Shown here: in pieces, positions 1-64,000 of the stretch
How the letters are laid out: every line of letters starts with the position of its first letter
Numbering within the stretch: position 1 is the stretch's first letter
NCBI GenBank assembly: GCA_964012805.1
Contig: CAXGUD010000007.1
Location: forward strand, 1-64,000
Source of the DNA: an uncultured Bacteriovoracaceae bacterium
Lineage (GTDB): Bacteria > Bdellovibrionota > Bacteriovoracia > Bacteriovoracales > Bacteriovoracaceae
Direction of reading: 5' to 3'
DNA length: 64,000 nucleotides
Notes under the pieces: generated by a model
Seen by the model: only the letters and a program-made list of their open reading frames with translations
What the model was told of the DNA's origin: nothing
The model's database searches: none
Made by a program: the position numbers and the translations under genes

Positions 1-659
1 AAAGTTTTTAAATTACTGAACATACTTGAAAGTTTGATAAGTCGGCTCTTGAAACAGTCAATGTCCCAACATAAAAATTCTTTCACGTGAAATTCAAACA
101 AAATCAAGCTCTTTTTAGAGTTAAGTATGTCGGCGTGTTTGATTACAAGGGTAAAGAAGAGAAAGTTTTAAGAACAGGAGTTATAAAGTGGCCCCTCATC
201 AATTAGATAAATAACTTTCCTAAATTTTTTAAAGTTTAAAATATAAAAAGGTCCTTCTTATATCTCTTCGGTTTATGACTTGGTGCGTGTCGCTTTTCTG
301 TTGCGCAAAACTCTAAAAAAAATACTCTATAAAAGCGAAAAACAACAGAGAGGTTTGTCACTTTATTTTGATAAAATATCAAATGCTTCTTTTGATATGA
401 CTCAGATTGACATTGATTCTATTATCGGCCCACTTGTTTTTTATATACTGATTTCAGGTATTTAAGAGTTTCCATATCCTAGCTCATTTATTTTTTCTGT
501 TGATTTATTGTTCAGGGCCCTTGGGGCTTATTCTTACAAATTAAACTATTCTTTTGGAGCTTTCCAATTAACTCTCAAAAATTATTCTAGACGCGTTTAA
601 TTTCCTTCTATATAAATATCCCTTGTTAATTTCTAACAACTTAATAAAAGGAGATCTCC

Positions 660-1553
660 ATGAAAAAGGCACTATTGTCTCTTGCTTTTGGTACCCTTTC
701 ATTCTCTGCATTTAGTGTTTGTAATCTTCCAGAAGCGGAAACGACATATGCTAAAAGAGGTGAAGACCGTGCTTACGCTTTAAAGGCTGCGAATATGTAT
801 AGCAACTATGCTAGCTCTATTTCTGGTCTTGAAAAAGCAGAATGTTTGACAAGAAAATCTGAAGCTCTTTATTTCTATGCTCTTAGCTCTAACGCTAAAA
901 GAAAAGAAAAAATGGCACTTTACTGGAATGGTTACGAAGCTGGTCTTGCTGCTGCAAGAATTTTAGGTGACAAGCCTTCTGATGAAAAAAATGCTGTTAA
1001 TCCAAGAATGAGAGGTAATGAGTCAGCTCTAGCTGAAGCAATGTGGGCAGCTGGAATCAACATTGGTAAATGGGGAAAACTTAAAGGACCTTTTTCTGCT
1101 CTAGGTAAGTGGAACAAAATCCTTAAGCCAAGAATCAAAGACATTTACAGACTTGATAAAACTGTTGGTGACTTTGGTGTTCAAAGACTAGCTGGTAAAG
1201 CTCTTCTAGTTCTTGGTGGATCAGTGGATGGAAAAGACGCATTCTATTTCATAAGAGAAGGTTATATGAACACTAAGCATAGCGACAGCATGCTTACAAG
1301 AAACCTTGCTACAACAACTTACTTCTTAGAAGCTCTCGCTAAAAGAGATGATGTTGATACTTTTTGTGACCTCTACGATGAACTTGCAGACGTTATGGAA
1401 AGTGGAAGAAATAATGACGCTGCTCTTGAGCAAAAATTCTTTCTTGACCTTGAAACAGGTAAAAGAAGAGGATTGGCTCCAGATGCAAGACTTGAGTACA
1501 AAGAATTCCTAGGGGAAAAGAAAGTACACAAGCATTACAACAGAGAATGTTAA
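660..1553 (+). CDS. Secreted alpha-helical, TPR-like protein (possibly TatT-like)
   Basis: Signal peptide MKKALLSLAFGTLSFSAFS; Ala/Tyr-rich helical segments; RBS AAGGAG. Confidence 0.55.
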   Translation: MKKALLSLAFGTLSFSAFSVCNLPEAETTYAKRGEDRAYALKAANMYSNYASSISGLEKAECLTRKSEALYFYALSSNAKRKEKMALYWNGYEAGLAAARILGDKPSDEKNAVNPRMRGNESALAEAMWAAGINIGKWGKLKGPFSALGKWNKILKPRIKDIYRLDKTVGDFGVQRLAGKALLVLGGSVDGKDAFYFIREGYMNTKHSDSMLTRNLATTTYFLEALAKRDDVDTFCDLYDELADVMESGRNNDAALEQKFFLDLETGKRRGLAPDARLEYKEFLGEKKVHKHYNREC

Positions 1554-1586
1554 GAAATATCTAACTTTAAGTTTGTTTTCTTAAGG

Positions 1587-1613
1587 AGGGGGATCAAGCA
1601 TCCCCCTTTTTTT
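1587..1613 (+). terminator. Intrinsic terminator-like hairpin between genes 1 and 2
   Basis: AGGGGGAT-caagc-ATCCCCCT followed by a T run, immediately before the GGAGG RBS of the next gene. Confidence 0.75.
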
Positions 1614-1627
1614 GGAGGAATAATAAG

Positions 1628-2881
1628 ATGACCACTAAAAGAATACTTTTATCTTCTCTCTTGCTTGCAAGCCAAGTTGGTTATGCAGGTATGTCGAATA
1701 TGAAGGCTCCAACTGATTTGCCTTCTGCAATGGTAATGCCAAAGGGTGTAAGAAGTTTAAAGCTTCTTCGAGTTTCAGCTGGCCCTACAAAAAATTATGA
1801 TAATGTTGGTGATGAAAAATTTCTAGGTGATGCTATGAAAAAAGAGGTCACCTACTCTGAAATTCTTAAAACGAAAAAAGGAATTGATAAAGCAGGTATC
1901 AAGGGTGCTATGGCCTCTATTTCTGGTCACAACTTAGATACTGTTCTTATGACGACTCAAGGGCAAGTTAATATTAAAGCTGATGTAACTGTTCCTGTTT
2001 TTGTCTGGGGGGTTACTGAAAAGTGGACGCTTGGTTTTGCTCTTCCTATTACAAAACAAAGTACTAATGTGGATACAGGCGTTGAACAAACAAGTGAGCT
2101 TGTTTCCTTGAAAAAATATTTAGCAACTTCAGGTGGAGTTCCTAACACCGCTAATAAACTCGTCAGTGACACTATGAATCCTGTCGCGAAAAGTTTAGCT
2201 GATAAAGGGTTTGCTCCTTTAAAAAATGAAACAACAACTAAAATGGGTGACCTTAAAATTATCAATAAACTTAGAGTTTTTAAAAATGATAAAAATATGG
2301 TGACTCTCGGTGGTGAATTAACTTTACCAACAGGTGAAGAAAGAACTTACGTTAATAAGTTAGTTGATAGTGCTGGTGGCGATGGTCAAACAGACCTAGC
2401 AATTGGTGTTAACCATGACTTTAAAACGATGAAGTACCTCACTCTTTCCTCAGGTCTTAAATACACCGTTCAATTCAAAGACAATTTTGCTGGCAATGTA
2501 CCAGAAAATGGAAGTCCTATCTCTGACCTCATTGACTACAATATGGATAGAGACTTAGGGAATGAATTTGAAGCGGCTGTTGCTGGAACCTTTAATTATA
2601 GAGGAGCTAAGTTAGGTCTTGGCTATTTCTATAAAAATAAAGAGAAGGACGAGTACACTGGATCGAAGTATGATGCTGCTAACTATGAAGAGATGGGTAA
2701 AGACACTGATCAGGTGATGCACTCTCTCCTAGCTAAGGTAGGTTACGATACAATTACTCTTTTTAAAGAAAAGAAATTTCCAATACCTTTGTCTGTTAGT
2801 TTAACTCAGTCATTCGTTCCCAAAGGGAAGAATGTCATTGCTGATGACATGACGACATTTGATTTTTCAATGTTTTTCTAA
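1628..2881 (+). CDS. Putative outer-membrane beta-barrel transporter
   Basis: Signal peptide; GDLKI and LTLPTG motifs; amphipathic strands; C-terminal Phe (FDFSMFF). Confidence 0.6.
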   Translation: MTTKRILLSSLLLASQVGYAGMSNMKAPTDLPSAMVMPKGVRSLKLLRVSAGPTKNYDNVGDEKFLGDAMKKEVTYSEILKTKKGIDKAGIKGAMASISGHNLDTVLMTTQGQVNIKADVTVPVFVWGVTEKWTLGFALPITKQSTNVDTGVEQTSELVSLKKYLATSGGVPNTANKLVSDTMNPVAKSLADKGFAPLKNETTTKMGDLKIINKLRVFKNDKNMVTLGGELTLPTGEERTYVNKLVDSAGGDGQTDLAIGVNHDFKTMKYLTLSSGLKYTVQFKDNFAGNVPENGSPISDLIDYNMDRDLGNEFEAAVAGTFNYRGAKLGLGYFYKNKEKDEYTGSKYDAANYEEMGKDTDQVMHSLLAKVGYDTITLFKEKKFPIPLSVSLTQSFVPKGKNVIADDMTTFDFSMFF

Positions 2882-2902
2882 AAAAAGTAAAAGAGGTAAG
2901 AT

Positions 2903-4291
2903 ATGAAATTTAATCGTTTGTTTTTAGTTATGCTTCTCGCTTTCTCCTGTGGCGGTGAAGTTGAAAATATTAAAGTAAAAAGCAAAATATTGCTTGATAA
3001 GAGCGACTCTGGGAATTCTCCTGTAAGAGGCAATATGAATCTTGATTTCAATGTTAGAGAGATCGTTGCCGTGACTCTTCCTAATGCTGAAGATATTGCA
3101 CCAACTTATGCTGAGGATGACTCTGAAAAACTAAAGAGCTATTTTTCTCATCTTGATGGTTATAAAGATTTTCATCAACCTATTACTAAAGGGATGAGCG
3201 CTGAAGAAAAAGCTGACGAGATTGCCGCTAAGGTTATGGTTCTTGGGAAAGTGAGAGATAGTCTTTGGGAAAAAATGGATGGAGCTAAAAAAGAATTGGC
3301 AGCTCTAGAAAAGGTTCAAGCTGAAATTGCTGAAACTCACAAAGATGAGATCACAAGGCTTAATGCTGATCTACAATGCCATATTGTGAAGAGTTCTTAT
3401 GGAGTCAACGCAAATAAGTGCTACCTTAAGGCGCTTGATGGTAGAAAAACTAGAAGCCCGAAGGCTTTCATTGAAGATACCGAAAAGCCATGTACTTTTA
3501 GATACTCTGATTGGAAAGAGCGTTACGCAGGTTATGAAGCAGACCCTAATATACCTGCAGCTGAGTTAGGACAGTATCAGCTTTCAAGTGAAAAGTATGA
3601 AGCACTTCTAGAAAGTCCTGTTGTGGCTAAATGTGGAACTCTCTCAAGTCAACTAAAAGACCTTGAAGAGAAGATTTCTAAGTGGGATTCACTAAGAGCT
3701 GAGCTTAAAGGTTATGTTGGCTCTTTTCTTGCGGGTATCAACGAAGTAAGTACCCTTTCAAGAGAAAATCAACCAAAGTACTTTTTCTTAGCGGTAACAA
3801 AAACTGATGTGAAAACGGACCTTTGGGGAAATAAACCAAACCCTTATGATCTTGAGTGGAACTCTGAAAATCCAGATAATCTTTGTATTGAAAAGTGTGT
3901 AGAGACTAAAAGTATTGTTGAGTTTGACCTTCAAAATAAGACCTTTGGAAAATTTCAACTAGCTCTTCAAATGAAGGAACAGAATGCTTCTGCAGAAGAT
4001 ACAGAAGGTCTTTTAGATGATGAAAATCCATTAAATGAATATACTATCGTGAGTTCCGGGCAAGGAATGAGTGATGTAAGACTTGAAAAAGTAGGAGAGG
4101 GTGACTTTGACTATGTCCTAAGATTTTCTCTTACAGGTCCTAATTTTAATCTAACGACACATGAGGATGGACTTGAGCTTTCTGTAAGCCCTATTTATGG
4201 AGCGCGTTTTAGTGGAAAAACAGTTGTCCGTTACTTAGATGGGACTGTTAGAAATGGTGTTTTTAGAATTGATCTTGATATAAAAAAGTAA
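2903..4291 (+). CDS. Hypothetical lipoprotein
   Basis: Lipobox LAFSC; coiled-coil-like middle; beta-rich C-terminus. Confidence 0.6.
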   Translation: MKFNRLFLVMLLAFSCGGEVENIKVKSKILLDKSDSGNSPVRGNMNLDFNVREIVAVTLPNAEDIAPTYAEDDSEKLKSYFSHLDGYKDFHQPITKGMSAEEKADEIAAKVMVLGKVRDSLWEKMDGAKKELAALEKVQAEIAETHKDEITRLNADLQCHIVKSSYGVNANKCYLKALDGRKTRSPKAFIEDTEKPCTFRYSDWKERYAGYEADPNIPAAELGQYQLSSEKYEALLESPVVAKCGTLSSQLKDLEEKISKWDSLRAELKGYVGSFLAGINEVSTLSRENQPKYFFLAVTKTDVKTDLWGNKPNPYDLEWNSENPDNLCIEKCVETKSIVEFDLQNKTFGKFQLALQMKEQNASAEDTEGLLDDENPLNEYTIVSSGQGMSDVRLEKVGEGDFDYVLRFSLTGPNFNLTTHEDGLELSVSPIYGARFSGKTVVRYLDGTVRNGVFRIDLDIKK

Positions 4292-4325
4292 TTTCAGTGG
4301 AAAGAATTTTCTGGAGAAATTAGTT

Positions 4326-4356
4326 AAAAAAGGAGGTCTTTGACCTCCTTTTTTTT
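4326..4356. terminator. Bidirectional intrinsic terminator
   Basis: AAAAAAGGAGGTC-ttt-GACCTCCTTTTTTTT between convergent genes. Confidence 0.9.
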
Positions 4357-5089
4357 ACTTTCCTGTGTCGTTAACTTTTTCTGAAACGTATTTAAGAAGA
4401 TAATCTATATTATATTTTTCCTGGTAATCTTTAATTGTAAGATCAATAACTTTTTTGGCCTCTTCAAAGCCATAAGTTTTCGTTATTTCGACTTTGGCTT
4501 TTTTCTTTTGGCCTGGAATTTCCTTGTAGGTCAAAAAATAATGCCTAAGTCTATTAAGAATACTTTCGGGGCAGTCTCCAATGTCCCTCCAGTCACCATA
4601 AAGAGAGTCATCTTTTAAAACAGCAATAATCTTATCATCAACTTCATCGTGATCAATCATTCTAAAGCCACCAATAGGAATCGCAGTCACGATAATGTCT
4701 CCTCTTGGGATGATCTTTTCTGTAAGAACACAAATATCTAGTGCATCACCATCACCGATGAGGTCACTTCTTTTCTCAGCATCATTTGTATATTTAGCTA
4801 AATGGTCGTTGCAGTAGGTTTGAGGAATGAAGCCATAGAGGGCCGGAATGATATTAGAAAACTTTTGTGGGCGGTCGACTCTCAAGTAGCCTGTTATTTT
4901 ATCCATCTCATATTTTACTGAATCAGATGGGACAATTTCTATGAAAGCATTGTACTCATTTTCAGGAGCATTTTCAGAAGCCAGAGGGATTCCATGCCAG
5001 GGATGAGGCTTTAAAACTTTACTCATCAATTCATATAAATAGGTTATTTTCTTTTTATCATTTTCATCAAGCGGCAAAACAGAATCCAT
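4355..5089 (-). CDS. ppa: Inorganic pyrophosphatase (family I)
   Basis: HPWHG, KYEMDK, YGFIPQT, GDGDALDI and DDKIIAV motifs. Confidence 0.95.
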   Translation of the reverse strand: MDSVLPLDENDKKKITYLYELMSKVLKPHPWHGIPLASENAPENEYNAFIEIVPSDSVKYEMDKITGYLRVDRPQKFSNIIPALYGFIPQTYCNDHLAKYTNDAEKRSDLIGDGDALDICVLTEKIIPRGDIIVTAIPIGGFRMIDHDEVDDKIIAVLKDDSLYGDWRDIGDCPESILNRLRHYFLTYKEIPGQKKKAKVEITKTYGFEEAKKVIDLTIKDYQEKYNIDYLLKYVSEKVNDTGK

Positions 5090-5193
5090 TTAAGTTTCCT
5101 ATTAAAAAGGTCAAGTTAAAATGCTAGATCTCTTCACACTATAATGATAAATTTTTTTGAACGGATATCAAGGAAGCAAAAAGTCTAGTTTTC

Positions 5194-6588
5194 TTAGCAC
5201 TCGATAACATTAACTGCTAAACCACCTAGAGAAGTTTCTTTGTACTGCTCTTTCATATCTTCACCAGTTTTCATCATCGTCTTCATTACCTTATCTAGGC
5301 TAACGAAATGTTTACCGTCACCTCTAAGAGCGATTCTGGCAGCATTGATGGCCTTTACAGACGCCATAGCGTTTCTTTCAATACATGGAATTTGAACAAG
5401 GCCTCCAATAGGGTCACACGTTAAACCTAAATTATGTTCCATACCAATTTCAGCAGCATTTTCTACCTGGTCTATTGTTCCTCCCATCACATCAGCTAAT
5501 CCTCCTGCTGCCATTGAGCAAGCAACACCGACTTCGCCCTGACAACCAACCTCGGCACCAGATATAGAGGCATGGAGTTTGTAGAAAATTCCAATGCCCC
5601 CTGCAGCTAAAAGAAACCTTCTGATGCCACTTTGTGACGCATCCTGGTTAAAGTTTGAGTAATAATGAAGGACGGCGGGTATAATTCCAGCAGCTCCGTT
5701 TGTGGGGGCTGTGACGATTTTACCTCCAGCAGCATTCTCTTCATTGACGGCGAGAGCATATAAGTTAACCCAATCCATAATTTCGAGTGGGTCCTTAGAA
5801 GGTCCTTTAAGGGCACTTTTAAATAGTTTTTGGAATAGGTCAGGGGCCCTTCTCTCTACTTTTAGACCACCTGGAAGAATGCCTTTTTGTTTACAGCCCC
5901 GCTGAACAATTTCTTGCATTGTGGCCCAAATGTGGTCTAGCTTTTCAAAAACCTCTTCTTCTGTTCTCCAAACCTTTTCATTTTCTAAAACCATTTGGCT
6001 TAGTGAGTTAATTCCCTCTTGTTTTCCCTTAGAGAGAAATTTTTTTACTGTAGCGTATGGAAAAGGAATTTTTTCTTGGTGATCATCTTTTTGTTGTCCA
6101 CTTTTTTGATGGGCATCTTCTTCTGACAAAATAAAACCACCGCCCGTTGAATAATAAACTTTATGAAAAAGCTCTTTGCCTTCTTTATTAAAAGCCGAGA
6201 AACGCATCCCATTTGAATGGTAGTCTAAAAACTCTTTTCTTTTAAAAAGAAAGTCCGATTTCATATTAAAAAAGATTTTTTTAATACCTAAGACAATAAC
6301 TTCATTTTCATTTGAAGCAAGATCCATGAGACTTGGGATTATATCTGGGTCCACTGTTTCAGGGGATTGACCATTTAGTCCAGCAATGATGGCCTTATGA
6401 GTTCCATGTCCTCTTCCTGTTAAGGCAAGAGAACCAAAGAGTTCAACTTTTAAAGTCATAAGCTCTTCTAAATGTGAATGGCTTTCAAGGAGTTCTACAA
6501 ACTTTTTGGCCGCCCTCATTGGGCCAACTGTATGAGAGCTTGAAGGACCTACGCCAATTGTATAGAGATCAAAAATACTAAGTACCAT
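5194..6588 (-). CDS. sdaA: L-serine ammonia-lyase, Fe-S dependent
   Basis: IGVGPSSSHTVGPM, SISGAEVGCQGEVG, LGLTCDP and PCIERN motifs. Confidence 0.97.
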   Translation of the reverse strand: MVLSIFDLYTIGVGPSSSHTVGPMRAAKKFVELLESHSHLEELMTLKVELFGSLALTGRGHGTHKAIIAGLNGQSPETVDPDIIPSLMDLASNENEVIVLGIKKIFFNMKSDFLFKRKEFLDYHSNGMRFSAFNKEGKELFHKVYYSTGGGFILSEEDAHQKSGQQKDDHQEKIPFPYATVKKFLSKGKQEGINSLSQMVLENEKVWRTEEEVFEKLDHIWATMQEIVQRGCKQKGILPGGLKVERRAPDLFQKLFKSALKGPSKDPLEIMDWVNLYALAVNEENAAGGKIVTAPTNGAAGIIPAVLHYYSNFNQDASQSGIRRFLLAAGGIGIFYKLHASISGAEVGCQGEVGVACSMAAGGLADVMGGTIDQVENAAEIGMEHNLGLTCDPIGGLVQIPCIERNAMASVKAINAARIALRGDGKHFVSLDKVMKTMMKTGEDMKEQYKETSLGGLAVNVIEC

Positions 6589-6838
6589 AAAGCTTCTTCT
6601 TTTCCGGTAATTAAAAACCTATCAAGTTATGATTCAGGGAAAAACTTTTAATACTTCTTGGCTTCATTGTACACCAAGAATTTTTTTGTGATCAAAATGT
6701 GTGGGGTTTAGGTGGCAAAATGGGACTGGTTTCAAGGGCCTTTACGACTATTAAATAAAAAAAAGGAGGAGAGGGTACCTAAATACCCTAAATATGATTG
6801 TTATGACGAGCTTTGTAATAAATTTTATTGATAGTTAA

Positions 6839-6855
6839 TTGGCATGATAACTGCA
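6839..6855 (+). promoter_or_regulatory. Sigma54 (-24/-12) promoter
   Basis: TTGGCATGATAACTGCA with GG at 6841-42 and GC at 6853-54, the canonical spacing; lies upstream of a small ORF. Confidence 0.65.
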
Positions 6856-6895
6856 CGTAATAACTGTACTCATAACGGTGGACAAGGAGAGACCT

Positions 6896-6985
6896 ATGAG
6901 AAGAAAAATTAAGGAATACCTCTCTGCAATTTTTATCATTGCCTTTGGTGTGGTTTTTCTATGTCTTGTTATGAGCCATTCTTAG
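6896..6985 (+). CDS. Small single-TM membrane peptide, 29 aa (MRRKIKEYLSAIFIIAFGVVFLCLVMSHS)
   Basis: RBS AAGGAG at 6884-6889; basic N-terminus plus hydrophobic helix; below the ORF-track cutoff. Confidence 0.6.
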   Translation: MRRKIKEYLSAIFIIAFGVVFLCLVMSHS

Positions 6986-8340
6986 GCCAATTTTTTTAAA
7001 GACTTAATGGCTTTTTCTGATGGGTGGTCTTCTTCAAATCGTTTAATATTTTTTTTAAGGGACATTATATCAAGGTTTTTTGTAAGGATTTCTTGAGCTA
7101 GGTTTTGAGATAGTGAGAAAAGGCAAATGTCGTTACCTTCATCTCCTGCTTTAATAAAATCATGGAAGTTTTTATTAAACTGAGGTCCGTGGTGGTTTTC
7201 GATAAGCACTTTTTCCTTTACTGCATTTGGAAAGATTTTACTAAAAAGTTCTCCAGACTCAAAAGAATGATTGTCAATGAGCTTCTGATAGCTTGGCGAA
7301 AGCTTTTTATATTGTTCAAAGTCTGGATTTGAAATCATAACCAAGTCCTCATCTTCTAGAGATCCATCCATGAAAAGAGCTGCCTTTATAAAATGTTCGA
7401 ATTTATCCTCATGGTAACTGGTGGCCGAATTTTGTAGAAGAAAGCATGATAGATAGCTTGTCATTATAGCAAGTTGGGAAGGTGCATGGGGGTGCTTTAA
7501 AATAAGCAACCTAATCTTTTCGAAGGAATCATTTAGTTTAAAGGTTTTAAGAATTGAAGATGCAAGTTGAGTTGAAAATGATTTTAATTCATTAAAATTA
7601 TGACCAAGGCTAAGGTATTCATGAATAATTTGAACGCCATCCAATTGAAGACAAATGTCATCGTCTAAAACTGCATGAGTTGATTTGAGTTCATTTTCAA
7701 TTTCACGGTAGACTAACTTTATGAATACTTCATATTGTTCTTTTTCAAAATAGACATACTGTAGATTTTTTTCCTTGTACTTTAAAAAAACAGATTCGGA
7801 TTTATAATTTTCTGTATGTCCTAGAATTTTAATTTTATTTTTTTCAAAGAGGTCATTATATTGGAAAAATCTATTGAGGTGAATTTTCTTAAGAGATTGG
7901 CTTTGTTCAACATGACCATGATTTTTAATATATTTGACGGCTTGTACGAGCCCATCTTTTCGAAAAGGTTTAGGAACTACTGGTAAAACCTTTTTATCTT
8001 CAAAAAGTCCATCAAGTTTAGGAAGACTTTTTAATGTATGGGGATCTTCTCCACAAACAAGTATAAAAGGTATATCTGGTGTATTCTTATTCACGTATTG
8101 AAAGACATCACCGCCATCTCCTTTAGGCATATTATAATCACAAATAATAACAGAAATATCTTCATGACTTTTTTTTAAGATATCGATAGCTTCATTTCCA
8201 TTTGTTGCCGTAATAATAGGATTGTCAAATTCACTCTCAACATATAACTCCATGATTTCCAAAGCTGAGTCACTGTCATCAATCATGAGTATTTTTTTTT
8301 GATTTTCTGGACCTTGAGAGTTTTTATTATCTTTGCCCAT
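6982..8340 (-). CDS. Response regulator (REC plus degenerate HD-like helical domain)
   Basis: ILMIDD, CDYNMP and PKPF receiver motifs; IENHHG in the C-terminal part. Confidence 0.75.
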   Translation of the reverse strand: MGKDNKNSQGPENQKKILMIDDSDSALEIMELYVESEFDNPIITATNGNEAIDILKKSHEDISVIICDYNMPKGDGGDVFQYVNKNTPDIPFILVCGEDPHTLKSLPKLDGLFEDKKVLPVVPKPFRKDGLVQAVKYIKNHGHVEQSQSLKKIHLNRFFQYNDLFEKNKIKILGHTENYKSESVFLKYKEKNLQYVYFEKEQYEVFIKLVYREIENELKSTHAVLDDDICLQLDGVQIIHEYLSLGHNFNELKSFSTQLASSILKTFKLNDSFEKIRLLILKHPHAPSQLAIMTSYLSCFLLQNSATSYHEDKFEHFIKAALFMDGSLEDEDLVMISNPDFEQYKKLSPSYQKLIDNHSFESGELFSKIFPNAVKEKVLIENHHGPQFNKNFHDFIKAGDEGNDICLFSLSQNLAQEILTKNLDIMSLKKNIKRFEEDHPSEKAIKSLKKLA

Positions 8341-8399
8341 ATCTTGATATCCTTTTGCGATCTATAAATCTCTAGATAAGAATATCACACAGCTTAATT

Positions 8400-9041
8400 C
8401 TAAGTAAGGAAGATCTCTTCTTCTACTGATGATATGAAGCTTGAGAAAATATCTGACTCTATTTCTATGACTTTTTCCTTTAAGAGGGAAATATCTTTAT
8501 TTTCGTCAATTTTTTCTTCTATTTCTCTAAGATGATTTTCTTCTTCTTTTATTATGAGCTTTAAATTAATTTTGGAATGATTTTTTTCAAGTACTTTTTG
8601 ATATGTTCCATAGAGTGAGTCGGCCCTATTTTCAATAGCATATGTTGTAAGAAGGTAAGCACCATAGTAAAGATTTTCCTTCATTTTAATATTATTTTCT
8701 TTTAAGAGTTTTAGGATTTTAACATCAAGGAGGTAGAGTAGGTTTTTAGCTTTTGTTCCTCCTAAAAAGGACCTTTTTTCATCCGGATCTAGTCCTAATT
8801 TTGATATTTGTTTTTTCATAAAAAAAGCATGCCTGGATTCTTCCCAGGCATGCTGTAAAATTGAAAGAGGAACTTGTCCTTTAAAGATTGATTGGAAATC
8901 AGAAATTTTTCTTGCTCCACAATTCTCTAAATAGCTTAGAGTTAAAAGCCAACGCGAATGAAGTGAATGGTCCTGGACAACAATCTTAAGAATGTCGTCA
9001 AGGTTGAGTTTTACAACAGGGCCAGAAAAAGGGGTTTTCAT
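8400..9041 (-). CDS. bioE: Ferritin-like diiron protein, BioE-like (biotin precursor synthesis)
   Basis: LSYLENCGARKI, EESRH, YAIENRA and EEENH diiron motifs; last gene of a bio operon that has no bioC/bioH/bioW. Confidence 0.65.
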   Translation of the reverse strand: MKTPFSGPVVKLNLDDILKIVVQDHSLHSRWLLTLSYLENCGARKISDFQSIFKGQVPLSILQHAWEESRHAFFMKKQISKLGLDPDEKRSFLGGTKAKNLLYLLDVKILKLLKENNIKMKENLYYGAYLLTTYAIENRADSLYGTYQKVLEKNHSKINLKLIIKEEENHLREIEEKIDENKDISLLKEKVIEIESDIFSSFISSVEEEIFLT

Positions 9042-9082
9042 GTTTTTTCCTATTTCTTAAAGGATCAAATCTTTGAACCAAT

Positions 9083-10384
9083 TTAAAGTGTTTTTAAAAA
9101 ATTATAAGCCGTCTCAAATGTCGCTTTCATTTCCTCTTTGGTAGAAGAATAAGGAGGAACAAAATAAAGAACATTTCCTAATGGCCTGACCAAAATATCC
9201 TGGGTAAGAAATACATCACTTATTTTTTTACTTATTTTATTAAAATAGCCTGATGTTTCTTCAGTTTTTAGCTCAACGGCAGCAATTGTTCCTTGCGTCC
9301 TAACCTCATAAACATTTCGAGAAAGTTCGCTTGAGCCTTGAATGGTATCTTTAAACTCTTGATTAAGAGATTGGAGGTTTTCAATTTGATTTATAGTTTC
9401 AGGCTTTTCAAAAAGCTCGAGATTTGCAAGAGCAGAAGCTGTCCCCAGAGCATTACCAGTATAAGAATGACCATGCAACAGTGCCTTGTTTTTATCTTCT
9501 GAAAGGAAGGCATCGTACAGATCTTGCGTGCAAACAGTTGCCGCGAGAGGAAGAGTTCCACCAGTAAGACCTTTAGCAAGGCAAATGATATGCGGCTTTT
9601 CCTCCATATGTTCAGAGGCAAAAAGTTTTCCGGTTCTTCCAAACCCTGTCATAACTTCATCAGCAATACAAAGGATGCCCTTCTCTTTACAAAGTTTGAT
9701 TAATTTATTTAACTCAGATGGATCATGGACTAGCATTCCGCCAGCTCCCTGAATCACCGGTTCATAGATAAAAGCAGCTATGTCATCATGGTCTTCAAGG
9801 ACCTTTTCAAGGTCTGCAAAACTTTTACCAAATGTTTCGGGGTGTTCTTTAAGAGGAGGTTGAATAAATTCTGCTTGGAAGAGTTGAGAAAGAAATGGAG
9901 TCTTTTGAGCATTTAGGCCAGAGACACTCATCGCTCCAAAGGTTTCTCCATGATAACCCTTTTTAAAGGCAACCACTCTTTTTTTAGGTTTACCTTGATT
10001 GTAAAAGTATTGAAAGGCCATCTTTAAAGCAGTTTCAACTGCTGTTGAGCCATTATCAGAATAAAAAACCTTTTTATAATTGTCCGGAAGTTTTGAAAGA
10101 AGCTTTTGAGCTAATTCAATCGCTTTTTCATGAGTGTGGCCTGCCAATAAAATTTGCTCAAAATGATTCATTTGTTCCTTGATTTTTGTTTGAATATAAG
10201 GGTTGCAATGGCCATGAAGGTTAACCCACCAGGAAGAAATAGCATCAAATATTTTTCTCCCATCTTTTGTATAGAGGTATGAACCTTCAGCTTTATTAAT
10301 TAAGAGAGGTACTTGCTCTAGCTTTTCCTGAGTGTAAGGATGCCAGATTAGTTCTTTGTCTAGATCAATGTAAGATTTCGTCAT
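9083..10384 (-). CDS. bioA: DAPA aminotransferase
   Basis: IWHPYTQ, DAISSWW, DEVMTGFGRTG and AKGLTGG motifs; start moved to MTKSY (RBS AAGGAG). Confidence 0.96.
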   Translation of the reverse strand: MTKSYIDLDKELIWHPYTQEKLEQVPLLINKAEGSYLYTKDGRKIFDAISSWWVNLHGHCNPYIQTKIKEQMNHFEQILLAGHTHEKAIELAQKLLSKLPDNYKKVFYSDNGSTAVETALKMAFQYFYNQGKPKKRVVAFKKGYHGETFGAMSVSGLNAQKTPFLSQLFQAEFIQPPLKEHPETFGKSFADLEKVLEDHDDIAAFIYEPVIQGAGGMLVHDPSELNKLIKLCKEKGILCIADEVMTGFGRTGKLFASEHMEEKPHIICLAKGLTGGTLPLAATVCTQDLYDAFLSEDKNKALLHGHSYTGNALGTASALANLELFEKPETINQIENLQSLNQEFKDTIQGSSELSRNVYEVRTQGTIAAVELKTEETSGYFNKISKKISDVFLTQDILVRPLGNVLYFVPPYSSTKEEMKATFETAYNFLKTL

Positions 10385-11027
10385 TGAAGACTCCTTTTTT
10401 AATAAGTTGGTTAGCATATTTAGTTATGATATTTTTTGAGAGGTATTTTTCCTCTTTAATACTTAGCAAATGGGGAAGGCCTGTTTTTTTACATAGAAAA
10501 TTTTCTAGTTCAGTGTTTTCTTCTCCGTTAAAAATGAGTCCAGCTATAGGAATATCCATACTACGTAAAGCTGAAATTGTGAGGAGTGTATGGTTCAAAC
10601 TCCCTAAGTAGTTTTTTGTAACAACAATAGCAGGAGTTTTTAACTTTTTTATAAGATCTAGGATAGTATTTTTATCATTAAGAGGAACAAGAACCCCTCC
10701 AGCACCTTCAACCACCAGCCAATTTTTTGTTTCTGGTAGAGTAAAGTCAGAAAGGTTTATACTTAACCCTTCTTTTGCTGCAGCTTGATGAGGAGATAAA
10801 GGATTCTTCAAAGAGAAGCGCTCTTTGAAGAATTGACCTTGAGGGCTTGATAAGCTTTTAACTTTTAGAGTATCACTTTGATCCAGATCTCCACATTGAA
10901 CAGGTTTCCAATAATCTGCTTTAAGAGCTTCTTTTATAATGGCCGAAGCTATAGTCTTACCTATTCCTGTATCAATTCCAGTAATGAAAATACTTTTGCT
11001 TTTAATACCCTGGTGCTCTTTTCTCAT
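10365..11027 (-). CDS. bioD: Dethiobiotin synthase
   Basis: ITGIDTGIGKT, WKPVQ and VEGAGG motifs. Confidence 0.96.
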   Translation of the reverse strand: MRKEHQGIKSKSIFITGIDTGIGKTIASAIIKEALKADYWKPVQCGDLDQSDTLKVKSLSSPQGQFFKERFSLKNPLSPHQAAAKEGLSINLSDFTLPETKNWLVVEGAGGVLVPLNDKNTILDLIKKLKTPAIVVTKNYLGSLNHTLLTISALRSMDIPIAGLIFNGEENTELENFLCKKTGLPHLLSIKEEKYLSKNIITKYANQLIKKGVFNDEILH

Positions 11028-12181
11028 GAATATAATCTTTGGTTAAATGTTTCTTCTTTGTAGGCCAGAATTTTAGCTGCTAGCTTTTCAATTTCACTCT
11101 TTCGATTAAAAGAGTGCATACAAATCCTAAGGCGTTCTTCACCTTTTCTAACTGTTGGAGAATAGATAGGCAGAACGTCTAGGTTACTTTTTTGAAGAAA
11201 ATTGGACATATTTTTTAAATCTTCCCCCTTCTTAGGAAAATAAGTAAAAATAGGGGATTTATTGTTCTCGTTGAGGTTTAGGGACTTTTTGAGTAAAGAG
11301 CAATTAATATGCAATTGCCTTCTAAGCTCTGGATTCTCTTTTTGAAAATGTATTGCTTCACTAATTGAGAAAAGGCTGTGGTCTGGTAGCGCTGTCGTAT
11401 ATATAAAGGAATGACAGAAGTTGATAAGAAACTCTTTTAAAATAGGGCCACCAAGAATGGCCGCTCCATGGGTACCAAAGGCTTTACCAAAAGTAACAAT
11501 CCTGGCAAAAATATGAGGACTTAAGCTTTCTTCAGATGTCAGTCCCATTCCCTCTGGCCCAAGGACCCCAACACCGTGTGCATCGTCAACGATAAGGTTT
11601 GCGCCATACTTTTTACACAGTTGTGCTTGCTCATTTAAGGGGGCCAAATCTCCATCCATTGAGAAGACGCTTTCTGTAACAACATAGACTTGCCGTGCTT
11701 TTGGACCTATTTCTTTGAGCTTTCTTTCCAGGTGATTTAAGTCATTATGTTTAAAGAAATGAGTTGAAGCTTTGCTTAATTTTGCACCATTTTTCAGTGA
11801 GGCATGAACAGTTTGATCTAAAAGAAGAAGGTCATTCTCTTTTGGAATTGTTTGAAGAAGACCAAGGTTTGCATTGTAACCTGAGTTGAACAGCAGGGCT
11901 TCCTTGGCATTAAACATTTCGGCAATTTTAACTTCTAGAGATTCTGCTAAGGAAGAATTTCCAGATAGTAATCGTGACCCTGTCGAGCCATTACTTTGAG
12001 AGGATCTGTTTTTTTCTTCGATCCTTTTTTTCAAAATAGAACTTTTTGCAAGTCCTAAATAATCATTAGAAAAAAAATCAACTGCGGAAGGGTTCACAAC
12101 TTGCTTTAGTGACCTTAGATGACCTTCAATCTTTCTCTTTTCGAGTGATTCTTTTAGTTCTTTTTCTAAGGAGAAAATCAT
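11024..12181 (-). CDS. bioF: 8-amino-7-oxononanoate synthase
   Basis: SNDYLGL, GSRLLSGN, ESVFSMDGD and TFGKA motifs. Confidence 0.95.
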   Translation of the reverse strand: MIFSLEKELKESLEKRKIEGHLRSLKQVVNPSAVDFFSNDYLGLAKSSILKKRIEEKNRSSQSNGSTGSRLLSGNSSLAESLEVKIAEMFNAKEALLFNSGYNANLGLLQTIPKENDLLLLDQTVHASLKNGAKLSKASTHFFKHNDLNHLERKLKEIGPKARQVYVVTESVFSMDGDLAPLNEQAQLCKKYGANLIVDDAHGVGVLGPEGMGLTSEESLSPHIFARIVTFGKAFGTHGAAILGGPILKEFLINFCHSFIYTTALPDHSLFSISEAIHFQKENPELRRQLHINCSLLKKSLNLNENNKSPIFTYFPKKGEDLKNMSNFLQKSNLDVLPIYSPTVRKGEERLRICMHSFNRKSEIEKLAAKILAYKEETFNQRLYS

Positions 12182-12205
12182 CCTTTTACCTTTTTTAAGA
12201 GAACT

Positions 12206-13243
12206 TTATTGAGTTAAAGAAGCCGCTTGGCTTTTTTCTCTTTGACTGGACTCGAATGCTGGTTGCTTTTTTTCTCTTTGGCTTGATTCGAATGCAGGAG
12301 TTTCTTTAAGTCCTAAAAGAGAGAAAAGCTCTTTATCTTCATTGAATTCCGGGTTGGGAGTTGTTAAAAGTTTTTCACCGGAAAAGATAGAGTTTGCTCC
12401 AGCTAGAAAGCAGAGGGCCTGATCTTGAGCACTCCGAGAATTTCTACCAGCTGACAATCTAACAACTGAATGGGGCATAATAATTCGTGCTGTTGCGATC
12501 ATTCTTATAAGATCCCAAATTGGAACTTCTTTTTGTTTTTCTAGTGGTGTCCCTTTAACTGCAACTAAAGTGTTAATGGGGACTGAGTCAGGATGTGGTG
12601 TAAGATTGGAAAGTGTCGTAAGCATCCCAATACGATCTTTCTTTGTTTCACCCATGCCAATGATACCTCCGCTGCAAACAGAGATCTTGGCCTTTTGGAC
12701 ATTTTTTAAAGTATTAAGCCTGTCATCATAAGTTCTCGTGGATATAATACTTTTGTAATAATCCTGGCCTGTATCAATGTTATGATTGTAGGCATAGAGG
12801 CCAGCTTTTTTAAGTTTGTCGGCCTGGTTTTCATTGAGCATCCCGAGTGTACAACAAACTTCGACACCCATATTGGTAATCCCCTTTACCATATCGAGGA
12901 CCTGGTCAAATTGATTATTGTCCTTTACTTCTCTCCATGCCGCGCCTAGGCAAACCCTTGAAGCACCTTGATTTTTGGCCCTTTTCGCCATCTCTAAAAC
13001 AGCATCAGTTTTCATAAGACCTTGTGCTTCTAAACCAGTGTTGTATCTTGCTGCTTGGGGACAATAACTACAGTCTTCAGGACAGCCACCAGTTTTAATT
13101 GAAATTAGGCTGCTAACTTGAACTTTTTGAGGGTCAAAATTCTCTCTATGGATGCTCGCAGCTTCAAAGATAAGGTCCAGTAAAGGTTTATCGTGTATTG
13201 CCTGGATCTCTTCAGTTTTCCAATTATGTCTTAGAGAGCTCAT
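12206..13243 (-). CDS. bioB: Biotin synthase
   Basis: CPEDCSYC radical-SAM motif; YNHNIDT; RLSAGR. Confidence 0.98.
12227..12298 (-). repeat. Imperfect 36-bp tandem duplication in the bioB 3' end
   Basis: Encodes [12 protein letters not shown] / [12 protein letters not shown]. Confidence 0.9.
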
Positions 13244-13325
13244 TCTTCATCCTCCTAAGGTGTAAAGTCATCAATGAATCTTTGAGGAAAAAAGTAACTC
13301 GGACAAGGATAGTTTTTAGGAAAAA

Positions 13326-13342
13326 AGTTTACCTCTTAAACT
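13326..13342. promoter_or_regulatory. Palindrome, candidate MarR operator
   Basis: AGTTTA-cctct-TAAACT in the bioB/marR divergent intergenic region. Confidence 0.5.
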
Positions 13343-13365
13343 ATTTCATTTATAAACCAGGCATC

Positions 13366-13851
13366 ATGGAAATAGACCAATATTTGAGGCAGAGCCCAAT
13401 TTACCTTTTTAATGAAATTCATCAAATTCTCTTTAGAGATATTAAGACATTACTTAAGGAGAAGGGTGTCAATTTCCTTCAGGCCCTTATTGTCATAACT
13501 GTATTTTTGGAGCGGAGAAAAAGAAAGGACCTTCGTAAGAAAATTTCACCAGGTCATATTTTCAAGTCTCTTAAAGTTTCTAAAGGGGGCATGAGTCAGA
13601 ATTTAAGTTTCTTAGAAGAGAAAGGTCTTCTAAAAAGGGTTTTAGATCAAGAGGATGCAAGGTCTTTTTCTTTGGAATTAACTGAAAAAGGTGAGCTAAG
13701 TGCTCTAGAACTTATGCAAATATTTGAGCTAAAAGAGAAAAATATTGAGAAGAGAATGGGCAAAGTTCATCTAGATGAGCTTGTTGAAATTCTTGAACGC
13801 TTCAAAGAAGATTACTCTTTAAACTCCCTAGAAATTCAAAAAAATAACTAA
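13366..13851 (+). CDS. MarR-family transcriptional regulator
   Basis: wHTH motif LEEKGLLKR...DARS...LTEKG; start reassigned to ATG 13366 to avoid overlap with bioB. Confidence 0.85.
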   Translation: MEIDQYLRQSPIYLFNEIHQILFRDIKTLLKEKGVNFLQALIVITVFLERRKRKDLRKKISPGHIFKSLKVSKGGMSQNLSFLEEKGLLKRVLDQEDARSFSLELTEKGELSALELMQIFELKEKNIEKRMGKVHLDELVEILERFKEDYSLNSLEIQKNN

Positions 13852-13961
13852 GCAGTCAGGTTTATTTCGTTTAAAAAACTTTATAAATTTTTCATTTTAG
13901 AAATTTTTCTTAAGACCGAACTGTTTCACAGTATTCCTAGTTTAGTTTTCGGAGGAAGTTC

Positions 13962-14369
13962 ATGACAACTGAATTAGAAGATGTCTTGATTGTGGACGAT
14001 GACGAGGATATTTGTGAGATCCTTACTGAGTATGTAAAAGGAATGGGATTGTTTAGGAATGTTGTTTCTGCAACAGATGGATCAATTGCTATTGATAAGC
14101 TTAGAAATCAACAATTTTCATTAATTCTTTTGGATTTAAATCTTCCCAGGAAAAATGGGCTTGAAGTATTGGAGTATATTAGTGCGGAAAAAGACCATAC
14201 TTTAAACTCAGTTATTATGATCTCAGGCGAATTTGATGAAAGCACTATAAAAAAAGCTGTAGAAATAGGAGGTCGGTGTTTTTTAGCAAAGCCTTTTTCT
14301 AAAGATCTTGTAGTGGATAAAATCAAGAAACACGTAGTTGAGAAGCTTTCTGAGAAAAAAGCTTCCTAA
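13962..14369 (+). CDS. Single-domain response regulator (CheY-like)
   Basis: VLIVDDD, LLDLNLP and LAKPF motifs. Confidence 0.9.
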   Translation: MTTELEDVLIVDDDEDICEILTEYVKGMGLFRNVVSATDGSIAIDKLRNQQFSLILLDLNLPRKNGLEVLEYISAEKDHTLNSVIMISGEFDESTIKKAVEIGGRCFLAKPFSKDLVVDKIKKHVVEKLSEKKAS

Positions 14370-14449
14370 ACAATAATCTCATACAATTTCAGTAAAACTT
14401 TTTTATTTTCTATTCTCTTCTTTTATATTTTTTATATTTAAAATAGATG

Positions 14450-14478
14450 TTGCCATCCAAAAAAAAAGTGCTTAAGAT
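14450..14478 (+). promoter_or_regulatory. Sigma70-type promoter of the trp operon
   Basis: TTGCCA-N17-TAAGAT upstream of the leader ORF. Confidence 0.6.
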
Positions 14479-14502
14479 TCATTTGGATTGAGGAATATTT
14501 AA

Positions 14503-14574
14503 ATGAACCAGAAAAAAAATAAATTTCAATTTACCTATTGGTGTTGGTGGTCCTGGCAGATGAAAAGCCATTGA
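14503..14574 (+). CDS. trpL: trp leader peptide (MNQKKNKFQFTYWCWWSWQMKSH)
   Basis: GAGGA RBS; 4 Trp codons within 6 codons; ends 68 nt before trpE. Confidence 0.9.
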   Translation: MNQKKNKFQFTYWCWWSWQMKSH

Positions 14575-14616
14575 TCACTAGCGGTTAAATCCATTCTACA
14601 TTCAATTGACCGTTAG
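14545..14616 (+). promoter_or_regulatory. trp attenuator-like RNA hairpins
   Basis: TGGTGGTC(14545-52)/GATCACTA(14573-80) stem overlaps a CTAGCGGTTAA(14578-88)/TTGACCGTTAG(14606-16) stem. Confidence 0.65.
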
Positions 14617-14642
14617 ATTCTTTAGAACATAAGGATTTAAGA

Positions 14643-16193
14643 GTGTTAATTGAGATTGAAAAAATCAAAAAAGCATTAAAAAAAGAAAACATCATACCAA
14701 TCGCTAGAGCTTTTAGTTGTGATGTTTTGACTCCGGTTTCTGCTTTTCTTAGATTGCAAAAAGAATGTAAAAAATCATTTTTTCTAGAAAGTGTTGAGGG
14801 AGGGGAGCGGTTAGGGAGGTACTGCTTTTTAGGAATAAGGCCATTTGAAACTCTTAAAATAAAAAAGGGTAAGTTCTTGGTCGAAAAAGATGGTAAAACC
14901 ATAGAATCCTTTTCAGAATCAAATCCCTTTAATCAACTTAAATTATATTTAAAAAAATACAAATCGATAAATTTTCCCGAACTTCCTCCTTTTTGTGGAG
15001 GCGCTATAGGCTATATAGCTCATGAATGTATTCATTATATCGAAGATCTTCCTTTTACCCCCAAAAAAAAATTAGAAAACAGCGCCCATCTTATGCTTTT
15101 TAGAGACGTCATTGTTTTTGATAGAGCAAAAAATAGAATAATCATAATTTCGAATATTTTTTTAGACGAAGAAAGCCTTGAAGAGGGAGTAAAAAAAGCT
15201 GAAAAAAGAATTGAAAAATTATATGAGAGTTTATTTTCAACTTTAAAAGACACAAAAGATCAAAAACAAAATGGTAGAAAAAGAAAGGATAAAGTACTTG
15301 ATTTGAACCAAGACTTAGGTTTTTTATCTAAACAAAAAGATGAAGACCTTTTTAATCGTGGACTTTTTGGTCAGGATGAGTTTTGTCAAGCCGTAAAAAT
15401 TATAAAAAATCATATTAGAAAAGGTGATATTTTTCAGTGTGTTCTTTCCGATCGCTTTAAATTTAAATTGAAAACAGATCCTTTTTCAATTTATAGAACT
15501 TTGAGGGCCATTTCGCCGGCTCCTTATTTATTTTATTTATCTTTAGGAGATGATGAATTTCTTCTTGGTGCCTCTCCTGAAAGGTTAGTCAAGGTAGAAA
15601 ATAGAATTATTCAAACTTGCCCAATTGCTGGCACCAGACCTCGAGGAAAAACAATTGAGGAAGATAAAAAGTTTGAGAAAGAACTTTTGATGAGTGTTAA
15701 GGAAAAAGCCGAGCACCTTATGCTTGTTGACTTAGGTCGAAATGATGTTGGTCGGGTTGCAAAAGCTGGTAGCGTAAAAGTGACTCAGTTCATGGAAGTT
15801 GAGAAGTTTTCCAATGTTATGCATTTGGTAAGCCAGGTTGAAGGAAGGCTACCACATCCCAAATCTGCTTGGGACGCCTTAGGGTCATGCTTTCCAGCAG
15901 GAACTTTATCAGGAGCTCCAAAAATCAAGGCCCTTGAGATTATAGATAATTTAGAAAAAGGTCCCAGAGGGCCATATGGAGGAGCTATTATCTATTACGA
16001 TTTTTCTGGAAACCTAGATTCATGCATCAACATTAGAAGCTTAAGAATAAAAAATAATCAAGGGTTTGTTCAAGCTGGTGCAGGAATTGTCTTTGATTCA
16101 AGGGCCAAAAATGAATATATAGAAATTTATCATAAATCTAAAGCAGTAAGGGAAGCTCTCTCAATTGCCCATCTTTTGGAGGAGCAGATATGA
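14643..16193 (+). CDS. trpE: Anthranilate synthase component I
   Basis: LESVEGGE, PIAGTRPRG, EHLMLVDLGRND and GTLSGAPK motifs. Confidence 0.97.
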   Translation: MLIEIEKIKKALKKENIIPIARAFSCDVLTPVSAFLRLQKECKKSFFLESVEGGERLGRYCFLGIRPFETLKIKKGKFLVEKDGKTIESFSESNPFNQLKLYLKKYKSINFPELPPFCGGAIGYIAHECIHYIEDLPFTPKKKLENSAHLMLFRDVIVFDRAKNRIIIISNIFLDEESLEEGVKKAEKRIEKLYESLFSTLKDTKDQKQNGRKRKDKVLDLNQDLGFLSKQKDEDLFNRGLFGQDEFCQAVKIIKNHIRKGDIFQCVLSDRFKFKLKTDPFSIYRTLRAISPAPYLFYLSLGDDEFLLGASPERLVKVENRIIQTCPIAGTRPRGKTIEEDKKFEKELLMSVKEKAEHLMLVDLGRNDVGRVAKAGSVKVTQFMEVEKFSNVMHLVSQVEGRLPHPKSAWDALGSCFPAGTLSGAPKIKALEIIDNLEKGPRGPYGGAIIYYDFSGNLDSCINIRSLRIKNNQGFVQAGAGIVFDSRAKNEYIEIYHKSKAVREALSIAHLLEEQI

Positions 16194-16786
16194 TTCTTCT
16201 TATTGATAATTATGATTCCTTCACTTTTAATCTGTATCAATATTTGGTTCAAGAAGGTTTGAGAGTTAAGGTTTTTAGAAATGATAAAATTTCTATAGAT
16301 AAGATTAATAAACTTAAGCCAAGCGCTATTGTATTATCTCCAGGCCCTGGTCAACCAAAAGAAGCAGGAATAGGCTTAAAGCTTGTTGAGAGCTTTTACA
16401 AGGAGGTTCCAATACTTGGTATATGCTTGGGTCATCAAATAATTGCAGAGTTTTTTGGAGGAAAAATTATTCGTTCACCTAAAATTATGCACGGTAAAAT
16501 ATCTCCAATTTTTCATAAAGGAGAAGGTTTATATAAAGGATTACCCCGATCTTTTAATGTCGTTCGATACCACTCTTTAATTGTTGATGAAAAAGCATTC
16601 CCTCATTCATTAAAAGCAACTTGCTTCACAGAAGATGGAGTTATTATGGGGCTTAAACATGAGCGCTACCCTATAGAGGGAATTCAGTTCCATCCGGAAT
16701 CTCACAAAACCGATTTTGGTAAACAGCTTATTTTAAATTTTTTAAATCGAACTTCAATAAAAGAAAAAAGGAAGATGGTCAAATGA
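16190..16786 (+). CDS. trpG: Anthranilate synthase component II
   Basis: IDNYDSF, SPGPG, GICLGHQ and QFHPES motifs. Confidence 0.96.
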   Translation: MILLIDNYDSFTFNLYQYLVQEGLRVKVFRNDKISIDKINKLKPSAIVLSPGPGQPKEAGIGLKLVESFYKEVPILGICLGHQIIAEFFGGKIIRSPKIMHGKISPIFHKGEGLYKGLPRSFNVVRYHSLIVDEKAFPHSLKATCFTEDGVIMGLKHERYPIEGIQFHPESHKTDFGKQLILNFLNRTSIKEKRKMVK

Positions 16787-17802
16787 AATCACTTTTAAAA
16801 AGAATTATGAATGGAAGTTCTCTTTCAGAAGCTGAAGCTTTTAATCTTCTATCCCAAATAACTGAAAATAATATTCATGAGGCTCAAGTTGGAGCTATAT
16901 TGGGCGCTTTGAGGACCAAAGGTGAAACCAGCGATGAGATTTCCGGGTTTGCAAAATATTTAAAGAAAAAATCAATACCTTTTCCTTATCAAGCGAAGGA
17001 AGATGAAATTCTTGTAGATACCTGTGGAACAGGAGGAGATGATATTGGATCTTTTAATATTTCTACTGCTGTGGCTTTTGTATTAGCAAGTGGAGGTGTC
17101 AAGGTTGCAAAACATGGTAATAGGTCTGTTTCAAGTCGTTGCGGCTGTGCAGATGTTTTGGAGGAGTTAAATGTACCATTAGATCTAAAGCCAAAAGAAA
17201 GTGCTGAAGATCTTAAAAATAAAAACTTTACCTTTCTTTTTGCTCCTATATACCATCCTAGCTTTAAAAAATTGGCAACGATTAGAAAATCAATTCAAGT
17301 AAGAACTATTTTTAATTTACTTGGACCTCTTTTAAATCCTGCAGCTGTCAAAAGACAACTCGTTGGAGTCTTTGACGGAAACTACGTAATTAAGATGGCC
17401 GAAGCATTAAAGAAAATAGGTCATAAAGAAGCGATGGTTGTAAACGGTCAGGATGGAATGGATGAATTTTCTATCTCAGGTCCTACCCAAGTCGCTCATT
17501 TAAAAAATAATAAAATTACTGAATTAATTATTAAACCAGAGGACTTTGGTCTTAAGAGTGCATCACTAAAAGATATTAAAGGTGGTTCCAAAAGAGAGAA
17601 TGCAAAACTTCTTGAAGATATATTATGTGGAAAAATAAGGGGAGCAAAAAAAGATATTGTCTCTTTAAATGCAGGTGCTGCATTTTATATTGCTGGAAAA
17701 ACAAACAGTTTTAAAAATGGAGTTAATCTTGCGTCTTCACTTATGACCCTAGGTAAAGCATATGAAGCTCTGGATAGTCTAAGAATAGGAAGGTCATTAT
17801 GA
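16783..17802 (+). CDS. trpD: Anthranilate phosphoribosyltransferase
   Basis: DTCGTGGD and KHGNRSVSS motifs. Confidence 0.97.
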   Translation: MKSLLKRIMNGSSLSEAEAFNLLSQITENNIHEAQVGAILGALRTKGETSDEISGFAKYLKKKSIPFPYQAKEDEILVDTCGTGGDDIGSFNISTAVAFVLASGGVKVAKHGNRSVSSRCGCADVLEELNVPLDLKPKESAEDLKNKNFTFLFAPIYHPSFKKLATIRKSIQVRTIFNLLGPLLNPAAVKRQLVGVFDGNYVIKMAEALKKIGHKEAMVVNGQDGMDEFSISGPTQVAHLKNNKITELIIKPEDFGLKSASLKDIKGGSKRENAKLLEDILCGKIRGAKKDIVSLNAGAAFYIAGKTNSFKNGVNLASSLMTLGKAYEALDSLRIGRSL

Positions 17803-18632
17803 AAATAGAGAATACTTTTCTTTCCAGGATATATAAAAAGGTGAAGGATCAAGTTGAGAGAGAAAAAAAACAGTGGCCTGTTGAAAGTCTAGAAGAAGCC
17901 TTTCAACATGTTAATATTTCAAAAAGAGCATCTTTTAGAGAATCTTTTTTGGAAGGAAGTCGTCCTCATATTATTTCTGAAATTAAATATGGAAGTCCAA
18001 GTGTAGGGATTATTAAACCTAGGTTTGAAATGGCATGTACTGAAATAGCCATGAGTTATTTAAAAGGAGGGGCGACTGCTTTAAGTATCGTTACTGAGCC
18101 TTTTTATTTTAAAGGCGATATTTTGGATATAAAGAGGGTTTCTAATAAACTTCACAACTCTAAAATTTTAAGAAAAGACTTTATAGTCGATGAATTTCAG
18201 ATTCTTCATACTAAGGTTTTGGGAGCCGATTGTATCCTCTTTATAGTGGCACTTCTTGGTCCTCGCAAATTAGAACTTTTTTTAAAGTATGCAGAGAAGT
18301 ATGGCCTGGAAGCTTTAGTTGAAGTCCACAATCAAGAAGAGTTTAAGATTGCCTTAAATGCTGGTGCTAAAATAATTGGCGTAAATAATCGAGATTTAAA
18401 AAATTTCAGAGTTAATTTAGATATTTCTATCAAACTGGCGTCAATGAAAACTAAAGATATAGTTCTAATTAGTGAAAGCGGAATAAAATCTGGTCAAGAA
18501 ATTAAGTTATTACAAATGGCCGGTTTTGATGGATTTTTAATAGGGTCAAGTTTCATGAGAGAAAAAGATCCTGGCAAAAAATTAAATCAAATTATTCGAT
18601 CAAGCCGAACTTATAACGAAGTAGTTTTATGA
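17799..18632 (+). CDS. trpC: Indole-3-glycerol phosphate synthase
   Basis: LRKDFI, GVNNRDL and SESGI motifs. Confidence 0.96.
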   Translation: MKIENTFLSRIYKKVKDQVEREKKQWPVESLEEAFQHVNISKRASFRESFLEGSRPHIISEIKYGSPSVGIIKPRFEMACTEIAMSYLKGGATALSIVTEPFYFKGDILDIKRVSNKLHNSKILRKDFIVDEFQILHTKVLGADCILFIVALLGPRKLELFLKYAEKYGLEALVEVHNQEEFKIALNAGAKIIGVNNRDLKNFRVNLDISIKLASMKTKDIVLISESGIKSGQEIKLLQMAGFDGFLIGSSFMREKDPGKKLNQIIRSSRTYNEVVL

Positions 18633-19276
18633 AATTAAAAATTTGTGGACTTAAACAAGAAAAAGATATTAGGAAATCAATTGATTTGGGTGCATGGGCA
18701 TTAGGTTTTATTTTTTATAAAAAAAGTCCTAGGTTTATAAAACCTGAAATAGCAGGAAATATCGTAAAAAATTATCAAACTGATATCTCTAAAAAGTTAG
18801 TTGGCGTTTTTGTTAATGAGTCTCTTTGTGAAATGATCGATGTTCAAAAAAAAGTGAAATTTAATACTTTTCAATTACATGGAGAAGAGTCGCCCCAAGT
18901 TCTATCTTCAATTGATCATAAGTTTAATGTAATAAAAAAGTTGAACTACATGGATTTTCCCAATATTCATTTATTTTTAAGGGCACACCCAAAGATAAGT
19001 TTTTTAATTGATGCTGTTCCAGGTCTTAATGGATCTTATGGTGGTCAAGGTGAAATTTCTGATTGGAGTTTTGCAAGGAGGGTTAAGAAAAAAATAGGCC
19101 CCCACAGAAAATTAATTTTGGCCGGTGGATTGAATAAAAAAAATATGGTTTTAGCAAAAGAGGAAGTAGACCCCTTCGCCTTTGACTTATCAAGTTCCGT
19201 GGAATCTAAGCCAGGGGTGAAGGATCACAAAAAATTAAAAGAACTTTTTTCTACGATTCAAATGGAGGTTAAATAA
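18629..19276 (+). CDS. trpF: Phosphoribosylanthranilate isomerase
   Basis: KICGL, QLHGEE and LAGGL motifs. Confidence 0.95.
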
Positions 19277-20472
19277 TGAACCCTGACTCAAGAGGCTTTT
19301 ATGGGCAGTATGGAGGTTCGTATATTCCTGAGACCTTATCTGGGCCAATAGAAGAAGTAAAAGAAGCTTTTGAAAAGTTTAGAGATGAGAAAAGCTTTAA
19401 ATCAGATCTCTCATACTGGCAAAAAGAATATGTTGGCCGTGCTACACCACTAACATACGCAAAAAGGCTCTCTCAGTTTTTAGGAGGCCCAAAAATTTAT
19501 CTCAAAAGAGAGGATCTTACTCATACCGGAGCTCATAAGATAAATAATACTTTAGGCCAAATTCTTATAGCTAAGAGAATGAGAAAAACAAGAATTATTG
19601 CTGAAACAGGTGCCGGGCAACATGGAGTTGCTGTTGCTACAGTCTGTGCTCTATTCGGATTAAATTGCACAATTTATATGGGTGAAGATGATACAAAAAG
19701 ACAAAGACTCAATGTGTATAGAATGAGGCTTTTGGGAGCTTCAGTAAAGTCTGTTGATTCAGGATCCAAGACATTAAAAGATGCTATCAATGAGGCCATG
19801 AGAGATTGGGTGACAAATGTTAAAGATTCTTATTATTTATTGGGCTCGGCCCTTGGCCCTCATCCTTACCCTCAAATGGTTACTGAATTTCAATCTGTTA
19901 TTGGACAAGAGGTTAAAGACCAAATTTTAAATAAAGAGGGACGTCTTCCCGATCAACTCATTGCTTGTGTCGGTGGTGGAAGTAATGCAATTGGATTATT
20001 TCACCCTTTTCTAGAAGATAAGAGTGTTTCTTTAGTTGGAGTTGAAGCCGGTGGGCTTGGTATAAAAGAAAACCTTCATGCGGCCAGGTTTGAAGGTGGG
20101 AGTGTAGGAATTTTTCAAGGAACTAAAACTTTTATTTTGCAGGATCAATTTGGACAAATAAAAGAAACTAAAAGTATTTCCGCTGGTTTAGATTATGCTG
20201 GGATAGGTCCTCTGCACTGTTTTTTAAAAGCAGAAGGAAGGGCGCAATATACATATGCGACGGATAAAGAGGCCATGAATGCTTTTTCCCTTTTATCAAA
20301 AATGGAAGGTATTATACCTGCTATAGAAAGTTCTCATGCAATTGCTTACATAATCAAAGAAGCTTCTAATTTATCAAAAGATAAAATTGTTGTTTGCAAC
20401 CTTTCTGGAAGAGGTGACAAGGATGTTGAAACTGCAATCTTTTATTCGAATAAAGAAGATATATATAATTAA
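19276..20472 (+). CDS. trpB: Tryptophan synthase beta chain
   Basis: [17 protein letters not shown] and LSGRGDKD motifs. Confidence 0.98.
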
Positions 20473-20501
20473 AAAATTTAACATCGGCTTTAGGAATTAT
20501 T

Positions 20502-21311
20502 ATGGAATCAATCGATAAAACTTTAGGCTATCTCAGAGAAAATGGAAAAAAAGCTTTCGTGGCCTATATCACGGCGGGTGATCCTGATCTTGTTAAAACT
20601 GTTGATATTGTAGAAACAATCTCTCATGCAGGAGCGGACATTATTGAATTAGGAGTTCCTTTTTCAGATCCTTTAGCTGATGGTCCAACTAACCAAAAGG
20701 CAAGTGAAAGAGCTTTAAAGAAAGGATGCCATTTAGACGGAGTTTTAGAGAGTGTTTTAGAAATTAGAAAAAGGGGAATAAAAAAGCCAATAGTCCTTTT
20801 TTCCTATATGAATCCTCTTTTTAAATTTGGTTTTGAAAAACTCTCGAGAAGATGCCGAGAGGTAGGGGTAAATAGTATTCTCCCTGTCGATTTAACACCG
20901 GAATCATTTCTTGAAGAAGAAAAAGTATTTAAAGATTTTTTGGAAAAAGACAATATTTCCCCAGTTTTTTTAATGTCACCTACAACAAAGCCTTCTCGGT
21001 GGAAATTGATTGAAAAAGAAACAAAGGGTTTTGTTTACTATGTATCTAAGACAGGGACAACAGGAGTAACTGAGAAACTTTCCGAGGGACTATTGGAAAA
21101 ACTTAAAGATGTTAGAAAAGTTGTTAAGAAACCTTTAATTGTTGGGTTTGGTCTTTCAAAAGTTGATCAAGTTAAAACTCTTTCCCCTTATTGTGATGGT
21201 ATTATTGTTGGTAGTGCAATCGTTCGCGAAATTGAAATAGCAAAAAATTTTAAAGAAGCTAGAAAAAATATTTATTCATTGGTTTATAAGCTTAAAAATG
21301 CATTAGTTTAG
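20502..21311 (+). CDS. trpA: Tryptophan synthase alpha chain
   Basis: ELGVPFSDPLADGP; GTTG; VGFG. Confidence 0.97.
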   Translation: MESIDKTLGYLRENGKKAFVAYITAGDPDLVKTVDIVETISHAGADIIELGVPFSDPLADGPTNQKASERALKKGCHLDGVLESVLEIRKRGIKKPIVLFSYMNPLFKFGFEKLSRRCREVGVNSILPVDLTPESFLEEEKVFKDFLEKDNISPVFLMSPTTKPSRWKLIEKETKGFVYYVSKTGTTGVTEKLSEGLLEKLKDVRKVVKKPLIVGFGLSKVDQVKTLSPYCDGIIVGSAIVREIEIAKNFKEARKNIYSLVYKLKNALV

Positions 21312-21342
21312 AAAGATCATTATAAAAGAGAGGAGAATCATA

Positions 21343-22347
21343 ATGTTGATTTTAATGAAACCTGACTCGAGTCAAAAAGAAAGAGAAGCTGTTTGTCAAC
21401 ATATCGATAAACTAGGATTTAAGGCCCATCCAATACCTGGTGAGCATAGTTTTGCTATTGGAATTACTGGTAATGATGGACCGATTAAGGAACGTGAATT
21501 TCTTCCTTTAGGCGGAGTTGTTAAGTGTATACGAGTAACATCACCTTACAAATTAGCTGGTAGAAAATTTAACCCAAAGGGGACCAAAGTTAAGGTTGGT
21601 TCTGTTACTTTTGGTGAAGGTCATTTTGTCAATATTGCTGGCCCTTGCTCTATAGAAAGTGAAGAGCAGACCTTGAGAATTGCTCGCTCTGTAAAAAAAC
21701 ATGGCGCTGATGTTTTAAGAGGAGGAGCTTTTAAACCGAGAACATCGCCTTATAGTTTTCAGGGTTTGGGGCTCGATGGTCTTAAAATTTTAAAAGAGGC
21801 TTCTTTGGAGTTGGATATTCCTATCATTACTGAGGCCATAGATTTCGAAAGTCTGAAACTTGTAGCTGAGTATGCTGATATTATTCAAATAGGGGCCCGG
21901 AACATGCAAAATTTTCCTCTTCTTAAGGAAGTTGGGAGAACTAAGAAAGCCGTTGTTTTAAAAAGAGGACTTTCAGCTACATTAGAGGAGTGGTTGTCGT
22001 CTGCAGAATATATTATGCAAAATGGGAATGATCAGGTTATTTTATGTGAAAGAGGGATTCGTTCTTTTGATAAATATACTAGAAACCTTTTAGATCTTTC
22101 TGCTGTTCCCTCAATTAAAACTTTAAGCCACCTTCCAATCATTGTTGATCCAAGTCATGGCACGGGTAGGAAGGAACTGATCGCCCCTATGTCGAAAGGG
22201 TCTTTGGCTGTAGGTGCTCATGGGATTATGGTTGAAGTTCATGACAAACCAAGAGAAGCTTTGAGCGATGGTTATCAGGCCTTATTACCAGAAGAATTCG
22301 CTCATTTAAGTTCTGAAGTGCTGAAGATGAGTCAATCTCTAAATTAA
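21343..22347 (+). CDS. aroF: DAHP synthase class I-beta with N-terminal regulatory domain
   Basis: AGPCSIE, GGAFKPRTSPYSFQG and DPSH motifs. Confidence 0.95.
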   Translation: MLILMKPDSSQKEREAVCQHIDKLGFKAHPIPGEHSFAIGITGNDGPIKEREFLPLGGVVKCIRVTSPYKLAGRKFNPKGTKVKVGSVTFGEGHFVNIAGPCSIESEEQTLRIARSVKKHGADVLRGGAFKPRTSPYSFQGLGLDGLKILKEASLELDIPIITEAIDFESLKLVAEYADIIQIGARNMQNFPLLKEVGRTKKAVVLKRGLSATLEEWLSSAEYIMQNGNDQVILCERGIRSFDKYTRNLLDLSAVPSIKTLSHLPIIVDPSHGTGRKELIAPMSKGSLAVGAHGIMVEVHDKPREALSDGYQALLPEEFAHLSSEVLKMSQSLN

Positions 22348-22387
22348 ATGCAACCTAAAGAATGAGTAAGCTTTGAAGTTTTAGGGG

Positions 22388-22750
22388 CTAGAGAAGTTTA
22401 TTTAGTGTTTTTACAAGAGCGCGTCCAGAAATGGGTTTTTGTATCCACGCAATAACTCCTAGTTCCTTAGCTTGGCTTTTTTGTTCGGCACTACTCTCTG
22501 TTGTTACAATAAGGACAGGAACTTTTTGAAAATCGTCTTCTTGTCTAAGGATAGAAATCATTCTTAGTCCGTCCATCCCTGGCATATTCATATCAACTAA
22601 AATTGCATCGGCATCAAGATGTTGTTTACATAGTTTTACTCCATCTTCACCATTGATCGCTTCTATTACTGTATAGCTGTTTGCTTCGAGATCTCTTTTA
22701 ATTCTTGAACGGTAGGACTCTGAATCGTCCACGATGATAATTTTTTTCAC
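22388..22750 (-). CDS. CheY-like response regulator
   Basis: IVDDS, DMNMPGMDG and VTTES motifs. Confidence 0.9.
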   Translation of the reverse strand: MKKIIIVDDSESYRSRIKRDLEANSYTVIEAINGEDGVKLCKQHLDADAILVDMNMPGMDGLRMISILRQEDDFQKVPVLIVTTESSAEQKSQAKELGVIAWIQKPISGRALVKTLNKLL

Positions 22751-22804
22751 AGATACTTTTTCCTAGAAATTTATTACTAAACGATCCATGCTATCTTCAT
22801 TATA

Positions 22805-23311
22805 ATGAAAAAAAAGGAAAAAAGCATGAGACTTGATAAAAATGTTTCAGAAATAGTCCTGGCCTTTAGAAAGATTCTTGACAAAACATGGCCAGAAATT
22901 CAAGAGTTCAATCGCAAGGACGACACGGGGGCCATGCTAGGAGATTGGGGGCAGTCTTGTTGGGAAAGAACTGTAGAAAAGGTTTTGTTCCAAAATGGTG
23001 AAGGCGTTCTTCAGCCTTATGGGGAAGGTGGGAATGTTTATGATGTTCCTAGAATTAGCAACCCTGAAAAAAAAGAAACACACCAGGTCCTCTGTATAGG
23101 AAAAAAGAAAAGTGTTGGGGATGTTTTTGGAAAGGAAAAGCTAGAAGTAACTGAAAAAAACCCTCTTGTTTTTGAGCAGTTCGTGACAATGAAAGATAAT
23201 TTTTACTATGCAGAGCATCCTTTTGACTACTGTCTTTTAAAAAATGGCGATAAGGAAAGAGTTATAAAAGTTGTAGAGCTTGATTTTTATTTGGATCAAA
23301 AAGATTCTTAA
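22805..23311 (+). CDS. Hypothetical protein
   Basis: 168-aa ORF with protein-like composition; convergent 50-nt overlap with the ROK gene. Confidence 0.7.
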   Translation: MKKKEKSMRLDKNVSEIVLAFRKILDKTWPEIQEFNRKDDTGAMLGDWGQSCWERTVEKVLFQNGEGVLQPYGEGGNVYDVPRISNPEKKETHQVLCIGKKKSVGDVFGKEKLEVTEKNPLVFEQFVTMKDNFYYAEHPFDYCLLKNGDKERVIKVVELDFYLDQKDS

Positions 23312-24284
23312 CCAGAAAAGCGGCTCCAAAAACTCCAGCAGAGTCTCCAAGATTATGCTTATAAACTTTGGGCGATGATTCCGGAACAAAGGACTTTTTA
23401 ATTAGGTCTTCTTCTAGGCCTTTATAAAGAGATTGCTGTTTGCTAACCCCACCCCCTAAAACAAAATAATCGGGATCAAAAATATTTGTTAAATTGATAA
23501 GAAAAAGGGAAAGGTTCTTTTTGTAATTTGATACGATTTGATAGGAAGTTGAACTTTTATCTTTTGCTTTTTCAAAAATAGAGTCTCCGGAAATTTTGAT
23601 TTCTGAGAGAAAGCCTTGGGAAGTCTTCTTAAAGTCTTGAAGAAGAGCCGTTCCTGATAAATAAGCCTCTGCACACCCATTTAAGCCACAGAAACAGGGT
23701 CTCCCGTCAGTTCTTGAGCCTAGAGGCCCATGACCGACCTCAAGACCACCTCCTTTTCTGCCTCGGAAAAGCTTACCCCTGTTAATTAATCCTCCTCCAA
23801 CCCCAGTTCCAAGAATTATTCCAATACCTATTTGTTCTTCAATAGACCTACCTGTTTCTTTTTCATAAAGGAGTCCTGCTCCCGCTTTTGTTTCTGCAAG
23901 GATAAAGCAATTGGCATCATTTTCAATTATAATAGGGAGCGTTTCATTACCAAGGGCTTCTTGCAGGTCAGATTTGAGAGGTCGTCCTACAAAAAGAGAG
24001 GTGTTTCCATTTAGCATAAGCTGCGACTCTGGGTCCACAGTACCTGGCAGTCCAATTCCAACGCCTGAAAGAGACCTGTTCTTATGAGGGAGTTTTTGAC
24101 TTAGATCCTGAATTAGCTCCACAATACGATTTAAAACTAATGAGTAACCTTTTTCTCTTTTAGTAGGGGTTCTTTTACGTTCAATAACTTCAAATTCACC
24201 CCCTGGTTTTAATAAAATAAGGACGGCCTCTATTTTTGTGCCACCTACATCTATTCCCATAATAAATTGATATGACTTTACCAT
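23262..24284 (-). CDS. ROK-family sugar kinase
   Basis: GIDVGGTK, ENDAN, GTGVGGG and EVGH...CFCG..GCAE motifs. Confidence 0.93.
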   Translation of the reverse strand: MVKSYQFIMGIDVGGTKIEAVLILLKPGGEFEVIERKRTPTKREKGYSLVLNRIVELIQDLSQKLPHKNRSLSGVGIGLPGTVDPESQLMLNGNTSLFVGRPLKSDLQEALGNETLPIIIENDANCFILAETKAGAGLLYEKETGRSIEEQIGIGIILGTGVGGGLINRGKLFRGRKGGGLEVGHGPLGSRTDGRPCFCGLNGCAEAYLSGTALLQDFKKTSQGFLSEIKISGDSIFEKAKDKSSTSYQIVSNYKKNLSLFLINLTNIFDPDYFVLGGGVSKQQSLYKGLEEDLIKKSFVPESSPKVYKHNLGDSAGVFGAAFLVKNLFDPNKNQALQLL

Positions 24285-24353
24285 TGATCATGAAGCCTTG
24301 GATGAAAAAACTTTATAAATAAAAATGTGTATGTAAAAGCAGCTAGAAATGAA

Positions 24354-24839
24354 CTATCTATTTTTGGGTTTAGCATTGGCCCTATGGATTCGTGAGAGAT
24401 TTCTTCGCCTGGCATTTTGAACTTTTTCTAGAGCAAATACTTTTGGACTCCCACTTTTTTGAATAATTAGGGCATTAATATTTGGATACCCCTTTGAATC
24501 TATTATTTCGAAAAGTTGAAATGTAAAATCCGTTCTATTAAGCCTAAGAAAATAATTAAATCGTCCTTGGCGGCATGAAGGCATAACAAAAAGTCCTATC
24601 CCGTCAATACCACTTTTAGTTGAGATATGGTTTGTAAAGTAGGAGAGTCGAAAGCCTTCAGGGTCAACGCCAAGGGTTTTATTTAACTTAAAGTCATAGA
24701 GGATCTTTTCTTTTGAATCATGACTTGGATAGTCTTTGAGTTGCCATAGCCCCTCAAGGTTAAGCTTATCCAGGTTATATGATGCAAGAGAGGAAAATGA
24801 ATATAGAAAGCCAAGTAAGACGCAAAACATCTTTTTCAT
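24354..24839 (-). CDS. Secreted hypothetical protein
   Basis: Signal peptide; RBS GGAG. Confidence 0.65.
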   Translation of the reverse strand: MKKMFCVLLGFLYSFSSLASYNLDKLNLEGLWQLKDYPSHDSKEKILYDFKLNKTLGVDPEGFRLSYFTNHISTKSGIDGIGLFVMPSCRQGRFNYFLRLNRTDFTFQLFEIIDSKGYPNINALIIQKSGSPKVFALEKVQNARRRNLSRIHRANAKPKNR

Positions 24840-24925
24840 GCTACTTCTCCGTAGGTTTGACTAGTTGTAGAAGTATTGTCAGGACTTAGCAAGGAAAAAA
24901 CAAAACCTTGTTTACGGTTTTACCT

Positions 24926-27268
24926 TTAAAGATGCTTTTTAATTTCTTTAATAGAAATTGTTTCGCCTAAATGAATAAGCTTTCCTTGAGAAGTCTGGAT
25001 AAAGTAAGCAGGGAGTCCAAAAACACCTTGTTGTTTAAGCCAATTCCCAATTATTGGATCACGTTTTGTCCAGTCGGCAATGAGAGGTTTAATGCCTTTG
25101 TCTTGCATTAGTTTTTCAAACTCTTTGGTTTGAAGGACTAACTTTTCGTTGACGATACATGTAAAACACCACTTTGCTGTGAAATCTACAAAGACCGCTT
25201 GACCTTCTTTTTTGTAATAACTCATTTTCTCTGGTGCCCAAACTTCCCAATTCGATGGATGGTTGGTTGCTTTCTGAACGACCCTTGAAGATGCATTTAT
25301 ATCTTTAACGTCAAGTTGAATGCCGACCAAATAAAATAGAGATAGGAAAGGTATTATAATGAGAATTAAGCTTCCGAGCTTATTTAGCTTCATGTGTTTT
25401 AAAGAGTAGAAGGTAAAAAAGGTCAGTATAAGGGTTAGAATGAGGATTGTAGAGCTCATAGGAGTTGGTATAATTGTTTGGAAAACATCAAACAACCAAA
25501 GGCTTGTTAGAAGTAAGGAAAGGCCTAAGAACTTTTTGAAGTGCTCCATCCATGTGCCTGGTTTGGGCAGTACTTTAAGCATTGCTGGAAAAATACCGAC
25601 AAAAAGAAATGGTAAACTAAGCCCGAGCCCGACGGATAAAAATATAAGGAGGGTTACGGGAAATGAAGAGGTAAAAGCAAAGGTAAGCGCTACACCTAAA
25701 AACGGTGCACTACAAGGAGTTGACAAGATTGTCGCAAGAACACCAGAAATGAAGTCGCTTTTATACGAACTGTCTATGTCAATATTTCCAATAACTTTTC
25801 CACCAGGAGTTCTGATTTCATAGAGGCCGAATAGGTTTAAGGATAATATGAAAAGGAAAAGAATCATGATGGAAAGAAAAGAGGCAGATTGAAGGTGAAA
25901 GCCCCATCCAATTTGTTCTCCAGAGCTTTTCAGTATTAATACGATAAAAGAAAGAACAAGAAAGGAGAAAAGAATACCAGAAGAGTAAACAGCATTATGC
26001 TTCATTATGGAAAGCTGACCCATTTCTTTTTGTTTTAAAAGAGAAAAGAGTTTGAGAGAGATAACTGGAAAAACGCATGGCATGAAATTAAGGATAAAGC
26101 CCCCTAGTAAGGCAAAGAAAAAGGTTAAAAGAAGACCTTCTTTTTTAGGTTTACCAGCAACTTTTAAGTCCTGGACCTTGTCGCTTTTGATGTTTAGAGA
26201 AGGTGAGGATTTAAGGTTTTTTTCGACTTCTAATGATGAATTTTTTAAGGCCACCTCTTTTTCAGTTTGAGACCCTTCAGGCGAGAGAAGAAAGCCAGAA
26301 AAGCTCTTTTCAATAACCCCTACAGACCCTTTGCCATCATGGTAAAGAAAGCTTAAGCGGTAGGGTTTTTTAAAAGAACCATTTTTTGGAAAGTCGATCG
26401 GGGGGTCCATATACTCACCATCCCACTGAACTTTCATCTTTATTTGAGTTCCTTGACCTTTATTAATAATTTCTTCTTTATGAAAATCAAAAGGAGATTG
26501 TGGGAAAGGAGTTAGAATATTATTGTTTTTTGGAGCATCAAAGAGAGACGTCTTCCCACTTTCTTTTTGAAAATGGTAGGAGAGGTAGAGTTCGTTTGCA
26601 TTTTCCTTTTTGTGTAGATTAAGCACTAGGTTTTTGGGAAAGGGGACCTTTTTTGGAAGGTTAATGAAGGCCTTATTAATTTCTTTTGGGGAGACTGACA
26701 CCTTTTCAAAGTTTTTTGTGAGGTTTAAGTCATTGTCAAATCGCCCTTTGAAGGTATCTTGTCCAGGAATGCAAATTTCTTTGCAGACGAGCCATTTGGA
26801 TTTTATTGTAAGGCTTTTACCTTTCAGTGTTTTTATATCTTTATCAGCTAAAGGGAAGAAAAAAGTGTAGCGGCCTTCATAACCATAGGCCAACATATCT
26901 CCTTTCTCTATAAACCTTTGGGGGTAGGGCCACTCAAGTGGTTTAAGGTTTACTCTTTCTTTATTGGAAAAAAATTCAAAGGAAAGGGGAATTCCGGCAT
27001 CCCCGGGGTTCTTCCAGTATGTGTGCCATTTTTTCTCGTTTTGAAAGGTTAAAGCGAGGTATTTTTTTAGAGGATTTTCTTCATGTTGGAAGATATTTGC
27101 TGTAAAGGTAACGGGAGTTTCCCTATCTGACTTTAATTCCTTAAATTGGGCCAAAGTTTGTTTACTGACCATAACTAAGGTAAGAAGAAACCCTACAAAA
27201 ACAAACCTTCTAAGGAGCGTGGAAGAGTTAATATATTTTGCCATAATTAAGACCAATTGTTGTACCAA
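24926..27268 (-). CDS. dsbD: Thiol:disulfide interchange protein (DsbD/ScsB-like)
   Basis: WHTYWKNPGDAG, CKEIC, LNFMPCVFP, TPCSAP and thioredoxin WCFTC motifs. Confidence 0.9.
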   Translation of the reverse strand: MVQQLVLIMAKYINSSTLLRRFVFVGFLLTLVMVSKQTLAQFKELKSDRETPVTFTANIFQHEENPLKKYLALTFQNEKKWHTYWKNPGDAGIPLSFEFFSNKERVNLKPLEWPYPQRFIEKGDMLAYGYEGRYTFFFPLADKDIKTLKGKSLTIKSKWLVCKEICIPGQDTFKGRFDNDLNLTKNFEKVSVSPKEINKAFINLPKKVPFPKNLVLNLHKKENANELYLSYHFQKESGKTSLFDAPKNNNILTPFPQSPFDFHKEEIINKGQGTQIKMKVQWDGEYMDPPIDFPKNGSFKKPYRLSFLYHDGKGSVGVIEKSFSGFLLSPEGSQTEKEVALKNSSLEVEKNLKSSPSLNIKSDKVQDLKVAGKPKKEGLLLTFFFALLGGFILNFMPCVFPVISLKLFSLLKQKEMGQLSIMKHNAVYSSGILFSFLVLSFIVLILKSSGEQIGWGFHLQSASFLSIMILFLFILSLNLFGLYEIRTPGGKVIGNIDIDSSYKSDFISGVLATILSTPCSAPFLGVALTFAFTSSFPVTLLIFLSVGLGLSLPFLFVGIFPAMLKVLPKPGTWMEHFKKFLGLSLLLTSLWLFDVFQTIIPTPMSSTILILTLILTFFTFYSLKHMKLNKLGSLILIIIPFLSLFYLVGIQLDVKDINASSRVVQKATNHPSNWEVWAPEKMSYYKKEGQAVFVDFTAKWCFTCIVNEKLVLQTKEFEKLMQDKGIKPLIADWTKRDPIIGNWLKQQGVFGLPAYFIQTSQGKLIHLGETISIKEIKKHL

Positions 27269-27390
27269 ATACTATTAATATTATAACCCATTGTGAAAAA
27301 ACACTTTTGGGCAATTTATCAAAAGAGCTTTTTTTCATGTCCTCTCTACTACTCCTATCCTAGCCTCTCTATATTCAGAATTTCAATAAG

Positions 27391-29607
27391 TTATCCGGAA
27401 ACTAGATTTCTTTTACCTGATCCATATTTGATCCTTAGACTATTTAAAACAACACTCAAGCTGCTAAGTCCCATGGCGAGACTAGCAAAAAGAGGAGGAA
27501 AGCTCCAACCTAAAAAAGGTTGAAACAAGCCTGCGGCAAGGGGGATACAGAGAACGTTATAGATAAAAGATAAGAATAAATTCTGGCGAATAATCTTCAT
27601 CGTTCTTTTGGAGAGCTTTAGGAAAAGGAGGACTTTTTCAATATCTCCTTTGACGATGGTAATATCAGAAGCGCTTATGGCCAAATCTGTTCCTGTTCCC
27701 ATAGAGATAGAGACATCAGCTTGACTGAGGGCCGGTCCATCATTAATACCATCACCTACCATGATGACTTTAGAACCTTTCTCTTGAATCTCTTTGATAT
27801 GGCTTGCTTTTTCAAAGGGAGTGACTTTGGCCAAATAGTGATTGAGTTTTAACTCATTAGAAACCCATTGAGTCGTTTCTTCATTGTCTCCGCTCAGAAG
27901 AGAGACTTTAAGACCAAGGGCTTGAATGTGATGGATGGTTTCTTTAACTCCTTCTTTTAGCTGGTCCTTTAAAAGAAAGATGCCAATAATTTTTTTGTTT
28001 TTTGATACGAAAACCTTTGATGTATTACTTTCCAAATCTTTGCTACTGCCAGGGAGAGGAACTTTTTCTTCTTTAAGAAATGTTTCACTTCCTATGAGGA
28101 ATTGAGAATTATTGATCTCACCTTTAATACCCCGCCCTGGAATTACTTCAAACTTATCTGGGTCAGAGAAAGCTATTTTTTTATCTTTTAAAAAACTATG
28201 GATAGATTTTGAAAGAGGGTGTTCTGAATAACGACAAAGAGAATTTACTTCTTCTTCTGGAAAACCTTCTTTATCAACTAAATAAATAATGTCTTCAACA
28301 AGAGGCCTCCCCTCAGTAAGAGTTCCAGTTTTATCAAATATGATATGGTCAATGGAACTGGAAGCTTCAATAATATCCCCACCAGAAATTAAAATCCCCT
28401 GTCTTGATGCTTTGCCAGTGGACACAATAACTGCTGTCGGTGTGGCCAGACCTAAAGCACAGGGGCAGGCAATCACTAGGACTGCGATCATTTTTGAGAT
28501 AGCATCACTTAATGCATTTGCATTTGTTCCAAAATAAATCCATGAGACTAGAGTTACAAAAGAAATGATGAGGATAATGGGAACAAAGAAAGAGCTAATT
28601 TTATCGGCGTAACGCTGAATAGGGGCTTTTTTCAATTGGGCTTCTTCTACAAACTGAGAGAGTCTTGAAAGGAATGTTTCTTTGCCAACCTTGGTTGCCT
28701 TAAAATCAAGAACTCCATCAAGGTTTATTGTACCCGCGAAAACTTTTCCCTTTTTTTCTTTTAAAACAGGAATGGGTTCACCAGTCATGGACGATTCATC
28801 TATATGAGAAATTCCTCTAATAACTTTTCCATCGACAGGAATTTTATCCCCTGGTTTTACCCTCAGGGTTTGACCTTTTTGAACTTCATTTAGAGAGATA
28901 TGAGTTTCTTTATTATCTTCAAGAAGAAGAGCACTTTTGGATTGAAGTTTGAAAAGAGCATCCAAAGACTCCTTTGCTTTCTTTTTGGCTTTTTGCTCAA
29001 ACACTTTGCCTAAATAAACAAACGAAATAATGAAACCAACAGCTTCAAAGTAAATGGTAAAGGACTTAATAGGTTGATTTGATAAAAATGCAGATAGGGT
29101 AATTATAGTGCTGTACAGATATGCCACAGTTGTACCAAGCCCTATCAGTGTATTCATATTGGACTGACCGGACTTGATGAAGTGGAAAAGGGCCTTTTGA
29201 AAGGGAAGTCCTACATAAGCCCATATCGGAGTGCTTAGGAGGAGTTGAATGAGCCAAGACATTTTTAAGGAAACTAAATCTTTCCCTGGTCCCATGTGGA
29301 AAAAGAGAATTCCTAGAGAGAGGATAATAGAAAGAGTAAATGTTTTGAGGTCTTTGCTTTGTTCTTGAGTCCCACCTCCTTTGGAATTGTCATCAAGAGG
29401 AGCAAAGGTATGGCCCAACTCTAAGAGAGTTTCTTCTACAGCTTTTGTAACCTCCGGCCCTTCAGAATTCCCTTCGAAGGTTCCTATTTCTAGCGTAAAG
29501 TTAACAGTGGCAGATTGAATTCCCCGAACATTTTTAAACGACTTTTCAATATTTTGAGCACAATTAACACAGCTCATGCCGCCAATTTTATATGAAACTT
29601 TGGCCAT
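27391..29607 (-). CDS. copA: Copper-translocating P1B-type ATPase
   Basis: GMSCVNC, CPC, DKTGT, GDGIND, YN and MxxSS motifs. Confidence 0.93.
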   Translation of the reverse strand: MAKVSYKIGGMSCVNCAQNIEKSFKNVRGIQSATVNFTLEIGTFEGNSEGPEVTKAVEETLLELGHTFAPLDDNSKGGGTQEQSKDLKTFTLSIILSLGILFFHMGPGKDLVSLKMSWLIQLLLSTPIWAYVGLPFQKALFHFIKSGQSNMNTLIGLGTTVAYLYSTIITLSAFLSNQPIKSFTIYFEAVGFIISFVYLGKVFEQKAKKKAKESLDALFKLQSKSALLLEDNKETHISLNEVQKGQTLRVKPGDKIPVDGKVIRGISHIDESSMTGEPIPVLKEKKGKVFAGTINLDGVLDFKATKVGKETFLSRLSQFVEEAQLKKAPIQRYADKISSFFVPIILIISFVTLVSWIYFGTNANALSDAISKMIAVLVIACPCALGLATPTAVIVSTGKASRQGILISGGDIIEASSSIDHIIFDKTGTLTEGRPLVEDIIYLVDKEGFPEEEVNSLCRYSEHPLSKSIHSFLKDKKIAFSDPDKFEVIPGRGIKGEINNSQFLIGSETFLKEEKVPLPGSSKDLESNTSKVFVSKNKKIIGIFLLKDQLKEGVKETIHHIQALGLKVSLLSGDNEETTQWVSNELKLNHYLAKVTPFEKASHIKEIQEKGSKVIMVGDGINDGPALSQADVSISMGTGTDLAISASDITIVKGDIEKVLLFLKLSKRTMKIIRQNLFLSFIYNVLCIPLAAGLFQPFLGWSFPPLFASLAMGLSSLSVVLNSLRIKYGSGKRNLVSG

Positions 29608-29614
29608 AATTGAA

Positions 29615-29842
29615 TCAACTTATTTTAGTAACTTGAAAACCTGCTTCTTCTATTTGTTTTTTTATTTCAAGGCTTTCCCCATCAGCTGGGTCAAAGCTAA
29701 GAGATACAATTTTTTCTTCAACGCTAAAGGTGGCTTCAACATCAAAATCAAGCTCTTCAAACGAATCCTGAATTTTTTTGACGCAGCTTCCGCACTTCAT
29801 TCCTTCTACTGAGAAAATCAATTTTTTTTTCACGGTGGGCAA
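29615..29842 (-). CDS. copZ: HMA-domain copper chaperone
   Basis: GMKCGSC motif; adjacent to copA. Confidence 0.85.
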   Translation of the reverse strand: MPTVKKKLIFSVEGMKCGSCVKKIQDSFEELDFDVEATFSVEEKIVSLSFDPADGESLEIKKQIEEAGFQVTKIS

Positions 29843-29888
29843 TCCTTTGTGCTTTTCATTATTTAATTACGCACAAGGGGGATTCTCG

Positions 29889-30194
29889 TCAAGATGAAAG
29901 TTTGTTGTTACATGTAATTTTCTCTGCTTTAGAAGACTTTTTTTTACTATGGTTTGAAGCGTTATTATCCTTCATTTTGGCAAGGTCTGAAAGAGGACTT
30001 AATGGGATGCGGCACCCGAGTGCTTCGCATTGTTTCTCTATAAAGGGTTTAAGCTCTGGAGGGAGTTCTTTGCCAATTTCTGATATGCATGTCTCAAAAT
30101 CCTTATATGGACAGGCAAAAGTTTTAGAAGAAAAGACTAGTGTAAATAGAGGTAGCAAAATTAGTTTTTTTATAATTGACTGTTTCATCTTCAT
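29889..30194 (-). CDS. Small secreted Cys-containing protein
   Basis: Signal peptide ending TFA; 5 Cys in the mature part. Confidence 0.55.
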   Translation of the reverse strand: MKMKQSIIKKLILLPLFTLVFSSKTFACPYKDFETCISEIGKELPPELKPFIEKQCEALGCRIPLSPLSDLAKMKDNNASNHSKKKSSKAEKITCNNKLSS

Positions 30195-30303
30195 TTCCTT
30201 ATCTATTTATTTTCTTTTATCAAAAAAACTTTGACTTTTATTTTATTAAAAAGAAGTCTACAGGAAATGATAATACAAAGATGAGATCCTTAACAAGACA
30301 CTT

Positions 30304-39766: not shown

Positions 39767-41494
39767 GTGCTCAATTCAAGAAATATGATCTCTCTTATGG
39801 CAGTAGAATCTGAGGCCTATGCCCATTTTGATATGCTTGAAAAGTACGTACAAGAAGGAAAGGATCTTTCAGACCTACCAATTCAGCCTCTTTATATGAT
39901 GATGAGGTCAAGGCCTTATGAAGAAATAGCGGTCTTTCTTTCTAAGTGTAGTCCTACCCAGAGAAAAATTTTTTTGGATTTGGATCTATGGCAAAGAGAC
40001 GACTTGGACTTGGAAAATTTTAATTTTTGGCTTATGGCCTATTCAAGTTGTCCAGAAGAAACAATAAGGCTTGAATTTGCTAAAAGCTCTGAGTTTTCAA
40101 TTTACTTGAAATCAAAGTTTAATATTTGGACTTTTGATATTGAAGACCCTCAATATCCAGATCATGATAGATATTTCTTAACAGAAGATAACCTTCTTCT
40201 TTTTGAATTTGATGAGGACTTTGACTGTGTTAACGAAATAAAGAGAGTTATTCTTGATCTTTATTCACAAGAGGGTGTTGAGAAAGCCTACACAATACTT
40301 TTTAAGATTGTATCTGAAAATTTCCTTACAATGCAGGAAGAAGAATTTCGGTTTAAAAAAGAAAGGCTGAGAGATATTGGTTTTGTTGATTATTATGATG
40401 CACTAGATTTAGATTCTCCTTTTCCAAATCTTGATATCTTAATTAATTTTATAAAAAAGAAATCAAAAACTGAAGCCGAAATAAGTAATTTTGGAAAAAA
40501 CCAGTTGCTACCAAAATCATCACTCATATCTTTTAAGGATAAAATTGGTCCTTTGGAGGATGAGCTCCAAAAAGTAAGAACTGAAAAAAGAGAAGACTTT
40601 TTAAGGTTTAATTTCTTAAGGCTAGTGAATGGTATGATGGAGTTAGATAGTTCTTTGAAAGAAGGATCTGTCGCTCTTTTAAGGACTGGAAGTAGAACTA
40701 AAAATACACTTCTTCTGGGATTGGACTATCTTAAGAAACTATCTTTGGATGGCATTTTTTCTGTTAGTGAAGAAAGCAGTTTACTTGAAGTTTTTGATTT
40801 TAGTGACCTTTACAGGGTTGGAAACACTCTTTTAAAAATTGAGCAAAAAAAGCTTAAGAAGGCTTTAAGAGGATCTCCTTTCGAGGGCGATAAAGATGAG
40901 TTTTTAGGAAGTATTGTAAGTGAGAATCTTCACTTATCCTTTGAGAACCCAATAAAATTTAAATCACCTTATTTAGGTTTGAGTACAAAGCCCTTGGATT
41001 TATGTGATGTTAAAACTTATGAAGAGTGGCGTGAGTTCGTTACTTTAATAAGTTCTCTAATACCTTTTGGTGTTAAGTTTTATGAAATTTATCAAAAGCT
41101 TGCAAAATCGGGAGCCATCTGTAACGGGTATTACTTAAATTACTCCGTTGAAGATTTGACATTTGAGTCATTAGTCATGAGTGCATTTGCAAATTTTAAG
41201 CTTGGCTTTTTTGAAAAAGGACAAGAAAACAAAATGGGGATTACTCTTGATGAATATAAAATATTTGTTCAGGGGCTTTTGGATGAGAATCTAAAAATTA
41301 AAAACTCTGACGAATTAAAGAAATCCATTGATGATTTTATTTTAGCTTTTGGTCTAAATAAAATAAAAGACTTTGAATCACTTTTCATTTTTTATCTTAA
41401 GCAAGAATTAGAAGATGCAGATCTTTCGGAATTAACTGACGAAGAGTTTAAGCATGTAGGAGGCCCTATTATATTAAACTCTTTAACTGAATGA
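39767..41494 (+). CDS. Conserved hypothetical protein (DUF6178-like)
   Basis: LDLDLW, EEEFRFKKERLRDIGF motifs recalled from this family. Confidence 0.6.
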   Translation: MLNSRNMISLMAVESEAYAHFDMLEKYVQEGKDLSDLPIQPLYMMMRSRPYEEIAVFLSKCSPTQRKIFLDLDLWQRDDLDLENFNFWLMAYSSCPEETIRLEFAKSSEFSIYLKSKFNIWTFDIEDPQYPDHDRYFLTEDNLLLFEFDEDFDCVNEIKRVILDLYSQEGVEKAYTILFKIVSENFLTMQEEEFRFKKERLRDIGFVDYYDALDLDSPFPNLDILINFIKKKSKTEAEISNFGKNQLLPKSSLISFKDKIGPLEDELQKVRTEKREDFLRFNFLRLVNGMMELDSSLKEGSVALLRTGSRTKNTLLLGLDYLKKLSLDGIFSVSEESSLLEVFDFSDLYRVGNTLLKIEQKKLKKALRGSPFEGDKDEFLGSIVSENLHLSFENPIKFKSPYLGLSTKPLDLCDVKTYEEWREFVTLISSLIPFGVKFYEIYQKLAKSGAICNGYYLNYSVEDLTFESLVMSAFANFKLGFFEKGQENKMGITLDEYKIFVQGLLDENLKIKNSDELKKSIDDFILAFGLNKIKDFESLFIFYLKQELEDADLSELTDEEFKHVGGPIILNSLTE

Positions 41495-41866
41495 ATAAGC
41501 TTTATTGAATATTTCAGAAAGGGCATTATGGAATACCCCATTTTCTGTACATGTCCTTCTTATAACCTCTCTTTTTGTTTTTTGTACTCTTAGTTTTTCC
41601 TGCTGAATGAGAGAAGCCTTTTGATCATAGTTTTCTAAATTAGGCAAAGTATCATGGAAAAGGCTATAAATTTTTTTAACCCTTTTTCTTTCATCTTCTA
41701 AAAAGTTGAGAACTTCCATATAATCAATTGATGGTATCGTATTTCTTTTTTGATAACCCTTTTTTAATGAAGGTTCAGTCCAAAATTGTATGAGTTCCGC
41801 AAAGCCTTTAAGTTCACTTAAATCATCTGTGGTTAATTTTGTGAGAAGTGATTCTTTTTCACTCAA
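41483..41866 (-). CDS. Hypothetical protein
   Basis: 127-aa ORF coupled to the upstream ORF (GGAGG RBS). Confidence 0.65.
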   Translation of the reverse strand: MSEKESLLTKLTTDDLSELKGFAELIQFWTEPSLKKGYQKRNTIPSIDYMEVLNFLEDERKRVKKIYSLFHDTLPNLENYDQKASLIQQEKLRVQKTKREVIRRTCTENGVFHNALSEIFNKAYSFS

Positions 41867-41868
41867 TT

Positions 41869-42369
41869 CTACACCTCCTTATCGGTGGTTTCGTCCAAGA
41901 TATTTTGAAAAAAGTTAAACTCACTAGTTAGGTTGAATAATACTCTTTGTTTTTTTGCGTTTTCTTTGATGAAATTTAGTTTTTTGAATTCATCGATGTT
42001 ACTAATTCTTTCTGCATTAAGTAGAATTTTTTTTAATGAATCGAGTTCTCTCGCTTTTAATTTTTGTAGATCTTTTTTAAAAAATACTGGGAGCTCTTTT
42101 TTGGATTTAAATATAATATTTTTTGTTCCAAAACTTTTTTCGGTTGAGCTGATAATATAAACTGGGTAGGGAAAGAATAGATTGAACTTCCTATCTTTTA
42201 TGATATCAAAGAAAAGAGAAATGAATTTTTCTTGCAGCTGTTCTTCTAGGTCATTAAGAAAAAAATAAATAGGGATAGTTCCGAATTTTAAGTTTTCAAT
42301 AATGACTTTCCACGACTCAATGTCTTTTTTATCGATTCGAATTTCTTCATAGAATGGTAATTTAATCAT
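41869..42369 (-). CDS. Hypothetical protein
   Basis: 166-aa ORF; PYPVYI motif. Confidence 0.7.
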   Translation of the reverse strand: MIKLPFYEEIRIDKKDIESWKVIIENLKFGTIPIYFFLNDLEEQLQEKFISLFFDIIKDRKFNLFFPYPVYIISSTEKSFGTKNIIFKSKKELPVFFKKDLQKLKARELDSLKKILLNAERISNIDEFKKLNFIKENAKKQRVLFNLTSEFNFFQNILDETTDKEV

Positions 42370-42429
42370 GGTAATATTATATTTGAAAAAACAGTCCTTC
42401 TTTTAAAAAAAAACCTGGGGAAAAAATGT

Positions 42430-43131
42430 ATGGAATTAGGTAAGGAAAAAGGTCAGGGGATTGCGAGTAACCAATTCATTTCTTTAAGTTTACCTAATGA
42501 TTTTACTCATCTTTTAAAGATAGATATCCATAAAAAGGGTTCTCTTATTAATTATTTAAACTCTTATATTTTAGATAGGCCAAGCCTTTATGTTCTTGTG
42601 GAAAAATATTTAGCTAAGAGCAGCAGTGGAGATAGTTTGGAGGGCTTTTTGCACTCTACAAGTTGGTACAACTTACGGGCCAAAATCGCCTCTATTTATA
42701 TAGGTTATAAAGAGGGAGGAGCTTGGCCAGAAAAGGTCGACCCATCATACGTCGATGAATTACTTCTTTTTGAAGAAAAAATTAAAAAATATTCGGTAGA
42801 TGGTTATTCCAGAGGCTTCCTTTTCGCATTCTATTTGAAAATGATTCAGGTTCATATGAAAGAAATAAACTCTTTTTTCCCTTTATCGATAATTAATTTG
42901 TTACCTTTGACTAAATCAAAGTCTATTAAAATAGATTGGCTTTTGTTTATTCTTTTTAAGTTTCAGCAATTTTTTGGAGAAGAGAAATTAATTAAAAATT
43001 TAAAAATGGGAATACCTTTTGAGAAGAACTTTGGCTCCTTATCTGCTGATCAGAAAGAGGATTTTTATAATGATGGTTTAAGCTATTCTTATTCAATTAA
43101 TGATAAGGAAACCCTTTTAAATCTCTTCTAA
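42430..43131 (+). CDS. Hypothetical protein
   Basis: 233-aa ORF filling the space between divergent and convergent genes. Confidence 0.7.
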   Translation: MELGKEKGQGIASNQFISLSLPNDFTHLLKIDIHKKGSLINYLNSYILDRPSLYVLVEKYLAKSSSGDSLEGFLHSTSWYNLRAKIASIYIGYKEGGAWPEKVDPSYVDELLLFEEKIKKYSVDGYSRGFLFAFYLKMIQVHMKEINSFFPLSIINLLPLTKSKSIKIDWLLFILFKFQQFFGEEKLIKNLKMGIPFEKNFGSLSADQKEDFYNDGLSYSYSINDKETLLNLF

Positions 43132-43851
43132 CCTTTTGTACTTTTCATTAATTTTTTTTTCATTTAGAGGTGGAAGAATAGAATTTTCGCTTAAAGTTGA
43201 GTACTTAAGGGCATTTTCTTTATCAACTCTTTGTTTGTTTTTTCCGAATCCTTTTTCGATAATAGACTCTTTTAAATTGTCATAATTTGTTTTTATCCTG
43301 AAGCGGCTTGTTTTCTTTTTTTCTTTTAGGTTTGAGTAATCAACAGGCTTTTTTCTTTTGGGTCTTTCCATATCATTAATGGCAGAAAAATCTCCCTTTG
43401 GCTTTTGTGAAAGAAATCTTGTTGCAAAAGTTCGTTTACTTTTAGATCTATTTGACACCACTATCTTGTCTTCCTTCCCAGAAAACGTTTCGCTTTTAAA
43501 AACTTTTTTAGTGATGTCATTTGTAAGTATAACCTTCTTAGTAATTATTAAATTTAAAACTCGTCCCTTTTCAACTATCTTTTTATTTCTGTATTTAAAT
43601 ACTGACCATAAAGACCTTGTTGGAGATGCTTTAATCAAAGTGGCTCTCGCAACTAAATTTTCAGAGTTTAGAAAAAACTTGGCTTGGTCACCTTTTTTAA
43701 GACCATTTTCCAATCCTTTATTTATTAATAATGTCCTTTTAGTTTTTGAAAAATTTATTATTGAAAACAGAAGTTTTTTGTCAACTTCTAAGGAGAAACT
43801 ATTTTGTTGGATTAAAAAAGTTAAGCATAAAAGAATTAGTAGTTTTTTCAT
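43117..43851 (-). CDS. Secreted hypothetical protein
   Basis: Signal peptide; INKGLENGLKKGD beta-domain motif. Confidence 0.7.
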   Translation of the reverse strand: MKKLLILLCLTFLIQQNSFSLEVDKKLLFSIINFSKTKRTLLINKGLENGLKKGDQAKFFLNSENLVARATLIKASPTRSLWSVFKYRNKKIVEKGRVLNLIITKKVILTNDITKKVFKSETFSGKEDKIVVSNRSKSKRTFATRFLSQKPKGDFSAINDMERPKRKKPVDYSNLKEKKKTSRFRIKTNYDNLKESIIEKGFGKNKQRVDKENALKYSTLSENSILPPLNEKKINEKYKRLEEI

Positions 43852-44282
43852 AAGTTTTTAATACTGACAATTTTACCAGGGAAACCTGTTACTTTTACTT
43901 TTACCTGTTTATAAAGTGGATTCCAATTGTTGGTTTCTATAACATATTGTGGAGACATAATGACATCGGCACGACTTGTTCTAATCGCATTGTAAGCTGC
44001 TGCCGACTTAACCGAATGGGTAAGACTAAAAATTCTTTCAAAAAAAGGTGTTTCCTTTTGATTATAAGAGACGCCATCGCCAAACCTATCGTCTCCACTA
44101 ATTTTAAAAAGGTGGAATAAATAGACACCAGAAGCGTATCCGATGAGTTTTTTTGATGTATCCACTTCAATAACTGCTTTTAAATCACTTTTTACGCTAA
44201 TTTCAACAGAAGAATTGAGGTGACTTTTTTTTATAGAAGTACAGCCAAAAGATAAGAGAAAAATTATAAATATTTTTTTCAT
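43848..44282 (-). CDS. Hypothetical lipoprotein
   Basis: MKKIFIIFLLSFGC lipobox; KSAAAYNA..ADVIMSPQY. Confidence 0.7.
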   Translation of the reverse strand: MKKIFIIFLLSFGCTSIKKSHLNSSVEISVKSDLKAVIEVDTSKKLIGYASGVYLFHLFKISGDDRFGDGVSYNQKETPFFERIFSLTHSVKSAAAYNAIRTSRADVIMSPQYVIETNNWNPLYKQVKVKVTGFPGKIVSIKNL

Positions 44283-44461
44283 TTCTGACGATATCCTCAT
44301 AGGTAGATAAGTCTTAGGAAAATTTTGAATAATGGGAGTAGGTCTGTCAAATTTTCTTTAAAAAGATTGTTCGAATAGTTGATTTGGAAGTGCGGATAAG
44401 AGAACGATCTTATTTATTGAAAATTTAATTAAAGGTTTTAAAATAAGAATGATACTTTAGT

Positions 44462-44875
44462 ATGGGAGTCATGGAGATGTTTAGTAAAGAGACAAAATTC
44501 TTAATCGTAGATGATATGCTTACTGCAAGGAAGTTTATTACCAAAAATCTTCGAGAGCTTGGCTATACTGAGTTCATTGAAGCTAGAAATGGGGAAGTTG
44601 CTTGGCAGATATTGTCGAAAGAAGATACTGAAATTGACTTCATTATTTCAGATTACGATATGCCTGTTATGTCTGGTTTTGAACTTCTTAAAAAAGTTAG
44701 AGCTTCCGAAAAGTTAAAAGAAACGATATTTTTAATGATTACGGCAGTCGGGCAAGAAAATAAGATGATGGAAGTTCTCGATGCTGGAGTTAATAACTAT
44801 CTTATCAAACCATTTGATAAAGAAGTCCTGGCAGAGAAACTAGAGTCTACTTGGGAAAGTATAAACAATAGGTAA
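44462..44875 (+). CDS. CheY-like response regulator
   Basis: FLIVDD, ISDYDMP, LMITA and YLIKPF motifs. Confidence 0.9.
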   Translation: MGVMEMFSKETKFLIVDDMLTARKFITKNLRELGYTEFIEARNGEVAWQILSKEDTEIDFIISDYDMPVMSGFELLKKVRASEKLKETIFLMITAVGQENKMMEVLDAGVNNYLIKPFDKEVLAEKLESTWESINNR

Positions 44876-44924
44876 AAGATTAATTTTTTTAAATTATTCT
44901 CGTGAAAGCTTTCTACGATTAATT

Positions 44925-46256
44925 TTATTTTATAATATAGGCGTCCAACCAGTTTTCTTCAGAAACGAAACGTATTCGGATGGCGCCTTTTTTTCCAACT
45001 GCGTCCGCAATTTCATCTCTTGTTTTTAATATTTCAATAGAAGAGGGAGCGATCTTGTTATCTTCAGTCGATTTTAACTTTGCTCCATCAATAATCTTTT
45101 CAATATGTAATGATAATTCTCTCGCAGGAATAGAGGACGGGTTATCCTCAAGAATCTTTTTTATAGTTTTTTCGGAGTAAGCAAACAGGAGTCCCCCTTT
45201 AAATTTAGGATCGAAAAAGCGAATTAGAGATGCAAATTGCACTGTTGGATCATCAAACTTTATGCAAAGTCTAGGTCTTTCAACAATGACATTCTTTCCC
45301 TCATTCTCCTTGAAGAGTTCTGAGCCAGCGGCCAGAAAAGGGTTAATGACATTAACATTCATTTTCATCCCAGCTCCACCGCCTTGGCTTCCACCACTGG
45401 AAGGTTGGGAGGCTGGTTTATTTTTCTTTTTAACGTCAATATTAATTGTTTTTAAAGCGTCTTGAAGGTCTTTTCTTGGATTAAAGGTTCTGTCTATACC
45501 CTTGTTTTGAAGAACTGTTAAGAGCTCTGAAGGTACATTTATAGACGATATAGGCAGTTTATTTTTTTCAGACTCTTTACAGTATTCCATGAGGACCTTT
45601 ATTTCTTTGTCGCTCATTCTTTCTTTTGACTTTTTGAAATCTAAAATTTGAATCATAACATTATTGTTAAGAAGAGCACTGTTAAGAGATTTGAATTCAT
45701 TAAAAAGTGCTGCATCCATTTCATTAGGAATATAGATATAGTAGATACCCTTTTTGAAAGCCGTTTTTAAAGATTTTGGTCCTTCTGGATATGAGCTCTT
45801 TATCAAGTTAACAAAATCCGTTCCTAAGCTTGATCTATATCTTTCTTTATTAATAAATTTAACTTCACTATCATTTCCCATGATTTCTTCATCTTCTGCG
45901 GAGATATCATCCCCTACTACCAGGACAGGAGTTGTAAGGTATAATTTATCGCATCGTGTTTTCCCAAGTATATCCTTCGGGTTTGTGAGGCCTTCGTCCG
46001 CAAATTGATTGCTTGTGTTAATAATGAGGATGAAGTTGTATGGCAGGAGCTTGTCTGCGCCTAAGATCAGCTTTTCTCTAGCAAGCTTGATTGTAGGAGA
46101 AAAGTCTGTAATTTCTACTTTTAATTCTTCAAAAATTTCTTTGGCCTGGTTAACCATTTCTCTGTCATTGGATATGATCATGGTTCTGAGTTTACTAGCG
46201 TATTTTTCATCAAAGTTTTGGTCTTCCATGAATTTCCTCTTTTTAAAAAATGCCAT
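44925..46256 (-). CDS. Multidomain signalling protein (degenerate REC, STAS-like, CheX-like)
   Basis: MNVNVINPFL resembles the CheX N-terminus; central STAS-like pattern. Confidence 0.5.
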   Translation of the reverse strand: MAFFKKRKFMEDQNFDEKYASKLRTMIISNDREMVNQAKEIFEELKVEITDFSPTIKLAREKLILGADKLLPYNFILIINTSNQFADEGLTNPKDILGKTRCDKLYLTTPVLVVGDDISAEDEEIMGNDSEVKFINKERYRSSLGTDFVNLIKSSYPEGPKSLKTAFKKGIYYIYIPNEMDAALFNEFKSLNSALLNNNVMIQILDFKKSKERMSDKEIKVLMEYCKESEKNKLPISSINVPSELLTVLQNKGIDRTFNPRKDLQDALKTINIDVKKKNKPASQPSSGGSQGGGAGMKMNVNVINPFLAAGSELFKENEGKNVIVERPRLCIKFDDPTVQFASLIRFFDPKFKGGLLFAYSEKTIKKILEDNPSSIPARELSLHIEKIIDGAKLKSTEDNKIAPSSIEILKTRDEIADAVGKKGAIRIRFVSEENWLDAYIIK

Positions 46257-46491
46257 CCTCTCTTATTTTAAGCTAATTAGTTTTTCTTTTTAAGGGGTAT
46301 GAATGTGACACTTTTAGTAATTTTCCTATTTTGTTGTGAGTTAACCATCTAAAAAAAAATAAGTTGACACTTTAACTTTATTTTAAGAACACTGTTTACT
46401 TACTTTTTTTTTACCCACCTCTTTGGAAGGAGGGTTAATTAAAAATAATTAATAAATAAAATCAAGACTTTTTTAAATAAGGGAGTAGAAA

Positions 46492-46845
46492 ATGTCTCAA
46501 AAAGTAGAAGCTTTAGGAATGATCGAAACGAGAGGTTTTGTCGCTATGGTAGAAGCCTCTGATGCAATGGTTAAAGCTGCTAATGTTCAGCTTGTGCGTT
46601 ATGAGAAAACTGGTGGTGGTTTTACAACTGCTGTCATAAGAGGAGACGTCGCTGCTGTTAAAGCCGCTATTGAAGCCGGTGAAAGGGCCGCTGAAAAAGT
46701 TGGGGAGCTTGTTTCTGTTCATGTCATTCCTAGACCTCATGCGAATGTTGATCTTGCTCTTCCACTTGGTGGGAAACATGAAGGTGCTGGTTACCAGGGT
46801 TCTAGAAAAGAAGTTTATGTTCAATCTGAAGGACCAACTGCTTAA
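46492..46845 (+). CDS. BMC-H hexameric shell protein
   Basis: [23 protein letters not shown] and HVIPRPH motifs (PF00936). Confidence 0.97.
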
Positions 46846-46876
46846 GAGATTCATATTAAATTTGATCAAATATTTG

Positions 46877-46920
46877 GGGGAAGGGAAAGAGAAGAAAATC
46901 GACTCCCTTCCTCTTTTTTT
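46877..46920 (+). terminator. Internal terminator-like hairpin after BMC-H
   Basis: GGGGAAGGGA/TCCCTTCCTC stem followed by T7. Confidence 0.7.
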
Positions 46921-46965
46921 CTGTGGTCAATAGGAATATTAAAAAGGGACTTTAGGGAGCAATCA

Positions 46966-47256
46966 ATGCAAATTGGTAAAATTATTGGAACTGCCGTTTC
47001 TACAAAAAAAGATGAAAAACTAGAAGGGCTTCGTTTTCAAATAGTTGAATATATAGAGCCCTCTGGAGAGTCAACAGGTAACCATGTTATTGCAGTCGAC
47101 TCTGTGGGAGCAGGAGTAGGAGAAGTGGTTTTAGTCGCATGTGGTAGTTCTGCCCGTCTTACAAACACTTCAAAGGACAAACCAGTAGATGCCATTATAA
47201 TGGCGATTGTAGACTCTTTAGAAGGAGAAGGGAAAACCTATTACCAGAGCTACTAG
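46966..47256 (+). CDS. BMC-P pentameric vertex protein (EutN/CcmL)
   Basis: GTAVSTKK, AVDSVGAGVGE, GSSAR and DAIIMAIVD motifs. Confidence 0.96.
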   Translation: MQIGKIIGTAVSTKKDEKLEGLRFQIVEYIEPSGESTGNHVIAVDSVGAGVGEVVLVACGSSARLTNTSKDKPVDAIIMAIVDSLEGEGKTYYQSY

Positions 47257-47358
47257 AGTATTTATTCACGAGAAATTTTAATTAAGTCAGTTTAGATTCT
47301 TTGTTTGAAAGGTTTAAGCAATGAAGACAATTGAACGAAGATCCGGAGAAAGAACGCT

Positions 47359-48825
47359 ATGAATTTTACTGATCAACAAATTAACTCTATCGTTGATAAA
47401 GTCATAGGACAACTTTCAAACACGAAGGGAAGTCCTGCGGAAGCTGTTAAGGAGGGGACCAAGGAGAGTTCAAAGTCCATACCCTCCAATTATATCACCT
47501 ACCCTCAATCATCTGGAAAGTTAGGTTGTTTTCTCGATATTGATTCCGCTATAGAAGCGGCTAGAAAAGCTTTTGAGGAATACAAGCTGATACCCTTAAA
47601 GCAAAGAAAAAAAATAATCGAAGCAATAAGAGTAATATGCCTTGAAAATGTAGACGAGATGTCCAAACTTGCTGTTGAAGAAACTGGTTTAGGAAGAGTT
47701 GCAGATAAGGTAAATAAGAATATTCTTGCCATTGAAAAAACCCCAGGAGTAGAGGACCTAAAGCCTTATACTTATACTGGAGACGATGGTTTAACTCTTT
47801 TGGAAAGGGCACCTTTTGGTGTTATTGGAAGTGTAACACCTTGTACGAATCCTTCAGAGACCATTATAAATAACGGAATTGGTATGATTGCTGGTGGAAA
47901 CTCCGTTGCTTTCAATCCACACCCTTCCGCCAAAAAAGTCTCTGCCTTCACAGTGAGCCTTATGAACAAGGCGATAATATCTGAGGGGGGACCTCCAAAC
48001 CTTCTTACAACAGTTGCGAATCCAACTATTGAATCGGCCCAAAAATTAATGGTTCATCCAAAAATTCGACTCCTTGTCGTTACAGGTGGACCTCATGTTG
48101 TGAATCAAGCAATGAAATCTGGTAAAAGAGTTATTGCCGCAGGACCTGGTAACCCTCCTGTTGTTGTTGATGAAACAGCTGACTTGGATAAAGCAGGTTG
48201 TGACATCGTGAAAAGTGCAAGTTGCGATAACAATATTATTTGTGTTGTTGAAAAAGAAATTATTGTAACTCATGCAGCTGCTGAAGGTCTAAAGAAGTCT
48301 CTCATTAAGCATGGAGCCGTGGAGTTAAGCCCTTACCAAACAAGGCGTTTAGAGAAGGTTGTTCTTACAGAGAATAAAAAGGCTAACAAAAAATGGGTTG
48401 GTAAAGACGTTCAGGAAATTTTAAAAGAGATTGGAATGGACGTAGATCCATCAAAAAGGTTGGCTTTTATGGAAACCAAGGCCGATCATCCTTTTGCAGT
48501 TGAAGAACTGCTTATGCCTGTTATTCCTCTTATTAGAGTTAAAGATATAGATGAGGCGATAGAGCTTGCTTACAAACTCGAAAAAAACTGCTTTCATACA
48601 GCAGCGATCCACTCAAAAAATATAGATCATATGCATAAAATGGCGGTGAAGATGAACTGCTCAATTTTTGTAAAAAATGGACCTGCTCTTGCTGGACTAG
48701 CGATGGAGGGGGAAGGACCAACGACTTTTACAATTGCTTCTCCTACTGGTGAAGGAAACACGACGGCCCGTCACTTCACAAGAACAAGACGGTGCGTTTT
48801 ATCAGGAAATTTTAGAATCACCTGA
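47359..48825 (+). CDS. CoA-acylating aldehyde dehydrogenase (EutE/PduP-like) with N-terminal encapsulation peptide
   Basis: PCTNPSET, GPGNPP, DNNIIC and TIASPTGEG motifs; N-terminal helix QINSIVDKVIGQL. Confidence 0.95.
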   Translation: MNFTDQQINSIVDKVIGQLSNTKGSPAEAVKEGTKESSKSIPSNYITYPQSSGKLGCFLDIDSAIEAARKAFEEYKLIPLKQRKKIIEAIRVICLENVDEMSKLAVEETGLGRVADKVNKNILAIEKTPGVEDLKPYTYTGDDGLTLLERAPFGVIGSVTPCTNPSETIINNGIGMIAGGNSVAFNPHPSAKKVSAFTVSLMNKAIISEGGPPNLLTTVANPTIESAQKLMVHPKIRLLVVTGGPHVVNQAMKSGKRVIAAGPGNPPVVVDETADLDKAGCDIVKSASCDNNIICVVEKEIIVTHAAAEGLKKSLIKHGAVELSPYQTRRLEKVVLTENKKANKKWVGKDVQEILKEIGMDVDPSKRLAFMETKADHPFAVEELLMPVIPLIRVKDIDEAIELAYKLEKNCFHTAAIHSKNIDHMHKMAVKMNCSIFVKNGPALAGLAMEGEGPTTFTIASPTGEGNTTARHFTRTRRCVLSGNFRIT

Positions 48826-48863
48826 TAAATTTTAGATTTTAGTGTAAAGGAATGTTTTAATTA

Positions 48864-50231
48864 GTGAGACCAGAGAATAAAACCAAAGATATTATGCTAA
48901 GAATGAGAAATGCTGGCGTTGTTGGTACTGATAAATTGTCCGTGCCAACTTACGTTAAGTTATCATCTAAAGCCGATTTGGTCATAGCAAATGGAGCGGA
49001 GTCTGAGCCTCTTTTACATTCTGAAAAGTCCCTTCTCCATGAAAAACCAGAACTTATTATTGACGGCATAAAAATAGCTATGGAAGCTACTGGGGCGCCT
49101 AAAGCCGTGATAGCTGTTCGTTCTTCTGAGAAAGAAAGAATGAGGTCTCTTTACTCACTTTTAAAAGAAGAGAAGAACATAGATATCTTCTATTTGGAGG
49201 ATTTTTATCCATCTGGAGATGAACCTATCCTAGTTTACGAGGTGACTAAAAAATTGATTCCCGAAGGGAAGACACCTTTAGATAAGGGAATTGTTGTAGA
49301 GAAGCTTTTAAGTTTTGCTTGGATGTATCAAGGTTATCATGGGAAACCAGTTACAGAAAGACCGATAAGTGTTGTTGGCGAGGTCCAAAGACCTCAGGTC
49401 ACTTGGTTTCCAATTGGGACTCTTTACAAGGATATTTTAAATTTTGCAGGTGGAACAACAGTTGATCTAAAAAATGCTGTTGTTTTTGATGGAGGACCTC
49501 TTCAAGGTGAGGTTGTTAAGGACCTAAATATTGGTATAGGTAAAAATACATCAGCCGTCATGGTGTTACCTAAAGACCATAAAGTTTCAAAAGTAAAAAT
49601 GAAAAATTTAGAGGAAATGATCCTTCAAAATCAGGGAGTCAGTGGTGACAGCTCTATGATGGAAGACCTTTGTCCCCGCTATCAATTGGGGTATGATATT
49701 CATCCATCTGAGGTCATAAAAAGTCTTCATTTTCCTTTGATGATGAAACCTTCTTCTTTGAGATCAGCTTACTCATGTAACGACTGCTCATTATGTGAAT
49801 ATATGGGGTCCTCGACTTTAAATGAATCCCCTCGATTAATTTATAATGAATTTAAAAAAAATCTTGCTCGTCAGGAAAAGAAAGTTTCTTTAAAAAGTGG
49901 TGAGAAAGTAAATAAAGTAAGGTTAAACTACCATTATAACAAAGTTTCATGTTCTCACTTAATCAAGCAGGTTCAAGTTGAGAAGTATGATTCTTTTAAC
50001 CGCTCGATCCTTCCAAAAACAAACCCTCAAAAAGTTCGGGTACCAGTGACGAGGCACAAAGGAACTCCAGCTAAACCTGTCGTTGTTGAAGGTCAAACTT
50101 TGAAAATGGGAGATGTTATTGCTTTTTCTCCTCCCGGCGAATTGGGGACAACTTATCATGCCTCTATTCCTGGCAGAGTGAGTGAAATTAATGATCACTG
50201 GGTTGAGATTATTAAAGGGAGGAATTCATGA
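48864..50231 (+). CDS. PduS/RnfC-like flavoprotein, degenerate
   Basis: NGAESEPLL, YPSGDE, DGGP, DLCPR, CxxCxxC and HASIPGRV motifs. Confidence 0.85.
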   Translation: MRPENKTKDIMLRMRNAGVVGTDKLSVPTYVKLSSKADLVIANGAESEPLLHSEKSLLHEKPELIIDGIKIAMEATGAPKAVIAVRSSEKERMRSLYSLLKEEKNIDIFYLEDFYPSGDEPILVYEVTKKLIPEGKTPLDKGIVVEKLLSFAWMYQGYHGKPVTERPISVVGEVQRPQVTWFPIGTLYKDILNFAGGTTVDLKNAVVFDGGPLQGEVVKDLNIGIGKNTSAVMVLPKDHKVSKVKMKNLEEMILQNQGVSGDSSMMEDLCPRYQLGYDIHPSEVIKSLHFPLMMKPSSLRSAYSCNDCSLCEYMGSSTLNESPRLIYNEFKKNLARQEKKVSLKSGEKVNKVRLNYHYNKVSCSHLIKQVQVEKYDSFNRSILPKTNPQKVRVPVTRHKGTPAKPVVVEGQTLKMGDVIAFSPPGELGTTYHASIPGRVSEINDHWVEIIKGRNS

Positions 50232-50794
50232 AAGAACCTACCTTAGGGATGATAGAGCTAAAATCTGTAGCAAGAGGTATTGTTGTTACAGATGCTATAG
50301 CTAAAAAAGCACAGGTGAAAATATTAGAGGCCCACGCGGTCCAGCCAGGTAAATTTATTATTTTAATCTGTGGTGAAGTAGCAGATGTTGAAGAGTCCTT
50401 GAAAGAAGGTGTTGAGGTCGGCTCCGACTTTATTATTAATTACCTCTTCCTTCCTTACATACACAGAGACATAATTCCGGCTTTGAAGGGCAACCTTGAA
50501 AAAGAGAAAAAAGGTCCTTTGGGATCCGTTGGTATTTTGGAGTCTTTTTCTATGGTCTCTTGTGTAAGGGCCTTAGATATTGCTTTAAAAAATACACCCT
50601 TAAAGTTACTGGAAGTTCGACTTGCTAAAGATTTAGGGGGGAAAGCCTATTTCGTTTTAAGTGGTCTTCTACCTGATGTTCAGGACTCTTTAAAGCTAGC
50701 AAGTGATTCAGTGAAAGAAGAGGGAATGTTGACGAATGTCGAAATAATACCAAACCCTCATTCAGACCTTATTGAGAAAGGTCTCTATTGGTAG
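50228..50794 (+). CDS. BMC-T shell protein (PduT-like)
   Basis: Tandem BMC domains: LGMIELKSVARG, PGKF, LGGKAY. Confidence 0.92.
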   Translation: MKEPTLGMIELKSVARGIVVTDAIAKKAQVKILEAHAVQPGKFIILICGEVADVEESLKEGVEVGSDFIINYLFLPYIHRDIIPALKGNLEKEKKGPLGSVGILESFSMVSCVRALDIALKNTPLKLLEVRLAKDLGGKAYFVLSGLLPDVQDSLKLASDSVKEEGMLTNVEIIPNPHSDLIEKGLYW

Positions 50795-50803
50795 GAATTA
50801 AAT

Positions 50804-51109
50804 ATGAAGTTAGCAAAAGTGATCGGTACAGTTGTTTGTACGGTAAAAGATCCTTCTTTAGATGGTCAAAAGATCCTTCTCATTCAACCTTTGGATGATG
50901 ATCAAAAACCGGCCGGGAGACCAATCGCCTCAGTCGATACGGCCAAGGCCGGAGAAGGTGATTTGGTTTATTGGGTATTATCGAGAGAAGCTGCTTTTGC
51001 TCTTCCCAATTCATTTGCCCCTGTGGACTCTGCAATCGTGGGGATTGTTGATGATGTTCATAAAGAAGACGTAGGCATAACAAATAAAGAAGAAATTTTT
51101 AGAAATTAA
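50804..51109 (+). CDS. BMC-P vertex protein
   Basis: AKVIGTVVCTVK; DSAIVGIVD. Confidence 0.95.
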   Translation: MKLAKVIGTVVCTVKDPSLDGQKILLIQPLDDDQKPAGRPIASVDTAKAGEGDLVYWVLSREAAFALPNSFAPVDSAIVGIVDDVHKEDVGITNKEEIFRN

Positions 51110-51130
51110 AGTGAAAGGAAGGCCTAAAAG

Positions 51131-51406
51131 ATGATTTTAGCAAGAGTAATAGGAAATGTGGTTTCTACAGAAAAGCACCCTTGTTACAAAGGCCATAAGA
51201 TTATGATTGTCCAACCAGTCAATGCTCACGGTGAGGATAAAGGATATTCCTTTTTATCTTGTGATGCTACTCAAGCGGGACCAGGTGACCTTGTTTTAGT
51301 TCAGCAAGAAGGAAATACAGCAAGGCAATTGTTGGGAACAAAAAATGATCCATTCCATTCCGTCATCGTAGGGATTGTTGATGAGATTCATGTTCCAAAG
51401 GAATAG
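51131..51406 (+). CDS. BMC-P vertex protein
   Basis: ARVIGNVVSTEKH; AGPGD; IVGIVD. Confidence 0.95.
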   Translation: MILARVIGNVVSTEKHPCYKGHKIMIVQPVNAHGEDKGYSFLSCDATQAGPGDLVLVQQEGNTARQLLGTKNDPFHSVIVGIVDEIHVPKE

Positions 51407-51444
51407 TTTAAAAAGTATTAATTAAAAAAATTGAAAAGAATAAT

Positions 51445-52392
51445 ATGGGAGAAGGTCAAATGATAGAAAAAAACACGAACTTGGAAGACGTTGTGTCTCT
51501 CATTAGTAAGAAGGTTGCAGAGAGGCTTAATGGTCAAATGACAGGAACAAATCCCTCAACGACTCATAAAATTGAAAAGAAGACTGAGGAAAGCGCAAAT
51601 GATTACAATCAAGAGCTAGCTTCAATGATTGATCACACTTTTTTAAAGCCTGAGGCTTCTAAATGCCAACTAGAGAAATTATGCGAAGAAGCAAGAGCTT
51701 ATAAGTTTGCTACAGTTTGTGTTAATTCTTGTAATATTCCTTTGGTAACAGAGCTTTTAAGAGGTTCTTCTGTTAAGCCTATTGCTGTTGTTGGTTTTCC
51801 TCTTGGAGCAGCGACGACACAATCAAAGGTCTTTGAATCAAAGGAAGCCATCAATCAGGGTGCAAGAGAGATTGATATGGTTGTTAACCTTGGGGCCCTA
51901 AAAAGCAAGGACTACGGGACAGTTTTTGAAGATATCAAGCAAGTTGTTGAAGCATCGGCTCCTTATCCAGTTAAAGTCATACTAGAGACTTCGAGTCTTA
52001 ATGATGAAGAAAAAGTCGTTGCTTGTGCTCTTTCAAAAACAGCGGGAGCTGCTTTTGTTAAAACTTCAACTGGTTTTGGTGGCGGCGGAGCAACTGTTGA
52101 CGACATTAAATTAATGAGGCGTATTGTTGGCAATTCAATCGGTGTTAAAGCTTCGGGTGGAGTCAGGACAACTCAAGACGCCAAAAATATGGTTGAAGCT
52201 GGAGCTAACAGAATTGGTGCTTCTTCAAGTATCTCTATTGTTAAGTTATCCTCTGATACAAGTAGTACAAAAGGCGGAAGAAAAACCTATGGCAAAAGAT
52301 ATGAGAGAAAACCTTATGTAAGAAGAGGATCTCGAGTCGTAGGATCTTCAACGATAGCGAAACCTCAAACTGGAAAAAGTGGGGGCTATTAG
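51445..52392 (+). CDS. deoC: Deoxyribose-phosphate aldolase with N-terminal encapsulation peptide (start may be 51460)
   Basis: IDHTFLKP, GFPLG, EIDMV, KTSTGF and KASGG motifs; N-terminal helix LEDVVSLISKKVAERL. Confidence 0.95.
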   Translation: MGEGQMIEKNTNLEDVVSLISKKVAERLNGQMTGTNPSTTHKIEKKTEESANDYNQELASMIDHTFLKPEASKCQLEKLCEEARAYKFATVCVNSCNIPLVTELLRGSSVKPIAVVGFPLGAATTQSKVFESKEAINQGAREIDMVVNLGALKSKDYGTVFEDIKQVVEASAPYPVKVILETSSLNDEEKVVACALSKTAGAAFVKTSTGFGGGGATVDDIKLMRRIVGNSIGVKASGGVRTTQDAKNMVEAGANRIGASSSISIVKLSSDTSSTKGGRKTYGKRYERKPYVRRGSRVVGSSTIAKPQTGKSGGY

Positions 52393-52506
52393 AATAAGTT
52401 CCAAATCTTTCAAAGAAATTAAGACGGATATTAAGTATTCAATATTAAAAACTAAATAATTAAATAATTACATAATTAAAATTTTAAGACTATTAGGGAG
52501 TAAAGA

Positions 52507-53157
52507 ATGTCAAAAGCGAATTTTGAATTGAGAACGTTAAGTTTTATAGACAGCCTTCAACCACAATTGGCCCAATATATGGCAAAGGATAATAGAGTTT
52601 ATGATCCTGAGGAGTATGATTCGGCCCTTTTTATTGAAATTGCCCCCGCCATGGAAATTCATGAAATGATTGATATTGCCCTCAAGTCAACAAGCTGTCG
52701 TCTTGGAACAGTTGTGACTGAGAGAGTTTTCGGCCTTATGGAAGTTCACCACAAAGATCAAGGTGAAGTAAGAGAAGCAGGCCACGCGATTCTTGAAGCG
52801 ACAGGCCTCACTGAAGGTGACCGCGCTGAAGTCAAAGTCATGTGTAATAAAATTATTAGAAGTATTGAGCAAGACCACTCCATTATGTTTACAGGGCTTT
52901 CCAGAGGAAACATGGTTCTTGCTGGTGAATCAGTCTTTATTATGGAAGTAACTCCAGCTGCTTACCTTTCCGCTGCTTGTAACGAAGCTTTAAAAGCTGC
53001 TGACGTTAAGCTTATTGATGTTAAGCCTTATGGTGCTTCTGGAAGGCTTATTATGAGTGGTGAAGAATCACAAATTGATTCAGCTGCTGAAGCTGCCAAT
53101 AAGCTTATTGCTAACTTAAACCAAATGAAAGAAACAGGCGGAAATCAATTAGGCTAG
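52507..53157 (+). CDS. BMC-T(dp) stacked trimer shell protein (CcmP/CsoS1D-like)
   Basis: LRTLSFIDSLQPQLA, ERVFG and ACNEALKAA motifs. Confidence 0.9.
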   Translation: MSKANFELRTLSFIDSLQPQLAQYMAKDNRVYDPEEYDSALFIEIAPAMEIHEMIDIALKSTSCRLGTVVTERVFGLMEVHHKDQGEVREAGHAILEATGLTEGDRAEVKVMCNKIIRSIEQDHSIMFTGLSRGNMVLAGESVFIMEVTPAAYLSAACNEALKAADVKLIDVKPYGASGRLIMSGEESQIDSAAEAANKLIANLNQMKETGGNQLG

Positions 53158-53208
53158 AAAGGAAACCCTTTCACCGAGTCTTAAGTAAAGTTTATCAGGA
53201 ATAAAAAA

Positions 53209-53979
53209 ATGGGGAATCGGAGAGAATATATAATTAGAGGCATTGTTGATATTTGCAGTAAGCTTGATCAAAAAGGGTTTGTTGCAAATCATGATGGCAA
53301 CGTGACAGCTAAGTTTGAGGATGGTTTTCTCGCGACTCCTACAGCAGAGGCGAAAGCCGCTATTACTCCTGAGATGATTTTAGATCTTGATAAGGAAGGA
53401 AAAAAGACTGGTGGGATTGGGAAGCCTTTTAGTGAATTGAACCTCCACCTTGCTGCATATAATGAAAGGGAGGAAGCTCGGGCCGTTGTTCATGCTCACC
53501 CTCCCTTTGCAACAGCAAGAGGGCTTGTGGGAAAACCACTCGAAATTTCTCTTCCTGAAGCCGTTGTTTCCATTGGTCACATCATTCCCGTAGCTGATTA
53601 CTCCATGCCGGGTAGTGTTGCTAATGATCGAGTCGTGTGCGAAGCTTTAAGACAAAGTGATGTCTTCATGATTGCAGGCAATGGTGTTTTAAGTATTGGT
53701 AAAAACTTAGAAGAAGCCTATTTGAGAGTGGAACTTCTAGAACATGTGGCCAAGATTGATTTTTATGCTACTTCTATGGGACCAGTGATGACTTTGCCAG
53801 AAGCTGACCTTCAAAAGCTTTTAGAAAAAAGAGCAAAGCTTGGTTTAGGGCCTAAAGCTTCCAATCACGTTACGAAAAATATTTTGGAAAATTATGATCA
53901 AGAAAAAGATAATATTCAATTTGGTCAACTCCAGGATATTATTGCTAAGGAAGTAAACCGGTATCTTGAAAATTCTTAA
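53209..53979 (+). CDS. Class II aldolase with C-terminal encapsulation peptide
   Basis: DGNV, SELNLH and VVHAHPP motifs; C-terminal helix LQDIIAKEVNRYL. Confidence 0.9.
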   Translation: MGNRREYIIRGIVDICSKLDQKGFVANHDGNVTAKFEDGFLATPTAEAKAAITPEMILDLDKEGKKTGGIGKPFSELNLHLAAYNEREEARAVVHAHPPFATARGLVGKPLEISLPEAVVSIGHIIPVADYSMPGSVANDRVVCEALRQSDVFMIAGNGVLSIGKNLEEAYLRVELLEHVAKIDFYATSMGPVMTLPEADLQKLLEKRAKLGLGPKASNHVTKNILENYDQEKDNIQFGQLQDIIAKEVNRYLENS

Positions 53980-54008
53980 AACGACTTAGACCTATTGAGG
54001 AGTAACTT

Positions 54009-54770
54009 ATGAGAGTTCCTTTTATCGCAGGCAATTGGAAGATGAATATGACAATCGCTGAAGCGGTTGAACTAGTCAATGGCATTCAGATTGGATTGAA
54101 GTGGCCTGAAGAAGTGGACGTGGTGGTTGCTCCACCTTTTACTGCATTAAAAATGATTTCTGAGGTTTCAAAAGATAGTTATATAGCAGTTTCAGCCCAA
54201 AATATTCATCAAGAAGAAAATGGCGCCTATACCGGTGAAATAGCTGCTTCATTCGTGAAGGATGCGGGCGCAACTTATGCCATCATTGGTCACTCAGAGA
54301 GGCGTCAATACTTTGGTGAAACTGATGAGGTGGTTAATAAAAAAGTAAGAGTTGCTTTAAAGCATGAACTTAAGCCTATTGTTTGTGTTGGTGAAACATT
54401 AGAGCAGCGGGAAAAAGGTGATTTTTTCACAGTCATCGAAGAACAGCTTTCAAAAGGCTTAGAAGACCTGACAAAAGTTTTGGCCTCTGAGATCGTCATT
54501 GCTTACGAGCCAGTATGGGCCATTGGAACTGGGAAAGTGGCGACTCCAACTCAAGTTGAAGAAGTTCATGAGAAAATAAGAAATTTCCTTAAAAAGACTT
54601 TTTCTGATGAAGTGGGAGAGTCTGTTCGAATCCTCTATGGGGGAAGTGTAAAGCCTAGTAACAGCCAGGAAATTCTGGCCCTTCCAAATGTTGATGGAGC
54701 TCTTGTTGGGGGAGCGAGCTTGAAGGCGCCTGATTTTATAAATATAATAAAAAGCCTTCCGTCAAAGTAG
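54009..54770 (+). CDS. tpiA: Triosephosphate isomerase
   Basis: AGNWKMN, GHSERR, AYEPVWAIGTG and YGGSV motifs. Confidence 0.98.
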   Translation: MRVPFIAGNWKMNMTIAEAVELVNGIQIGLKWPEEVDVVVAPPFTALKMISEVSKDSYIAVSAQNIHQEENGAYTGEIAASFVKDAGATYAIIGHSERRQYFGETDEVVNKKVRVALKHELKPIVCVGETLEQREKGDFFTVIEEQLSKGLEDLTKVLASEIVIAYEPVWAIGTGKVATPTQVEEVHEKIRNFLKKTFSDEVGESVRILYGGSVKPSNSQEILALPNVDGALVGGASLKAPDFINIIKSLPSK

Positions 54771-54849
54771 TGATCTTTCTTTACAGTAGAGCTTTTTAAG
54801 GTAGAATTTTGCACACAAATCGTAATCTCTCTAACGGGAAGAGGTATCT

Positions 54850-55617
54850 ATGAAATTATTAGAAGGAAAGAAAGCGCTAATTCTAGGAATCGCAAATGAT
54901 AAGTCTATTGCTTGGGGCATTACCAAAGCTCTTAAGGAGCATGGTGCCCAAGTTGGTCTTTCATACCTTAATGAAAAGCTGAAAACTAGAGTTCAGCCAC
55001 TTGCTGACGAAGTAGGTGCCGACTTTACTTTTGAATTAGATGTCACAAATAATGATCATTATGACAATATGCGGAGAGAAGTTATTGAAAAATGGAAGAA
55101 TGTTGATATCGTGGTCCACTCGTTGGCCTTTGCAAACAGAGATGACTTAAGAAGAGACTTTTCTGAAACATCAAGAGAGGGCTTTGCTCTCGCTTGTGAC
55201 GTCTCAGCTTTTTCTCTCATTGGTGTTTCAAATGCCTTAAAAGACTTAATGAACCCAGGTTCATCGATTATCTCTATGACTTATCACGGAGCTCAGCAAG
55301 TTATTAGCGGTTACAATGTAATGGGTGTTGCTAAAGCTGCTCTTGAAGCATCTTCTCGCTACTTGGCTTCTGATTTAGGAAATAAAGGAATTAGAGTTAA
55401 CTGTATTTCAGCTGGCCCTATTAAAACCCTCGCTTCTTCAGCCGTAAAAAATATAAGCGGCTTTACAAAAGTTATTGAAGAGAAAGCACCTCTAAAAAGA
55501 AATGTGTCGCCAGAAGATATTGGTGGAGCTGCTGTTTACTTGTCCTCTCCTCTATCAACAAATGTAACTGGTCAAGTTATCTACGTAGATTCAGGAATTT
55601 CAATTATGGGGGCTTAA
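54850..55617 (+). CDS. fabI: Enoyl-ACP reductase
   Basis: SIAWGI, YNVMGVAKAALE and SAGPIKTLA motifs. Confidence 0.96.
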   Translation: MKLLEGKKALILGIANDKSIAWGITKALKEHGAQVGLSYLNEKLKTRVQPLADEVGADFTFELDVTNNDHYDNMRREVIEKWKNVDIVVHSLAFANRDDLRRDFSETSREGFALACDVSAFSLIGVSNALKDLMNPGSSIISMTYHGAQQVISGYNVMGVAKAALEASSRYLASDLGNKGIRVNCISAGPIKTLASSAVKNISGFTKVIEEKAPLKRNVSPEDIGGAAVYLSSPLSTNVTGQVIYVDSGISIMGA

Positions 55618-55654
55618 TGACTCCCATCTATTTCAAAGGCTGAAAACAAGTTTC

Positions 55655-57631
55655 TCAGTTTAAAATAGGTAATTCAATAAAGAAGGTTGTTCCTTGATTT
55701 ATTTTGGAGATCAAAGAAATTTTTCCACCAAGTCTTTCAACCTCTTCTTTAACTGCATCTAACCCAATACCTCTACCAGAGACGGTTGTAACTTCGTCTT
55801 TTGTAGAAAAGCCCGGGCTAAAAACCATTTTAATTATTTCTTCATCATTTAAGCTTTTTACTTCATCGCTAGATTGAATTTTTTTTTCAATAAGTTTACT
55901 TCTTATTATGTCTGGGTTTATTCCTCTCCCGTCATCCTTTATTGAGATAAAAATTGTTTCTTTAACTCTTTCTAAAGCAAATTTTACATTTCCATTTCGA
56001 GATTTGCCTTTTTCAATTCTCTCTTCTACTGTTTCTATTCCGTGATCGACCATGTTCCTAAAAATGTGAATTGAGGTATTTATAAAATTACTATATCTAT
56101 TTGTATTTACTTTAATCTCATCACCTGTAATTTCGAAATTGACAAACTTTCCTTGTTTTTCAGCCACTTCTTTAACAAGACTTTCATATCTTTTAAACTT
56201 TTCCTTTAAACTAACAAGTATATATTCTTGGTAAATAAATTCTTTAAGCTCTTCTACGGAATTGTTAGAACTGTTTAATTTTTCTAGCATGAGACTAGCT
56301 TGTATCGCATTACCTTCATCAGCAAGAAATTTACTGGCAGCCTCAATAATCAATTTATTTTCTTTAACAAAATTATTAAGAATTACGCGGAACTTATTTA
56401 TAAAAATGTCGATTTTTTTTAGATCCTTTTTAGAAATAGTTGTTTCTATTTTATTAATTATATTGGTAATTTTTTTTATTCCGTATTGTCCAAAACGGGC
56501 CTTGAGGGTATGAAATTTTCTAAAAATCTCATCAATATCCATTTCCTTAATTGTTGGGTAGGCTTCCAGAAGTTCATAGGTTTCATCAAGAAGTTCTAAA
56601 AATTCACTTGGGTTCTGAAGACAATTTTTTGTGAATATTGCTTTTTGTTTATCTAACTCTAGTTGATTTTCTAGTCTGATTTCTTTTGTTTTGTCTGTTG
56701 CAACGCAAATAATTTTATCAATTTCCCTTTTTGAATCTTTTACATAAATAGGCCTATATTCCAAGTCAATATAAGATCCATCATTGTTCTTGTAGAACTT
56801 TGGACCGAAACCTTTTAAATCTTTAAAAGATAAATGACCCTTCCAAACATTAATTAGCCAGCGTTCGTATATATCTAGGTTTTCTCCTTCTAAATTTATG
56901 ATATTATGAAATTTTTTACCAACAAGGTCTTCTTGAAAGAAACCTTTAGTAATTTCTGTAGCACCATCTTGAATAAATCCATTTTTATCTATTACCATGA
57001 AACCTTGACCGAGATTTTCCAAGAGACTTCTATTTTCCATTCTCTTTTTTTCAAGAATTTTTCTGTTAATATTAAAATTAGATTTTAGTTTTTTAACAAT
57101 TATAGATATAGGGTTTGTAAAAATAAGAAAGAAAAAACCCATTGAAAAGTAAAGATAATCTGACCACCCAAATTTATTTCCAATTAAAAAATAATAATTA
57201 ATAACATAAAAAAATACGTAAAAAAATTGAGAGAAAAACAGCCTTAATGGGCTAAAGCTCCCCAACATACTTCCATAGTAAATGCATAAACCTCCTAACC
57301 AAAAAAAAGTGTTAATGTGAGGCTCGTTGATACATAGGTTTACACATAATAATGAACCAAAGTTAACATTAAGATCTGCTAAAAATAAAAGAATACTTTT
57401 AAATTTCTTCTCACTCTTATAAATGAATGAAAAAAATAAATTTGTAAGGATTACAGATAAAGTTGTAAGAAATGCCCATAAAATATTGAGTTTTAATTCA
57501 GTAAATAATTTACTAAAAATTAATATAAATAAGAAAAGGAATCCCCAAAACCAAATCATGCCGATTAGAAAAAAACTTTTTTTCGAATCAACAATTGAAG
57601 ATTTTTTAACTTTTTTTGAAGTAGAAATCAT
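55655..57631 (-). CDS. Membrane-bound CheA-like histidine kinase (TM-PAS-like-Hpt-HATPase, no CheW domain)
   Basis: Several TM helices; FHTLKA; RNMVDHGIE; DDGRG; GFSTK..VSGRGIG. Confidence 0.85.
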   Translation of the reverse strand: MISTSKKVKKSSIVDSKKSFFLIGMIWFWGFLFLFILIFSKLFTELKLNILWAFLTTLSVILTNLFFSFIYKSEKKFKSILLFLADLNVNFGSLLCVNLCINEPHINTFFWLGGLCIYYGSMLGSFSPLRLFFSQFFYVFFYVINYYFLIGNKFGWSDYLYFSMGFFFLIFTNPISIIVKKLKSNFNINRKILEKKRMENRSLLENLGQGFMVIDKNGFIQDGATEITKGFFQEDLVGKKFHNIINLEGENLDIYERWLINVWKGHLSFKDLKGFGPKFYKNNDGSYIDLEYRPIYVKDSKREIDKIICVATDKTKEIRLENQLELDKQKAIFTKNCLQNPSEFLELLDETYELLEAYPTIKEMDIDEIFRKFHTLKARFGQYGIKKITNIINKIETTISKKDLKKIDIFINKFRVILNNFVKENKLIIEAASKFLADEGNAIQASLMLEKLNSSNNSVEELKEFIYQEYILVSLKEKFKRYESLVKEVAEKQGKFVNFEITGDEIKVNTNRYSNFINTSIHIFRNMVDHGIETVEERIEKGKSRNGNVKFALERVKETIFISIKDDGRGINPDIIRSKLIEKKIQSSDEVKSLNDEEIIKMVFSPGFSTKDEVTTVSGRGIGLDAVKEEVERLGGKISLISKINQGTTFFIELPILN

Positions 57632-57676
57632 TATTTCTTTCTTTAATTAATTTATATTCACGGATTATTTAAATCA

Positions 57677-64000: not shown

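Follow-up and report, generated by a model that had tools for sequence, protein, structure and literature searches.

The microcompartment locus and its flanks

The window, a stretch of 64,000 nucleotides from an uncultured Bacteriovoracaceae bacterium, carries at 46492-54770 eleven open reading frames, all on the + strand and separated by 120, 102, 38, -4, 9, 21, 38, 114, 51 and 29 bp. The initial annotation had described eleven co-oriented genes and named their products, and both are borne out by the ORF calls and by the Pfam and NCBIfam matches. The latter identify one BMC-H (PF00936), three BMC-P (PF03319) and two tandem BMC-T shell proteins and, on the cargo side, an aldehyde dehydrogenase (AldDH) of the EutE/PduP type, a PduS/RnfC-like protein (PF01512, SLBB and RnfC_N), DeoC, a PF00596 aldolase and a triosephosphate isomerase (TIM, PF00121). 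The features are as follows.

46355..46409, +: non-coding block, conserved in three aligned regions upstream of BMC-H, with TTGACA at 46364-46369; candidate promoter or operator
46492..46845, +: BMC-H, the major hexameric shell protein, 117 aa; its interface (KAA/PRPH) and pore (GGG) motifs are standard (PF00936)
46966..47256, +: BMC-P pentamer 1, 96 aa (PF03319)
47359..48825, +: CoA-acylating AldDH, EutE/PduP type (NF011927, 655 bits, cut-off 403)
48864..50231, +: PduS/MNdh-like protein, degenerate (PF01512, SLBB, RnfC_N)
50228..50794, +: PduT-like single-layer BMC-Ts, pore QPGK, not CPGK (Pfam/NCBIfam, motif alignment)
50804..51109, +: BMC-P pentamer 2, 101 aa (PF03319)
51131..51406, +: BMC-P pentamer 3, 91 aa (PF03319)
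51445..52392, +: DeoC/DERA (TIGR00126, 271 bits, cut-off 117)
52507..53157, +: BMC-Tdp, stacked and gated, 216 aa (PDB matches, length)
53209..53979, +: FucA-fold class II aldolase-like protein with a C-terminal encapsulation-peptide-like helix (PF00596, structure comparison)
54009..54770, +: tpiA, triosephosphate isomerase with intact catalytic motifs and without an extension (PF00121)
54850..55617, +: fabI, enoyl-ACP reductase, twelfth co-oriented gene, 79 bp after the operon; flanking housekeeping gene, not part of the organelle

In a profile search of the whole genome, all four BMC-domain matches fell inside the locus and no satellite shell genes were found. The best natural PDB match of the BMC-H is HO-5815 of Haliangium ochraceum (E 1.8e-41), a resemblance that the initial annotation had pointed out; an engineered tandem fusion scores higher. 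The Tdp matches 7dhq, HO-5816, CcmP and CsoS1D within a narrow range of scores (E 3e-52 to 4e-46), and its length equals that of the catalogued SPU5 Tdp A2X86_14105.

No good -10 box was seen in the 46355-46409 block, a promoter scan returned 15 sites where 19.9 were expected by chance, and a candidate promoter site in front of tpiA has no conserved counterpart in the comparison locus L001. Regulation by a neighbouring response regulator was considered and set aside, because this gene is not seen beside the other mapped loci. The fabI gene, which probably has its own promoter at 54780-54807, was rejected as an organelle NADH sink, since its product carries no extension, it adjoins only 3 of the mapped loci and its neighbourhood is explained by shared flanking genes. 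Two marine metatranscriptome studies contain small shares (0.06) of the locus, as short, low-depth contigs over parts of BMC-H, PduS, BMC-P and Tdp; a 19-kb control was similarly sparse in two of three runs and gave nothing in the third. Codon bias relative to the ribosomal genes placed the 11 scored genes (fabI included, BMC-H unscored) between the 11th and 86th percentiles, with no sign of high expression among them. The GC3 of the operon matches that of the genome, and thus it is not a recent arrival.

Assignment to the SPU5 type

The locus is an SPU5-type microcompartment of the 2021 catalogue, in a derived variant, and not a new subtype. It combines a DeoC that retains its catalytic motifs with an acylating AldDH bearing an encapsulation peptide (EP), both characteristic of the SPU class; the initial annotation had chosen this class, and a DeoC above the TIGR00126 cut-off with intact motifs upholds it. 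As in SPU5, there is no RpiB in the locus and the pfam00596 aldolase has a C-terminal EP. In the Supplementary Data of the catalogue (PMC8217296), as far as they describe the type, SPU5 has AldDH, no RpiB, often DeoC and class II aldolase, and no satellite loci; it is recorded there from Bdellovibrionales, Halobacteriovoraceae, Gammaproteobacteria and one Chloroflexi genome. The catalogued shell tags of a Bdellovibrionales genome (H 14145, Ts 14125, P 14120, P 14115, Tdp 14105) have the same spacing as the shell genes here, with the non-shell tags assigned by inference; in gene order and gene lengths, too, the two correspond. The full 11-gene order is found in 8 of the 17 mapped SPU5-type loci, the present one included, and a four-protein tree separates 14 SPU5-arranged from 14 HO-arranged loci (SH-aLRT 100). 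Because the BMC-Ts pore reads QPGK, the locus is filed as a derived variant of SPU5 and not as a plain member.

The initial annotation had also proposed, from the missing RpiB, PduL/Pta, AckA, alcohol dehydrogenase and regulator, that this might be a distinct subtype. That proposal does not stand: the absence of RpiB is an SPU5 trait, and the type was already known in Bdellovibrionales and Halobacteriovoraceae. A match to a described subtype had been named in advance as grounds for refutation and, SPU5 being already described, such a match is largely what we find.

Cargo enzymes, redox module and tpiA

The AldDH (best PDB matches 5jfl, 5jfn, 6gvs and 4c3s) has an N-terminal encapsulation-peptide-like helix common to 15 aligned loci, and in NIICVVEKE a cysteine at the expected position, which we take to be catalytic. 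DeoC has an N-terminal amphipathic extension, intact EIDMV, FVKTSTG and GVKASGG motifs, and a basic C-terminal tail with 12 K/R in its last 40 residues. These families and motifs support the route suggested earlier, in which deoxyribose-5-phosphate would yield glyceraldehyde-3-phosphate (GAP) plus acetaldehyde, and the latter acetyl-CoA. As had been reported, the locus has no gene for RpiB, PduL, AckA or an alcohol dehydrogenase, and no regulator gene. Elsewhere in the genome there is a sole, untagged RpiB (contig C10), a pta-ackA pair (C2) and one Fe-ADH (C26), the last in what reads as a polyamine/glutamine-type cluster; genome searches found neither PduL nor DeoB. A PGM-family protein of 592 aa is a candidate stand-in for DeoB. 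Pyrimidine-nucleoside phosphorylase, PNP, cytidine deaminase and NupC genes all lie on C8. A second, untagged deoC lies on C1, so that the organelle is not needed for deoxyribose-5-phosphate cleavage as such. In 9 of the 14 other family genomes that bear the organelle, no deoC besides that of the operon was found, and in genome G239 deoB lies immediately 3' of the operon tpiA.

The redox module has eroded. In PduS the glycine loop GAGGAGFP is replaced by GTDKLSVP, only four of the eight motif cysteines remain (C270, C305, C308, C311), so that the set for one Fe-S cluster is gone, and dN relative to L001 is 0.39 (0.055-0.16 for the other 11 genes). According to the published account of the MNdh module (Sutter et al. 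2024, PMC11626177), every BMC-Ts that pairs with MNdh carries CP(G/S)K, which here reads QPGK. The pore cysteine and the state of PduS go together: all 10 loci that keep this cysteine, among the 14 with BMC-Ts, have intact PduS motifs, and in the 4 without it PduS is degenerate (3) or missing (1). With glycine loop, Fe-S cysteine set and pore cysteine all lost, there is no evident NAD+ recycler.

The operon aldolase retains E76, H95 and H97, and carries Asn158 at the position of the third metal ligand, FucA His155, as well as His28 at FucA Thr26, phenylalanine at Ser71 and alanine at Gly44. Among the matches listed, E76, H95, H97 and H28 are kept in 120 of 120 homologues, some close ones being labelled Aminicenantes. 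A simple compensation of the lost His155 by His28 is weakened as an explanation by four HO-type homologues that have both. A canonical three-histidine aldolase with a C-terminal helix, at least 49% identical, occurs in 7 of the 151 family genomes, all of them organelle-bearing; it is in the operon in four and a satellite in three, including the present host, where the gene (on C33) groups with in-operon aldolases of other loci (SH-aLRT 98) and is a probable satellite cargo gene. PF00596/FucA-fold aldolases and the fructose-bisphosphate aldolase family are distinct families. The operon protein belongs to the former, and this, together with its active site, leads us to doubt the fructose-1,6-bisphosphate-making role suggested in the published discussion of such loci (PMC11585597).

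The operon tpiA is the only one found in the genome, and in 7 of the 15 organelle-bearing genomes, spread over two genera, tpiA is absent from the gap-pgk-secG cluster.

Function of the organelle and comparison with known systems

The reading that we favour, and regard as reasonably probable, is that the shell of this SPU5-type operon encloses DeoC and the acylating AldDH and converts deoxyribose-5-phosphate, obtained by salvage of nucleosides from DNA, to GAP and acetyl-CoA, probably with no functional NAD+ recycler inside. It draws on the full shell set, the intact DeoC, AldDH and TIM motifs, the amphipathic extensions of AldDH, DeoC and class II aldolase, the nucleoside uptake and phosphorylase genes elsewhere, the decay of MNdh motifs and pore cysteine, and the absence of tpiA from gap-pgk-secG, all of them features of sequence. 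An SPU6 DERA active on deoxyribose-5-phosphate in the published SPU6 work (PMC11585597), the deoB beside the operon in G239 and the nine genomes in which the operon supplies the sole deoC found also speak for it. Nucleosides would enter by NupC, Pdp and PunA would free deoxyribose-1-phosphate, and the PGM-family mutase would replace the missing DeoB. Deoxyribose-5-phosphate would then pass into the shell, where acetaldehyde would be retained and oxidised. Since PTAC and alcohol dehydrogenase are lacking and MNdh is not intact, both cofactor pairs, CoA/acetyl-CoA and NAD+/NADH, would need passage across the shell, for which the gated Tdp is the most plausible route. GAP would leave, to be processed by an untagged and probably cytosolic TIM that would also serve central metabolism; if so, at least the 3' end of the operon would be expressed whenever TIM is needed. 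Against this reading, nearly all operons of this kind include the class II aldolase, to which the DeoC scheme gives no role. Moreover, the in vitro activity is that of an SPU6 and not an SPU5 enzyme, DeoB was not found in the genome search, and the mutase is only a PGM-family candidate.

The aldolase could also mark a second or even the main input, which may coexist with the DeoC route: its class II aldolases would split a deoxy-ketose-1-phosphate to DHAP and an aldehyde, and TIM would convert the DHAP. Candidate substrates would be 5-deoxyribulose-1-phosphate from 5'-deoxyadenosine, and fuculose- or rhamnulose-1-phosphate from cell-surface sugars. The FucA/DrdA fold (TM 0.90 to 1dzw and 6btg), the DHAP and acetaldehyde produced by DrdA in the published description (PMC6079011), the position of the gene next to tpiA, its conserved residues, homologues beside MTAP in two HO-type genomes and beside hpt/upp in others, and the confinement of the three-histidine tailed form to organelle-bearing genomes all point this way. 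However, the altered metal and phosphate-pocket residues do not, no MTAP was found in the host genome, a separate untagged aldolase sits beside mtnA on C9, and searches of 8 of the 15 family genomes with the organelle yielded no satellite-type aldolase; we therefore hold this account to be rather unlikely. The proposal of the initial annotation, an organelle specific to predation that confines acetaldehyde while prey DNA is digested, appears less likely still. The host is a Bacteriovoracales relative from a predatory family, in line with the probable predator named in the initial annotation, it has HMG-CoA reductase, an enzyme linked to predators, histidinol dehydrogenase was not found in its genome, and BMC domains occur in 31 of 401 genomes of the phylum. 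Yet the organelle AldDH is present in 15 of the 151 family genomes and lacking in 136, while deoC is present in 135, so that the organelle is not a requirement for predation. SPU5 also occurs in Gammaproteobacteria and Chloroflexi in the catalogue entries for the type, which leaves a special link to predation unsupported. The host, moreover, keeps an inositol-type cluster and, judged by its genes, shows less auxotrophy than most members of its family: only 4 of the 151 genomes, the host's among them, have a true ilvC, and trpE lies in the window, so that obligate predation is unproven. Prey, dead cells and dissolved nucleosides are all possible sources of the DNA consumed, and the data do not separate them.

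An organelle in decay, its operon retained mainly for the only tpiA, is improbable. The erosion of PduS/MNdh and pore cysteine, the second deoC, the failure to find deoB and the departed housekeeping tpiA would fit it, but all 11 frames are intact, the shell genes, AldDH and aldolase show dN of 0.055-0.14 against near-saturated dS (relative to L001), the targeting helices are retained, and the satellite aldolase with its tail persists in the genomes of the same genus as well. A bolder synthesis, which we put forward tentatively, is of a metabolosome that has shed every known means of internal cofactor recycling (PTAC, alcohol dehydrogenase, MNdh with its pore cysteine) and is nonetheless under purifying selection, with NAD(H) and CoA crossing its shell. 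Its operon would be essential and always on through the cell's only TIM, captured twice in the family, and the Asn158/His28 aldolase would either perform a new kind of metal-site chemistry or, without catalysing a reaction, serve as a packing scaffold in place of RpiB, which is near-inactive in other SPU types. Only 7 of 33 branches of a Pgk tree were well supported, a resolution too poor to place the organelle as ancestral in the family.

The SPU5 organelle and its presence in relatives of Bdellovibrio were already known from the catalogue (PMC8217296). We found no literature joining microcompartments, Bdellovibrionota and predation, and a search on microcompartments with Bdellovibrion- gave nothing on this subject in titles or opening lines of abstracts; for the aldolase site, the entries listed contained nothing specific. 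The PduS/BMC-Ts erosion, the sole tpiA, the remodelled aldolase metal site and the satellite aldolase were not found in the SPU5/MNdh literature searched, though the exception to the pore cysteine, or the satellite gene, may already be on record in locus diagrams or supplementary datasets. How NAD+ is regenerated in metabolosomes without recycling enzymes is stated as an open matter in the MNdh study (PMC11626177), and a family with matched operons, the MNdh module intact in 10 loci and eroded or lost in 4, offers a direct test of shell cofactor permeability. An operon holding the sole tpiA would, if this is true, be an unusual tie of an accessory organelle to core metabolism. The remaining value is mainly for microcompartment specialists.

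Four known systems bear comparison. With the HO type, the Haliangium ochraceum model shell, the locus shares the closest natural BMC-H structure, a single BMC-H, a BMC-P triplet and an AldDH without PTAC or AlcDH, and HO-type Bdellovibrionota genomes carry related NHDGN class II aldolases as satellites. It differs in having one Tdp in the genome (two in HO per the catalogue text) and DeoC, aldolase, TPI and PduS within the main operon, and it falls outside the clade of HO-arranged loci, which run Tdp-H-P-AldDH-Ts-P-P. With FucA and the 5-deoxyribulose-1-phosphate aldolase DrdA, as the latter is presented in PMC6079011, the operon aldolase shares the fold (TM about 0.9), the catalytic Glu and two metal histidines, at 24-29% identity; unlike these enzymes it has Asn for the third His and a C-terminal targeting helix, differs in residues of the phosphate pocket, and carries within NHDGN a His that is new and invariant. 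The NAD+-regenerating MNdh/BMC-T(SE) module, in its published outline (PMC11626177), has the same adjacent PduS-like and PduT-like genes and the same domain set, whereas its CP(G/S)K pore, two Fe-S cysteine sets and FMN/NADH loop are here reduced to a QPGK pore, one cysteine set and no glycine loop. Closest is SPU5 as outlined by Sutter et al. 2021 (PMC8217296) and Dwyer et al. 2024 (PMC11585597), with the AldDH N-terminal EP, DeoC N-terminal extension, aldolase C-terminal EP, untagged TPI and PduS, no RpiB, BMC-P triplet, one standard BMC-H, BMC-Ts beside PduS, and Tdp. From SPU5 so described, the present locus departs in a BMC-Ts without pore cysteine, a degenerate PduS, a probable satellite cargo gene, the sole tpiA found lying in the operon, and the basic C-terminal tail of its DeoC.

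Gene content and relatives of the locus

The 11 open reading frames of the microcompartment operon all lie on the plus strand, and Pfam and NCBIfam place them in the order BMC-H, BMC-P, EutE/PduP-type acylating aldehyde dehydrogenase (AldDH), PduS/RnfC-like protein, PduT-like BMC-T (BMC-Ts), BMC-P, BMC-P, DeoC, stacked BMC-T, class II aldolase and TIM. These are the co-oriented genes named in the initial annotation, and the likeness to Haliangium ochraceum BMC-H that it noted is borne out by HO-5815, the top natural PDB match. No other BMC-domain genes were found in the host genome, a 4.47-Mb assembly of 130 contigs with a completeness score of 100%, and the GC and GC3 of the locus are near the genome values.

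Features of the window
44462-46256: stand-alone receiver-domain gene and gene for a 443-aa protein without Pfam match, divergent from BMC-H; directly upstream, the pair conserved within the host genus only
46300-46410: divergent intergenic region with GACACTTT twice, ~60 bp apart, the downstream copy inside a block conserved across the host genus
46492-54770 (+): microcompartment operon
51445-52392 (+): DeoC, with a basic C-terminal tail (12 K/R among 40 residues) followed by the final Tyr
57677-60979 (-): 1100-aa protein in which proline-lysine linkers connect four lectin stretches of scytovirin type (PF20888, E 4.5e-60)

Of 401 Bdellovibrionota genomes, 31 contain BMC domains. We mapped 17 loci of the sugar-phosphate-utilisation subtype SPU5, window included, after removing L149 and L160-L164 as duplicates. 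The complete 11-gene order is present in eight, PduS is absent from one, a second aldolase replaces tpiA in three, one is reduced and contig ends cut three. The remaining locus (L118, G177:C6:125000-143000) lacks DeoC and aldolase and is joined with EutC and an additional BMC-T; its signature enzyme appears to have switched to ethanolamine. L118 also adjoins an amino-acid permease, and its PduS has lost the same Fe-S cysteine set as that of the window. The H. ochraceum (HO) order was found in 15 other mapped loci, and a tree of four shared proteins, with 14 loci per order, separates the two orders (SH-aLRT 100); two loci of other families nest among those of the host family, which suggests transfer.

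Several HO-type loci of the phylum have features of their own. Those of families f7 and f8 (L127-L129, L131-L133) are kept in small genomes (1.3-2.2 Mb), with an NHDGN aldolase adjoining hpt and upp, and BMC domains occur in 8/9 genomes of f7. At L132:6479-7555 an open frame of 358 aa begins with a BMC-P domain, which points to fusion of a pentamer with a downstream protein. Downstream of six further operons (L120-L124, L126) lie DUF1284 and a soluble lytic transglycosylase, the two being fused in three genomes.

Recycling module, tpiA and aldolases

A CP(G/S)K motif is reported in PMC11626177 for all BMC-Ts paired with MNdh, the PduS-like partner, whereas the BMC-Ts of the window reads QPGK. 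Its PduS has a glycine loop of GTDKLSVP and keeps four of the eight motif cysteines (C270, C305, C308, C311), and we infer from these residues that it is probably inactive. Among 14 loci with BMC-Ts, the pore cysteine is present in ten, all with intact PduS motifs, and missing in four, where PduS is degenerate (three) or absent (one). Between the window and L001, the locus of the closest named relative, PduS dN is 0.39 and that of the other 11 genes 0.055-0.16. Of three control pairs, one gives PduS and AldDH equal dN (0.077, 0.080), and in another PduS is fastest but by a smaller margin (0.20 versus up to 0.16). The PduS frame in the window is nonetheless whole and its dN/dS ~0.2, so a structural role is possible.

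The operon tpiA is the only one found in the host genome: on contig C86 secG lies 106 bp after pgk, within the contig, and tpiA is gone from that slot. Across 36 pgk loci, slot tpiA is missing in seven of the 15 genomes that bear the organelle (all three of the host genus, all four of genus g216) and truly so in one of 21 organelle-free genomes, another having tpiA ~2 kb further along. Six of the seven were checked; five have a single TIM, and in one, 72% complete with its operon cut, none was found. The four genomes with a tpiA-less operon retain the housekeeping gene. No conserved promoter was found upstream of the operon tpiA, so that its co-transcription with the operon is likely.

The operon aldolase has a FucA/DrdA-like predicted fold (pLDDT 89; TM 0.90) and retains E76, H95 and H97, but differs from FucA at His155 (Asn158) and Thr26 (His28). 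Both replacements are invariant in 13/13 operon copies of the same kind and in the best 120 of 1182 homologues, a sample selected for similarity to the query. The NHDGN proteins fall in a single clade (SH-aLRT 99); satellites from HO-type genomes belong to it, and four of these satellites retain His155. By analogy with the near-inactive RpiB of SPU6 (PMC11585597), the enzyme may be a scaffold, or its chemistry may be altered. Elsewhere in the host genome, C33:17977-18750 encodes a three-His aldolase that has a helix at its C terminus. Operons of genera g213 and g217 include a second aldolase, and the C33 protein clusters with these (SH-aLRT 98); its close matches occur in 7/151 family genomes, every one organelle-bearing, and it is probably satellite cargo. 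This aldolase leaves room for a second substrate, for example 5-deoxyribulose-1-P (PMC6079011); that MTAP was not found in the host genome counts against it.

Substrate and lifestyle

Deoxyribose-5-P, the substrate initially proposed, is supported by deoB lying directly after tpiA within the operon of one relative (G239) and by the operon deoC being the sole copy found in 9 of 14 other organelle-bearing family genomes. The host has a second, untagged deoC (C1), and contig C8 carries pyrimidine-nucleoside phosphorylase, PNP, cytidine deaminase and NupC. Of the satellite genes that the initial annotation proposed seeking, pta-ackA is on C2; PduL was found in none of five genomes searched, host included, and DeoB, over the cut-off in 3/17 genomes searched, was not found in the host, where a PGM-family protein of 592 aa may act as the mutase.

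The proposed predation-specific role is unsupported. The organelle AldDH occurs in 15/151 family genomes and deoC in 135/151; about nine in ten relatives thus manage on deoC alone, which argues against such a role. Our literature search found no paper tying microcompartments to Bdellovibrionota predation. The host itself is probably predatory by descent, given its HMG-CoA reductase and its fit to the family: histidinol dehydrogenase, not found in the host genome, is present in only 3/151, and L001, titled Bacteriovoracales bacterium, shares operon and flanks (DeoC 80% identical). Amino-acid auxotrophy is a Bdellovibrionota trait (PMC11988736). Obligate predation is doubtful because the host retains true ilvC (4/151 family genomes, host among them), trpE within the window and an inositol-type cluster, so labelled by reading of the sequences. 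The 1100-aa lectin-stretch protein, with a homologue at the equivalent place in L001, is possibly a glycan-binding adhesin, for prey or for particles.

Comparison with catalogued microcompartments

The suggestion of a distinct subtype does not hold: gene set and shell spacing match catalogued SPU5, and the locus is of this known subtype. The original SPU definition already counts TIM (PMC4207490), and archaeal SPU operons carry TPI and class II aldolase (PMC12747264). The literature examined, with supplements covered in part, lacks four lineage-level features: the eroded recycling module, captured tpiA, aldolase site and satellite cargo. The basic DeoC tail, confined to the host genus and L125 among 14 aligned DeoC, resembles the K/R-rich DNA-binding tails of archaeal SPU pentamers (PMC12747264). 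In the part of PMC11585597 consulted, activity on deoxyribose-5-P is demonstrated for an SPU6 DERA only. Catalogued SPU5 members include one Bdellovibrionales genome, one unclassified Halobacteriovoraceae, Gamma- and Deltaproteobacteria and one Chloroflexi genome (PMC8217296). The shell tags of the Bdellovibrionales member (H 14145, Ts 14125, P 14120, P 14115, Tdp 14105; PMC8217296) show the spacing of the window locus, with room for three genes from H to Ts and for one from P to Tdp. The window locus likewise matches the SPU5 encapsulation peptides described by Dwyer et al. 2024 (PMC11585597), N-terminal on DERA and AldDH and C-terminal on the aldolase, with PduS and TPI untagged.

What the first reader, a model, noticed from the sequence alone, without database searches (positions are those of the whole stretch)
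48864..50794. Coordinated loss of redox ligands in the PduS/PduT pair
Seen in the PduS-like protein: GVVGTDKLSVPT where the family has GVVGAGGAGFPT; NGAESEP instead of NGAECEP; the first ferredoxin motif lost CxxCxxC but kept CP (DLCPR); the second kept CNDCSLC but lost its CP. Because ferredoxin clusters are cross-ligated, this pattern removes exactly one 4Fe-4S cluster and preserves the other. The adjacent PduT-like protein has VQPGKF in place of the cluster-binding CPGK. Both ORFs are intact, which points to repurposing (structural role or altered pore) rather than decay.
Basis: partly seen in the sequence, partly recalled or inferred. Interest (0 to 1): 0.7.

Follow-up and report, generated by a model that had tools for sequence, protein, structure and literature searches.

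The report
Disconnected electron wire in bacterial microcompartment
A two-protein wire that normally carries electrons out of a bacterial protein organelle has here lost its NADH-binding loop and the cysteines for two of its three iron-sulfur clusters, yet both genes stay intact and conserved, so the pair is likely redox-dead and probably kept as a structural part of the shell.

Summary
The genes are the MNdh (PduS) / BMC-T (PduT) pair of an SPU5-type sugar-phosphate microcompartment operon in a marine Bdellovibrionota genome. PduS lacks the glycine loop and all four cysteines of one 4Fe-4S site. It keeps all four of the other site. PduT lacks its pore cysteine. This is not the family norm: 324 of 349 complete homologues keep both sites, and 6 of 7 published SPU5 pairs keep CPGK. 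It contradicts the published statement that the pore cysteine is present on all MNdh partners, although one such pair sits in that paper's own dataset. The same site was lost in three separate lineages, and the other site was never lost. Selection is purifying but relaxed: pN/pS is about 0.12-0.16, and dN is five times that of the neighbouring AldDH. A same-family genome with the operon in the same neighbourhood has deleted pduS cleanly. Best reading: a redox-dead, NqrA-like structural relic, probably docked on the shell trimer and dispensable in a relative. Binding, metal content and flavin content are untested. New variant of a known kind.

The parts
48864..50231 (+). PduS/MNdh-derived protein, 455 aa; four-domain MNdh architecture; glycine loop and one 4Fe-4S cysteine set lost
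   Evidence: Pfam PF01512, PF10531, weak PF13534, PF13375; AlphaFold2 pLDDT 91.9; RnfC Z 24.6-26.3, rmsd 2.1-2.9, 312-318 aligned; only PduS/RnfC-like match in the genome
48924..48947 (+). Degenerate NADH/FMN glycine loop, residues 21-28 (GTDKLSVP against GAGGxGFP)
   Evidence: G23, G24, G26, F27 at 100% in 112 intact rows; the equivalent Gly67 and Phe71 of Aquifex NuoF contact the nucleotide (mapping inferred from the loop alignment)
48990..49010 (+). NGAESEP motif; N43, G44, E46, E48, P49 kept in the clade; C47S tolerated in complex I
49641..49676 (+). First ferredoxin motif: C260S, C263S, C266M (lost site A); C270-P271 kept (site B)
49776..49811 (+). Second ferredoxin motif: C305, C308, C311 kept (site B); C316S (fourth ligand of site A) lost
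   Evidence: assignment of ligands to sites follows the standard cross-ligation of two-cluster ferredoxin domains (established knowledge, recalled)
50019..50219 (+). C-terminal barrel-sandwich hybrid domain; the only domain more conserved in the degenerate clade than among intact sisters
   Evidence: identity 0.66 between the degenerate subclades against 0.58 among sisters
50228..50794 (+). PduT-like single-layer BMC-T shell trimer subunit without the pore cysteine
   Evidence: PF00936 x2; PduT 3PAC E 1.5e-34
50342..50353 (+). Pore motif QPGK in place of CP(G/S)K
50429..50437 (+). F68-I69-I70, the equivalent of the MNdh-contacting hydrophobic patch of BMC-T(SE); still hydrophobic
   Evidence: patch from footprinting in PMC11626177; spacing from the gapless alignment; census
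46492..46845 (+). BMC-H shell hexamer
46966..47256 (+). BMC-P vertex protein 1
47359..48825 (+). PduP-type CoA-acylating aldehyde dehydrogenase (the source of NADH in the lumen)
   Evidence: NF011927 655 bits, cut-off 403
50804..51406 (+). BMC-P vertex proteins 2 and 3
51445..52392 (+). Deoxyribose-phosphate aldolase (DERA) with N-terminal extension, the SPU signature enzyme
   Evidence: TIGR00126 271 bits, cut-off 117, match starts at residue 57
52507..53157 (+). BMC-T(dp), CcmP-like double-layer gated-pore trimer
   Evidence: NF053796 E 1.1e-56, below its cut-off; Tdp at this position in SPU5 loci
53209..53979 (+). Class II aldolase
   Evidence: PF00596
54009..54770 (+). Triosephosphate isomerase
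   Evidence: PF00121

Best explanation
The pair is the MNdh/BMC-T electron-export module of an SPU5 microcompartment that has lost its NADH-binding loop, one set of 4Fe-4S cysteines and the pore cysteine, so it likely no longer recycles NAD+ and is probably kept as a non-catalytic piece docked on the shell trimer. Shown: the sequence losses, their coupling across loci, the retention of the other four cysteines, the predicted intact fold, and purifying but relaxed selection. Inferred: the lost site lies next to the flavin. The kept site (4Fe-4S or possibly Zn) holds the surface that docks on PduT. The bound protein would stiffen or plug the now cluster-free pore, much as cofactor-less NqrA derives from RnfC. 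NAD(H) would be exchanged through the gated BMC-T(dp) pore, because the locus has no alcohol dehydrogenase. The role is weak enough that a relative has dropped the gene.
For: Site A is lost and site B kept in 25 of 349 complete distinct homologues (redundant, two clades); none lost B. Among 150 representatives at 50% identity, 2 lost A, 1 was partial, and none lost B (the 2 flagged rows keep all cysteines on inspection). Three separate losses are forced by starred branches with the motif columns left out. One origin for the first two lineages is marginally rejected (p-AU 0.041). The glycine loop and site A go in either order, and B always stays. PduT Cys is lost in 3 of 3 degenerate pairs and kept in 132 of 132 intact pairs. 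Synonymous sites are saturated between G000 and G002 while pduS dN is 0.34 and the frame stays open. Population variants are 28 synonymous to 12 nonsynonymous against a neutral synonymous share of 0.23-0.29. R272 and G276 of the MNdh-specific segment are invariant in 119 rows. The PduT patch position is F/L/M in 6 of 6 clade sequences and Asp in 3 of 3 sequences of the clade whose one sequenced genome lacks pduS; no D/E/K/R occurs in 224 Cys-bearing ones. MNdh binding rigidifies BMC-T(SE) (PMC11626177). NqrA is the precedent for cofactor loss in this fold.
Against: G022 (99% complete) has the same operon with pduS cleanly deleted, so the protein is not needed for an SPU5 shell. The PduS/AldDH distance ratio is 5.1 in this genus against a median of 1.29 (maximum 2.35) in 66 intact pairs. 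Single Cys-to-Ala mutants of Citrobacter PduS lost both clusters and the FMN (PMC2982820), so a lone cluster may not form. Several flavin-pocket residues (K32, N43, E46, E48, Y115, D119) are still invariant, which a purely structural role does not need. The patch position also varies widely among intact PduT. Which cluster is flavin-proximal was not established.
Confidence: 0.5

Rival explanations
1. Slow way-station to gene loss. The wire was broken, and the protein persists only because a misfolded or frameshifted product would harm the coupled pduT gene or shell assembly. It has no positive function.
For: Clean deletion in G022, whose operon lies beside the same DUF6178, fabI and hemN-like genes as in G000 and G002; the 7 other regions compared show none of these flanks. 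Rate is relaxed about fivefold. The stop and start codons overlap (ATGA). The Haliangium BMC-T has no pore cysteine and only 7% of HO loci have MNdh.
Against: The frame and four cysteines have survived saturating synonymous divergence. pN/pS is 0.12-0.16 today. Three lineages keep the same cysteines. The C-terminal domain is more conserved than in intact sisters. G022 shows that deletion is available.
Confidence: 0.22
2. Repurposed redox sensor or one-electron gate. The kept 4Fe-4S cluster senses oxygen or redox state and controls whether the protein plugs the cluster-free PduT pore.
For: Site B cysteines are invariant in all lineages. Clade-specific residues are fixed around the lost site (Q257, G258, V259, S260, S263, S264, H289, F290, P291) and around the PduT pore (Q29, A35, A37, Q39, K134, D135). 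Pore-cysteine mutants are reported to be more permeable.
Against: There is no direct evidence of an iron-sulfur cluster, and four cysteines could bind Zn. There is no partner redox centre. Deletion is tolerated in G022. Oxidase gene content does not separate degenerate from intact genomes.
Confidence: 0.16
3. Short-circuited flavoenzyme. Flavin still binds, and NADH (or another donor) is oxidised directly by oxygen inside the shell, so the clusters are not needed.
For: Intact MNdh oxidises NADH with O2 at kcat 20 per s. Aerobically purified PduS is yellow and carries flavin. The inner pocket residues are kept. In lineage 2 the loop is intact or nearly so (P0261, P0266). The locus has no alcohol dehydrogenase, and the genome's one Fe-ADH lies in an unrelated operon.
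Against: In this clade G23 is D/E, G24 is K/T/D, F27 is V/M/L, and N147 is K in the window's subclade. The loop sequence differs between subclades, as expected of an unused site. The reading fits lineage 2 better than this protein.
Confidence: 0.12

Closest known systems
MNdh (PduS) / BMC-T(SE) (PduT) cofactor-recycling module (Sutter et al. 2024, PMC11626177; PduS biochemistry PMC2982820)
   Same: Four-domain architecture, adjacent gene pair, locus with AldDH, predicted RnfC-like fold.
   Different: No glycine loop, four of eight cysteines, no pore cysteine. The paper reports the pore motif on all MNdh partners, but row CL889_00090/00095 of its Dataset S1 is a pair of this clade.
SPU5 sugar-phosphate utilising microcompartment (Dwyer et al. 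2024, PMC11585597; loci in Dataset S1 of PMC11626177)
   Same: Same gene order (H, P, AldDH, PduS, Ts, P, P, DERA, Tdp, class II aldolase, TIM); no RPI, PTAC or alcohol dehydrogenase in the locus.
   Different: 6 of 7 listed SPU5 pairs keep CPGK and their cluster motifs; this clade does not.
NqrA of Na+-NQR (cofactor-less derivative of RnfC)
   Same: A member of the same fold family that lost redox cofactors and is kept, with a presumed structural role.
   Different: NqrA lost FMN and both clusters and belongs to a membrane complex. This protein keeps one four-cysteine site and sits in a microcompartment operon.
Haliangium ochraceum BMC-T1 (5DIH), cysteine-less single-layer trimer
   Same: PduT-type trimer without the pore cysteine.
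   Different: That trimer has no MNdh neighbour. Here the cysteine-less trimer is still next to a full-length MNdh-derived gene.

Membership tests
MNdh (PduS) | PF01512 + PF10531 + 4Fe-4S dicluster + C-terminal PF13375 architecture | tested here: met
   (the dicluster model is below its cut-off, 20 against 22.2 bits)
MNdh (PduS) | Adjacent BMC-T(s) gene in a locus with AldDH | tested here: met
MNdh (PduS) | Glycine-rich NADH/FMN loop | tested here: not met
MNdh (PduS) | Eight cysteines for two 4Fe-4S clusters | tested here: not met
   four of eight
MNdh (PduS) | Bound FMN and NADH oxidation | not testable with these tools
   needs purified protein
BMC-T(SE) (PduT) | Tandem PF00936, PduT subtype | tested here: met
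BMC-T(SE) (PduT) | CP(G/S)K pore motif | tested here: not met
   QPGK
BMC-T(SE) (PduT) | Complex with MNdh | not tested
SPU5 microcompartment | DERA with N-terminal extension plus AldDH | tested here: met
SPU5 microcompartment | BMC-P triplet, BMC-T(s), BMC-T(dp), class II aldolase, no RPI, SPU5 gene order | tested here: met
   (gene order compared by eye with the listed loci; the authors' HMMs were not run)
SPU5 microcompartment | Shell formation and deoxyribose 5-phosphate turnover | not testable with these tools
   needs experiment
NqrA-type cofactor-less subunit | No cluster ligands left | tested here: not met
   C270, C305, C308, C311 kept; an analogy, not membership

The most novel reading that the evidence does not exclude
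Microcompartments have repeatedly turned their electron-export enzyme into a single-cluster plug or redox-sensing gate for a shell pore. This would be a shell-associated pseudoenzyme that arose at least three times by the same route, in organelles that have neither known NAD+-recycling system.
Probability: 0.2. Interest if true: 0.75.

Novelty: new variant of a known kind. Interest (0 to 1): 0.52.

Why it matters
It is a natural exception to a published 'universal' rule for the MNdh/BMC-T(SE) module, and it supplies a graded natural series in related operons: intact, loop lost, one site lost, gene deleted. The series makes two open questions testable. One is how AldDH-containing microcompartments recycle NAD+ with neither alcohol dehydrogenase nor MNdh, which PMC11626177 names as unresolved. 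The other is whether MNdh has a structural role at the shell apart from electron transfer. Repeated retention of the same four cysteines predicts which cluster faces the shell. An oxygen-tolerant, redox-silent pair would also be a convenient cargo anchor for engineered shells, if it still binds. It is not a new kind of system, and the role may be minor.

Tried and rejected
Frameshift, sequencing artefact or pseudogene: rejected. The same pattern is in G002 and in several protein clusters, and variants are mostly synonymous. Intact paralogue elsewhere in the genome: one match only. Substitutions are the SPU norm: rejected. Oxygen as the driver: inconclusive. COX1 was found in 4 of 4 Cys-less genomes and in 4 of 6 intact ones. 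PduL/PTAC: 0 of 5 genomes. Complex prediction of PduS with the PduT trimer was not available, so there is no verdict on binding. Assigning the flavin-proximal cluster: not settled. No ligand numbers were found in 4 of 5 supplements of PMC11889175 (file 1 unreadable). Structural alignment ends against NuoF fit two registers. The first fold with 7 sequences failed (pLDDT 46.9). The second used 119 mostly intact homologues, so it cannot show loss of stability. Exact dN/dS between G000 and G002 is not estimable, because dS is saturated. Careful trees did not finish, so quick trees were used. Whether G022 shares one loss with this clade is unresolved: the PduT tree (support 91) and shared flanks favour it, while the nine-gene tree puts G022 with intact G035 (98, with a composition warning). 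RNA: two short contigs from RNA libraries lie on pduS; no silent control was laid, so this is not proof of transcription. Promoter scan: no excess over shuffles. The first genome-contig scan found nothing. The family of the lineage-2 genome gave no further copy (1 of 19). Genomic context is unknown for P0035, P0242, P0244, P0261, P0266, P0325, P0460 and P0472.

Full report
Locus. The finding covers two genes in an 11-gene operon at 46492-54770: BMC-H, BMC-P, PduP-type aldehyde dehydrogenase, PduS-like, PduT-like, two BMC-P, DERA, BMC-T(dp), class II aldolase and TIM. The order matches the SPU5 loci listed in Dataset S1 of PMC11626177. A cluster member of a close homologue is named Bdellovibrionota, and same-family genomes give proteins identical to Bdellovibrionales records. 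Four marine or seawater runs carry the stretch when laid. The genome has one PduS/RnfC-like match and no PduL. Its single Fe-ADH lies in an unrelated operon with a glutamine-synthetase-like gene, by my reading of the ORFs.

Observation. All quoted motifs are present. Against 112 intact homologues, the window's clade has lost G23, G24 and F27 of the glycine loop, and C260, C263, C266 and C316. It keeps C270, C305, C308 and C311. By the standard cross-ligation of two-cluster ferredoxin domains (recalled), this is one whole site lost (A) and one whole site kept (B). The equivalent loop residues in Aquifex NuoF contact the nucleotide (Gly67, Phe71; PMC9299107 passages). Two details need correction. 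The second motif's proline is already gone in intact sisters. Ser at position 47 is native in complex I, although C54A in Citrobacter PduS was colourless. The model built from 119 sequences is confident (pLDDT 91.9) and matches RnfC (Z 24.6-26.3, rmsd 2.1-2.9). It leans on intact homologues.

How rare. Of 352 distinct PduS-like proteins held, 3 were partial, 324 keep both sites, 25 lack A only, and none lacks B (the 25 are redundant). Of 150 representatives at 50% identity, 147 have all eight cysteines, 2 lack A and 1 is partial. Of 166 regions examined, 135 had a complete PduS with an adjacent PduT (some are duplicates). All 132 with intact PduS have the pore Cys, and the 3 degenerate ones have Q, Q or S. 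Eight more loci were intact on both genes. PMC11626177 states that the pore motif was found on all MNdh partners. Its Dataset S1 nonetheless holds one QPGK trimer, CL889_00090, next to an MNdh of this clade.

Repeated origin. With the motif columns removed, three separate losses of site A are forced by starred branches. Lineage 1 is the window's clade. Lineage 2 holds P0035, P0241/L097, P0242, P0244, P0261 and P0266, nested beside intact P0024 and P0243. Lineage 3 is P0472. One origin for lineages 1 and 2 is only marginally rejected (p-AU 0.041, 23 rows). L097 is a different organelle type, with ethanolamine ammonia-lyase genes, and its PduT reads SPGK. The order of loss differs. P0325 (sister to the window's clade, support 85) and P0460 (sister to P0472) lost the loop but keep eight cysteines. 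P0261 and P0266 lost site A but keep the loop. All trees are quick trees with SH-aLRT support only.

Selection. Between G000 and same-genus G002, PduS is 55% identical while the ten neighbours are 81-94% identical. PduS dN is 0.338 against 0.066 for AldDH. In two intact pairs the two rates are equal (0.069/0.070 and 0.111/0.118). Synonymous sites are saturated, so omega cannot be fixed but is far below 1. In environmental strains, the 40 listed pduS variants (of 57 found) are 28 synonymous and 12 nonsynonymous. Four of the 12 lie in a multi-base patch with compensating indels, where single-base calls, including one apparent stop, are unreliable. By hand this gives pN/pS of about 0.16, or 0.12 without the patch. 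PduT shows 16 to 1 and AldDH 10 to 3, from 40 of 331 rows. Constraint is weakest in the ferredoxin domain relative to sisters and strongest in the C-terminal domain.

Against a needed function. Of 237 family genomes, 13 have a PduS match and 14 a PduT match. The extra one, G022 (99% complete), has the whole operon with AldDH running straight into an SSGK PduT, and no PduS match in the genome. It shares the flanking DUF6178, fabI and hemN-like genes with G000 and G002. So deletion is a viable end state. Also, single cysteine mutants of Citrobacter PduS lost both clusters and the flavin, so site B may not hold iron.

Mechanism. In the intact module, NADH reduces FMN, and electrons pass through two clusters to the pore cluster and out. 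Here three links are cut, so export is very unlikely (inference). I infer that A is the flavin-proximal cluster for three reasons: it follows the SLBB domain where the N3 motif of NuoF-type proteins aligns, it is lost together with the loop in all three lineages, and the segment bracketed by the site B ligands carries MNdh-specific invariant residues R272 and G276. This was not confirmed structurally. Site B would then hold the docking face. A weak supporting sign is the PduT position equivalent to the footprinted F67. It is hydrophobic in 6 of 6 clade sequences and Asp in 3 of 3 from the G022 clade, against no charged residue in 224 Cys-bearing trimers. NqrA shows that this fold can be kept without cofactors. 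With no PTAC, acetyl-CoA is already proposed to leave SPU shells through BMC-T(dp). NAD(H) could use the same route, which would free the wire from selection (inference). Binding itself was not modelled.

Literature seen. PMC11626177: text parts 1-4 of 8, passages, and term searches of both supplements; its figures were not visible, and Figs. 2 and S3-S5 bear on cluster order. Passages only: PMC2982820, PMC9588780, PMC11889175, PMC12174285, PMC11585597, bioRxiv 10.1101/2025.11.08.687404 (supplements not seen), PMC6560083, PMC9299107. I found no description of a degenerate MNdh/BMC-T pair in searches. That library lacks most subscription papers, and three papers listed were not opened. Earlier scan notes showed nothing on this sequence; the 8 of 51 shown describe other PduS/PduT loci, none as degenerate.

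Verdict. The feature is real, rare and recurrent, and it is an exception to a published rule. It fails the membership tests for a working MNdh and BMC-T(SE), although it descends from them. It is most likely a redox-dead structural relic (0.5). Slow loss (0.22), redox-sensing gate (0.16) and flavin-only oxidase (0.12) are the rivals. New variant of a known kind; interest 0.52.

Noticed in passing
L097:2815-11911 (G261): A compact ethanolamine microcompartment in a Bdellovibrionales genome: eutB, eutC, a eutL-like BMC gene, BMC-H, BMC-P, AldDH, degenerate PduS, SPGK PduT, BMC-T(dp) and an amino-acid permease. Its shell and AldDH genes group with SPU5 operons, which suggests a swap of the signature enzyme.
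   Followed up: partly
L199:5036-11346 (G022:C4): SPU5 operon with pduS cleanly deleted and a cysteine-less PduT; it has neither known NAD+-recycling gene in the locus.
   Followed up: yes
proteins P0325, P0435, P0460: MNdh homologues with the glycine loop destroyed but all eight cysteines kept; contexts unknown.
   Followed up: partly
PMC11626177 Dataset S1, row CL889: The one QPGK pair in the dataset is labelled Dehalococcoidia, but by eye it belongs to this Bdellovibrionota clade; possibly a mis-binned contig.
   Followed up: no
window 57677-60979 (-): 1100-aa protein with four scytovirin (PF20888) lectin-like stretches separated by PK-rich linkers at the C-terminus. The neighbour at 60985-63066 shares similar N-terminal motifs and has no Pfam match.
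   Followed up: partly
window 36742-39516 (-): Two tandem paralogous proteins of 462 and 451 aa with signal-peptide-like N-termini and no Pfam match.
   Followed up: no
window 46492-46845 and 51445-52392: The BMC-H has a C-terminal extension of about 25 aa, and DERA has a basic C-terminal tail beyond the enzyme domain.
   Followed up: no
window 51445-52392 and G000:C1:236676-237278: A second deoC copy (56% identical) lies outside the locus, so a cytoplasmic route for deoxyribose phosphate probably exists.
   Followed up: no
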